Origin: Adineta vaga
Lineage: Eukaryota; Animalia; Rotifera
DNA: 64,000 nucleotides
NCBI GenBank assembly: GCA_021613535.1
Contig: CP075495.1
Span: forward strand, 9,176,001-9,240,000
Direction: 5' to 3'
A program made the position numbers and the translations under genes. Below the pieces are notes generated by a model. That model was not told where the DNA came from and made no database searches. It worked only from the letters and a program-made list of their open reading frames with translations. Shown in pieces: positions 1 through 64,000 of the stretch. Positions within the stretch are counted from its first letter, which is position 1; each line of letters opens with the position of its first letter.

Positions 1-67
1 TATAAGAAAAAAATCAATCACAGAACTTCTGAAACGAAGTATTTATACACATGAAATGTATTTTGTT

Positions 68-865
<798 letters not shown>

Positions 866-908
866 TTAGAGAAAAGAAAAATACAAATATGATCTCTTTT
901 GATTTATT

Positions 909-2316
909 TTAAAAAGTAAGATTTAACATTGTTTTCATTTCTCTTAACATTAAATACTGAATTAATGAATTGGGTAAATCATTTTTAAGTGCAATTATAG
1001 ATTTACTCAATGGACATGGAAGCATTTTTCGTATGCTAATCGTGCGATATCTTTTAATTGTCTTGGTTTTATTAAATAATATTCCATTTCATTCATAAAT
1101 TTTTCATAGTCAACAATTGCATCCATAAGACTCGTTTCATTTGTTGATTGTTCATGTTGATATTTTCGATTGATATAAGGAAATGCACATTGTAGTGGAC
1201 GACATGGTGCACCAGCATACAGAGCCATACGTGCATGATCATACAAAGCATAATGAACAGCTCGTGTCAAATAAGTATTACCAAAATTATTTTTCCAATC
1301 AAGTCGAGTACCTTCAATAATAAGTTCATGAGCTAAAATTTCAGTACATATCTCAATACGATTCTCCTAAATCAATCATTCAAAAACATACCAAGTGTTA
1401 AATTTCCACCATGATGCAATGTACACAATAATGGTGTTTCAAAACAATCATCTCGATGATTAATATTACAACCAAGTTGAATAACTTGACGAATTAATTG
1501 TAAAAGATTTTCTGTTGGATGTTCAACTGTTCGATCACAAATTAAATGAAGTAAATTTTTCCGATGTGTTGCTGTGATCACATTTACAAATGCACCTAAA
1601 AAATGATTTATTTCGAATTTTAACGTTTTATTTTTCATTCTATTACCATGATTTAATAAACATTGTAGAAAATCAAATTCACCATCGATCACTGTTAAAT
1701 GGATGAGACGCATATGATGAATATTATAAACATTCGGTGATGCACCGGATTGTAGAAGATATTGAAAAATTTGTTTTCTAGTCTAATTGAATATTGAAGA
1801 AAAAAAAGAAAAACAAATCGATAAGTATTTTGTTCGTCGACACATACCATGTGCGTACTTCAAATAAAAAAAGATTATCCTCCTTATTTTTACAAATCTG
1901 ATATGCTTCAAGTAATGGAATGATTGTATATGAACGAACAGAACAATTAACATCACAACCAAGTTCTACAAGTGTTCGAATAAATGCAAGATCACTACGA
2001 CGAATAGCAATGATTAAAGCCGTTATGGAATGCGTATGTGGATAACCATCTAATGGAAATCCTAAATAATAGATAACAAGATTACAGATGATATTAATCA
2101 ATAGATCAAGAAAATGTAACCATTATCATGCATTAGATGTAAGACTTTTTCTTGTTTAAATTTTGTAGCATAAGCACAAGCATCAAATTGTTGTTCGAAA
2201 AAATAATCAAGTCGTTTTGATTGATCATTGAAAAGATGTTTTATCTTTTTGATTTTTCCTTGTTGGATATAAGTTCGTAAACGACTGAGATCAACTTTCA
2301 TTGCATCATTTGCCAT
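909..2316 (-). CDS. Ankyrin repeat and SOCS box protein (ASB-like), multi-exon; apparent 1-bp deletion in the SOCS box
   Basis: Ankyrin motifs (TALIIAIRRSDLAFIRTLVELGCDVN, ETPLLCTLHHG, LGCNINHRD). BC-box PRQLKDIARL. The rest of the SOCS box (IRKMLPCPLSKSIIALKNDLPNSLIQYLML, stop 909-911) is in another frame after ~1035; as assembled the ORF stops at 1007. Confidence 0.8.
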
Positions 2317-2577
2317 AACAATTCAATATAAAATGAAATCTATTCTTACTCAATTCTATTTTAGTTTTTATTATTAACATACATATACACACTCTTTCAA
2401 TCGATGGAAAATTGCACCAATAGAAATATTATTTCTAAAAACTATGTGTCAGATGACGCACGTACACATGAATACAAAGAAAAGCTTTCGATTCAAGTTT
2501 GTTCTGGACAGCAAATAGATTGAAATATACGACAACCTAAACAATAATATAGATGCCTAGAATTCTGTTTCTTATAA

Positions 2578-3430
2578 TCAATGATAAAGGTCGCTGATTT
2601 TCGCTTTAAATATATCACGAAAGTATTTGCTTGTCAAAGTTGATACATATGTTATACCAAGTTGTACAGTTAAACCTTCTACAATACGTTTATCTAAAGT
2701 TTTTTTCATATTTTCATATGTAAAGACGGAATATACGTATATGATCCAATACGCAACAAAAGTAGAAGTGAACTAAGAATCGCTTCTAAGATAATGATCT
2801 ACATATTTTGGACGTCAAATAGTAAACCATTTTTAAAACAGATACTAAGCATAGTAATATGAGATTGGAAAGAATGTTTTCGTCATAGATGATATCCATT
2901 TGACTCTAGTGATATGTGTTGTCTTGAGTTCTTAATATGTAAAAATAATAATAATAATTTTGAAATCAATATAAGTGTGTGAGGTACAATAATCAGCAAT
3001 CAACACAAATCCACTAGCAAAGAATGTACAAAAATTACCCGGAACAATTTGACATCTATTATTATATATCGTATGAAATACCAATAAACAATCGATCCAT
3101 AATCGATAACACAATACTATATGCAGCCATTTCAGGTAATGAGAACACTAAATAAAAATGAATTTGACAGAAAACTACTAAACATTGATTCAATGTGTTC
3201 CTGAATGCATTACCAGCTATATATATGCTAGAACAATTATAAGAATAGATAGTAATTGTAACATTGTGTCACATAAGAGATAGAACACGTAAGTATTTCA
3301 ACGTAAGTGCGGAACAGTGAATGTAATTAAATTACGAATGCATCTGATTATACCAATAATAGTAGTAATAGGATTAATAGTTACTGTAATATATAGAATA
3401 TAGCTACTAACCGATATTTGCCTTTAATGA
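2578..3430 (-). pseudogene. Degraded rhodopsin-like (class A) GPCR pseudogene
   Basis: Minus-strand pieces: TTIIGIIRCIRNLITFTVPHLR*NTYVFYLL (TM1-2), VVFCQIHFYLVFSLPEMAAY and LSIMDR (TM3), YSVFTYENMKKTLDKRIVEG...YVSTLTSKYFRDIF (TM6-7/helix 8); several stops and frameshifts. Confidence 0.65.
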
Positions 3431-3840
3431 ATAGAATCGTTTGAGAGATCGATTTATAATTATAGAATTAATAATGCAAGTATAAATGCGATGATTATAT
3501 TCTCCGCAGTGCATCTTCGTAATTTAGATAAGGATAATTTGAACATCATTTTATTTATTGTAACTTAGTCTATCAATTATTTTCTATCACCGATATAAAT
3601 CAGATGTTTCAAGTAAAGCTCCCTATAGTGAAAAGCATAAATGAAACGAAGAAAAGTAACATACTGACAGTTTATTATTCTATACAAAAAGCGCCATCTA
3701 ACGTAATTCTTTTTCTCCTACATATTCCAACAAATACCCAATTAATAGACGCTAACACTATCATCTTAAACTTAAACTCCAACCAATTCCAAATATCATT
3801 GAAATAATCTACTTGGCCATTGCAATCACCGTTTTGTAGA

Positions 3841-6436
3841 ATGGATGTCGACTCAATTGATACAGATAATGATGATAATTTCCTAATCGACGATGAGAGT
3901 TCCAGCGATGATAAGTCTTTCAACAAAAGTCCTTCGAATGGACATCATGTACAACAGAAAAATTCATCATCTACACGTGAGTCTGTCTTAAACAGTCGTT
4001 TTTCACTTAACTAATAAACTTTCTTCTACTTATTTAGAATCAGATTCACCTTACAAGTACGTCTAACTTATTTTCTTCCAATACAAACTCATACTTTTAT
4101 CTTCATATAGTTTTTCTGATTATTTAGACATCTACGAACGTATGTATACATCTTTTTCTCAAGGAAACAACAAATCTTGGCAATCATCATTCATTGAAAT
4201 TATTCAACAAACATCTATACCATATAAATTGCTTTACATGTTTTTGGATCACATTTTAAGTACAGTCAATAATAAAAAACATAAAATAATTGTACCATTA
4301 ATTGAAACATTTAAACAACTTAAAATAGATGATAAAGATACTCAATTAGATGATATAATCAAAGAAAATATTCTATCAAAAATATGTCGTCGATGTGCAT
4401 TGAATCAATTGGAATCTATTATTGAAGTATTCAATTTTCGTTCTATCCATAATCGACAATTAATGATTGATTTTATTAATACACAACATCAAGATGATAT
4501 AATATTTATTTCACAATTAACAAAAGTTTTGAAATTATTAGAAGTGAATGCCATATCATTCGAAAAGGTTGAAAATTAAAATTATCCTAAATACATGTTT
4601 TTATTTCTTCTGATTTTTTATAGATTATTATACCTTTGATATCAAAATCACAGTGGGAAACAATAAAATTTGTTGTTGGAAACGATAAAATTCTTCAAAA
4701 AAAGTTACTTAAAACAATCGATGATTTAATTTCTACTGATAAGTAAGAAAATATTTTCTATGAAATGCTTATGAATTGTATTATTTTCTTTAGAGCAATC
4801 GTTCAATCATTATTTGCTCAATGTTTACTGAATATAAACATGAATTCAATTGATACTCATAGTTTAAAACGTGCTGCAAGAAAATTACTTAAACAATATA
4901 ATTTTGATTTAGAGGATTTTCCAAATCTTGCATTACAAGAAAAAATTAGTTTTTTAAAAACATGTTTTGTAAAGAAATATTTGGAAAGTCAATCTGGTGC
5001 TATTGATGAAGAAGATGGAAATGCTTGGAAAGAACAAATTAAAGTAAGTTTTCGATTACGAATTATTTTAATTAAACATATGTCAGTGAAATAATTCGGG
5101 TGTAAGAGAATTAAGTATTCATCTTTGATATGAAATTTTATTGAAAAATTTTCTTCAGGAATTAATACAAGATAAGCATGAATTAAAAGTGAAACTAATT
5201 GATTTATTTGTTGATTATACTGATATTGATTCTGCTGTTGAATGGACTCGATATTATAAACTTGAAGATTGTGAAATACCTGAACAAGTGAAAACTCGTC
5301 GTGAAGAAATTCTTAAAGGTAATACAACATCTCGAATTGTTCCTCCTAAACCAGCAAGTTGGCCATCAAAACAATCCGAAGAGAATATTTACAAACCTAC
5401 TATTCTTCAAACAGATATTGTTTATATTGAACTTGATTCCAATGTTGATTCATTTCTTAATCGATTAGAAGTTTGTATTCTTTTGTAAACATTTGTTTTC
5501 TAATGAAGATATGAATTCGTTTTTTTCTAAAGTGTGCACGTTGTGATGTTGGTTCTCATTTACCATTCGTTGGCTTCGATTGTGAAACATTCATAGATCC
5601 AACACAACGAACATTGAGTTCTCAAATTGTTTCCATTATTCAATTAGCAAGTTTAATACCATCACGTAATCAATCATCCTATGGAATTTTCGATATGTTA
5701 GCATTACGTTTACAATTTGATATGAAAGCATTAGCCGAATTTGCTCAACGTCTTTTTTGTTCACAAGATTTTATTCTTCTCAGTAGATTAGAATTTCAAA
5801 TTTTGTTTATTAGAATCAAAATTGTTTATTGATTATTTAGGTTATAACTATGCAGGTGATACATCATCTTTACTTGAAAATTATCCGTCGATGAACACTG
5901 CATTAATGCAAGGAACAGCTGTTATTGATTTGTCTTGTGTGCAACAACATGTACGATTGCTTTGTCTGGTGAATTTCTTAAAAAATGTTGATTTTTAATA
6001 GATTTTAGAACATTGTCCTGAAGTTTTTCCACATGGTAATGTTGTATCTAGTTGTAAATCTCGTGGTTTAAGTGAATTAGCTCGTTTATGTTTTGGTAAA
6101 CCACTTGATAAAACATTACGAACTAGTGATTGGCGAAAACGACCACTGAAACAATCTCAACTCATCTATAGTAGTTCGTATTCAAAGATTTTCATTTGAA
6201 AACGTTAAATTATTCTATTAAATTGTTTAGTATTGGATGCTCGAGTTCTTGTTGATATTGCTCTATTCATTGAAGAACGTACACATAGTTTACAAATACC
6301 ATGGTCATGGTCAGATTTTAAAGGTTATACATGGACGGACAAAGCATTCAGAAAAAGAACTGGTACAAATCAACAATCAGTGCATTGTCAATAGATTTTT
6401 GTTTTGTATAGACATTTTCATATTTTCTAGCAATAG
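3841..6436 (+). CDS. EXD3: EXD3/Mut-7-like 3'-5' exonuclease (DEDDy), multi-exon
   Basis: ExoI VGFDCE, SIIQLAS, RGLSELARLCFGKPLDKTLRTSDWRKRPLKQSQLIYSVLDARVL; long helical N-terminus. The last exon boundary is uncertain (stop 6394 or 6436). Confidence 0.85.
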
Positions 6437-6526
6437 GAAATTTCGATGATTTTTTGTTAAGAAAAACAAATTTTGCTCATTTTTGAAAATTTATTATGTA
6501 CTTTGTTTTAGATTATTTGATTAAGT

Positions 6527-9500
6527 ATGTTTAGTGCACCTGTTACAGCAATTAAAATTCTTCCCACACATCGTATTTGCTTAGCAGGTAATGGAAAAAA
6601 CCTTTCTATAGGAAGAATTATTGATTTTGATTAGGAACGGGTCCCTTTGTCATTGCTTATGATTTGACAACTAATCAACAGTTATTACAAGAAAAGATAT
6701 TGATAAATTCAGTTGTTCATGGATTTGAAACTCGTAAGGATAATTGAACACCGTTTTTTTTCTTCTTCAATTACAAATCAAAATTTTCTGATTTAAAGGA
6801 CAAATCATCAAAGAAACAAATGATATTTCTTATTTAATTGTTGTTTATGGTCAACGAACATTTTCCATTATTGAATGGTCTTCCATATCGTAAGTAGAAT
6901 TTTAAAAAGAAAAGTAATATTAAACAAACTGAAAGTTGACTTACATATTATCTCTACTTTTTTAGTCCAACTCAATTGAAAATCATCATTCCTCAAACAC
7001 AATGTCCTTCCTGGATTATAAGTGCACTCATCGTTTCTGTCGATACTTCAAATGAAGTAATAACATACATTTACATTATTTGTCTTCAATCATGATTACT
7101 GTTTTTTTCCCTCAGTTGTTAACAATACTATTTGGTACAGCATTGAATCAAATCTATCGCTATAAGCAATCATTAGACTTAATTCAATCATTGAATTATA
7201 CAACACTTTATTCATCCTGTCTTTTTCGACATACGAATGAAAGTGTTATATTTGCAGCAGGAACAGTTTTTGGTGAATTATTTCTATATGAACAAGATTC
7301 AAATGGATATTTTCAAGAAAAAACAATTGTTTCAGATCATAACGTAAGTGTACATATTATTCATATCGTCAAAAAAATACTCAATCTATTTTCATATAAG
7401 GGTGCTATTTTTGGTATAACTTATCATTCCAATCTTCTCTGTACTGTTGGTGATGATCGTACAGTGAAACTTTATAGATTTCTTGATTCACTTCAATTAA
7501 TTGCTTCATTTTTTGCACATGAAGCACGTATATGGCAATCATCATTAACATCAACACATATGTTAACATGTGGAGAAGATTCTTCCATACGTTTTTGGTC
7601 ACATAAATCGACAGGTGAATTATTACGAAGTTTTTCTGTTCATCGTTGTAAAAGTGTTTGGTCGATGGATATATTACGTGATGATCAAGATGATAAACCA
7701 TTGATTATTGTTAGTGGTTGGAGTGATGGAGGTGTACGTCGTCATCATCTTGATGATGTTCCAATTGATTCTCATGAAACCATAGAATTGAATTCAAATA
7801 TAGAAAATGATTTTCCACGAAATGTTATTTTTCTGAATTCATTCAAAATGCTTGTTCATATGAATAGTGGACAATTATTAAAAATAGATAAGAAAAATGT
7901 TTCGATATTTTATGATGGAAGAAATACATTGAAAAATAGTTATGCAAAATTGAGTATTGCTCGTGATGGAAATCAATATTTAGCTGTTGGATCATTGAAT
8001 GGTAGTGTGTTGATCTTTGATCAATCTGGTACGATCATTAATACATTTCAAATTGAAATTAATCGTAATAATAAAATCTTACAAATGTTTTGGTTAAATA
8101 ATACATTAGCAAGCAAATTACTCGTTTGTATTCCCGATGGGATCATGGTAAGATGAACAATAGAGAAAAAAGAACAGAATTTGTTGAAAATTACTTTGAA
8201 ACAAAAAGAAAACAAATTCTCATGCAATATTTTTATCTACTATAACATCTTCGTGTTTGCATCATTCATTCGAAATAGATTCTCTTGTTTTCTTTCTTCT
8301 CTCTTGTTCTGTTCTACTCACTACTAGTTTCCACCATTCTTGTCTCGTCAACCTCTTCAGAAAACGTGATTTTGTTTTGTTCTTTTTGGAACGTAGAGAT
8401 CATATTTTAACAGGAGTAAACGACATTGTAACATCTTCAGTATTCAAAATTTCTTTTACGAAGATCTTATCGCTAATCTTGTCAATCTCATTATTATTTT
8501 AATCATAATTTTTCTTCTAATCTTAGCTCATCTATAATATATGCAATCAACCAGCAAATGTAGAACTTCGTTTAGAAGATTTGCCTGATTTTGAGCAACG
8601 CTGGCCGAACACCTGTCTTTATCTTGATCAACATAATCTATTACTGTTAGGTGATCGACAAGGAAATCTTCTTTCCTATGATTTAAATACTGGTTCAATA
8701 CATCAAAAATTTGACCGTTTACATGGTATTAATGGTACATCATCAATTGATATTGATAAAAATATCAATCTCATTCGTTCATGTGGTCGAGATGGTTATA
8801 TTAATCTTTTTTCTATAAATCTTGAACATCGTCAATTAATTCATCAATCGACATTTACAATTACATCCGATATTACATGGCTTGATCAATTACAAAATCA
8901 GCCAGCATTAATCACGTGTTTTACTACAAATCAGTTTTATCTTTATACATTAGATGATCAAATGAAACGACGAGTAATGCAAGTTGAATGCGGTGGTGGC
9001 CATCGAAATCATGATTTTTTTCTTGATACAAATTTCAATGCTTATTTTGTTTATGTACGAAATAAACATGTTTATTTAGCAGAAAAAAATCTTATGAGAA
9101 TATTAAATGAAGCAACATGTCTATCAACAATACCGCCAACGCATGGAACAGAAATTCGTTGTGTTAAATTATTTCAATCAAATCAACAATTGTATATGAT
9201 GACGGGTAGTGAAGATACACAAATTAAATTATTTACATTTCAAGTAAGAATATCTTCAAAAATATTGAATTAAAACTATTATTTTAGACTGAAAAATCCA
9301 ATACGATGTGTGAACATATTTCAACACTTCAATCTCATCTATCGGCCGTTTGTGACATTGTTGTAATTGATAATTTCTTCTTCACATGTGGAGCACGTGC
9401 TCAATTGTTTGCATGGCAAATGAAGAATAATATTGTTATTCGATCTGGTAATTTTATGCTTCATCCATTACGACGACGTCATGGCGGAGGTGGAACGACA

Positions 9501-10406
9501 AATGATGAGACTAAAAAAGATACTATTGATGATGATCATGGATTAGATGTTAGGTAAAAATAGTAACATCTAACAATGATACTTTATTTGGTATAATCCA
9601 TCTTATTTAGATTTACTAGTGTTGCAGCTGTTTCTGAAACTAATAATGGAAACTATTTATTATTTGTAACCGGATCTGATGCTTTATTACGGTAAAGATT
9701 TATTTCAGACTATGATAACAAAAAGTACTTGAATCATATTTTCTAGTGTGTTTCGATATACAACATCTACGAATCGTTTTTCATTAATTCAGACTTGTTC
9801 ACATTCGGAATATTGTCAATTACGTGTAAAAGTTTATTCAACTTGTCATATTGCATTTGTCTCATCTACAGATGGTCTCATATGTGCATATGATTTTTCA
9901 TCATTAGATAATTCAATTCGTTCGACGAGTATTAAACTTCATCAATCAGGAATTAATGATTTTGATGTCATTGAAATCAATCCAAATGATCTCCTTCGTT
10001 TATCTAGTGTTGGTGATGATGGTTCTGTGCATGTTTCCAATTTTGATATTAAAAATTGGATATGGAACCGACATTATACAAAAAATTGTATTCATCAATC
10101 ACCAGCTACTGGTAATAGAAGAAATCAAATATTGAATGAATATGTCAAAGATTTTCTTTAGGTATTCGATTTATGGATTCGACGAGGTTTGTATCTATAG
10201 GTATAGATCAACGATTGAAATTATGGACAATTCATGACGATAAGAGTATGTTGGAATTAACAATGAATTATTTAGTTGACATACGTGATATTCTTTCTAT
10301 GGATATGATTTTTTGTGATAAGAAACGAGAGTTTGTTTTTGTTGTTGCCGGTGCTGGTGTTCAAACAATTCGATTTGATTTAACAGATTGTTTGTTTCAT
10401 TCCTGA
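6527..10406 (+). CDS. WDR6: WD repeat protein 6 (Trm734 homolog; partner of the tRNA 2'-O-methyltransferase), multi-exon
   Basis: MFSAPVTAI...AGTGP start, AAGTVFGEL, GAIFGI...TVGDDRTVKLY, AHEARIW, LGDRQG, HGINGTSS, CGGGHRNHDF, HGTEIRCV..TGSEDT, LHQSGIN, SVGDDG. Confidence 0.9.
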
Positions 10407-10469
10407 TATTGATTTGGTCCGCTTTTGTTTTCTAGATGTTTTAAATAAATTCTTTCTAAATGCAATGCA

Positions 10470-11633
10470 ATGCAATGTCTAGTTAGATTTATCCCATGGA
10501 AAAAGGTGATCGTTCGAACGTGTCACCTTTTATTAGTCTTCGGAGTCGTTGCATCATTAGTATTCCAATCATCTGGTATGTTTTTCTTAGTAAATTTCTA
10601 TGTTAAATTCATACTATCAATTATGTAGATCTTCATACAGCTTTATATGATACATCAAATTATCTTTATTGTATTACTTATGGCCTTCTTGTTTACGTCT
10701 CACTTTTCTTCTACTTTATGACTTGTTATACTGATCCTGGTTATGTACCGTATAAACGAGTATGATAGCATATTTTCACCTTGTCGAAATTTCTAATCTT
10801 TCCGATTGTATTCGACTTAAATAGGTACCTGATTGGATGGGAGGAATGGTTTCAACATCGGATGAAGATGATGATGATGAAGATATTAGTGAACAGAATA
10901 CGAAAATACCTAGTAATAGTCATCTACGCAAATGTCTTTTGTGCAATATTGAGGTAAAAAAAAATAAACATGAATAAAGCGAGAATTTTCTCATAAACTT
11001 TTTCTTTAGCAACCACTTCGAAGTCATCATTGTGATTTTTGCAATCGATGTGTACTGAAATATGATCATCATGTAAAAACCTTGATTGAACATTTCACAA
11101 TCATATCTAATTCTAATCGTTTTTTTCTTTTTCAGTGTCCATACTTAGAAACATGCATTGGTGAACATAACCATCGTTATTTTTGGTGTTTTCTTCTTAC
11201 AACCGATATATTAATCGTTTGGTCAATGATGTTATGCAGGTATAATTAATTTTTCTCTTATTTTACTTCTTGGTATCTTTCCTTTTGTGTGTATAGTCGA
11301 TCGTTTATTCCATTCAGTGATTGGTCATCATGGTTACATATAAATAAATTTCGTTTATTTTCTATGCATGTTTTAATAATCTCACTATGTGCGACAACAA
11401 TACTTTTTTGTATTCACTCATTTTTTGCTTTTACTAATTCGACAACTTGGGAACGCGTTTCACGACATCGAATTACATATTTAAATCGTTTACCAGATGA
11501 ACAGCTCAATCCATTCCATCAAGGTTATTGTCATAATTTCTTCTGTTCATTTCTCTGTCATCGAATGAAAGAACAACAATGGGATATCGTCTATAGAAAA
11601 CGTACAGAAGAAAATGTGATACTAAATATGTAG
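10470..11633 (+). CDS. ZDHHC12: DHHC palmitoyltransferase (ZDHHC12-like), multi-exon
   Basis: Spliced QPLRSHHCDFCNRCVLKYDHH|CPYLETCIGEHNHRYFW, TDPGYV, NSTTWERVSRHRITYL...NPFHQG; N-terminal VIVRTCHLLL. Confidence 0.85.
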
Positions 11634-12160
11634 TTTTATGTAATATACTTTTGTTGAAATAAACGAAAGAAAAATCATCGAATACATGAAAACTTCTTTA
11701 GAATATCGACGTATGTGTATTTAGAAAGAAATCATTTCCATATCATTTCATGGATATACGTTTTAATGAAATTTTTATTTATTTATTGCTTTACTTTTTA
11801 TTCGTAAAATCTCTATGAAAAATTCAATTAAAAGAAAATATTTGAACTGAAAAGTGAATGAGAAGAAGAAGGTTACCGTTAATTACCGTTATTGTGTCAG
11901 GCATCTCAATGAAGCGACCTTAGATATATCGTATGCAAACGATAGGGTTTTTTCCCTCTTACGTGTGCTCATCGAACAGTGACTGCCTGTTACTCGTGTA
12001 CACACACACTCTGCATGGCCATGTAAAAAAAAAGGTGTACAAAACGTTGTAATGTATGTTTATTTCTCTTCCGTATCATACATAAACGCACGTGCATATC
12101 AGTTGAAGGTCTACTGTCACATAAATTTGTCTAGTTTGATATTCAGTAAAGAAAAGAAAG

Positions 12161-12598
12161 ATGGCATCTAGTGCGGCAATTAGTACAATTGTCATTGAAC
12201 CTGAGGTAGCTGTTCGTACAGAATCAGATGGAAAAGACAAGTTTGCTCAACGTTTTAAACCACCAAATCTAAAGCAAAGTACACAATCTAGTAATCGAAA
12301 ACAATTACCAGTACAACTGGTTATTGAACAACCATTACGTGCTAACGATATAAAAGAACATCGATTATGGGCACTCGGATCATTAATTTTATGTTTTTTT
12401 CTTATTGGACCAATTGTTGCTTTTTACCATACTCGTCGTATACGACAAATGAAAGAAGATGACCAATTAACTCGTGCTAAACTTTGGTCTGATCGTGTAA
12501 GCAATATACTGATTATTTCCAATATCATTGGTATTATTATTTGGGTTGCTTTTATTTTTATTATCGGTGTTCTCTTTATATTTGGTCTCGTTTACTAG
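12161..12598 (+). CDS. CD225/dispanin (IFITM/PRRT-like) membrane protein
   Basis: IKEHRLWALGSLILCFFLIGPIVAFYHTRRIRQ...AKLWSDRVSNILIISNIIG followed by a C-terminal TM helix: dispanin layout. Confidence 0.7.
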   Translation: MASSAAISTIVIEPEVAVRTESDGKDKFAQRFKPPNLKQSTQSSNRKQLPVQLVIEQPLRANDIKEHRLWALGSLILCFFLIGPIVAFYHTRRIRQMKEDDQLTRAKLWSDRVSNILIISNIIGIIIWVAFIFIIGVLFIFGLVY

Positions 12599-13140
12599 TT
12601 ATTATACTAATTCTTTGTTTCTTATGTTAACTATACATATGCATTGTTTTGTATTTATAACACCATTTGAAATAAAAACGTCCTCGTTTATTTCCTTGAC
12701 GCTAGACAAGAGCCTATCATGCATACATATATAATTTGTTGTACGTGTAATCAAATGATTGACAATGTGAATAGGTCGAAACATAGAGAGAAGAAACCAT
12801 CAACTATATAGTAAAAGATGGCCTCCTTTTTTTCTCTTCTCGTTTCTATTGCATTTTTTTCTCTCATATACGGTGAGCGTCTGCTGATGTTCTTCTATAA
12901 TAGTCTATTACTGATCAATCAGTTGATCGTTCGTCTCTCCCTTTTTTTTCACTTGTTTTAATCTGTTTTTGCCCTTTGCACCTCCTTGTAGTTTTTTTCT
13001 CTAACCTTGCGACTGATAAAATAAGGTGCCTAACTCAATATCGAATCACAGACAGTCGTGCGCCGCTCAGTCCCCAAATAATACGCATTTATAAATATAT
13101 ATATATATTTATTTATTTACATACATCTAGGTGATCATCA

Positions 13141-13557
13141 ATGGCAGCGGTAGTCAACTCCTATCCCGTTAGTTTATACCATCCACATATCAATAGAGTC
13201 GTGACTCCATATTACAATGCACAATACATCTCCAGTAATTACTATAAAACTAAACCACAGAAACCTCAACCAAAACGAGCTCGAACATCATCACCAAAAA
13301 AAGTTCTCGAACATACTGATTCAAAAATTCAACACGTGCGACCTCGACGACAGCCTCGTATTCATCGACAAGTGATTGTTTTACCAACGCCAGAGCCAAT
13401 CTACCGACAAATACGCCATCGATTACCAACACCTGAACGACAAGTTATCCGTCGAACATTCTTACAACGAGCAAACGGAGATGTTATCGTTCAACAAGAA
13501 CGACAACGAAAGAGAACCAGAAGCAAAATTACCACTTATCCACTTGTCGCAAAATGA
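13141..13557 (+). CDS. Uncharacterised basic R/P/Q-rich protein with duplicated LPTPE motif
   Basis: 138-aa ATG ORF; HRQVIVLPTPEPIYRQIRHRLPTPERQVIRR; AATAAA downstream at ~13712. Confidence 0.6.
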   Translation: MAAVVNSYPVSLYHPHINRVVTPYYNAQYISSNYYKTKPQKPQPKRARTSSPKKVLEHTDSKIQHVRPRRQPRIHRQVIVLPTPEPIYRQIRHRLPTPERQVIRRTFLQRANGDVIVQQERQRKRTRSKITTYPLVAK

Positions 13558-13914
13558 TCACCTTATCATTAATCAATTCATATTCATTTTAAAATATACA
13601 TATGCATATTATTTGCTTCTATAGTTTTCTTTCATTTTTCTTTTAAAGCATAAAGCTTGTATTTATTCGTAAAGATTTCCTTTCTTTTTATACTTTTATA
13701 TTATTTATACAAATAAAATAGAATAGACAGACACAAATCAAAACAAAATTGATTATTTCTATTTTTGAAATCAATTTTCTGAACATCTTCTAATTTACCA
13801 TGAATACAGAAAAGTCAATCAATAGCTATGGCAATACCTAATCTCGCGATTAAAATGATTATACATAGAAGGCCTTTGTATCTGCATACTTTTACAGAAA
13901 AAAAGTATTAAAAA

Positions 13915-14304
13915 ATGAATATAAAGTTCTTTGCTATTTATTTCTTTTGATTTATCGTTTCACTATCAATTCATTCGAACCTTTTACCAGATGAACTATG
14001 TCATATTGTACCATTTTATATTTACACTTTCCAGTTTATTGTAGACAAGACAAGGACGTTCGTCTTTTTACAATCAAAAACCATAGAAGAAGTTACTGAA
14101 AACAAATGCTTAATATGCATTATTATTTATGTAGATTTGAATCAAGACACACTTTATGTAATCAGTAATTATCGAAAAAAATATGACAAGGACGAATCGA
14201 TATTGTCCAAGAAGAATATCTATCAATTTTTATTTTATGTTCCGTATAAAATGTGTCAAATATCAGCAGATAGTTGCTATTTGCAATCAACAACATGTCC
14301 TTAA
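13915..14304 (+). pseudogene. Small putative secreted Cys-containing protein interrupted by one in-frame TGA (codon 12)
   Basis: MNIKFFAIYFF*FIVSLSIHS...CHI...CLIC...MCQISADSCYLQSTTCP; 130 codons open except TGA at 13948-13950; ends TAA TAG TGA. Confidence 0.55.
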
Positions 14305-14816
14305 TAGTGACCGAAATTGGGATATTTGTTTATTTTTACATTTCGATTAAAATAGGAAATGATTTAAGATCTTTTTCCAAAAGAAATCTATAATCAAAAT
14401 AAAAACTATCTTTCAATCGATACAATAAAGATTTTCAATTTATTATATATTTTGCGCTTTATGCGTACTTTAAATAATATTCACAAACTTGATTGGCATC
14501 ATCTGTTGTATTTCGCCGATATAAAAAAAAACAAAGAAAAACGTCACTATTGTAACAACTATTATTTACTTTTCTTTCTTCCTTCATATCTCTGCTTCTG
14601 TCTATGAGTCCAAACCTCAAGTTGAAAAACCTTAGATGGCGCTTTTGTTCAATATGTATAATATCTGATTGGTAAGTTCTTCGAATAATCTTTATGAATC
14701 ACATACGTGTCAAAAGAAAGAAAGAAAATAACAAAACAACATCCACACATTAGTGACATTCTATTCTATTCATTTATTTTTTCCATTTCTTTCCCAGATA
14801 TGAATGAATACATTTG

Positions 14817-17800
14817 ATGTATTTGTCTACTCTTAATTTTATACTTATTCTTGTCGTGTTCATTGTTACAAATGCATCTGATCAATCGTTTTTGGGTACT
14901 CATTTTTTTGTTAATCAAGACAATATACTCATTGATAATACATTAAAAACTGTTTCAACATTAGCACGACCCTATGATCTTGTTGCATTTATTCGGCAAT
15001 CGGAGCGTTTAGCACGTGTTGATCATTTACAAACCTATATCGATGCTGTTGATGAAATAGCTGATTCATCATCATCATCATCAAATTTTGATAAACAAGA
15101 CAATGAAGAGAATAATGATATATGTAATGATTTTATTCAGAATGGTGAATCTTTAATATTTAAAGTTTTAAAAACAAATCTTTATGATACATTTCATATT
15201 CCATTTGAATTAAAAAATCTTTCAACTAATTATTCAAATAATGATAAATTAAAAATAAAAAAAATTCCGACATGTAATCAATTTTGTCAAATTAAAACAA
15301 GTAAAATAAACTTCATTCTATTTATTCATATAAATCTTTTCTTTAAGGCTTACTTACATTTGACCATTTACCAAGTATTTCAACTCGATATGATGAACAA
15401 CAAACTATACATATCGATGATGATGAATCAAATCCTTCAACAACAAATCAAGAACAACAAGTTCTATGGTCAATCAATGAATTATCTCAAAATCATACAT
15501 CATGGTTAGCATACGTATATTTAAGTCGATATTTTCATTCAAATTCTTCATACCATCATGCTATTGATTGTTTACGTTGTGCACTTATTCATGGTTCGAA
15601 TTATAATGATATAATTTTAATTGAATTAGCGAATATTGTTTTTCGTTATGGTTATATTCGTGATGCAATTGTATTTATTGAAAAAGCATTAGATTATCAT
15701 TTAACAATGAAAACTATCAATATTCAATCGTTATATATTCGTTCAATATTACATTATTATTTAGGAAATCTTTGTACAATTGATAATCGATTTTTATTAG
15801 CAATACAATTTTATAATCGAACGAGAATTTTATTAGAAAGAATAAAAACAATGAATGATAAACAACAAATTGAATGGTAAGAAAATTTCACTTTTGTTTT
15901 TCTCTCAAAATTTCACTTTTGAATAAGACATTTTCTTTTAGTCTTTCATCATCATCTCTTAATTCATTATCAATTTCATCCTTATCCTATTTATCTCAAC
16001 AGAAAATCGATGCATTACATTGTCATTTAACATTAGAATTATCTTTACAACATAAACATCATATTTTACAAACAAAACTTGCACAATTAAATCAACTTCG
16101 ATCAATAACAGATGAATTAATTCATTTAAATTCATTAATTAAACGAGATATGTCAAATGGTCAATCATTTATTGAAACATTACGAAAACTAAAAGTTCAA
16201 CAACAACAGATTATTTGTGATTGGAAACAGACTCAAAAATCCAAATTACCAAATCAATTGTCTTCGAAAAGAAAAAAATATTCAACTATTATGCAACAAG
16301 AACGAATCTGTTCGATAAATGAGAAAAATCTATATCTCATACAAATAAATAATAAAGATATTCTTGATCTCTTTGATTGTCGACCACGAGATAATCTTGT
16401 TAATATCAATGATGACGATGATATGAATTTTCATGAGAAACAATCAGTAAATTTCGAACAAAATCTTATGACATGTAAGTTATAAATCTAATGTGAATAT
16501 TTGTGAAATTGTTTTCTTTGGGATTTTTAGTACGCATTACAGCTAGTAGAGGAACTCATTCATCCTATGTATTAAAAGAAGATCGAAACGAACTTGCTCC
16601 AATAAAAACTAGTGAACAAGTAACATTAACATCAACAACAACATGGTCAACACTAACATCACGTTTACCAACTGATGTGATCAATCAATCAACACGAGAA
16701 ATTCTTTTCCGACAAACAAATGATCTCTATCCTCCTTTGAAAGACAAAACAGTTATTAAATTAAATGAACAACAATTACCAAGTTATATGGAATGTCAAA
16801 TACATTATTATGGTTTACCTACGATTGGTGATTATCCAACTGTTTGGTTACCATTAGAAAATAAAGGAATATCGAATGTTAAACAAGCTTTCTATCAAGG
16901 TTTAAATTATCAAAATAAACATTATCCATTACCATGGTCTCCACCATTGTGTACTTTAAATAAACCAATTAATGAACGTTTATCAATTATTGAAAATCAT
17001 TCGGTTTTAAATCGTTTATCACGTGCTAAAGCACCGACTAATCGTTATGATACGAATATGTTATTGAATTTATATTTATATATTGATTCAATTATTGATG
17101 AACAATTACCTATCGAAGAATTCGGTCAACGTTTAAGATCAGTGAGTGAAAAACATGAACATCTATTACCAGAATGGATTGTTCATTTATTATCGTCACT
17201 TTATTGGCGTGTTAATGGACATTTACCGCATGCTATTGATTGTGGATTAAAAGCACATGAAACTATTATTAAAAATAGTACATATAAACAATGGAGTGAT
17301 GTAACATTGATTAATTTGGCGAATATTTTATATCTTTGGTAATTAATTTTTTATTGGAATTTTTAGAAAAAAGATAGTGTGTCGAGATTGGATTAAGAAT
17401 ATTTTCAAGTTTATTTTTATCGACAGAAGTAACTGTCAATAGTCATTGAAATATAGATATAATGAAAGTTTTATATCGAGCGTAGTCTGCAAAACTTATC
17501 ATGATATGAAATGCACTTACACTGATTTGTAGTTAAATTTCATGAACTAAAATTTTTATTAATCAATGAAAGCACTATGCACTCTCATAAAATTGAAATC
17601 TAATAAATCATACAATAGAGAAAAAGTTACTCATAGAATACAATATCTGTTTTCTTTGTATTAACTTTCGCTTTAGTCTTTATCAATCCGATATATTCCA
17701 CCTATTATTCATTTCAATTGAAACTAACTCGTTCGTTAAAGATTAAGTTTACATTTTGTTATAGGGGTAAATATGAAGATGCTCTGGATTTAACTCAACA

Positions 17801-19666
17801 AGCTTATTCGATAAATTCACATGAGCCAACAACGAATTATTTTCTTGGAAATTTATTAGTATTAACAAAAAATAATCATACAGCTGCTCAAGAATATTAT
17901 CGACGTACATTAACAATTGATCCCACACATATTTATGCTCGTCGACAACTACGTCTTAGTTATTGTTATACAATGCATACAACATGGGAAATGATGGGTT
18001 GTTCAGATAATAAAAATTCTTGTGATGAAAAAACAATTCGCAGTGAAAGTATGAAATGTAATTTGATGTTGTCACTTCAGAATCAGAAATCACGTGAAAC
18101 TACTATGGCATTAGCTCATAGTGGAATATATTCATCTTCGTATCATGATCAAAATACTCAATGTATGTTGTGTTCGTTTGTGTTAATTTGAAAGAAAAAA
18201 AAAGAAAAACTTGATGAAAATATTAAAATGTTCTTCTTTTTCTTCTCATTGAATTTCTAGGTCAAAAATCGCTTGGTGATAATCGTTCATCGATCGACCG
18301 TTGGCTTAATCGTTCATCATCAATTTTGTCACTTAAACGTGAAGAATTAATTCATGATGCACGACGTGCTTATAGCCGATATGGTTTATGTTCAAATAAT
18401 CATATTCATGATGAATGTTCTCAAGGTTTTGCTGTAACAAATAATGGATATGATATTGGTCATATCATTATAACATATGATCATTTAAAAAAATTCTTTC
18501 ATTATTCCTTGGTATTTTCAACTGATTATGAAAATATCTTTGGGAAAGAAGGTCAAAACAAATGTCTTATCTTTGGTACAGGAAGAAAATCTTCGAAATG
18601 TCGTGATTTAAATCTTCTTGATCCAAATGATTTCCACATGAAACATAATATGACATGGTGGCGTGATCCATCGACAATATATGAACATTTGAAAGAACTT
18701 ATTGAAATAATGAATTATGAACAACAGTTTATCAATCAAACATATTTATATGAAAGAAATTTGTATGAAAATCATTTTTCTGATCAATATCTTTTCTCTA
18801 AAGATATTCTCGACAAATATTCTCCTAATAATTCAATTGATTTCAATGAAACAAATTGTCAGAATATGTCAACAATTACATATACACCTTATTTATCAAC
18901 ATGGATATCACCACAAACAAAACATATTGTATTAAATTATACATTTTTTAAAGAATTACAAAGTGAAAATGTCGATTTAATTGAACCAATTTGTTCTCAT
19001 CCGATAATTAATCAAACTGATACGAGTAAAAATGTTCGATTGATAGATTACGTTATAAGAAAAGTGAATGGAAATTTAACACTCTATCGTGCCGAAACAA
19101 TTCTAAAGCCAATTTTGTTGAATTTAATTTTTGAAAAAAATCCAACAATTCTAAATAAAGGAGGTAAACACGAAACCATATGAAGAGACAAGACATCTGA
19201 AAATGTTAACAACAATCCTTATTTATTTCTAGGTGATGAGAGAGTTCATATTGGATCATTTCTTGCTTCTGGTTTGAAATCATCTAATTATAATACATCA
19301 TGGCTTTATTTCCATACTCTTTCTCTCTATTGGCGTCTTATGGGCAATGCATCTCAATCATTGAATTGTCTTTTTCAATCTCATGTTTTATCACCATCCA
19401 ATGTTCACGATTTAACATATCTTTCGATGGCATTAATACTTTATAATAGTCAAATATATATAAATGAAGCTATTTATTTACTTTATCAATCCTTAGCCAT
19501 TGATTCTCAGAGTCTTCTTCTAACACATTTTACATTAGGTAATGCCATGGCAAGAAAAGGTCATTTCGATTATGCTGAACAATGGTATCGATCAACATTA
19601 AATTTAAAATCGGATTTTGAACCAGCTAAACAACGTTTACGTGCTATTCAATGTTCATTTTCTTAG
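14817..19666 (+). CDS. TTC17: Tetratricopeptide repeat protein 17, multi-exon
   Basis: Signal peptide then GTHFFVNQD...RPYDLVAFIRQ; repeated TPR blocks SLYWRVNGHLPHAIDC, LINLANIL, SLYWRLMGNASQSLNCL, HFTLGNA, FEPAKQRLRAIQC. Confidence 0.85.
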
Positions 19667-19882
19667 AAAATCTGCTTGCTTTTTCTTTTCTTTGTTTCTA
19701 TTCCGTCCAAACAAATTCTTTTCTTTTGGTGTTCTTTCGTATTATCTCGGTTGAACAGTTACCTATGTATTTTGTGTGCCACATGATTTCTTTCGAATCT
19801 CAATTATTGAATGAATAATAATAAGAACAAAATTTATGGTTGTCTTTGTTTCTTTTGTTTTTCAGATTGATTACATTTAGTC

Positions 19883-20290
19883 ATGAAGATTCAATGGCCT
19901 CTTTGTGGACCTAAATTATCTTTATGTTGTTCAATTATATCTGTTTGGGGTATTGTACAATTTCTTCTAATGGGTGTTTTCTTCTATATGGAAGCAGCAC
20001 CATTATTAGAAGATTTCGAATTTGATCATAATACAAGTAATACGAAAGTTTTCAAAGAAAATCTTTCGAATGCATACAATCAACGTGCACATAATTGTTG
20101 GATTGCCGCATTTCTGTATGTTGGATTATTAGTCATTGCTGGTTCACAGTTTATGACTAATCAAAAACAATCATCAGATACAAATAATCCAACATCGATG
20201 TCGACACGATTTTCTGGTCTTAATTCGGAAGAGAATGGTTTTAATCGTCAATATCAAATGCAATATAATAGCGGAGAGAATGAACAGTGA
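19883..20290 (+). CDS. RNASEK: Ribonuclease kappa / V-ATPase subunit f
   Basis: CGPKLSLCCSIISVWGIVQFLLMGVFF...LLED...YNQRAHNCWIAAFLY. Confidence 0.92.
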   Translation: MKIQWPLCGPKLSLCCSIISVWGIVQFLLMGVFFYMEAAPLLEDFEFDHNTSNTKVFKENLSNAYNQRAHNCWIAAFLYVGLLVIAGSQFMTNQKQSSDTNNPTSMSTRFSGLNSEENGFNRQYQMQYNSGENEQ

Positions 20291-22138
20291 GAAATAAATC
20301 TCTTTTTATGTTGTATTCGATGTTAGATACGAAGATATAAATCTCTATTTATTGTATTGTTTTGTATAAATGTGATGTATTTGTGGTATTTATTGTTTAA
20401 GAATAAATAGATCATTATATTCATATTATCTCTTAATAATGTGAAAATTACAGAGAACATTCTAGAAAACCAATGGTAGACTTATATATATATGTAAGTC
20501 TAGCGGCAAACTTGTACTATTTATCCGCATAACTCTTATTATGTCTGACATACATGTGAGTGCAGACAATGGATACTCATATATGACGTGGTGTGATACG
20601 CTCGTTCGCGTATCATGCTCTAATGTAAAGTGTTTCTAGAAAATATATTATTTTACTTTTTCAAAATACTTATTTTCTGCTACAGTTACCTTGCCTCTAG
20701 GAAGTTAACGTTGTCTAAACAGCGCACATCCTTTTAAATTATACAAACGTATTAGTTGTTTATTTGAATTTTTGACATAAAATAGTCATTTCTATTCACG
20801 ACGTATTTGAAACACGTAATATACATGTATGTCTGCTGTTTTCAGCATCCACTTTTTTTTCAAAGACCATCATATTTGACATCTTATTAATCAATATTCT
20901 TACATACAGTTGTTGTCAAAAGTAATTTCCATTTGTCTCTCAATGCATCAATGAATTAATCTGGCGTTTCATAAACGACACCTCATTGTCTTTAACCATA
21001 TCGCGCATGATTCCCTATAACTTGATTCATTGTGATCAAATTCTACATTTTCAAAGCCATTGAGTAAATGCTAAATATCTAAGCAATTCATTGAGTCTTA
21101 ATGAGAACATCAGTATATTTGTTACATATTGATTATCAATGTTACACAAACTACATATTCAGGTAAAAAGGAATAGCGTTTTTTCTTACAGAAATGGATG
21201 ACACACAACGAAATCAACGTAATACTATCAAAAGAATAATAAAAAAAAACTGACGAAAGATTGAATTCTGTGCTAGAATTTCTGTTCTTTTCCATGTATT
21301 TAATGCTCGCAATTGTCTATATTCTAATATATTCAAAACCTTAAGTTGCATTATTAGAAAGAACAGGAGACGTTGTTTATTGATAAATTTCTATTGATAA
21401 GAATTATAGAAATAAAACATAAACCATCTGTTTAGATTAATCATGAAATTTGACAATGTATTCGGGATTTTATCGATACACAATTTATATTAATGAGTAA
21501 CAAAACCAAAAAGCTTAGGTTTGATCATTATACAGAGGGTAGTGGCATGTTTGAAGAAAAAAATGTTGTCTTACGAATACCCAGGTAAGGAATATCTCAA
21601 CATTTACTTTTATCTAATCGTTGCCTCTATATATATTAGCACGTTTATGACGAAAGATTATGCCTACATTCACTTTATAAAAGTGTACACTATTATGAAA
21701 ATTCAGTTTTATATTTATTCACTTCTATTGATAGATTACATGTTAAAGCTTGAACAAACATTTCCATTACACTACATTTAATCAAGACTATGTTGAGAGA
21801 ATAAGTCGTTGTCTTTTTTCGTAATGAAATAGCATATTCACTGTATGACAGATCAAATGACTTACGTTCTTCTATACTTGTGAGATTTTATTGTAGTTTT
21901 GAGAAAAACAAGATGCCGTGTGAAGTGTATTCATTTCATCTTGGAACTATTTCATGCATGGTTATCTTTAATCAATATTAAACAGTTGAAAGGAAAATAA
22001 CTCAGAACAAAAGAATATTTCATGTTTTCTTTCTCTTCTCTTTTTCTCCTCATAAAACTACGTATTTGTATTATTTAAGGCTAAATATTACCTAGCATCT
22101 TGATATAATCAACTACAAGGTTGAAATTTTTAGTTGAA

Positions 22139-23259
22139 ATGAATGAAAGTAAGTCATTTGTTAAAATTACATAGAAGATCAAAGTCTTTTTTTATATTTA
22201 ATATTTAAAGCGTCTATTATTCCTGTATATTGTTTGTATCCAAGTGCTAATTCAACAAATGTTCGAGAAGCTACATCTAACGAATGCAGATTTGCACGAT
22301 TTGCTGGTACCTTACTTCTTCTTATATCACTTGTATCATTTATAATCAATATACGTTCATTAATAAACACTCGTAAAACTATTCGTTTCTCTCGTCGTGA
22401 TATTGGTTTAGTAATAGGCATGTTTGTATCTTCTTTATGTGTGATCATTATAAGTGTTCCATCTGTAGTTCTTCAATGTTTTCTTTGTCGACGTTTATGT
22501 ATACATATAGTTTGTTACATGGAAGGTTTTAATTCATTTTTAAATGGTTGTGTCGCAATGTATATGCTTGTTGCCTTATCTATAATACGATATTCTACAA
22601 CAGCCAATTCTTCAATGCCAATAGATATTCAACGACAACTTGACCAACGAAATTTATATATTGTAGGTATGTGTTTTATTTTTGGTGGTATTTGGGCCAT
22701 TCCACCATTATTTGGTCGTATGAGTGCATATGCTCCAGAAGGACTTGGTTTCCATTGTGGTCTCGATTGGCTGGATCGATCATTAGCTGGAAGAATCTAT
22801 TTTCTCTTTTTATTTATTGGTGTTTTTTTTATACCAATTTCAATTGTTATCTATGTTAATGTTTACATACAACGTACTATTTATCGTTTAACTCATATAA
22901 AACCATGTATTTTACTAGAATTAAGTCCGAATCCGAATCCGAATCCGAATCCGAATGAAGTATGTATACGTCGACATGTATCAGATGTCTTCCATACAAA
23001 GGAAAAACAACGTTTACAACGTTTACATGAAGATCGTCGTTTTGTCGTTGCTACCGGTATTAGTGTTATTATCTATATTGTTGCTTGGACACCATATAGT
23101 ATTGTAGCACTTGCTCAAGTATTTGGTGATCGATTTTCGCTATATAATCCATGGTTAATGACCACATGTGCTTTTCTAGCTAAACTTTCAATGATAACCA
23201 ATCCGATTATTTATACCATGATACTCAAAAGCCATGACACGATAACACATACACGGTGA
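22139..23259 (+). CDS. Opsin (7TM GPCR with retinal-binding lysine); micro first exon MNE plus one large exon
   Basis: CYMEGF (TM3), WAIPPLFG...YAPEGLGFHCGLDW (ECL2, E181), AWTPYS, LAKLSMITNPIIY (Lys296 equivalent); GTAAGT intron after ATG AAT GAA A. Confidence 0.9.
22927..22956 (+). repeat. (CCGAAT)5 hexamer repeat encoding (PN)5 in opsin intracellular loop 3
   Basis: ccgaatccgaatccgaatccgaatccgaat read directly. Confidence 0.9.
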
Positions 23260-23417
23260 ACTTCTTTTTCTCATTATATTATAAAAGTACGGGGCATCAT
23301 ACAAAGAGAAAAAGAAAGAAAGAAAGAAACAAACAAACAACCAAAGAAGAAAAGACATGTTTTGTACATCTTTGATGTACTCACTAAATAGGAAGGAGTT
23401 GAGATTCATTGGACTGT

Positions 23418-23804
23418 TCAAGGAGAAGGCTTTTTTCTATTGTTACTGTTTGATGTTGGTTTTTTCGTTGTAGATGTTGGTGGTGTTGATGTTCGATCTT
23501 TTTCTTGTTGTTCACGTAAATTTTTGTAATTAGCCCATGTATCTGTATAAGGTCGAAATAGAGTTGATATATATTCTTTTCCTATATCTTGAACTCCTTT
23601 GAAGTCATCTCTCATATCTTTTTTCGTTTTATCCCATCCACCCGCTCGTTCATATTTACCTCGATGTTCAATAAATTTATCCTTGCTCACATTGAAGAAA
23701 TAAGCTGTTAATTGTGCTGCTCGTCGAATTGGATAAGATTCTGATAGGCGACGAATAAGTTCTTCATTATTGGTTAGATAACGCATTAATGAACGCCAAG
23801 GCAT
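23418..23804 (-). CDS. NCBP2AS2: NCBP2-AS2 (HIAR) homolog
   Basis: MPWRSLMRYLTNNEELIRRLSESYPIRRAAQLTAYFF matches the conserved LSESxPIRRAAQLTA motif. Confidence 0.85.
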   Translation of the reverse strand: MPWRSLMRYLTNNEELIRRLSESYPIRRAAQLTAYFFNVSKDKFIEHRGKYERAGGWDKTKKDMRDDFKGVQDIGKEYISTLFRPYTDTWANYKNLREQQEKDRTSTPPTSTTKKPTSNSNNRKKPSP

Positions 23805-24050
23805 GATCAATCTCTTTTTTTTCTTCTAAAAAACAATGTATGTACATAGATAGACAGTACTTCTGTTTTTTTACTGCTTTACAGTTATCAAAAGTCATAG
23901 TTAGTATATTTAAAAACAACAACAAAAATTAAATTGAATACTAAGTATAATACGAGAATAAGAAACAAGCGGAAACAATCACAGTAAAAACTTCTATAAA
24001 TAAAACGAACATTTCAATATCAACGTTCTTATCTGCGTATAGAATAAGTT

Positions 24051-25846
24051 TCAATGACAATTTTGACAATCTTTTGTGCACAATCTGCCTTTGTCAACGC
24101 GACATCGGCAACCACCCGATGTATCACCACGTCCACCTGGACCCCATCGAGGACCACGTGTTGGCCACTATATACGAAATTATTTAAATACATCAACGGA
24201 ACCATCAAACTACTTACACAAATTTCCATTTTACATTGTGTACATTGCAACCAATCACAACCAGATAATTTTTGAATAATTACTCGACAACCGGGACTAA
24301 ATTGTATCGATATTCAACGTAGACAATTAAAATTCAAAGAAAATACTTACCAATGCATCGCTTCACGTCTTTTGATCATCTCCTATAACGAATAGTTTTG
24401 ATATAAATATTAATATGAATCTTATCAATATTCATCTTACCTCTAAATGTTCTTGATCCTTACGAGCTGTTGCGTCATTTGTGGCTCGAATTTTAAGATC
24501 TTCTTGATATTCTAGACCTGCATATATGTTCACAGTTCATAATATTACTCTAATAATTCATCTATGTTACTTACAATTTTGACCTTCATGAACAGCAACA
24601 CAGGTCATGCAGATCCAATGTTTACAACCCTATAAAATACATAGACATAAATTTAAGTATCTGCTATCATTTAACAAAAGTAGACTGTACATACATCACA
24701 ATAGACTATATTATTTCCTTGTACTTGTTCTATAAACCACCATTGTCCACAATCCGGTGTAATACAATGAAATGTTTTATGTCGACTTTCAGCCCAACGT
24801 ACACCAATTTCATTTAATTTATCTACTAATCTTTGCTCACGTTTCATATCTTTCACAACCTTAAGAATAAATCTTTTCAAAATAGAAACAGTTAATAATT
24901 GAGTTTCTTTCTTACACCACGTAATTCTCTTTCACTGATAATCGTTGTACAATCATCATGTGGACATTTCAATAATGGTTCTGTACTTGTTTCAATCATT
25001 TGTAATACACAACGTTTACACATTGGATGTAAACAATGATGAAATAAAAGGCCTTTCGCTTTTCCAATTAATTCATAACAAATAATACATTCAAACTCTT
25101 CATTATTTTTATAATAGGCTGCATGTGCTTGTGCACGTAAGTCTTCTTGAAATGCTTTTGAATCTTCTTGATAACGTAGAAGTTGCTTTTCTTGTTCATG
25201 AATAAAATTCAAGTATTCAACATTTGTCATATAAATACTTTCACATCCAGTACAAATGGTTGCTGAATCATTATTTCCATTATGATGTGAACAAATGACG
25301 CAATACCAATTTGGTGGCTAAAAGAAAACATATATTAAGTGATGAAGAAGAGCTTATTTTTAGTATTCGTTCTACTGGCTTTGTTGTTGGCGCTGTAAAA
25401 TTATTTGATTCATTAATATTTGTAACAATTTTCTGAGACGATGTATCTGATTTGGGTTCGACACTTGTTTGTTCAGGCTATGTATTGAAATCGAAGAATA
25501 GAAAGTCCATGTAACAAAATTTGATATTTACCTGTTGAAATTTAGAATCTTTAAGACATTGATTCAACAGATCTTGACGAAGAACACGACATTTTTTACA
25601 TGATTTTCGTCCTGATTGGTTGTATATATGACAGCTCATACATTCCCAATACGCAGACTAAATACATAAAACTATAAATGAATGAAAGATCTCTTGAAGT
25701 TTTTATTTACCACAGGTGTTACATTCGTAGACAAATCATTATTAGTCTGAAGAAAATATGGATATATCTATATTCCTTCACGAACTCGTTTCGAGTTCTC
25801 AAATAAAACAATATGAACTCACTTTATCAATTGAAGATGTAGCCAT
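24051..25846 (-). CDS. RBCK1: HOIL-1/RBCK1-type RBR E3 ligase: NZF-NZF-RING1-IBR-RING2, no LTM/UBL of its own
   Basis: Spliced: MATSSIDK|...[21 protein letters not shown] (NZF), [22 protein letters not shown] (NZF), [22 protein letters not shown] (RING1), [11 protein letters not shown] (IBR), [30 protein letters not shown]|[38 protein letters not shown] (HOIL-1-specific C-terminus). Confidence 0.9.
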
Positions 25847-25973
25847 GTTGCTTCGATTAAAACCTCATGAATAATATCTAGAATAAGATTTCATATGAAA
25901 ACCTTTATATATGTAAAAATATCACCAATTTAATCAATATTTAAAAAAAAGACTGTTATACAGGTTCAAGGCG

Positions 25974-27365
25974 TTATTCTGTACGTTCAGCGAAACAAAT
26001 TTCACAATGATAACTATTCGGTTCATTTTTGCTTCGACAACTTCGACATGACCAAGGTCCCTATAAAAAGAAACAGGATTGCATTTGAATGGATAAAGAA
26101 AAGTTTTACATTTTCTGTAAACATTTTTCCATATGCTAATTGAAATAAAACAAATGTACTTTGTGGACCGACATGTAAATCAGTCATCGACTCGTCATCA
26201 TGTGCTAAACGACCATTAACAAATATATATTGACTATTAGGTGAACTTTGATAAGTTAATTCAAACTAGACGAAAATACAAACATGTATATGTAAATAAA
26301 GATTCAATTTTCTATACAATTGCACGTAGTTCACGAACAGTTGTTGATGGAAAAACATTCACAGGAATTCTTGGACCATGTTGATCAATACTATATAGGT
26401 TACCATCCAGTTGAACATAGATCCTAGATGTATGTTGAAAAGAGAAAGTTTAGAAACAAAAAGGATTTTTTTCTTTGTATATTTACATCATTTTTGCTTC
26501 ATGTGAATGACCGTTAGATGGTTTCACTTGAATTCGAACACCTGCCGAAGCTAATTGAGTAGCTAATCCAACAGCTTTATCCGTATCACCTTGTCCAATA
26601 CATTCGCCAAGTTCATGTATATGAGGGAGGAGATCTAAAATTTTCATTTTTATTTGAATTATTATATTTTATAAAGATTATTAAAGATATTGAAGACTAA
26701 TAGACATTATTAGTCGAATAGTTATCTGATTTAATATGAATGACGTATAAACTACTTCATCTTTATAGACAATACATAGAGTTTTTCAAAGTCGTTTGAA
26801 TAAAAAAACGTCAACAAAGATTCATCACGATTGATGATATCTGATCATATAGAAAATCCTTACCTTTAGCAGAAATATTTTGTGAATGATCTATGTTATT
26901 AAGATTATCATTAAGCGACGTATTGGTTTGATGATTATTATATTCGGAATCACGAGCACGACCATCTGATGATGCATTTCTAGGCAAATTATTGTATTTT
27001 TTTGTTAATTCGTCATGAAAGTTTGCTCGAGATATCTGATTTAACCAAAATTTGTAAATTCCACTTTTAAAACGTATTTCATCTGGTTGATCATTTGATC
27101 GTCCAAATGTGTACTTGATATCATGTTGAAGAGGAACATTAAAAATTTCCTACAAAAAAAAGATAATTATTTGAAGAAATATTTCACGAAAATTTCATCA
27201 TCTTACGCTTTTATTATCATCTGTATCGACTGCTCTTAATGAATAACTTCTATGATCATAATTTATTAATTCTAATATTGAATTTTCGGAATAATTTCGT
27301 TGACAATTTTTTTGATCGTTTGGAATGTATTGAATACGACATTTACTATATACTTCAATACTCAT
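25974..27365 (-). CDS. SHARPIN: SHARPIN-like protein: PH-like - LTM - UBL - NZF (6 exons)
   Basis: LTM IHELGECIGQGDTDKAVGLATQLASAGVRIQVKP; UBL IYVQLDG..VNVFPSTTVRELRAI|FELTYQSSPNSQYIFVNGRLAHDDESMTDLHV; terminal NZF exon GPWSCRSCRSKNEPNSYHCEICFAERTE* (26060-25974). Confidence 0.8.
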
Positions 27366-27478
27366 ATTATCTAAAATAAGAGAAAAGAAAAAGTAAAACA
27401 ATGTTCTCTATTACGAATAGATTTTTATCACAAAAATTAGTAAATAATAAATTGTCGAAACTATATTGTATATCTTAT

Positions 27479-28805
27479 TCACTGTTCAATTATAAATAGT
27501 ACAAAAAGTGAATCAGAACGAATATTTAAATCATTCATAGTAAAATTGTCGTGTGCCAAATGACCATTTACAAAAAAATGTTGATATATTGGTGAGAATT
27601 TATGAGAAGATTCAAACTATTCGAATAAGAAAGAAAAGACTTATCATTTTCAATACAGAAAAATAGAAATATTCTTACAGCATTACGGAGTTCACGTATT
27701 GTTGTAGATGGATACACATTCATTACAAGTTCCTCGTCTTGATTCTCATTTCTCCATTGATTACCGTCAATTTTTACTTTAATTCTATTTAGTTCAATAA
27801 TACTAATGTGAATAAAGACGAACGAATAGATTTTATTTTTCTTTACTTACGGAATGGTTTTTTCTTCTGGTTGGTTTTTGTTCCATAAACTAGCTTTTAA
27901 TTGAACACGTGCTTCAGCTAATTTCTTTGCTAAATCAACAGCTTCTGTATCGTGGCCTAATCTAATTTGTTCACCCAATTGATAAATATTCACCAAAATA
28001 TCTACAATGAAATTTAGCGAATAATTTTGTGACTATTCTTCATCATTGAAAATATTTACAAACAGACTGAAATCTAAGATTTGCTTTTGTAAGAATACTG
28101 AATATTCTCAATATTGTGAATCTTATCATTGAAAGAAAGTGAAAATTTATAAATCGATGATAAATATCATTATTACATGCTAATAAATTCTATTCACATC
28201 CTCAATTCTATGTCAAAACTAGTAACAACTTTTCAAATTATAAATGTCAAAATCAACGGACAGTTGTAAAAGAACCTAGATACAAATGTTATCTTTGAAG
28301 TATATTGAATATCTTACCGTTTTGATTGATACGTGATGCTGGTTTAGGATCCTTTGATGGATGTGATTTTGAAGGAGTTTGTTGATAAATTGGTACACTC
28401 GTTGATTCGTTATTTAAACTGCTTATTTGTTCAAAACAAGTGTCTAATGCTTCATGAAAGTTCGTTCGTAATGCCGAGTTCAACCATAAAAGATACGTTC
28501 CATTTTCACTTTGAACTTCATCAGGATGATTTGGTGATTGCCCATATTTATATAGATTTTTTTGTTTTAAAGGAATATTAAAGATTTCCTAGAAAAAGAA
28601 AATCTTATTTTCACAAACAAATAATGAAGTTAATTCATTGTTTTACTTCTTTATTGTTTGCTATATCAATAGCTAATAAGGAATAATCGGCAAAATCAAA
28701 TTGTTTTAATTGAACTAGTGATCTATCCGAATAGTTTCGCACGGAATTTCGTTGTTCATTAGTTAAAAATTGAATACGACATGTACTATAAGCAGCAAGA
28801 CTCAT
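27479..28805 (-). CDS. SHARPIN-like paralogue 2: PH-like - LTM - UBL, no NZF
   Basis: MSLAAYSTCRIQFLTNEQRNSVRNYSD aligns with MSIEVYSKCRIQYIPNDQKNCQRNYSE; LTM IYQLGEQIRLGHDTEAVDLAKKLAEARVQLKA; UBL MNVYPSTTIRELRNA|FESSHKFSPIYQHFFVNGHLAHDNFTMNDLNI..LFVLFIIEQ*. Confidence 0.8.
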
Positions 28806-29075
28806 TTGATCTAAAGAAATCAATAAAAATTCAAATAATTACATATATCTGATGCAAAAAATTCTTCTCAAAGCAACAAACTAATGAACATTTAATAAAT
28901 AACTTATTCTACATACTTCCTCAGTTGCAAGCAATCTTGCAGATGTTTTTTAACTAAACATAGAGGTCTCTATCTCTCTTTCTATTGGTGAAGAAGAAAA
29001 AAAGTCATTGACTATATTTTGACTGCACTATATTAGTTAGGTTGGTTTTTTTCCTTTTGATTTCAAAATAAACAA

Positions 29076-29572
29076 ATGTCTTCACATCTATGGCCAATAA
29101 ATGAAACATCAAAAGTGAATGGATTATGGTTTCGACCATTACAACCTGGTAGGAATCATTTTTCTTTTGTATATACATACAATTTTTTCTTCTTCAAATC
29201 GTTTAGTTCGAGAAGATATTAGCTTAGCTAAATTTGAAGATATACTTGAACAAGAACGACGACGTTATGTAGAGAAAGGTTTCATTTTCGAATTTATAAT
29301 TTACATTTCGAAGATTATCTTGTTCAATTTTAGGTTTAAATTTACCATTTCATGGGCGAACTGAAATGGATAATGGTGATGTATGTATATAATTTCAAGA
29401 AAAACACAATCAAATTTCAAACTATTTGTTGTTTTTTGTTCACTAGGATGATGAAGACGGTGATGAAGCTGAAGAAGAAAGTGAAGGCGGTGAACAAGAT
29501 GATGAAATGGATGCTCAACAAGGTCCTGGTTCGCCAGGAAATGGAACGAATGTTAGTGTTGGTGTGGCATAA
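29076..29572 (+). CDS. ANAPC15: Anaphase-promoting complex subunit 15 (4 short exons)
   Basis: MSSHLWPINETSKVNGLWFRPLQP|VREDISLAKFEDILEQERRRYVEK|GLNLPFHGR followed by an acidic tail, matching APC15 layout (LWF, EK..L.P.G, D/E tail). Confidence 0.7.
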
Positions 29573-29692
29573 GATATATAATATTCAATAGATTCTTTTT
29601 CTTTGTCAGATTTATATTGATAAAAATATTCAGTGAATAAATGTTTCTTTTTTTTTCTTATACAAGTGTTATGTTTACTTCTAGTTTCAGAT

Positions 29693-30800
29693 ATGTCATC
29701 AAATCGCCAGTAAGAAATATAAAAAAGAAAAGAATAAAATTCAATATGTATGTTTTATTTTTGTTACTTTTTTCCTTTGTAAAGAGAATTTGATGTGGCA
29801 GTGGTACGAATTCGCTCCAAACATAAGGATACAACCGATACATATTCAAAAAATATTAAAATTTGTCCTCCACATGATGGATATACTCATTATACTATGC
29901 GAATCGAAAAACAATGAGTTATCGAATTTTTTCGTACACTTACAAGAAACCATCGATTAATAACACTAACCAATAGATTTAGCTAAACTTGTTCACGCTT
30001 TGCTAGAAACTGACCTAATCCAAGATGAAATCAATGATTAATTATGGATCTCTTTATCTGTGAAGTTTAGTGCATGGTTAATTTTTAAAAGGCAGCTATT
30101 ATCGACAACTACTATATATAATAAATGTAATGCTTCACTGTCAAACAAATGAATCATTCGTTCATGTCGACTTCTACTTGTTTTACAATTGTAGACTCGA
30201 CAGAATCAATAGTTGATAGTCTAATACAATCGATGTATGCAGGTTCTTTACATACTGCGAATATTATGCAGACTGGCTAAATTCAAACCGAATGTTCAAT
30301 TTAACTTATCCAATAAAACTGACAAGGAAATTTCATCAAAACATTACAATGTTGATAAATAACCATCAGATGCTGTTCTTCAGTAAGTAAGTACATGACA
30401 CAATTACTCTTGCCTAACTTAACTCATCATTTAGATTGACAATTCAAATTGAATTTCAAATATCGAAAGATCCTATTGAAGTAACAATCACGGTACATTT
30501 TGGTACAACTGTAAGCTCATTGAAAGAACAAGTTTGTGCTTATAAGAGTATGTCTTTGATCTACATCGAAATAATAATTTAGATCGAAAGAGAAACATGA
30601 ATCAGAACTACTGATGAATATTGGTTTGCTTCTCGTCGATATTCCTCTTGGATGAACATGTCTTTAGTTCTTTCGTACCTGTTGATTTAAATCGAACTCA
30701 AATACAGCACTCTATGCATCCGATTCATTCGGGTGATACATCACTCAATCGTCTTTTCTATATTAAGATAACTGAAGTGGTTGTTTTCTGTTATATTCTA
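29693..30800 (+). pseudogene. Decayed SHARPIN-like (PH-LTM-UBL) paralogue 3
   Basis: LTM remnant SIVDSLIQSMYAGSLHTAN../RLAKFKPNVQFNL; UBL LTIQIEFQISKDPIEVTITVHFGTTVSSLKEQ|IERET*IRTTDEYWF; same intron positions as the paralogues; in-frame stops at ~30039, 30360, 30598 plus frameshifts. Confidence 0.65.
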
Positions 30801-31011
30801 TATTTTTTCTGACGTAAACGTTGCTCTTAGTCTCTAAATTTAAGTACTATCATTAATCTTGAGGTCTATGAGTAATTTAAATGGTACTGACATTGTTCCA
30901 ATATTAAAAAGATTTCTAATACACCTCTGATTTATCCTCCGTGTCAGCGCATTTATTAAATATTTTCTGAGAAGAATTTACATCTTTGACTTTCTATTCT
31001 AGATCTTTTCC

Positions 31012-32163
31012 ATGTTGCTGTAAGCTCTACCTAGTTCTTTTTCTCAACTAGATAATATTTCTTATTCGTAATATTATAGAATTGGTCGTGTATTCAATGT
31101 TACAATCAAAGATGAGGCTAATCCTGACCTTATCAGAAAATATTCCAGTGTGAATTTACAATTGTCAAGAACTAATCCAAAGCTCACTGTTCAAGTTCCG
31201 CCTGATAATATGGTATTTCCTTGCTATAATATAATTTCGTTTACAGTAATTTTGTTCTATAGTCTGTTTATGAAGTTTATCTCAATAATTGTTCTTATCT
31301 TTTACAATCATCAATTCCGGGTAGTGTTGAGTGTATTGTTGATAATACTAACCAGAAAAAAGTGGTTATCCACGATAAAAACAAAGAAGCTAAAGATTTA
31401 CTAACATATATGCGAGATTATTTGCAGAGTAAGTAATTTATTAGATGTCATTCATGAAAAGCCATTATTTGTTTTTATTAGATCGATCTACTGAACCTGA
31501 CGTTCCAAAACCTGCACCTCCTGATAACGAAAAAGTAGAGAGGCTGATTACAGCAATGAGTAGCAAGAATGCAGATAGTGCTGCTCAAATAGCACGTCAA
31601 CTTGCTAACGAGAGAGCGTTAGTTCAATTCAGTTTGGGTATGATAAATGAATCTGGAAATGCAGCACCACCGCCACCGCCACCAGCATCTTGATGTGCCT
31701 CTCAAGTAAATATGAAATGAATCTACTCTTAATAACATGTCTAAGATTGAAACTTCCAAAAATCTATATACAATTGTTTGGACAAAAAACATTCTATTTG
31801 ATCGAACTTAGCAAAGTACAAAGATTATATCTATTAATACTTTTTTATTCTATTATTTAGATTGAAATTATCGATTGAAAGTTACCTAATTGATCATTGT
31901 ATCGATAGAGAATTTGATATTACTATTCTTCGTGGAACAACCATCAGAAATTTGAAAGAAATGGTAAACACTTTTGAGAATATTCCTTGTACAAATAAAA
32001 TTAGTCTTTTTCATTCTAGGTTGCCCATGAAATCGGAATCAATATTGAACAACAGTATTGGTACATTAATCGAGATCATCTGTCGAATGATTATACATTT
32101 GGTTTGTCCAAACCAAGTGTTACTGAACAAACAATACTTATTTTATACATTTCTAAATCTTAA
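31012..32163 (+). CDS. SHARPIN-like paralogue 4 (PH-like - LTM - UBL) with a frameshift in the Pro-rich linker (possible young pseudogene)
   Basis: MLL|IGRVFNVTIKD..|SVYEVYLNN..AKDLLTYMRDYLQ; LTM KVERLITAMSSKNADSAAQIARQLANERALVQFSL; UBL LKLSIES..ILRGTTIRNLKEM|VAHEIGINIEQQYWYINRDHLSNDYTF..LILYISKS*; the LTM frame hits TGA at 31691 before the donor. Confidence 0.7.
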
Positions 32164-32315
32164 AAGAATACTTGAATTAATCAATTTGATTTTGTAGTTA
32201 TATTTCTAATTGAACTTTTATTAGACAAGAAAAGAAAAATAAGCATGATATATATTTTTCTATTTGATGATTTTTTCATTTCTTATTTTCTTTTTAATAT
32301 ATTTATATTTGTGAT

Positions 32316-32983
32316 ATGAAAACAATTATAGTCTTTTACATTTTGATTATAATGGGACTTACATCTTTTGCACAAAAATGGCAAATACACATAAGTCATT
32401 GTAATTTACTTGAAATTAAAAAATATCATCCAAATGTAACAGCAATTGTTAATGCAGCAAATGTTTATATGAGAGGAGGTAAGAATTATAGATCGATAAG
32501 ATATTCTATTTTTGAAAATAAATAGGTGGTGGTCTTGATGGTGCTATTCATAAAGCAGCTGGTTCGGAATTATTAACTGAATTAAAACAATTGGTTCCCG
32601 ATAAAACTCAAACAGCTCAAGTGATAATTACACAAGGATATAAAACTGGTTTTTCTCATATTTTACATGTCGCTGGACCAGTTTATTCCACATCGAATCC
32701 TGATGAATCTCGACGCTTACTTGAAGCAACCTATACAAATATTGTACGAGAAGCTGATCAATTGAAAACAATCGATACACTTGGATTAGCATCGATTAGT
32801 ACAGGTATCTATGGTTATCCATTGAAGGATGCAGCACCAGTTGCTATTTCAACAATTGCTCTTGAATTATCAAAATCCGAACATTTAAAAACGGTTATTT
32901 TTGCTATGTTTGGTAAACAAGAATACGATGTATTCACTAAAGCTTATGAACAATGGAAACAAAAACATGAAAAAGATTTGTAA
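32316..32983 (+). CDS. Macrodomain ADP-ribosylhydrolase (MacroD/YmdB-like) with N-terminal hydrophobic signal-like peptide; intron 32479-32525
   Basis: AIVNAANVYMRGG|GGLDGAIHKAAG, ILHVAGPVY, ASISTGIYGYP; N-terminus MKTIIVFYILIIMGLTSFAQ. Confidence 0.92.
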
Positions 32984-33810
32984 ACAAAATAGAATTTAGA
33001 TGTTTTTTTTTCTTACATACAAAAAAATAAAACAAACGACATAAGGTCCAATTAATGATCAATCATGTTTTACGTTTATGTAATTTTACAGGTGAGACGG
33101 ACTGGTTTGCTCGTGCTATCAGTGTGATATATTTGCGCATAAACACATGTCATGAATCAGAACTACGCTATATGAATTATACCAAACTGGATAACAAACC
33201 AGAATAGTAACTTGATAATATGCACTAATTGAATACATTCATTTATCATTCGAAAACGAATCATAATAACAAAATAAAATGACACATAGGTATGAATCGA
33301 GAAAAAACTCGAGATACTTACGTCTCTAGGCACTTGAAGGACATGCGACAAATATGAATAAAAACTGTTTATGCTTCAATAATCACATATGATACTCAAT
33401 CGTTTATTGTTTGCCACGGTTTGACAGTCTAATCGTGTGATTATTACACTCTAGAAGATAAAAAACGATCAACTAATATTTTGCTGAATATCTTCATACA
33501 AAATAACAAGATGAAGGTAAATAAATTTGGTTTTTCAATTATTCATGCGACTGTGTTTGGAAAAATCTATAACTTTACTTGCATAATCACGAGAGAAATT
33601 CGTTTCGGCTGAAAGTAAAGATATGACGTTTTTTAGATATCGTACATGACCTTAGATGGTCAGATTACTTTTTCTTTTATCGTATTACGTTGTAATTTAA
33701 AGATTATTTCTTTTTGAACTTTATAGATAATTATCATGCATTAACTTTTTGAATTTCTACGAATAATTCGATTTATTTCCTTTTACTCATAGCACATCGA
33801 ATTAAAAAAT

Positions 33811-36205
33811 ATGAATAGTGATTCATTGAAAGCGGACAATGATGATGTATTTAATAATGAAAATCGAGGATATCAAAGAAGTAACAGTGACCATGAATTG
33901 CATACTTTGAAGAAAGAAAGTAACGAGCAGTTGAAACGTTTGCCACGATCAACATCAGTTTCTGGTGCACAAATATCTGTTATTTACGAAGTACCATCCG
34001 ATGTAAACTCAGATGAAATTACTTTTGCGCCACCACCACCGGCTGCTTCAGCTGGCTATAGTCATAATCAGCAGCGTCGATCAACAGGAACAGGACCACA
34101 TGAACGACAATTATCTATACTCGATCCAATGTCAGATCGTGTCAGTACAATTCTTGTTTGGCAAAATTTAATTGTTTCAACAAGAATCAGTAGAAGACAA
34201 GTATTTATTCACAAGTTAAAATCTAAAGGTCCTCCACCGACAAGTAAACGTTTATTGCACAATGTCAGTGGAGCTATAACTGGTGGATTATGGGCAGTTA
34301 TGGGTAAGCTTATTCTACTTCTTCATCATCATATAATTGTTCTGATCATGAGAAATCAAATTATTCTGTTCAGGTCCATCAGGTTCCGGTAAATCAACTC
34401 TTCTGAATACATTAGCTTGTCGTTTGGATGTGAACACAGTTGTCGAAGGTGAGATGCGTCTCAATGGTGCACCATATGATAATGCTGAATTGAAACGTGT
34501 TTCTGGATATGTGATGCAAGATGATTTGTTGAATGGGTATTTAACTGTGGAAGAAACTTTGATGTATACAGCTGAACTACGTTTACCACGAACATTCACA
34601 GACAAAGAACGAAGAGATCGTGTTGATGATGTTCTCAATGATTTAGGTTTGACACATGCTCGACATGATATTATCGGTTCCCAACTTAGACAAGGTATAT
34701 CTGGTAGTGAACGTAAACGTTTATGTGTTTGTATGCAACTGCTTAATCGTCCACAATTACTCTTTCTTGATGAGCCAACGACAGGATTAGATTCAGTAAC
34801 TGCTCTCGATTTATTATATACTCTTAATGAACTCGCTCATGGTAAATCACAAGATAAAGCTGTAACAATTGTTTGTTCCATTCATCAACCTCAAACAAAA
34901 ATATTTAATCTATTTGATTCAATTGTTTTATTAAAAGCAGGTCATATCATTTATCAGGGTTCAAGAAAACAATCAACTGTAAGTAGATACATTGCTATGA
35001 TCAATCGAGATAGGTTTGTCATATATTCTAGGAAGTATTCCGTGCGGCTGGTCATCCTTGTCCTCTATTTACAAATCCGGCTGATCATTTATTAGATGTT
35101 ATAACTCCACCGAAACATGGCTCAAGTAATAGCGAAGAACCTCAATTAACACTGGAGCAACAGGCAGCTGTTGACGAAGCAATCGTTAAAGCACAACCAC
35201 CACTAGATATTGATCTTACTTTGGGTGTTGATAAACGTATCGGTCAAATGAGTAATATAACAATGAATCCACCATGGCATAAACAAGTTCGAATACTTTT
35301 TCGTCGTAGTTTACGTGAACAATTTCGTAAAGTTAATATTATAGTCACTTCTATAATACAAACATTTATTATGGCAATTTTAATTGGTACAGTTTTCTTA
35401 AGAATTGGTACTACACAAACAAGTATTGTTCGTCGTGAATCAGTTATTTTCTTTTGTGCAATTAATCAAGGTGTTTTCGGAGCATTAACTGTTATCAATT
35501 CGTTTCCTGTTGAACGAACATTAACATTACGTGAACGAGCATCGGGTACTTATTTTGCTAGTGCTTATTTTATAGCCAAAGTTCTAGCCGATACACTTGT
35601 TCAATTACCAATACCAATTATTTTTGTACGTATTGTTCTCTAAGAGAATTGAGTTAATTCTGAACAAATAACTATCTTTCATATATATATATATATTTTA
35701 GTCATGTGTTGTCTATTTTCTAATTGGTTTTCAAGCAACAGCTGGAAAATTTTTTATCTTTATGGTTCTTATTATTCTTTGTTCAGTAACATCGACATCA
35801 TTAGCATTAATGGTTTCTGCTATATGTCGAACAACAGCATTGAGTGTAACAGTTTTACCTATGGTACTTGAAGTAACACGTCTGTTTGGTGGATTTTTCG
35901 TAGCTCCGTCACGATTACCAAAGTATTTCTCGTGGCTCGATGCTTTATCTTATATTAAATATTCGTTTGTCGGTGGTGCACTAAATGAATTATCAGGTTT
36001 AAATCTTAATTGTGCAGGAGTAAAAGTCACACCTGTAAATGCAACCTATTCTTATACTGCAACATGCATAACTCATGGTGAAACACTCATAGATGAACGT
36101 GGATATGATTATATAAATGTTGGCGGATGTATTGGTGTTCTTATTGGTTTTATTATATTTTGTCGTGGTTGTGCCTTTCTTGGTGTTCGATTTCTTAAAC
36201 ATTAA
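33811..36205 (+). CDS. ABCG (White-type) half transporter, paralogue 1
   Basis: Walker A MG|PSGSGKST, GYVMQDD, signature ISGSERKR, LFLDEPTTGLDS, SIHQP, NPAD, C-terminal TM domain. Confidence 0.95.
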
Positions 36206-36591
36206 ACTTAAAAACATTCGATAGAATTTTGTTCAATGCATCTTTTCATATAATGTTTATACATACTTTTGCTTTTGATTAACAAAATAAAAGTACTTAT
36301 TTCTTGTTAGAAGATAATAAAAGCTTGTACGAAAGCGCTTTGATCACATTCAAAAATTGCAAATCGTATATTTTACATCATTTTTTTGACGAGCATCTGT
36401 TTGTAACTATATATGTCTATCAATATGTAGTATTTTTTTTTCTTTCGTTTTGTTCATTTAAATTTATATAAATATATACAGAAAAAAGTAAATGACGACT
36501 AAATTTTGATAATGAGAAGAGAAAATTTAAATAGATAATATATATGAAATGTTTATATAGAATTATATTTTTTAAATATCTCAAAATAATA

Positions 36592-37604
36592 CTAATCGAT
36601 GATCATTATATCATCATCTTCAACTTCAATTATTGGTAATGGTGATGCTGGTGCAGTTGTTACTGTAGATGTAATTGTAATGGAACTGTCTGTTACTTCA
36701 TTTTCACCTTCTTTAGCTGACTGTTGTTGTTGTTGTTGTTGTTGGCGTTTGACTTCCTCCATGGTTTCTTTGATTCGATCGCGAATACGTGCTTGACGTC
36801 TTTGTAAAAATTCAGTTAATTGTCGTTGTGGTTTAATTTCTTTCTTTCGTAGCCATTTGTCAATTGCCTAGAAAATGAAATAATTCTTTCATAATATGAA
36901 GAAAACTCCAAATGAATCGTTTTTACTTGTTTAGAATCTTGTTTAAGTTTCTCAGCTAATGTCAAATATTCATCTGGTTTAATATGTCGTCGAATATTTT
37001 CTTTGACAGCTTCATTATAATATTCACGAATTTGTTCGAAATTTAGATGTTCAACTTGTTTATTAACAAATTCATTTTTTAAATGTTGTAATTTCGTTTG
37101 TAAAAATGCTAATTGATTTTCATATGATCTCGATAATTCAGGTTTAATAAATTTATGGAAGAGACTGAATTCACGTGAACAATTTAGACGTGTTAATTTT
37201 TCTAAATCGGGCGCTTGAAGAGTACGCGGAGTAGATGTGGAAGACGATGATGATTTAGATGTTTTTGATGAAGATGTTTGAGATGATGATGCTCGTTGCC
37301 GTTCAAAATAACCAGAGTTGGAAACCCGAGATGGTTTCGATGGTTTACTTAGTGTAGCTGGTGGTGATTGTTTTTTTTGAACTTTAGGTTTAGGTGGCGG
37401 ACGAACACGTGCTGGTTTTGGTGGTTCGAGGCCTTGAATAAATAAAGGAAAATCATTTTTTTTCTCTTGTTTCAATGAAAGTAGATGTTTTAAAGACATA
37501 CGTTTTTGAATTTCCCGTGTTTCACATTTTGTTACTCGTTTGACTGTTCTTTCTTTACGTGTTGGAAATCGAACGCCAAATTTTGGTGCCGTCGTTGATA
37601 CCAT
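36592..37604 (-). CDS. Uncharacterised basic, Ser/Pro-rich coiled-coil protein (2 coding exons)
   Basis: 262-aa ORF continuing after an intron as AIDKWLRKKEIKPQRQLTEFLQRRQARIRDRIKETMEEVKRQQQQ...IEVEDDDIMIID*. Confidence 0.6.
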
Positions 37605-39421
37605 CTGAAATGTACATAAACGACATACATGATTTAGTCTATAAGATATTCAGAACGATAGACGGAACGAGACACATCCCTATTGGAGGAGAATAGTAAA
37701 AAAGAACAGAAAAAAATGACTACCGTATATCTAGTTCTTACAGTAGGAAGAAGTGTAAATAAGCGATGCAGCTTACACTTATGTACATATGTAGACGTAC
37801 GTATATATTACCAATGGATGATGACCTTAACTATATGTCGTCGATTGAACAAACCATTTTATTCACGAAAAAAAAATCTTATTTATAGAAACTTCATTTT
37901 AGATCCATTGAAAAAGTGACAAATATAGCATTCGTTATCTAATGTGTGTCGATATGAGTTGATATTGTGAATTTTAATCGTATTTTATTAAACATATAGT
38001 TCATGAAAGAAGAAATCAGTAAACTTACTGTACAATACGGGTTACTATTATACCTGTTTTGTACTACTCAGTTTTTGAACGACGTTTCGTTAGTCGACTG
38101 ATCAAATACACTATAAATATTGATGTGCAGACGCAGAAATATGCATGAAAAAAAAAAAGAAATGACCGATCGTAAGAACGGCAATAGTACGAATAGGACA
38201 AACATCGATCGCAACAAAAGAAAGAGAAAAAAAGATAGACATTTGACCGATTGCGAGGAGAACGAGAAAAAGAAAATGTACAGCAATATGCCTTAGTTTA
38301 ACGGTCTATTTACAACAAGGACATCCTCTTATAATACTCCCTTCTTTGCCTTACTGAACAATGATCACGTCATCACTAGTCATATGACTTGATCATTCAT
38401 CTCACGTGGACATTCTATTAAAACATATGCCTATTGAACTCGAACAATGTTGAACACGATGAGTTACTTTATACCTATAATAAAAAATGATCTTTGGTAG
38501 AAACAATAAAAACGATAGCATTAAATATACATCCACATGTAAATGTAAATACTGTTACAAAAAAAGATGTCTATTGAGGTTTGTCTTCCATTGTATTCTA
38601 GTGTATACTAGTTAGCAATCATTTTTCTTTCTCTTCGCTACTGAATAGTTCAATTGCCTTTAGATCACTATACAATTGATCTAAATTTGTATATTATTCA
38701 GTTGAAATGAAATTATCTTGATGTATATCATTAAAAAGATAAAATCAATGCATTGCTTTACGTATACGAATGGTGATAAATTTTATTATAGCATTCATAT
38801 TCATGCGCCATTGATCACCTGATACAAAATATGACTGCGAGTGAACTGAATATGAAAACCAAGCGGACTTATTTCTCTCGCAAGAAGTATTTGATGATAA
38901 AAATGATTTGGTCGACTAGTTTCCTTTATCCATTCGATAATAAAAGGAAAGAAAAAAGTGTCTCTAAATGTCCTATGAAATATCTCTCTATATACCTTGT
39001 CAATAATAAAAAATAATATTTTTTATCGAAGAACGAAAAGACGAAGTATGTATATCTAACGATTATTCATAAAACAGACGTAAATTCAAACCAATAATGT
39101 TTTATGCTTCGTTAAACAATCATTTATATTATCAAATTGTCTTTAGACATATATCAAGCAAGTTGATTGAAATCATTTTTCGTCAACTATCATAGAATAA
39201 GTTCGGTACAAATACAAAAAAAGCTTCTCTTAGTCAATTATTTATTTTAGTTTCATATATTACTATCTGAGACGATCTATGCACAATTTGTCGGATAAAA
39301 AATAAACACTCTTCAGATTTTCTTCTTGTTTACATTAAGCAATATACATATAGATACATTTTATTTGTTTTTCTTCTAGTTTATATCGCATAGAAACTAT
39401 TCAATTTTATCATTTGTTCCA

Positions 39422-41778
39422 ATGAGTTCACCGAAACTAGATCCAACATCTTCAGTTGATTATGGTGGTACAGATAATCGTACCTTTGCACATAGTTCAA
39501 GTGAAGACCATCTACCAACTTTAAATGAAGAAGAGCCTACAAACATTCAACATCCATTACGAACAACAGCTGGATCATCGTCACAATCCTTTCCTGCTAT
39601 TTTTGAAGTAGCAGGACAAACTACTAATATGTCCTCATCTGGTACAGCGAATGGTCCACCACGATCAGCGTCATCATCGAGTTTTTCTCATCATCAACCG
39701 CGCCGAACAAGTGCACATGGACCACAGGAACGACAATTATCTATACTCGATCCAATGTCAGATCGCGTCAGTACAATTCTTGTTTGGCAAAATCTAACCG
39801 TTCAAGCACGAGAAGATAAACGAAAGGAGTTTTTCAAACGTATGAAATCATATAAAAATTTTGTACCAAAAAGAAAATGTTTACTCAGTAATACAAGTGG
39901 AGCTATAACTGGTGGATTATGGGCAGTTATGGGTAAGCTTATTCTACTTCTTCATCCTCATATAATTGTTCTGATCATGAAAAATCAAATTATTCTGTTC
40001 AGGTCCATCAGGTTCCGGTAAATCAACTCTTCTGAATACATTAGCTTGCCGTTTGGATGTGAACACAGTTGTCGAAGGTGAGATGCGTCTCAATGGTGCA
40101 CCATATGATAATGCTGAATTGAAACGTATTGCTGGATATGTGATGCAAGATGATTTGTTGAATGGATGTTTAACTGTGGAAGAAACATTAACGTATACAG
40201 CAAGACTTCGATTACCAAGGACATTCACAGATATCGAGCGAAAAGAGCGTGTTGCCGATGTCATGGCAGATCTAGGTTTATCTCATGTTCATAATGTTAT
40301 TGTTGGTACACCATTAAAGAAAGGTATATCAGGTGGAGAACGTAAACGAGTTTGTGTTGGTATGCAGCTGCTCAATCGTCCACAATTACTCTTTCTTGAT
40401 GAGCCAACTTCGGGTTTGGATTCTGTGACTGCTCTCGATTTACTTCGAACATTTCATGGACTTGCTCATGGTAAATCACAAGATAAAGCTGTAACAATTG
40501 TTTGTTCCATTCATCAACCGCAAGCAAAAATATTCAATTTATTTGATTCATTGATCTTGCTCAAAGCAGGAAATATCATGTATCAAGGTCCAAGAAAACA
40601 AGCAATGGTAGGTTAATTCATTATTAAATGTTGTTTTATTTTCGTCATATTTCAGGAGGCTTATCGAGCTGCAGGGTTTCCATGTCCTGTCAATACAAAT
40701 CCAGCTGATCATTTATTAGATGTGATCACACTACCACGTAGTAATACAACTACTGGTGCTGCTATGATATCACTAGAACAACAACAAGCAATTGATGAAG
40801 CTATTCTTCGACAGCAACCACCACTAGATATTGATCTTAATATGGGTGTCAATAAACGTCTTGTTCAAATGACGAATTTACCTCTTAATCCTACATGGTT
40901 AACACAAGTACAAATTCTTCTTCGTCGTACATTTCAAGAACAATTTCGACAAACAAGAATCATCGTTACATCACTTATACAAACGATTGTTATGGCTGTT
41001 TTAATTGGTACAGTTTATTTAAAAATTGGTAATTCACAAACAAGTATTCTACGTCGTGAACCAGCTTTATTCTTTTGTGCTGTCAATCAAGGTGTTTTTG
41101 GTGCTTTAATGGTTATCAATTCATTTCCTGTTGAACGAACATTAACATTACGTGAACGAGCATCGGGTACTTATTTTGCTAGTGCTTATTTTACGGCAAA
41201 AATTATTGCTGAAACATTAATACAATTACCGGTACCAATCATATTTGTATGTATAGAAGTTGCCTATCTTTATTAGTATTTAATCTTTTTTTCTCTAGTC
41301 TTTGATTGTCTATTTTCTAATTGGATTTCAAGCAACAGCTGGAAAGTTCTTTATCTTTATGGTATTCATGTTATTATGTTCACTTGCATCAACTTCATTA
41401 GCATTATTAGTTTCTGCTATATGTAAAACAACAGATATGAGTGTTACTGTGTTACCATTAGCACTTGAAGTCACACGTCTATTTGGTGGATTCTTTTTAG
41501 CACCATCACGATTACCGGGTTATTTTGTTTGGCTCGATGCTTTATCATATGTTAAATATACATTTGTTGGTACGGCTTTAAATGAATTACAAGGTCTTGT
41601 TTTAACATGTACAGATGCAGATCGAGCCAAAGGATCGTGTACTATACAGGGTGAAACACTTATAAAAGAACGTGGATTCGATTATATAAATGTTGGTGGT
41701 TGTATTGGTGCATTAATCGCTTATATAGTTTTTTGTCGTATAATGGCTTTTCTTGGTGTTCGATTTCTTAAACATTAA
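39422..41778 (+). CDS. ABCG (White-type) half transporter, paralogue 2
   Basis: Same exon structure as paralogue 1; canonical ISGGERKR, LFLDEPTSGLDS, SIHQP. Confidence 0.95.
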
Positions 41779-42290
41779 AGTATTTTTTTTCCAAAGAGCA
41801 ACATACTTATTTTTCTTTGCTTTCTAGTTTTCGATTGCTTTTCTTCTCTTGCTTTTGAAATTATTTTGATCCTCATCTTTATAATTGTGCTGTTTGTTAT
41901 TATGAAATACGAATAAAGTAATTTTTATCTCTTTACACAGATCATGATCTGTCTCAATGCTTCATACTCAAAGAAACTGGGTCATCTCCGTCAAGAGTCT
42001 ACATTGATAGATATCACTAACAACAAGCGTTACTAAGATGAATTAAAGAAACAATTCAATATTTACAACTGACACTTATTTTCTAATATCCCGTTTCTAT
42101 CATATTGATAAAACAATATTGATATGTGAGGCATAGAGGTTATAAATAATGCGTTTGTAATCAATAATTTTTATTTCGAAATAATAAACAACATTTTGAA
42201 CGATCGTACATTCAAATTTGCAAAAATGAACTTGTTTCTACACATTTATAAGCATTTCGCGATCGACAAAGTATTTCGGCTATCCATTTC

Positions 42291-42974
42291 CTACCACCAT
42301 GACAATGGATAGTGTCTTGTGGGAGACAAATTATTAACAATAATAGCAACGATAACTAAAATAATAGATCCTGATAATGTTGGCATTAGAATATATTGAA
42401 ATCCATACCATGGAAAATGTGTTGTTGTCATAGTCACACTCAATGCAGTTGCCGCACCTGGTGCATGTAATGTATTTGTTAATTGCATAAATAGAATACT
42501 GATAGCAACGGATAAAGTTGCGACAAGAAATTGTTCGTGAATATAATTAGATATAAGACGTAAAATACAGCCAACTGTGGCACCAATTAATTGTCCTAAA
42601 ATAGCATTACGTGGTTGAGCTAAAGAACTCGATGGAACTGCAAAAAGAAGTACACATGATGCACCGAATGAACCAATTAAGAAGATAAAATCATGTCTAT
42701 AGAGAACAGACGATTGAATTTACATTATTAATTTCTATTCTCGATTGAATATTTACTTAGCAAGTAAACGATAATGAACAATAGATATTATTCCAAGACC
42801 AAGAAATGTACCCATAAAGGTAATAATACATTCAGAAAATGAAATTAATGTTTGATGTGATTGATGTTGACCTAGCCATTTTCGAAAATATTCTTTTAAC
42901 AACTGACATCCTTTTCTACAATCATAGCATTTAGAATCTTTATGATAACTTTTTCCAGTATTTATTCGTGTCAT
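42291..42974 (-). CDS. HPP-family membrane protein; intron 42697-42756
   Basis: Spliced FLIGSFGASCVLLFAVPSSSLAQPRNAILGQ...MQLTNTLHAPGAATAL...IVNNLSPTRHYPLSWW. Confidence 0.9.
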
Positions 42975-43683
42975 TGATGTCTGCCTTTAATATATCTAAA
43001 ATAAGAAATTTTCTACTAAGATAAGTTTGCATATGTTGATAGACGAAAATTTGAATAGAATCTGTACTGACTATACGCATAGCTACTTCACATATATGTG
43101 AGATTGAAGTGCTTCAATAAGTGTGACATCTTTCAAATCATCTATAGTAATATACTTTTCATTTAAGTAGACAAAAAACAAATAGCGAATAGAATAGATG
43201 ACACTACACATGTGAATGTGTATACATAGAACGATGTATAGCCATTCAGATATATTTTATTTCTATTTAAAATGGAGTATGAAATGAATAGATATAATTC
43301 TAAATGATTACTTTTCTTGATCTAGTTTATGTATATTGCTTTGTTTATAAGTGCAAACTAATCAAAGACGAAGTGTTTGTAAACAATGGATAAAAAACAC
43401 CCAAGCAAATGATAAGTGTTAGAAGGTGAAATATATTCACTAAATGAGTTATGATTTTTTTTTCTAATTATCGTGAAACGATCATTTAAGAAGTGTGGCG
43501 TACACAAATACCAAAATGAGAAAGGTTTAAATTAATTTTTCATGAAATACTACCGACAAAAACGAAAAATCAGAAGTAATTAGATGAAAAATTACACCTT
43601 TTTTTGTGTAGGTTTATAATCATGCCAAACATTCCCGTGAAATGTCGTTCATGACCACTGACATATCAATTCTAACGAAACAT

Positions 43684-44363
43684 ACTTCCGAGTAAAATAG
43701 GAAGATAAATTAGCAATTGGTTCAGATGAATTTGCTAGATTATTTATATTCATATCATTATTTCCACTGCAAAGATTCTATTCTATTCAGGTCATTCTGT
43801 GTATCCGCATTAAAAATATTCTACATTTCTAATTTGTTGTGACGTCAATGCATATACGTAAATGTTGACAAATGTCCAATCAAGATAGTTGAATGAGTAA
43901 TTCATGAAACTGAATCATCACAACAGAAGTGACATATTTCTCTCATTTTTAATGACTAATACGAAACATATATACATGTATATATCTATATTGTTATTCT
44001 AATCTGCAATTATTTATACAATCTTATCCATTGAATATTAAATGAATGACATCAATCAAAAGAATGTTTTATTTCTATAGAAATTTATAGCTTTTTGATA
44101 AATTATCATTCATCTTCCGATTTGTATGATTGGTAAACGGAAGTAATCAATTCAAAAACAAAGATTTTGACTTGACTATAATAAAGTGATGTAAGAAAAT
44201 CATTCCTAATAAGAAAAAATTATCAATACCATCATTAAAATCTTACGGAAATTTGTTTTCCTATTTTAATATCATGTCTTCTTTTTTGATGTATGATATA
44301 TGTGAAAAACAGGCATCCCTAATTTGTAGATGAGAGAAATGACAAAAAATACGTACTATAAAT
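43684..44363 (+). promoter_or_regulatory. Putative promoter of ETS gene 1: ETS sites (ACTTCCG 43684, CGGAAGT 44138), CRE TGACGTCA (43840), TATA-like (~44357)
   Basis: Motifs read directly upstream of ATG 44450; function is inferred only. Confidence 0.3.
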
Positions 44364-44449
44364 AATATCTTGCGATACTCTCTGGTCAATCTTTCTTTTT
44401 TCAGAATCCTTGCTCCAGGTTATTTGTTCACAATTCAGCCAAACTGACA

Positions 44450-45019
44450 ATGATACATAATACTGGTGAAGAAAGTTGTATTATTTCTCCAAAAATTGAA
44501 GATGTTTCAACAGTCATGGAAACTTCCGATGATCAATCATTGAATGGGCCATCAAGTAATAAGTATAATCATTTGAATGATCATATTTCTGATAATGATA
44601 CTCCGGAATATCCACCTTTATTTTTAACAAGTGATATTAAAACTGAACCGAAATCATGCGATGATTCAATTGAATTATATTTCGATCCAAAAGAATGGTT
44701 TATTAATGATTCAACTACTGGTAAACTTCGAGCACCACGACAAAATGAATTTCTCTACTTTTTATTGGAAGACTCACGTTATTCATCTTATTTATCTTGG
44801 TTAGATCGTATTGAAGGTTTATTTAAAATTCATCAACCTGACCGTGTTGTTCAACTTTGGACTAAAGTCAAAAATCGGCAAACAAATGGAACTATGGATT
44901 ATGATACATTTGCACGTGGTTTAAGATATTATTATCAGTTAGGAATAATGATTAAAACACATCGAAAATATACATTTCGTTTTAAAATGTCAACAAATAG
45001 TCTTTTAGTAAACAAATGA
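44450..45019 (+). CDS. ETS-domain transcription factor, tandem copy 1 (intronless)
   Basis: EFLYFLLEDSRYSSYLSWLDRIEGLFKI..VVQLW..KNR..MDYDTFARGLRYYY..YTFRF. Confidence 0.92.
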   Translation: MIHNTGEESCIISPKIEDVSTVMETSDDQSLNGPSSNKYNHLNDHISDNDTPEYPPLFLTSDIKTEPKSCDDSIELYFDPKEWFINDSTTGKLRAPRQNEFLYFLLEDSRYSSYLSWLDRIEGLFKIHQPDRVVQLWTKVKNRQTNGTMDYDTFARGLRYYYQLGIMIKTHRKYTFRFKMSTNSLLVNK

Positions 45020-45499
45020 AAACTCTCTTATTTGATAGAACGTTCTTTTTTCCTTCGTTATTATTTATTTATTAATAAAAACAAATTGTTTTTCAAAGCA
45101 ATCCTAAAGTATATTCCATGGCCAATGAGTCATAACAGAAAAACCACCTATTCTCTATCTTCAGATGAATTAACGTTAAAATCAGATTTGTTTACATGAT
45201 TTACAAATACGTGTCAATATCCTGTATACCGTACAATTAATGACGTTTTATAACCATGATTTTCTATTTCAGTTTTTTATTTCGACTATCATGTTATGTA
45301 CTTTTCATAGGTAAAATAACATATTTTTCCTCTGAAGTAACTATTATGTCGTGTATGTATTAACTTATAACTTTTTCTATGACTAAAGTCATAAATTGAC
45401 GGTTATCAATACATGATTATCATATGAGATGAAACCGTTTTCACGACTATATAAAGTTGATATGATACTCAATTTTTAATTATATTGAATATAATACAA

Positions 45500-46132
45500 A
45501 TGGCTTCATCCTCAAATACTCCTTGGGATATATTAATTGAATTTATTGATAGTTTATGGATTCCAAATGATTCAACGAATTTCATTGATAATTTAGATGA
45601 AGAAGCAATTCAACAAATTTATGCAGAATTATTAACAGTAGAAAATCCAACTAATTATTCTTGTGAATCATTTGATTCGTTATTTCATGATGAATCTAAT
45701 AGTATGGAAAGTACGAGGAATCCTTTTGATATATCTGATGGTTGTCAATCATCATCATCACGAAGTATGACTCCACTTTCATCAGATGATGCTGATGATG
45801 AACCAACGTTCAATTTTCAAGATTGGTATATTTATGATCGAGCAACATGTAAAACTCGTCCACCAAAATTATTTGAATTTCTTCATCTACTCTTAAATAA
45901 TACACGTTATAGTTCTCATGCATCGTGGTTGAACAAAAATGACGGTTTATTTCGAATACATAAACCAAATGAAGTAGCAAGTCTTTGGAGAAAAGTCAAA
46001 GTACGAAGAACAAATGGTTCAATGAATTATGATACATTTGCACGTGGAATTCGTTATTATTATAAATCAGGATTAATGCTTAAAACACACACGAAACATA
46101 CATATTGTTTTGCTCAAATATCAGACTTTTAA
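45500..46132 (+). CDS. ETS-domain transcription factor, tandem copy 2 (intronless)
   Basis: LFEFLHLLLNNTRYSSHASWLNKNDGLFRI..VASLW..MNYDTFARGIRYYY..YCF. Confidence 0.92.
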   Translation: MASSSNTPWDILIEFIDSLWIPNDSTNFIDNLDEEAIQQIYAELLTVENPTNYSCESFDSLFHDESNSMESTRNPFDISDGCQSSSSRSMTPLSSDDADDEPTFNFQDWYIYDRATCKTRPPKLFEFLHLLLNNTRYSSHASWLNKNDGLFRIHKPNEVASLWRKVKVRRTNGSMNYDTFARGIRYYYKSGLMLKTHTKHTYCFAQISDF

Positions 46133-46718
46133 AAAACGCACAATAACATTTTTTTTATATATTTTCATCGCTGGTTCGATTAGTTTCTAGTTTTTGTTGT
46201 TAAATATACATTTGCTAAGAGAAATAACTTATCTGTTTGGATGTGATTTTACCATTATTAATCAAAGTTGAAGCAATCAACCAATCATATACGAATAGAT
46301 AAGATCAACTAGACGGAAAAGTCATGTGACGTATGCTATTTGAGTAGGCCAATGGGAAGAGAATATCACTACTAACTTTTAAAAGTGAAAAGGATTTGTT
46401 TTTCTTCTCGGAAATCGACGTCATAAAGTCGACAACAGGAATTCATGTGAATCACTTCTATTTTATATTTTTTTATTATCTTATTTAAATATCTTTACCA
46501 TGAATAAAGATTAAACAAATATGAAGAAGAAGAAAAAGAAGAAGAAGAAGAAACGTTTTAATCAACAGAATAAACTACGAATGGTTTTTATTAAAGAAGA
46601 AAAACAAAACAAAACCGCAACAATAATAAAAGAGTTCAAGCAAAACAATGAAAAGTCAATAAATATGTTTTATTCAATCAAAAAGGTTTTTAAACCAAGA
46701 AAAATGTTCTAGTTTTTT

Positions 46719-49424
46719 TTACGATTGACCACGATTCTCTTCTTTTTTCACTTTGTAAATTCGAACAAGCCAATGTTCAGTTGTATAAGCTTCTTCTAAT
46801 CTTTCTAATTCGAAATTTTTATTACCAATTTCGACTGAACGCGTACGATCATAACCAGGTGGTTTATCTAAATAAGTTTTTTTTATAGAAGTCAACATGA
46901 AAACGAAGGAAATCTCATGACATACCTTGTTCAGTATAAGTTTCACCAAAACGATAATATGATAGTTTATACATCAAACAATTGAGCAATATTGGTGAAC
47001 CACTTTTATCTACACGAAATTCACCTTGAGGTGTAAAATAATCACTTTCTTTAATATGTGCGCCTTTTTCTGTTGAACCACCAATACGAACCATCCATAA
47101 AAATTTATTAATATCATCCGATGAATAACCGATTAAACCACCAAATATAACTAAGACATAATCGACATCAAGTTCACGCATGATTTCATATGCTTTATCT
47201 TCCGTTGATGACATAGCCTAGATAAACAATAGATTAAGATTTCTACATTTTGTTTTTGTTTTTCATTCAAATTTACCTGACCAACTCTACTAATATGTGT
47301 ATTATTCCATGTATTGTTATCTACGAGAATTGTTCGATTTGCCATTGCTGTTATTTGATAACCATAATCCCACCAAGACATTACTTTTGCATCCTAAAAC
47401 ATTTTTAGATGATTTACATTAATAATCAATAGTTGTGTCAATTTACTTCATCAGTATTATATCTTAACCACCAGTATGCTTCACGAAAATCATCGAAGAT
47501 ATATTTCGATCCGTCATTACTACGAGCTGATAAAACAATGGATGGTGATGAATAAGCTTCACTTGTAACCCATGTACAATGGAAAACATAAGTCATTAAG
47601 AAGAATGTCATCATACAAACAACACCAAATGCGATTTCATTCTTTCGTGGATATGAGGATGAATCATCATTACGACGTGCACGGGCTGAACTTTGAGTTG
47701 TAGTTGTGCCACCGACAGATTTCTTCAACTGATTAACATCCAAATTACGCATATAAGTTGTTAATATACTCGAAATACCAATACCGGAAAGAACACACAT
47801 AACTGGTGCAAGTACTAACATTAAACGAACCATAACACCCTGAAATACATAAAAGAACTTATATAAATTTTCAGCTTTTTTTTTCAAAGCGTATCTTACG
47901 GCGAAATATATTGAAGTCATTCCATACATAATAATAAAAATATTTGCATCAGTTAATTCTTTGAAACAATAATAGATACCAACTACAAAGAAAAATAATG
48001 TTGTCATATAGAAAAGAACAAAGTCGACTGATAGATTCATTCATACCAGGAAACATAAAAACAAGTAATTCAAAATCAAAAAAGAAACTTGACCAAGCTG
48101 TCGGTTGATGTTCACTAACACTAGCAATAATTGGAATATGATTTTTAGCATAAGATGGATCCAATAAAGCATAAAATCGACCAGTCCATGGTGCAATTTC
48201 TAAAATAAACAAAACAGCATTGCATTTTTTTCTTCTTCTAAAAGACATATAAAAATAGATTCTTACTTCCACTAGCCCAAAGAATAACTCCAGCAACACC
48301 GACAGCAAAACCAACTGTAACAAGTGCAAATGAAAATAATGTATCAAATTGCACTTGAGTTAATTTTGATTTAACATATTCAATAAAAGAAAACAATTGG
48401 CATAAACCAAATGCACCGAATGCCTAAATAAATCGATGAAATACAATGAAAATATAATTCTTCATCTTACAAGCATATGTTCACTTGATTGAACAGGTTG
48501 AAAACCAACAAATGGAATTTGCATGGACAAAATTGTACCCAATATGTAAACCTAATCAATCAATTCATTTTTTATGTTATTTTATAAAGAAAACTAAATC
48601 AATTACCGTTGAATATGCGACATAAATTCGATGTGAAAAACGTCCCGTAAACATCAATGCTAAAACATGTAATGGAATCAAATTGATTAAAAAGACATAA
48701 CCACCCCATGATGAAACCATATAAAAGTAAGCTAATGCACATGATGCTGACCACATAACTGAACCAGTTTTAATGGCTTTGATCCATAGATAGTATGTTA
48801 ATAGCATACAAAATATGGCTATGCCTTCATTATCATATGAACCAGCAACTGAACGAGATATATAACCGGGAACAATTGCGATAAGACATGCAGCAACAAG
48901 ACCAGCGCTAGCATTCTATAAATAATGAGAAAAGAAGAAAAAAGAATTATTTTCTTTGACAAAATATCTTCTCCGTTTACCTTAAGTTCTTTTGTTAGTA
49001 AATATGTAACAATAACCGTAAAACTTGAAAATAATGGTGCCAAAAAGACGCAAACATTACGAATATCAATTGTAATATGAAACCATCGGAGAGCATGATA
49101 TAATGCTGCTGATGTTACCATTAAACCAGGATAGATTGTTCCACCAATAATACGTCCTAATGGATACCAGGCTCGATCATCAAACCAATTATGAAATGAA
49201 TAGAATCCTTCATCAGCCAGAAATTTTGTTGTTCGATAATTGAAATATGGATCAAATTCATGAATAACTGATTCATAACGTAAAACAGAGAATAAACGTG
49301 TTGCAAATGCTAATATACCAGCGCATGTTAAGATAAATAATTTCAAGAATGTTTCTTGTTTATCATAAGAAATTTTATTCGGTAAAAATTGTTTAAATGG
49401 GAGAATAGATGTTAGGGCATCCAT
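46719..49424 (-). CDS. STT3A: Oligosaccharyltransferase catalytic subunit STT3A, multi-exon
   Basis: [69 protein letters not shown]; [12 protein letters not shown]-terminus typical of STT3A. Confidence 0.97.
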
Positions 49425-49844
49425 TTCTAGAAAAAGAAATAAAAACTAGTATTTGAAAATCTAATATGCACTTTCAGGAAACATGTATAACAAAGACTAA
49501 GACGAAGTGGTCGCAACTGTTGTCTTTCTTTCTCTAAATTTTCATTCGTTCTTTTCGATGATAACGTGTACAACAGCAGAAAGGCAAGCATCAGATGGAG
49601 ATTAAATGCAATGACGTGTACACTATATCGATTGTGTCGACCTCTTTTCAATGAGTTCAATAAAAATTTAAATTTATATTATTGAAATAATTTTTCCAAA
49701 ATAGACTTTTTCAAATGATTTTCAATAAAATCATATTTGAAGAGAGTCCACTTCTAAACATAGTTACATGTGAACGATAGTAATGGTGGCCATTTGATTT
49801 CTGAATGAATTAAATTAAGATAAGAGTATTGATCGATAATCATC

Positions 49845-51645
49845 ATGGGTGCGATTTTAAACTCGATCAGAGTAGATAAAATTGATGCTTTGGGTGACAT
49901 CACACCAAGTCGTGCAAATTGGTTAACTAGTCATGCTGATGCTAGCGATCTGTCAGCAGTCGAAGTTGAACGTTTATGGAGACGATTTCAACAAATAACT
50001 GGTTCAAGTAATAAGGCAAATCTATATCCAGACAATAATGCTTTGCCAGAGGAATTATCAAATGATATTTTCGTTAAAAATGTGAGTCGAAAAATCAATG
50101 ACTAGTTTTGTCTATTAACATCTAATGTGTCAAAGCACGATTTAAAAAGGAAAGTAATTTTCTAATCAATATTGAATGACATAAAATATTTCAGATTGAG
50201 AAATTCGTTTTTAGAAAAACAGGTTGATGAACATATATCAAGCATAATCTGCACTGCTTCTAATGCTAACTAATTAACTGAAATTGTAAGAAAAGAAAAC
50301 AATTCTTTGTATAAATTCAAGGCAAAAACAAAAAATACGATGTTCAACATAATTGTTCGAAAGATTCTCTCTTTCAGTTTTGTAATCAAGACAAATCAAA
50401 TTAAAAGATTCAAGTTTGAATACTAGAAAAGTTATCATTACATATTCAATTGCTTTCTTTTCCCTAAAATCAACATTTATTTTACATTGACGCAAAATAT
50501 ACACGTGATTCGTTTGGATAAACACTTCAAGTTTTGTTTTTATTAGACGAAAATACTTTTCAACGTCTTTCGATAATATTATTGAGTAAAAACATTCTCA
50601 TTCAAATCCATCATTCCATGATCTATGAATATCAATTCTAATATATTCAATTATCAAAACTATTCTTTACTAAAAATGAATAAAATAATGAAATAATTTC
50701 AATAATATACTATCTGATAGCATATATCGATTGATTGTTTTGCTTTCGTTTATGTTTAGCTTTTGAAACATTTTCCTCGTTTGAAAACAGACGATGATGC
50801 TATTTCATTTGGTTATTTCATATCAGTAATGCGATGGCTCGATGAAACGAATCTACATAGAAAATTAGAAGCTATCTATCAGTATCTTAATAATGGTGAT
50901 CCGATTGATGCTACATTTCTTGCTAAACTATTTAAACATATTCATCCAGATCAAACGAGTGTACGTATATTGATTTATCTCATTACAAAAGAACAACAAC
51001 ATATTTGCTTTGATGTCATTTGAATTTGATCTAGGATGAAATTAAATCCACAGCAGAAGGAGCTATGCGATTATTAGGTTCAACGGAAACAGGTTAACAT
51101 TATATTTCGAAAACAAAATAAAGTCTAGTTTCATTTTTCTATTAGATAAATTGAATCAACAACAGTTTGTCGAAGGTGTTTTAAAATTTATACCACATGA
51201 TGAACTTGCTGAACTCTTGGATTTTCATATTATTCCAACGACTGTTGCTCATGAAACAGCAAATTTACCAGAACTTCCATTACCACCATCTTTGACAGAG
51301 AATGCTGAGGATTACATTCCAGATGATCTTGTTACAGATGATCAAATTAAACAAATCGCTATTCAAGTTGCACAAAGACATTGGGTAAAACTTCTGCTTG
51401 CACTTGGCTTTCTTGAATATGATATTGAAGCATATAAAGTACGAAATAATTATAATGCTGCTGCAACAGTATGTATTATAATAATCTTTCTTTTCGTTTG
51501 AATATAATTGTAATTTATTATATCTTAGGTGTATGATTTATTGGATTTATGGCGTGATCAAGAAGGAGTTCTATCAACAAAATCTCGTCTTCGAGAATAT
51601 TTAAAACAAACTGGATTTGAAAAACTTATTAAACTTCTTGATTAG
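49845..51645 (+). CDS. Calcineurin-B/CHP-like degenerate EF-hand protein fused to a C-terminal Death domain
   Basis: LSAVEVERLWRRFQQI, ISFGYFISVMRW...KLEAIYQYL, LNQQQFVEG (CNB/CHP-like); C-terminal QIKQIAIQVAQRHWVKLLLALGFLEYDIEAYK...|VYDLLDLWRDQEG..TKSRLREYLKQTGFEKLIKLL (Death-fold pattern). Confidence 0.7.
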
Positions 51646-51867
51646 GTCATTCTTGTCAAATTCCTTTCAAACATTTCTCTTTTAATTTGCCTGTTTGTTC
51701 GTTTGTTTATTCACTTATTAAAATATTAGAAAAAAGTGCCGAAAACTTATTATTTTCTAAATAATTAAAGAATAAATCTTTCTAAAATGTAGATGTCAGC
51801 AAAAATAGAAAAAGAAAAGTGTAACATTAAAGTTCTTATTCTAAATTGTTTTTTTTCTCCTGCTAGA

Positions 51868-54800
51868 TTATTGACGCGTTACATCATCAAATGAAAGTAA
51901 TTGACTTCCGTAACGTGCGACTTGTTGAAGTAATTCAGTCGATTCTTCAACGGATTCAACTATAAAATCATACGGACGTCCAGCAGCTGATGCTGGTCGA
52001 AAAACAGCACGTTCAACAATTCGTGTTTGAGAAGGTGTTGTTGTTCTCGGACCTGTCTCGCTTGGTGTAACGGATCGTAATCCATTAGATGAATCTTTTG
52101 AAGCTGCGTTGAGTGTGGACACCACTTGTGTTGATGTTGTTGATTGTTGCTCCTGTTGACCTGAACGTGGTGCTAAGATAACACGTTCAACTACACTTGG
52201 TCTAGTTGGAGATAGTGAAAGGAGAGAATCAGGTGCTGGACCAACTACACCATCCATTTCAATTAGAAATTGCGTATAGACACCCATAGGTAAAGTTGTA
52301 CCTTTATAACGAGTGCGTAATTCTTCATTTAGCTGATCGTAGAGACGACTAGGTTTTGTTTGACACATTCGAAAAAGTCGAGTTAAAGCTTTTCCTGACA
52401 TTGCTTCGCATAATGGCATCATTTGAAAAAGATTTAAATCGGATAAAAAGTCAAGTACATCCGTAGGTCTCCATGCATTAATCGAAAGATTACGATAGGA
52501 GGAATTATCGGTTTTACGATTAATATATTCTTCTGGTAAGGAAAATTGATTAGTACCAGTTGTACTTGAAACTGTAGGAGCTACGGTTTTGAGAGTTGGT
52601 GGAATAGGTAATGTAACAGGTGATGTAGGACGTGAATTGGATTTTGATATTACCGATTGTTCTTGTTTTTTATCGACGTCAGTGACGGTAGATGGCATCG
52701 AAGTAGATACAGATGTGGATGTTTGGGACATTGATTGTATAGAACCTTGTTCTTGTGGTTTATTTGCACTATTCGTTATTGAAAACGGGATCTTGTCATC
52801 AGTTGATGTTCGTGATATAGGTTGTCCTGCTGTTTGTTGATTGTTGGCAACTAATAATGCAGGACGTGTGGGAGTAGGAACTGTTGATCTAAATGTAGAT
52901 TGAGCATTTGTTTGTTGTTGTCTATTTGTATTGTTTGATTGGTTACTTGGTGTGATATTAGGAAGAGGTGGTCGGACAACAACACGTACTGTTGGAGCTC
53001 GTGGTGGCATATCTGCAACGACTGGTGTTGACGCAAAAGCAGTATTATTATTTTTCGGTGGTTGAGAAACAGGATTTCTTTGCATATGTTGCATCTTTTG
53101 CTGTTGTTGTGGTTTATTATTAACAGCAGTAGGAATAGAATCAATCGTAGCTGATCGTGGAAGAGAGAATATTCGTGCTTGTTGATATTGTTTATCATCA
53201 ATAGGAAATCCAGTAGAAGGTAGAGTACCATTATTCAATGTTTGTGCAGAATGGTATGTTGTAGATGATGGTGAACGTTTATCAAAGACGGATTCTGTGG
53301 TATATGCAGTCATGCCATTTGGAAATGCTTGTAGATGAGGTTGCCTAGATATTTGTTGTTGCTGCAATTGTTGTTTATTTGAAATAATAGGTACGCCATT
53401 AGTTTTATTACTATTTGACAAAGAAGGCGGAGGAGGAAGTTGTCTTAAAGTCTGTTGTGTTTTTTGGAAGATGTTCGTTGGTGTCCCGAAGGTGGCTATT
53501 ACTACTGGTGCTTGTGCGAGAGAACGCATTTGCGTTTGTGGTCGTTGTTTATCGTTATTATTAGTTCCAGTAGAAGAATTTTCACTATCGATCATTGATA
53601 GTAGAGAAGATTGAAGTGAAGATTGAAGTGATGTTGGTTGAAATTGTTGTGACAGTGATTGTTTTTGTTGCTGTTCATTTATGTTGGTGGACATGGCATA
53701 AGAAACATTGTTCGTAATAGAGGGTTGTATAATAGAATATTTTGCTGTTTTAGATTCATCTAATGTTACAGAGATATCAGAAGATACTGAATCAGATGTA
53801 GAGGATCGTGATAAAGTTTGAATTTGTGCTGATTGTCGTTGTGTTTCAGTGTTAACTGATGCGTTAGAACGAACCGTACCGTTATTTATCATCATTTGTG
53901 ATGCAGGACGAGAAGACTGATAGTGCCGTTGTTGTTGTTGTTCTTGTCTCTCGTCATTGACATATTCTTCTGAAGAGACATGATCACGTGAAGGAGACTT
54001 TGAATTAGGTATTTGTGATTGTTGATTATGATCGATATGTCTATTAGTTGAATCTAATGGCGAGATTGACGGTTGATGAGAAGAGTAGAGTGAAATATGC
54101 GCTTGCTGTTTTTCATATACAAGTGAAACAGCTGAAGGAACAGAAACCGATGTTAAAGTAGTTTGTTGTTGATGCTGTTGTTCGGTATTTAACGATGTCA
54201 TAGATAGAGACATACCATTTGTCAATGGAGCTGTACGAGTATTTGATACTGCTTGTTGTTGATGTTTATCAACAGTAGCAGATGCAGATGGATGAGGAGA
54301 AAAGAAACTAAGTACTGGTGAAGCGGACAAAGAACGTGGTGATGTTTGATGTTCTTGTTGGTATGCTCCATTAATCAATTGAGGCATTGTAGGTGTTCCA
54401 GAAGCCAACGCAGGCGATCTTGTTCGAGGATTCCTCGACGTTTCCCCAGGTTCTTTAGGAAATGTACCGGATGCAACAGAGCCAGGTGTAGAGGATCTTG
54501 AGAGAGAACGTCCCAAAGCTTCTGAATGTTGTTGTTGTTGTTGTTGGTGGTGGTATTGTTGTTGGTATTGTTGTTGTTGCTTATGAATAACTGCATTTGC
54601 CGTAGCAGATGAGGAAATATGCATTTGTGATCGTGAATTAGATTGAATCGGATTTTGTTGTTCTTTAACAAAGCAACCGGACGTAGCAGAACCTATGGAA
54701 CCATATGTTGATGATCTGGAAATATTATGCACTGATATAGCTGAACGCTCATGTCTACTGGCATCCACAGATGGATTAGCAAACATCGAACCAGACATTG

Positions 54801-57705
54801 GAGATCTTGATAGTGAACGCATGGATGCTTGTTGTTGATCTTTATCTAATGGACCTGATATCATCGAGCCAAGAGATCCAAATGTTGATGATCTAGCTAC
54901 GAATTGCATCGGTACTTCTGAACGCTGCACCTTGTTGTCGTTAAAAGGTGCAGCATTCGGGAAAAAACCCAGCGGTGATGAATTCGAATTTTGATGTCTT
55001 GGTATTTGTGGTGGTTGCTGCTGAAGTTGTTGTTTATGAATGATAGACGGTTGATAAACCGTTGAGGCAAAACTATGAACTACATTTGGTCTAGAAAATT
55101 CATTAGGTATGTAAGGTTTATCAACAACAGGTAAAAGAATCGGTGGATTATGAGCATTGTTTGTCAACGTTGGCGGCTTAGATTTGACGTCTACTGATTT
55201 TCGCTTGTGTAGTTGTTGTTGATCTTTAACTTCTTTCAACATCGATTTTGCTGCGACTTTAAATTCAGATGCTGCAAAATCAATATATATACTACTATTC
55301 ACAATAGGAGTTAGCCATTCATCAGGTTTAAATCCAGATCGTAGATTTAATGTAAGTATAGTTCGTTTCGCACTAAATGCATATTCAGCTTCCACTCGAC
55401 AGTAATTATCTCGTTTATACGAATCTGATATACAAAGAATAATAAAATCCGAATTTTCTATAGCTTCTGCGACAGCTTCCATTCCTAAAGTAGAAATACT
55501 CTACATACTATTTTGTATTTCAAAAAAATATTACAGAATAATTTTTTTCTTTTCTTTGAGATACAGTAATAGATACAATCATTTCTCACTTTCATACCTA
55601 TATTTTATCTCTACTGCTCGTTGATTTTACCTTTTCGATGACTATGACTACGATCAAACCAAATATGATGTCCATGATCTATAAGATATTGTTGAATACG
55701 ATAAACAATCTCTTTGTCATTATGAGCATAAGATATCATCATATCATATCTATTTTTCAGATTATCAAGTGTAGTACTGCTTTCATGTTGTTGCTGTTGT
55801 GTTTTTTCAGCCATTAGTTTTCGAAATGGAAGTTCTATTCAGCAACAATGAAAATAATAAAAGAACATTTTTCTATGTTATTTAATAATATACCTTTTGA
55901 AAGTTTCCAAAGAATTCCATCAGCTATTTTTCGTATTCCATTACTTGTTGCTTCATTCGAAACTGTAAAACCACTATTTCGAAGACTACTATAACTATGT
56001 GAACGACGTATTGTATTTTGTTGAGCATTAGGATCAATAATTCTTGGTATACTTTGCATTGAATGAATAAATTGTGAATGTTCACGTAAATGTTGTGCAA
56101 TTTGATCATTAAATGATAAAGTCCATATACATTCCAGTATAACTTCTTTTGATAAGCCATGTAATTTTTCATAATAATCATATAAAATAGGTATTAAACC
56201 TTGATTTAATATTTCAGTTTTAATTTGATCATGATATGCTAAACCTTGACATAACATAAAAAGTGATAGGATATAAGCTTAATTTTCTAGCATTTATTTA
56301 CCTTTTAATGTTTCAACTAATTGTAATATATTACGATCAACATTTTCTGGATTAATACTTTGATTTTGATGTGATTCTTCCCGTGTTTGAATTGATTTAT
56401 CTAATAAACTCGTTGTAGTTGCAAGTAATTTAGGTAAATCATCTTGTGATGTATTAATATCATTATCCGTCATTGTATAAGCAAGTAACATATACGAATT
56501 CAAAACAATGGTTTCAGATGATACAGAAGATAATTTTCGAAATGTTTCTGCTGCATTTCGTTGTTTCATATATTCTAATGCATCAGGTTCATAAACTAAT
56601 ATACTAAAAACAATTAATGTCGCATCAACTAATAATGATTCCATATTCTTCGTTTCAGGATTGATCTTATTAATTAATACCGGTTCATTAAGTAATTGTA
56701 AAAGATGATCAATCAATGCTCGAAAGGGTTCATTTTTTATATGTGAAGAAAAGTAATCTTCAGCATAGATTATTGTTATAATAAGATTATGTACAGCACG
56801 CATCATTGGTCGATGCCATTCATTAACTGTTTTCATATGTTTATTTAAAATTGAAACATAACGTGGTAACATTTTTTCTAAAATTTGTTCAATTAATCTT
56901 TCAATATATGGACCTAAATATAAATAGCAAATCGATAGAAAACAAAAAAAAAACATCTTTTTGTTTCTTTACCATTATAACTCGTAAGAAAATGTGGACA
57001 TCGTATGAGATAGAGTTTTTGTTCTTCAGTAAATCTTGATGTATCACATTTTAAATTTTGAAATAATTTTACATAATGTGATGATGTTAAACAATTAATT
57101 GTTGGTTGAAGTAATCGTTCGAATAATGCTTGATGTAATGATAATGGTAAACGTTCTTGAACATTACAAAATAAACTTAATAAACGTGTTAATTGTTTGA
57201 TTATATTTCGATTTTGATTTGTCTTGAAAATTTTATTCATATGATGTAAACAATTGCCTAATGAATCAAGAAATGAAGCATCGGTTACCCAATGTAAAAG
57301 TTTGGAAACATCATCAGCACGTTCAACAAGATCATGTAGAAGTATTGCACAATTTCTTAGAACATAAATTTCCTGATCATTTAATCGATTTGTTGCGCAT
57401 AATTGTTCGAGAAGATGTCGCATACGATTTCGAACTAGTGTAAAAAAATAATGGGATGGAATTTTTAATAATGCAGGAGGAAATGTTGCATTTAATGTTT
57501 TAACAGATTCATTTAACGAATTCAAATATGTTGTTAAACGTAATGGACTGGAATTTAATTCACGTACAAGATCATCTAATATAGCAGATAATTCTTTCGT
57601 ATCAAGACGATCAGGTTTTCGTCGAATAGTTGAACAATGTGCAGCAATTAATAGAGATGGAGGTGATGGATCTCGTTCACGATTTGTTCGCATTGGTTTC
57701 TCCAT
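51868..57705 (-). CDS. Large ARM-like - TIR - low-complexity - SAM-like protein
   Basis: Helical ARM-like N-terminus (LECIWTLSF, ADGILWKL); TIR YDMMISYAHNDKE..IWFD|GMEAVAEAIENSDFIILCISDSYKRDNYCRVEAEYA; Q/S/T-rich region; SAM-like INAWRPTDVLDFLSDLNL..MSGKAL. Confidence 0.88.
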
Positions 57706-59325
57706 ATATTGTTTGTTTTTACTCGTTTAATATATCTACAAAAATTTTCAATAGACATCAAATTAATGTTTCAGACATGAAATAATGATTGTAATAACTG
57801 TTTTTTATATTTCATTTTGTTGCTTATTCAACTAAATGACTATTTTGCCTTGACATAACCTTGTTTTATCGAATAAAATGTTATAAACCACAGAGGGAAG
57901 ATAGTAATTTTCTCAAGCGTAACATCGTACATCTGCTTAATGTTATATGTATATCTCCTGTTTCTGTCACCTACAACTACCGCATATACACATCAATCCT
58001 TCCTTATTCATAAACGAAATGATTTTATCGGGACAAAAATTTAATCAACGTTATTAGCAAGAAAAAGCAATCATTTTCGTCAATTTCCCTCTAAATACAC
58101 TATGTTTACAAACAAAATTAATCTGATTAGAAATATGAAAGATTTATTTGACGTTTTTTCTTTAATTTCATAGAGTAAACCTAAAACAAAGATGTAATTC
58201 GATATGACAGGTCATTCTCTATTCTCACCTTGGTATCTCTTGCTTTTTTCGCGCTATTCATTGATTACTTATATTTTAACGAAATGAGCGAACGTAAGAA
58301 GAGGAGAAAAAAACGAAATATTCGCAGACCGTAAAATCAAACGTTTTTTTTTCTCTCTCGTCTCCATTTTTATTATATTCATAGATACATGATCATATTG
58401 AGTCATTTCTATCAAGTTCACAGTGAGAAGAAAAAACCGAATTAAATATATTCTGGTATAAGTACCGATTTGAATTAGAATTTTGTTTTTGTTATATTTC
58501 ATTTTGTATATTCGGTTGTTGTAGACAATCATCGTTTTTCATAAACAAACAATCGATGATTTGATTTGTTTTTGTCTATTTTAAGAATACGACAAAGATT
58601 AATGAAATGTGTGATTGTCATGTAGTAGAAATTACGCTTTGTAGTAGTTTATTGCGGATGAATGATTTAAAATAAAATTGTTATGTACTGTAAACAGATA
58701 ATAAATAACAACAACAACAACAACAATAAACGACGATGATAAATTCACATATGAAGGACAACATATAATAGACAATGTTGAAAGTGGTATTGTTTTACCT
58801 TCTATCTCACGATTAGCCTTGCTTCTCATACACAATGACTCTTTTACAAAATATAGATTCATGTCAAAATACACAAACAATTGTCTATCTGAATCTGTCA
58901 TACTTGACTTGAAAAGGTCCAGTAATTATCACGAAATTGGTATCCCCACAATTGGCAGAAAACATTCAAACCAATCGACATTTAAATCTATTCATATAGA
59001 AAAAAGAACAAAGTTTAGAAATGATATTCTTTGCTTGTCTCTTTGCAGATAGCTTGGATGGTAGTAAACATGAACAACAGTCGAAAGGATAAATACACAT
59101 ATTGAAATTTGAAAATTCACAGAATGATTCATATATTGTATGAAAAAAAATGAGTACTTTATTTGTTTGTATTGATTGAGTATAATGAAGAAAAATGTCT
59201 TGTTTGTTTATCATCGAAATAGAATTTTATACATTTAGATTATTAATCAATCCATAGAAATGTTATTCTATTTTCTATTCTTTCTTTTTTATTACTTTGA
59301 TTTCATCTGAAAAAATAACACTGTA

Positions 59326-61597
59326 ATGAATAAACGACATCTTGAAACATTCAAAAATCCTCTTCAACATGTTCGACCATTGACTGTTGATCCAAATCGA
59401 GTTTGTTACTCAAATATATTCATTCTTCATAGATAATATTCATCTAATTTTATTTTAAAAAGCGATTAGAACGCCGTATCATTCATGATACAACAAATAA
59501 TGAACAACGACCAAAAACAAGTGGTTTAGAAATATCAAAAAAACCTGTTTCTGATTTTCATTCTAATTCAACATCGACAAATTTTTCCTTTGCAAGTGAT
59601 GATGATTATGATACAGATTTAGAAGATGATACAAACCATTATCGAGATCATTCATGTATTGGAATCTATGAACATATCTGTAAAAATGAGAAATCTGTAC
59701 CTGTTGGTCACTATTTAAGACATTATAGAGATGATGAAGTTTCTTTACATTTCTATGGTTTAGGACCAAAAGGAATGCGAACATTCATACCAAGTTTAAC
59801 GGTAAAGACTAGAAAGAAGATATTGATCAAAATAAAAATACATTTTCGTAATACTGTTTCAGATGAATCAATATATAACGAAACTTAATTTAGCAAGTAA
59901 TGGACTTGGTGATGAAGGTGCGATTTATTTATCACATATACTTCGTGATAATACAGCAATTGTTGATGTTGATCTTTCACAAAATTTTATTGCTATTGAT
60001 GGTGCCAGAGAAATATGTGATTTATTTCGAGATAATATTACAATTAATCATCTAAAACTTGAAGGTAGAAAATGATTGTTGTCATTTCGAGATAAATAAT
60101 TTATCTTTTTCCTATGTAGGAAATCTTTTGGATGATGAATGTGCACGGCTTTTTGGTGAACTTATTTCTGTAAGAAAGAAGTTTGCCTATGATAGTTTTA
60201 TATTTTTATATTCATTTTGAAAAATAGAGTAATGGACGATTACATACATTAAATTTATCTAGAAATAAATTTGAATCAGCAAGCGGTACTTATCTAGGTA
60301 AGTAAATAGAATAAATTTAGATCTATACAAATGAAATGTTGATTTCTCTAGGACCAGCTTTAGCTGAAAATACGACAATGCAATCTCTTGATCTTAGTTG
60401 GAATTCAATTAGTGGAAAAGGTGCTGTTGCATTGATAAAAGGTATTCAAGTAAGTACTTTGATTGATGAACAGTGGTCTGCTCACAATGCATTGTGAGAT
60501 GTAAAGAGAATAAAATGAATTTTAAAATTCGTTTTATTGAACAGAAAAATGTTTTTCTGAAAGTTTTAAATTTGGAACATAATGGTTTAGCTGGTGGTGA
60601 ATGTGGTCGTGCTTTGTTTAATGCATTTAAAGAAAATACAACATTACTTGAACTTGATTTAAGGTAATCTCTTATTTAATCGTAACATATTTCTTAAACT
60701 AGGTTCTTTAGTTTTAATCGTTTAACAACTGAACCAGCAACGTATATTGGTCGCGGTCTAGCTAAAAATGAAAGTTTACGAAAAATTTGTGTAACGTTAA
60801 ATCCTATTTTATTATCGAGATTGAAATAAATCTCGTCTCTATTGATCAGTTAACAGGTAATCCACTTGAATCGACAGGATGTTATGCTATATTGAAACCA
60901 TTTGTCGCGAAAAATGCAATTCCAAATAAACTCGAACTTATCGATATAACAGTACAGAATATATGATCTATTTTCTTTTTTTTCATAAAAAAATGACGAA
61001 AAAATATTTATGCATAGGAAATAATGGTAAATCATGATTTTCAAGAACTTTATGAACAAGTAAAAGATCGACGTCCTGATCTGTGCGTCTTAATTGGATT
61101 GCGATCATCAATATTTGTAAATAAAGACAAACCTCGTACTATAACTTCACCGATGAAACGATTGCAAATACTTTTTGAACGTCGATCTCAATTTGATTTT
61201 AAAAGTTTTTTCATCTTGGCTGCTGACGAAGATGTAACATTGAACGGTCGAATTACGGATCGTAATAAATTACAACAAGCAATTCATGAAGTACATTACA
61301 GATTATTCAAAAAGTTCGTAATAATTGATCCATACTATTTCTTTATTTTTAATAGAAACTCAATGTTCACTTTTCTGATGAAGATGTCGACAAAATTTTA
61401 GAAGAAATATCTGATTACGATTGCAAGTAAGTTTTCTCATCCGACATCGTTTATCAACTATCAAATAGATTGATTGTTCTTTTTTAAATAAATATTTTTG
61501 ACATCTTTGTTTTCTTTCATTAAGAAAATTCATTCAATTATTCACTCATAAACCATTGACAGCAACTGGTACATCGAAATGGCGAATTAAACCATAG
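59326..61597 (+). CDS. RI-like leucine-rich repeat protein (LRRC74A/B-like) with degenerate C-terminal EF-hand-like region
   Basis: DDDYDTDLE, YGLGPKGM, ITKLNLASNGLGDEGA, VDLSQNFI, LDLSWNSISGKGA, LNLEHNGL, LDLSFNRL; many short exons. Confidence 0.75.
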
Positions 61598-61906
61598 TTT
61601 TGAGTCATATATCTGACATTATTTGTAATATTTTACTTTTTTTTCTTGTGTACTTTATTATAATTCGCAGCATGTTGTATGGATATCGTGTCATCGACGT
61701 GGTGCTTTTCGATAGGTTGTCAATCATGGATGACATCATTCAACCTTTCTTTTCTTTTCTTTCCTATTTTATCCACTTGTAAAAAAGAAATTCATGACCG
61801 ACTCGTACTCATGAACTGCTTGCTATGAAAGAGTGCTGGGAAAAAATGAAGATATAAAGAGAAAAATAATGTCATATGTAATACTAAATAAGAAAAAACT
61901 TTTATT

Positions 61907-64000
61907 ATGTCAACAGAGAAAGTTTTATGTTGTTTCAAAAACTTAACAATTGATCGAAATGGATCAACGATTCTTGCACGGAATCTTAACAATTTATTAA
62001 ATACAACGACATTTGATATCCTAGAAAAACACGGATCTAACAATAGCACATGCGAATTGGAATGTACTCGTGATGAAGTTGATTTTATTCAGCGTCATTT
62101 AGGAGAATTAGTCACTCGCGATCATCGATCAATATGGTTTACTTATAAAGCAAAACCAACTGATGAACCATCGGAAAATAATCGAAACTATTTTCCAAGA
62201 CCTTTGCCACATAAATCATGGACAGCATTGTATAATTTCGGTGCAATGCTTTCTTATGATATATTTATTGATCATATCAAAAATAATCGATCTCCAGTTT
62301 CAATTAAAATAGATAGGGATATACGTGGACGACCAAAAAGTCTTATTTTGCAAACAAAACATACCGAATATCGAATGATATTTGATTTTAATTCGTTTCA
62401 TACCGATATACTTGTTAAATATGGTGAAGAAAAGAAAAATGAATCTGTTCAAATTGTATTTATGCTTCAAGGATTACCAGAAATTCAGCGAAAATCTAAT
62501 GATGGAAGTTATATCAGGTAAAATAAATATGTTTTCATAGCTGTGCTACTGGTGCATACAATTTACAATCTTGGAAATTCACATGCCAATATTAATATAT
62601 TTAGAATATGTCATAAGTCAAATCAGAATATTCCGGTCGAAACTATCTCTGAATGTTCAGATTTGTGGCTACAGTTTGATCATTCTTCGGATGCAATCGA
62701 ATTTCTTCAACAATTTTCTACTAATAGTAGCATCAAATCTTTTGTTATAAATTATGCTGATTTTCAAAATGTGCCATCTTCACATTACAATCAGTTACAA
62801 TCACCACGATTTAATACCCATGCTTCATCCGATTTGGCTCATTATGCTATAGAAATGCTTCGCTCTCTTGGCTATCTATTTTTAGATAAATATCTTATTT
62901 ATGAAAAATTTCAACACATACTCAATTTAGATCGTGAACAATCGCCGAAGGATTTCTATGAACTATGTTTTAAGTTGTGGGATAAACTTAAAAAGAACCA
63001 CTGTTATTCGTTGGAAGATATCTTTAATGATGACGACAAAAGCAACCGTAAATTATCCAAGACTCGATATCAAATTCCACACTTTATTATCACTCCACTA
63101 CGCAACTTAATTCAACCAATGCATGAAACAATTGGTCATCGAGCTATGCGACAGTATACGAGTGAGAAAGGATTTCAATGGATGCTTGTTTATATTCGAG
63201 ATGAAGATGGTTTGAAAAAGATCAATGATATTAATAATAATCGTGAACTTAGAGAACGATATAAGAATCTTTTGCAAGAAGGTATATGTTTAGGATCATA
63301 TTCATTTGAACAACTAACATATTATTACTTTGGTTCATCGGGAAGTCAAATGAAAAAGCAAGAATTCTGGTTTATGTCACCAGTGAACGAAAGTGCAACG
63401 AATGCTGCATCTAAAGTTAATGAAGCTCGTACAATATTAGGTGATTTGAAGAAAATTCGAAATGTTGCAACCTATATTGCTCGAGTTGGCCTTTATTTGA
63501 GCAGTTCAAAATCAACAGATGTAAGCATAAAATACGATTGTCAACAGTTTTACAAGAAGTATTTCTACAGATACAATTAAAATATAATGATGAACCTTGT
63601 TGGTGGCAATTTCTATTAAATAATTTTGCTCCAAAATGGGTGAAATTTTCATCCGATCAAACAAAATATCCAGCTCATCTAATTGAAGATATCGAATGTA
63701 ATGGATATTGTTTTACCGATGGTGTAGGTCTCATATCATTAGGTTTGGCGCGAAAAGTCGCTACATCTATTGGGATTCGTTTTAGTAAAAACGTCTGTTC
63801 ATCTTTCTAATCAAATATGACTTATCAATTCCTAAATTTTATATAGGATGATATTCCATCTGCATATCAAATTCGTCTTGCTGGATGTAAAGGAATGCTT
63901 TCAATCGATCCTCGGTCAACATGCAATGATTATTATGTCAAAATTCGAAAGAGTATGAAGAAATTTGATAATGATGATTGGACATTGGATGTTGTTGATC
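61907..64000 (+). CDS. Eukaryotic RNA-dependent RNA polymerase (RDR/QDE-1/RRF family), runs off the window end
   Basis: YYYFGSSGSQMKKQEFWF, ATYIARVGLYLSSS, IEDIECNGYCFTDGVGLIS, IPSAYQIRLAGCKGML, IRKSMKKF; the catalytic DxDGD lies beyond the window. Confidence 0.93.

What the first reader, a model, noticed from the sequence alone, without database searches (positions are those of the whole stretch)
24051..32163. Clustered, modular LUBAC-like locus: one HOIL-1-type RBR ligase plus four SHARPIN-like PH-LTM-UBL paralogues
Seen in sequence: five units in ~8 kb. They are NZF-NZF-RBR with the HOIL-1 C-terminus and catalytic GCDW Cys (24051-25846), PH-LTM-UBL-NZF (25974-27365), PH-LTM-UBL (27479-28805), a decayed copy (29693-30800) and a frameshifted copy (31012-32163). 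All four SHARPIN-like copies share an LTM-type helix pair, a phase-2 intron before the UBL and a phase-0 intron just after TTxxxL(R/K), so they are true paralogues despite heavy divergence. Established: in mammals HOIL-1 (LTM-UBL-NZF-RBR) and SHARPIN (PH-LTM-UBL-NZF) are unlinked single genes that dimerise through their LTMs and bind HOIP through their UBLs. Inference: this lineage has an expanded birth-and-death family of interchangeable LUBAC adaptor or decoy subunits physically linked to the ligase, possibly a diversifying innate-immune ubiquitin system. The PH assignment rests on position and secondary-structure pattern only.
Basis: partly seen in the sequence, partly recalled or inferred. 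Interest (0 to 1): 0.85.

Follow-up and report, generated by a model that had tools for sequence, protein, structure and literature searches.

The report
Split, expanded SHARPIN/HOIL-1 gene cluster
In the bdelloid rotifer Adineta vaga, the single animal gene that gave rise to the SHARPIN and HOIL-1 subunits of the mammalian linear-ubiquitin ligase complex has been split into two neighbouring genes and its front half copied several times, and I could not find the complex's main enzyme, HOIP, in this genome.

Summary

**What is at window 24051-32163 (Adineta vaga chr 2)**
- An intact, expressed HOIL-1/RBCK1-type RBR ligase gene (g1, 404 aa).
- Directly upstream, on the same strand, two intact, expressed genes: g2 (PH-fold, LTM, UBL, RanBP2 zinc finger) and g3 (PH-fold, LTM, UBL).
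- On the other strand, g5, an expressed divergent copy with a +1 frameshift, and g4, of which only a decayed UBL is left.

**Support**
- The LTM-UBL unit is homologous to SHARPIN/HOIL-1: hhalign probability 98%, E 2e-14, and the best Foldseek hit is the LUBAC core structure 5Y3T.
- The gene order is conserved in A. ricciae and Rotaria magnacalcarata.

**Re-reading**
- Amphioxus, a hemichordate, fish and birds carry one unsplit PH-LTM-UBL-NZF-RBR gene. So g2 plus g1 look like a fission of that gene, and g3, g4 and g5 like copies of its front half.
- A chr 3 paralogue fuses the PH domain straight to the RBR.
- The PH domain is EVH1/Ran-binding-like and does not match Sharpin_PH by sequence.
- HOIP and OTULIN were not detected, so "LUBAC adaptor" is unsupported. 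The immune role was not tested.

**Earlier notes of this scan**
- One note already covers the chr 5 sister locus (s1-484682).
- Another raised the split-HOIL-1 idea on this same window (s1-502233).

The parts
24051..25846 (-). g1: HOIL-1/RBCK1-type RBR ligase gene, 404 aa (two RanBP2-type fingers, RING1, IBR, RING2, HOIL-1 tail). Exons: 25823-25846, 25711-25746, 25532-25657, 25376-25477, 24916-25317, 24695-24859, 24575-24629, 24441-24517, 24351-24382, 24218-24296, 24051-24167.
   Evidence: Canonical splice sites. The first two introns appear in RNA contigs. 89% identical over all 404 aa to A. ricciae P0065. PDB hits are HOIL-1 only. Pfam IBR is above its cut-off in P0065.
24051..24296 (-). RING2 exon (24218-24296, with the GCDW catalytic-cysteine motif) and the HOIL-1-specific cysteine-rich tail exon (24051-24167).
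   Evidence: Pfam IBR_1 E 3.4e-4 on the RING2 exon. The tail aligns to human RBCK1 residues up to the C-terminus at E 2.5e-12. A second copy of the tail lies only on chr 3.
25974..27365 (-). g2: PH-fold, LTM, UBL, RanBP2 finger; 313 aa. Exons: 27207-27365, 26864-27149 (PH), 26487-26634 (LTM), 26318-26423 and 26110-26265 (UBL), 25974-26060 (finger and stop).
   Evidence: Model. Four introns are joints in RNA contigs and the first shows only as a 9-letter contig end; the 3' end lies near 25923. Pfam LTM E 3.5e-5, RanBP finger E 4.3e-6, ubiquitin E 0.026. 41-47% identical to A. steineri P0016 and P0051.
27479..28805 (-). g3: PH-fold, LTM, UBL, no finger; 274 aa. Exons: 28647-28805, 28318-28588, 27851-28001, 27679-27784, 27479-27616.
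   Evidence: Model. RNA joints, including acceptor 27784. Pfam LTM E 3.2e-4. 49-56% identical to P0013 and to the first half of P0001.
30435..30740 (+). g4 relic: UBL exon 1 (30435-30531) and a frame-broken UBL exon 2 (from 30583). It is transcribed and spliced, but a stop comes 5 codons into exon 2.
   Evidence: tblastn with the chr 5 copy gives 46% identity, E 1e-6. RNA joint 30386 to 30443, and contig ends at 30531 and 30583. Read directly from the sequence.
31012..32163 (+). g5: a divergent PH-like, LTM, UBL copy. Exons: 31012-31019, 31080-31212, 31263-31428, 31482-31705 (LTM, stops in frame), 31861-31963, 32020-32163 (UBL).
   Evidence: Models and donor/acceptor scan. RNA joint 31212 to 31263 and a spliced contig end at 31430. 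One extra base compared with A. ricciae. The LTM profile of this subfamily matches the g2/g3 family at hhalign probability 81%, E 1.2e-5.
29119..29572 (+). Context, not part of the family: an acidic-tail gene between g3 and g4 (introns 29277-29331 and 29381-29446). Its counterparts in other bdelloids are ANAPC15.
   Evidence: RNA joints. PF15243 is recorded on the gene at the same position in A. steineri, A. ricciae and R. magnacalcarata. The window's own exons get no Pfam hit, so the name rests on synteny.

Best explanation
This is a bdelloid-specific rearrangement of the animal SHARPIN/HOIL-1 gene family.

Origin (inferred)
- The ancestral animal gene encoded PH, LTM, UBL, NZF and RBR in one protein. 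It still does in amphioxus, a hemichordate, gar and swan.
- In the bdelloid lineage this gene broke between zinc fingers into two adjacent, co-oriented genes. g2 kept PH-LTM-UBL-finger. g1 kept finger-finger-RBR and gained its own start codon.
- The front half was then duplicated in tandem, giving g3 and the two divergent g4/g5-type copies.
- A further copy on chr 3 lost the middle, leaving PH-RBR.

Function (inferred, not shown)
- g1 is an active stand-alone HOIL-1-type ligase. It keeps every zinc ligand, the GCDW catalytic cysteine and the HOIL-1 tail. In mammals this enzyme makes ester-linked ubiquitin marks.
- g2, g3 and the g5 type are non-catalytic adaptors that pair through their LTMs, as SHARPIN and HOIL-1L do, and present UBL and PH-fold surfaces.
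- They work with g1 without HOIP. The evidence for a working link is the conserved gene neighbourhood and the natural PH-RBR fusion.

State of the copies
- g4 is a dead relic. g5 is broken in this assembly.
For: Identity of g1
- PDB matches are HOIL-1 only.
- 34-39% identical to vertebrate RBCK1 from the finger to the C-terminus.

Homology of the LTM-UBL unit
- The bdelloid family aligns to the front halves of the deuterostome proteins at hhalign probability 98.3%, E 2.3e-14, over 136 collinear columns.
- Foldseek's best hit for the orthologue model is 5y3t_A, HOIL-1L LTM-UBL (E 8.8e-8). SHARPIN chain 5y3t_C scores 8e-5.
- Pfam LTM and ubiquitin exceed their cut-offs in orthologues.
- The deuterostome profile, run exon by exon, picks this cluster's LTM, UBL and finger exons as its top hits, at the right profile positions.

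PH fold
- AlphaFold model, pLDDT 91: seven strands plus a C-terminal helix. Z 13.7 to EVH1 and Ran-binding domains.

Unsplit ancestral architecture
- Pfam on P0201, P0215, P0202 and P0190.

Separate transcripts
- g1 has its own two 5' exons and g2 its own 3' end in RNA contigs.
- The g1 start is kept in A. ricciae, Rotaria and Didymodactylos.

PH-RBR in one exon on chr 3
- (P0003).

Conserved cluster
-.

HOIP not detected
-.
Against: - The PH domain gives no Sharpin_PH signal: no Pfam hit, hhalign probability 1.2%, and the SHARPIN PH structure is not among the 50 best structural matches. It could be a separate acquisition.
- g1 has no LTM or UBL, so nothing known would tether it to the adaptors.
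- The fingers lack the Thr-Phe pair of ubiquitin-binding NZFs (read from the sequence).
- The absence of HOIP rests on exon-level six-frame profile scans, and there was no genome here in which those scans could be shown to work.
- No protostome outside bdelloids was examined for the split. The one annelid protein seen (P0185) has UBL-NZF-RBR and no recognised PH.
- Seven RNA joints were not listed, so a rare g2-g1 joined mRNA is not excluded.
Confidence: 0.6

Rival explanations
1. These are interchangeable adaptor or decoy subunits of a true LUBAC. Their UBLs dock on the UBA of a rotifer HOIP, and the expansion serves a diversifying innate-immune linear-ubiquitin system.
For: - The LTM-UBL unit is the part that binds HOIP and pairs SHARPIN with HOIL-1L in mammals (5Y3T is the best structural hit).
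- RNF31 is reported as widely conserved in animals, Spiralia included (PMC12778051).
- The adaptors diverge fast between A. vaga and A. ricciae: g2 exons 38-51% and g3 exons 61-71% identical, against 89% for g1.
Against: - No LDD (PF18091), no HOIP-UBA except the UBA of DDI1, no PUB near an RBR, and no OTULIN in the whole genome.
- The 20 RBR loci read look like ARIH, RNF216, RNF144, RNF19 and RNF14, with two odd ones; none is HOIP-like.
- No immune or selection test was done.
Confidence: 0.15
2. g2 and g1 are still one gene. Read-through and splicing from g2 exon 5 (phase 0) to the g1 finger exon at 25657 (phase 0) would yield a full PH-LTM-UBL-NZF-RBR protein alongside a short SHARPIN-like isoform.
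For: - Same strand, only 127 bases between the stop and the ATG, and compatible intron phases.
- This idea was noted earlier on this window (s1-502233).
- Seven joints of the RNA table were not shown.
Against: - All four runs splice g2 exon 5 to its own last exon, and contigs end near 25923.
- Three runs splice g1's own exons 25823 to 25746 and 25711 to 25657.
- The g1 start and first residues are conserved across three other bdelloid genera.
Confidence: 0.1
3. The N-terminal PH-fold domain is not SHARPIN's PH. It is an EVH1/Ran-binding-like domain captured independently, so the SHARPIN-like layout of g2 is convergent.
For: - The best structural and language-model neighbours are EVH1/WH1 and Ran-binding domains.
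- No Sharpin_PH signal by Pfam or hhalign.
Against: - It has the same position and the same order as in amphioxus and hemichordate proteins, whose own Sharpin_PH scores are barely above the cut-off (27.5 and 32.4 bits). Strong divergence is therefore plausible.
- Both are PH-superfold domains.
Confidence: 0.3

Closest known systems
Unsplit PH-LTM-UBL-NZF-RBR proteins of deuterostomes, annotated 'sharpin' or 'RBCK1' in amphioxus, Ptychodera, gar and swan (P0201, P0215, P0202, P0190)
   Same: - The same domains in the same order as g2 followed by g1.
- The LTM-UBL unit is homologous (hhalign probability 98%).
- The RBR and the tail are homologous.
   Different: - In bdelloids the reading frame is broken into two genes with separate transcripts.
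- There are three fingers instead of one.
- The PH domain is not recognisable as Sharpin_PH.
- Extra copies of the front half exist.
Mammalian LUBAC accessory subunits HOIL-1L (LTM-UBL-NZF-RBR) and SHARPIN (PH-LTM-UBL-NZF); core structure 5Y3T (PMC6044281)
   Same: - g2 has SHARPIN's domain layout.
- g1 has HOIL-1's catalytic half, including the unusual tail.
- A ligase-free paralogue has arisen next to a ligase-bearing one.
   Different: - g1 lacks the LTM and UBL that tie HOIL-1L to SHARPIN and HOIP.
- The genes are adjacent instead of unlinked.
- There are 3-4 adaptor copies.
- The fingers lack the Thr-Phe ubiquitin-binding pair.
- No HOIP partner was found.
Drosophila LUBEL, a HOIP orthologue that works without HOIL-1L, SHARPIN or OTULIN (PMC5090701, PMC5413910)
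   Same: A lineage that keeps only part of the LUBAC gene set.
   Different: It is the mirror image. Flies keep HOIP and lack the accessory genes. Bdelloids keep and expand the accessory genes, and HOIP was not detected.
EVH1/WH1 and Ran-binding domains (PH superfold)
   Same: The N-terminal domain superposes on ENAH EVH1 and the RanBP3 Ran-binding domain at Z 13.7, rmsd 2.3-2.5 Å, over 104-113 residues.
   Different: Sequence identity is 7-15%. No ligand-binding residues were checked. A shared fold does not show a shared function.

Membership tests
HOIL-1/RBCK1 ligase (g1) | RING1-IBR-RING2 (RBR) core | tested here: met
   Exon-level hits to RING, IBR and IBR_1. IBR is above its cut-off in the 89%-identical orthologue P0065. 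RING1 is closest to human RBCK1 in the PDB.
HOIL-1/RBCK1 ligase (g1) | HOIL-1-specific cysteine-rich C-terminal tail after RING2, and the GCDW catalytic cysteine | tested here: met
   The 38-aa last exon hits only RBCK1 chains, E 2.5e-12, aligned to the very C-terminus. The GCDW motif was read from the translation. That this cysteine is catalytic is established knowledge, not tested here.
HOIL-1/RBCK1 ligase (g1) | N-terminal LTM and UBL that bind SHARPIN and HOIP | tested here: not met
   g1 starts with 20 residues and a zinc finger, and no LTM or ubiquitin hit falls on any g1 exon or on P0065. These domains sit in the upstream gene g2.
HOIL-1/RBCK1 ligase (g1) | Npl4-type zinc finger that binds ubiquitin | tested here: inconclusive
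   Two fingers fit the W-x-C-x2-C...C-x2-C motif, and the second aligns with the finger region of shark RBCK1. Pfam gives no hit, and the Thr-Phe pair is absent (read from the sequence).
SHARPIN-like adaptor (g2, g3) | LTM (LUBAC tethering motif, PF25393) | tested here: met
   g2 exon: 24.1 bits, E 3.5e-5. g3 exon: 21 bits, E 3.2e-4. Both are just under the 27.5-bit cut-off. The fused orthologue P0001 reaches 36.4 bits, above it. hhalign to the deuterostome family gives probability 98%.
SHARPIN-like adaptor (g2, g3) | UBL directly after the LTM, of the HOIL-1L/SHARPIN kind | tested here: met
   Ubiquitin family scores 31.6 bits, above its cut-off, in P0016. The LTM plus UBL of the model is closest to 5y3t_A and 5y3t_C. 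The profile hit to 5y3t_A spans both parts.
SHARPIN-like adaptor (g2, g3) | N-terminal PH domain of the Sharpin_PH family (PF16764) | tested here: not met
   The fold is PH superfold. There is no PF16764 hit, hhalign to a Sharpin_PH alignment gives probability 1.2%, and no SHARPIN chain turns up in a PDB profile search.
SHARPIN-like adaptor (g2, g3) | C-terminal NZF | tested here: inconclusive
   g2 has a RanBP2-type finger at 26.3 bits against a cut-off of 27, without the Thr-Phe pair. g3 has none.
LUBAC (linear ubiquitin chain assembly complex) | HOIP/RNF31 with an RBR-LDD catalytic end and a UBA that takes the UBLs | tested here: not met
   PF18091 gives 0 candidates. The one PF16678 hit is the UBA of DDI1. 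No PUB lies near an RBR. 20 RBR loci were read by eye and none is HOIP-like. There was no positive control, so absence is likely but not proven.
LUBAC (linear ubiquitin chain assembly complex) | Met1-linked chain synthesis, with OTULIN as the matching deubiquitinase | not testable with these tools
   OTULIN (PF16218) gave no match. The chain type needs biochemistry.

The most novel reading that the evidence does not exclude
Bdelloid rotifers have lost HOIP but kept, split and multiplied the HOIL-1 ligase and its LTM-UBL tethering partners. If so, the LTM-UBL module and the PH domain have an older job, independent of HOIP, in steering HOIL-1's ester-type ubiquitination. The natural PH-RBR, finger-RBR and PH-LTM-UBL genes would then be ready-made separation-of-function variants for finding that job.
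Probability: 0.3. Interest if true: 0.75.

Novelty: new variant of a known kind. Interest (0 to 1): 0.55.

Why it matters
- HOIL-1 and SHARPIN are studied almost only as helpers of HOIP in mammalian immunity and cell death.
- Here a lineage keeps these helpers under selection. g1 is 89% identical between two Adineta species, and the cluster is conserved into Rotaria. Yet the main enzyme is not detectable.
- That makes the question 'what do HOIL-1 and the LTM-UBL module do on their own?' directly testable.
- It also brings out a point that is little noticed. The ancestral animal gene carried SHARPIN's and HOIL-1's domains in one protein, so mammalian SHARPIN and the bdelloid adaptors are parallel losses of the ligase half.
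- If a HOIP turns up, what remains is an ordinary, though tidy, lineage-specific gene-family expansion.

Tried and rejected
- **Complex prediction.** The g2 LTM exon with the g3 LTM exon gave 'no answer' (score 0.02, chains folded without alignments). It is evidence neither way.
- **PDB search with the g2 LTM exon alone.** phmmer found nothing.
- **Sharpin_PH.** No Pfam hit on any exon or orthologue. hhalign of the PH profiles gave probability 1.2%. A PDB profile search with the PH alignment gave nothing relevant.
- **HOIP-UBA hit on chr 4.** It turned out to be the UBA of DDI1, next to a retropepsin domain.
- **PUB.** The hits are not near any RBR.
- **Degenerate DNA pattern.** I built it for a HOIP LDD motif recalled from memory. 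It gave only chance, non-coding matches. This is weak, because the motif was not taken from a tool.
- **ESM Atlas.** Searches by features and by shape gave only WH1, Ran-binding and PH leads.
- **Papers.** None links rotifers with LUBAC terms. The supplement of PMC12778051 names no rotifer. A search on phylogenetic distribution found nothing useful.
- **g4 as a PH-LTM-UBL gene.** Rejected. Only the UBL part can be recognised.
- **A phase-correct alternative splice for g5.** The only candidate is a weak donor at 31618 that would cut the LTM. It is not supported.
- **Not done.** dN/dS was not computed, because synonymous sites between the available species are probably saturated.
- **How spliced proteins were handled.** They were never sent to the search, fold or complex tools. 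Those tools received single exons by reference, or database orthologues. Exons were joined only inside the sandbox, for local BLAST against loci and proteins already fetched.

Full report
**Source and method**

The window is Adineta vaga chromosome 2, positions 9176001-9240000, in a 100.8-Mb, six-contig assembly. The species name comes from the record of a paralogous protein. The DNA is about 30% G+C, with short GT..AG introns.

I built gene models by hand from stop-free frames and splice sites. I checked them against spliced contigs of four public runs laid on 25500-31499, which is 6,000 letters. The runs are only guessed to be RNA. However, their contigs skip exactly the predicted introns, so they behave as transcript assemblies.

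Spliced proteins were never sent to any search, fold or complex tool. Those tools received single exons by reference, or full-length database orthologues. Exons were joined only inside the sandbox, for local BLAST.

**g1, the ligase**

- g1 has eleven exons between 25846 and 24051 on the minus strand and gives 404 aa without a stop.
- The contigs show a 36-nt exon (25711-25746) between the 8-codon first exon and the first finger exon.
- The model is 89% identical over all 404 residues to A. ricciae P0065.
- The last exon matches only human RBCK1/HOIL-1 chains in the PDB, up to the final residue (E 2.5e-12). The RING1 exon also finds RBCK1 first.
- RING2 carries the GCDW motif.
- From the second finger to the end, g1 aligns with shark RBCK1 at 39% identity.
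- g1 has no LTM and no UBL.
- Its two fingers fit the RanBP2/NZF cysteine pattern. They get no Pfam hit and lack the Thr-Phe pair of ubiquitin-binding NZFs.

**g2 and g3**

- g2 (313 aa) and g3 (274 aa) lie directly upstream on the same strand. Both are intact, and the contigs show their introns as predicted, apart from the first g2 intron, which appears only as a short contig end, and the g3 acceptor noted next.
- g3 uses acceptor 27784, six codons downstream of the one I first chose.
- Their third exons hit Pfam LTM at E 3.5e-5 and 3.2e-4. The g2 last exon is a RanBP2-type finger.
- A profile of the second PH exon found 45 proteins among 1.84 billion. All the named ones among those I looked up are bdelloid.
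- Full-length orthologues pass the Pfam cut-offs for ubiquitin (P0016) and LTM (P0001).
- The AlphaFold model of P0051, which is 47% identical to g2, has pLDDT 85. Its best Foldseek match in the whole PDB is the HOIL-1L LTM-UBL chain of the LUBAC core, 5y3t_A (E 8.8e-8, 133 columns). The SHARPIN chain scores 8e-5.

**The N-terminal domain**

- Residues 1-116 of the model form seven strands and a long C-terminal helix, at pLDDT above 90.
- The domain superposes best on EVH1 and Ran-binding domains (Z 13.7).
- Membership of Sharpin_PH is not met: there is no Pfam hit, and hhalign gives probability 1.2%.

**g4 and g5**

- g5 has the same exon plan as an intact chr 5 gene, including a 166-nt second PH exon and the same intron phases.
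- Its LTM exon runs into a stop and is out of phase with the UBL exon. Compared with A. ricciae there is one extra base in the proline-coding run. I could not lay reads there, so an assembly error is not excluded.
- Eight LTM exons of this subfamily from five species align to the g2/g3 family at hhalign probability 81%, E 1.2e-5. Three of them hit Pfam LTM on their own.
- g4 keeps only a UBL exon and a frame-broken second one. Contigs run unspliced from the upstream acidic-tail gene through the supposed g4 start, but they do splice the two UBL introns.

**Other copies in the genome**

- The tail exon of g1 occurs once more, on chr 3. That gene, P0003 (380 aa), has the PH domain joined to RING1 within a single exon, with no LTM, UBL or finger. 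The same type occurs in A. steineri and Rotaria.
- The chr 5 region that is syntenic with the window carries the same GPCR and acidic-tail genes. It holds only a g3-type gene (P0002) and an intact g5-type gene.

**Conservation of the cluster**

- A. ricciae has the same order as the window: Macro, g5-type, g4-type, ANAPC15, then g3, g2, g1, a small gene and the GPCR.
- R. magnacalcarata has that order too, with an extra copy of the g1 front half inserted into g2. This yields a finger-finger-LTM-UBL-finger gene model, P0054.
- A. steineri and Rotaria sp. Silwood1 loci have g3 followed by g2, but no g1. These are probably the sister locus.
- Between A. vaga and A. ricciae, g1 is 89% identical. 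The g3 exons are 61-71% identical, the g2 exons 38-51%, and the g5 parts 30-54%.

**The wider family**

- A search from a barnacle HOIL-1-like protein brought in many 600-740-aa proteins named 'sharpin' or 'RBCK1'.
- Those of amphioxus, Ptychodera, gar and swan carry Sharpin_PH, LTM and/or UBL, NZF and a full RBR in one chain.
- HOIL-1-type RBRs also occur in an annelid, arthropods, an echinoderm and a tunicate.
- The bdelloid family aligns to the front halves of the deuterostome proteins at hhalign probability 98.3%, E 2.3e-14, across LTM and UBL.
- That deuterostome profile, run exon by exon on the window and its sister stretches, puts the cluster's LTM, finger and UBL exons at the top.
- The simplest reading is therefore that g2 plus g1 are a fission of this ancestral gene, and that g3, g4 and g5 are copies of its front half.
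- Separate transcripts and a g1 start conserved in four genera argue that the fission is real and old.

**HOIP**

- Six-frame Pfam scans of the whole genome found no LDD and no OTULIN. The one HOIP-UBA hit is the UBA of DDI1, and no PUB lies near an RBR.
- The same kind of scan did find the weak LTM exons and 56 RING2 matches, so it is not blind.
- 20 of the roughly 50 RBR loci were fetched. They look like ARIH, RNF216, RNF144, RNF19 and RNF14, plus two odd ones.
- Published work describes the opposite case in Drosophila: HOIP without HOIL-1L, SHARPIN or OTULIN (PMC5090701, PMC5413910).

**How it probably works (inference)**

- g1 is a stand-alone HOIL-1-type ligase.
- g2, g3 and the g5 type are ligase-free adaptors that pair through their LTMs.
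- The conserved neighbourhood and the PH-RBR fusion point to joint action with g1.
- Nothing here shows binding. The complex test gave no answer.

**Verdict**

The locus is real and coherent. It is a new variant of a known family, not a new kind of system. The 'LUBAC' and 'immune' labels are unsupported.

Noticed in passing
G000 chr 3: 13075694-13077257 (L007:3695-5257, minus strand): A paralogue, P0003 (380 aa), in which the PH-fold domain and the HOIL-1 RBR form one protein. The second PH half and RING1 share a single exon. Orthologues occur in A. steineri and Rotaria.
   Followed up: partly
G000 chr 5: 8382131-8385670 (L016:6131-9670): The sister locus has the same flanking GPCR and acidic-tail genes. 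It holds only a g3-type gene (P0002) and an intact 266-aa g5-type gene on opposite strands, with no RBR.
   Followed up: yes
L025:9043-11702 (Rotaria magnacalcarata): A copy of the front half of g1 (two fingers) sits inside the g2 position. It splits g2 into a PH-only gene model and a finger-finger-LTM-UBL-finger model (P0054). This is either domain shuffling or a mis-annotation.
   Followed up: partly
P0190, P0202, P0201, P0215: Proteins named 'sharpin' in birds and reptiles, and 'RBCK1' in fish, amphioxus and a hemichordate, carry Sharpin_PH together with a complete RBR. So the ligase-free SHARPIN of mammals looks like a derived state.
   Followed up: partly
window 32316-32983, plus strand: A macro-domain gene (Pfam Macro, E 2.4e-16) lies right after g5. 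It holds the same position next to the cluster in A. ricciae and R. magnacalcarata.
   Followed up: partly
window 29447-30386 and 30698-31080: RNA contigs run on from the acidic-tail (ANAPC15-like) gene through the g4 relic. One contig links 30698-31019 to g5 exon 2. This suggests read-through transcription or long untranslated regions on the plus strand.
   Followed up: no
window 29861, 30258, 30267-30269, 30644: Most or all of the four runs (each of these indels is in three or four of them) show small insertions relative to the window, and 1-6% base differences in g4/g5. The reads therefore come from a divergent allele or strain.
   Followed up: no
window 23421-23810, minus strand: A 130-aa open frame between g1 and the GPCR gene has no Pfam hit. 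A small gene of 87-131 aa sits at the same place in A. ricciae and R. magnacalcarata.
   Followed up: no
G000, 56 places; L037 = chr 4: 9390500-9396700; L028 = chr 6: 12692500-12698700: The genome holds many RBR genes, including a run of similar ones with 200-270-aa open frames. One odd gene combines a CCCH finger, a RING2-like finger and a C-terminal UBL. Another is an RBR followed by a ZZ finger.
   Followed up: partly
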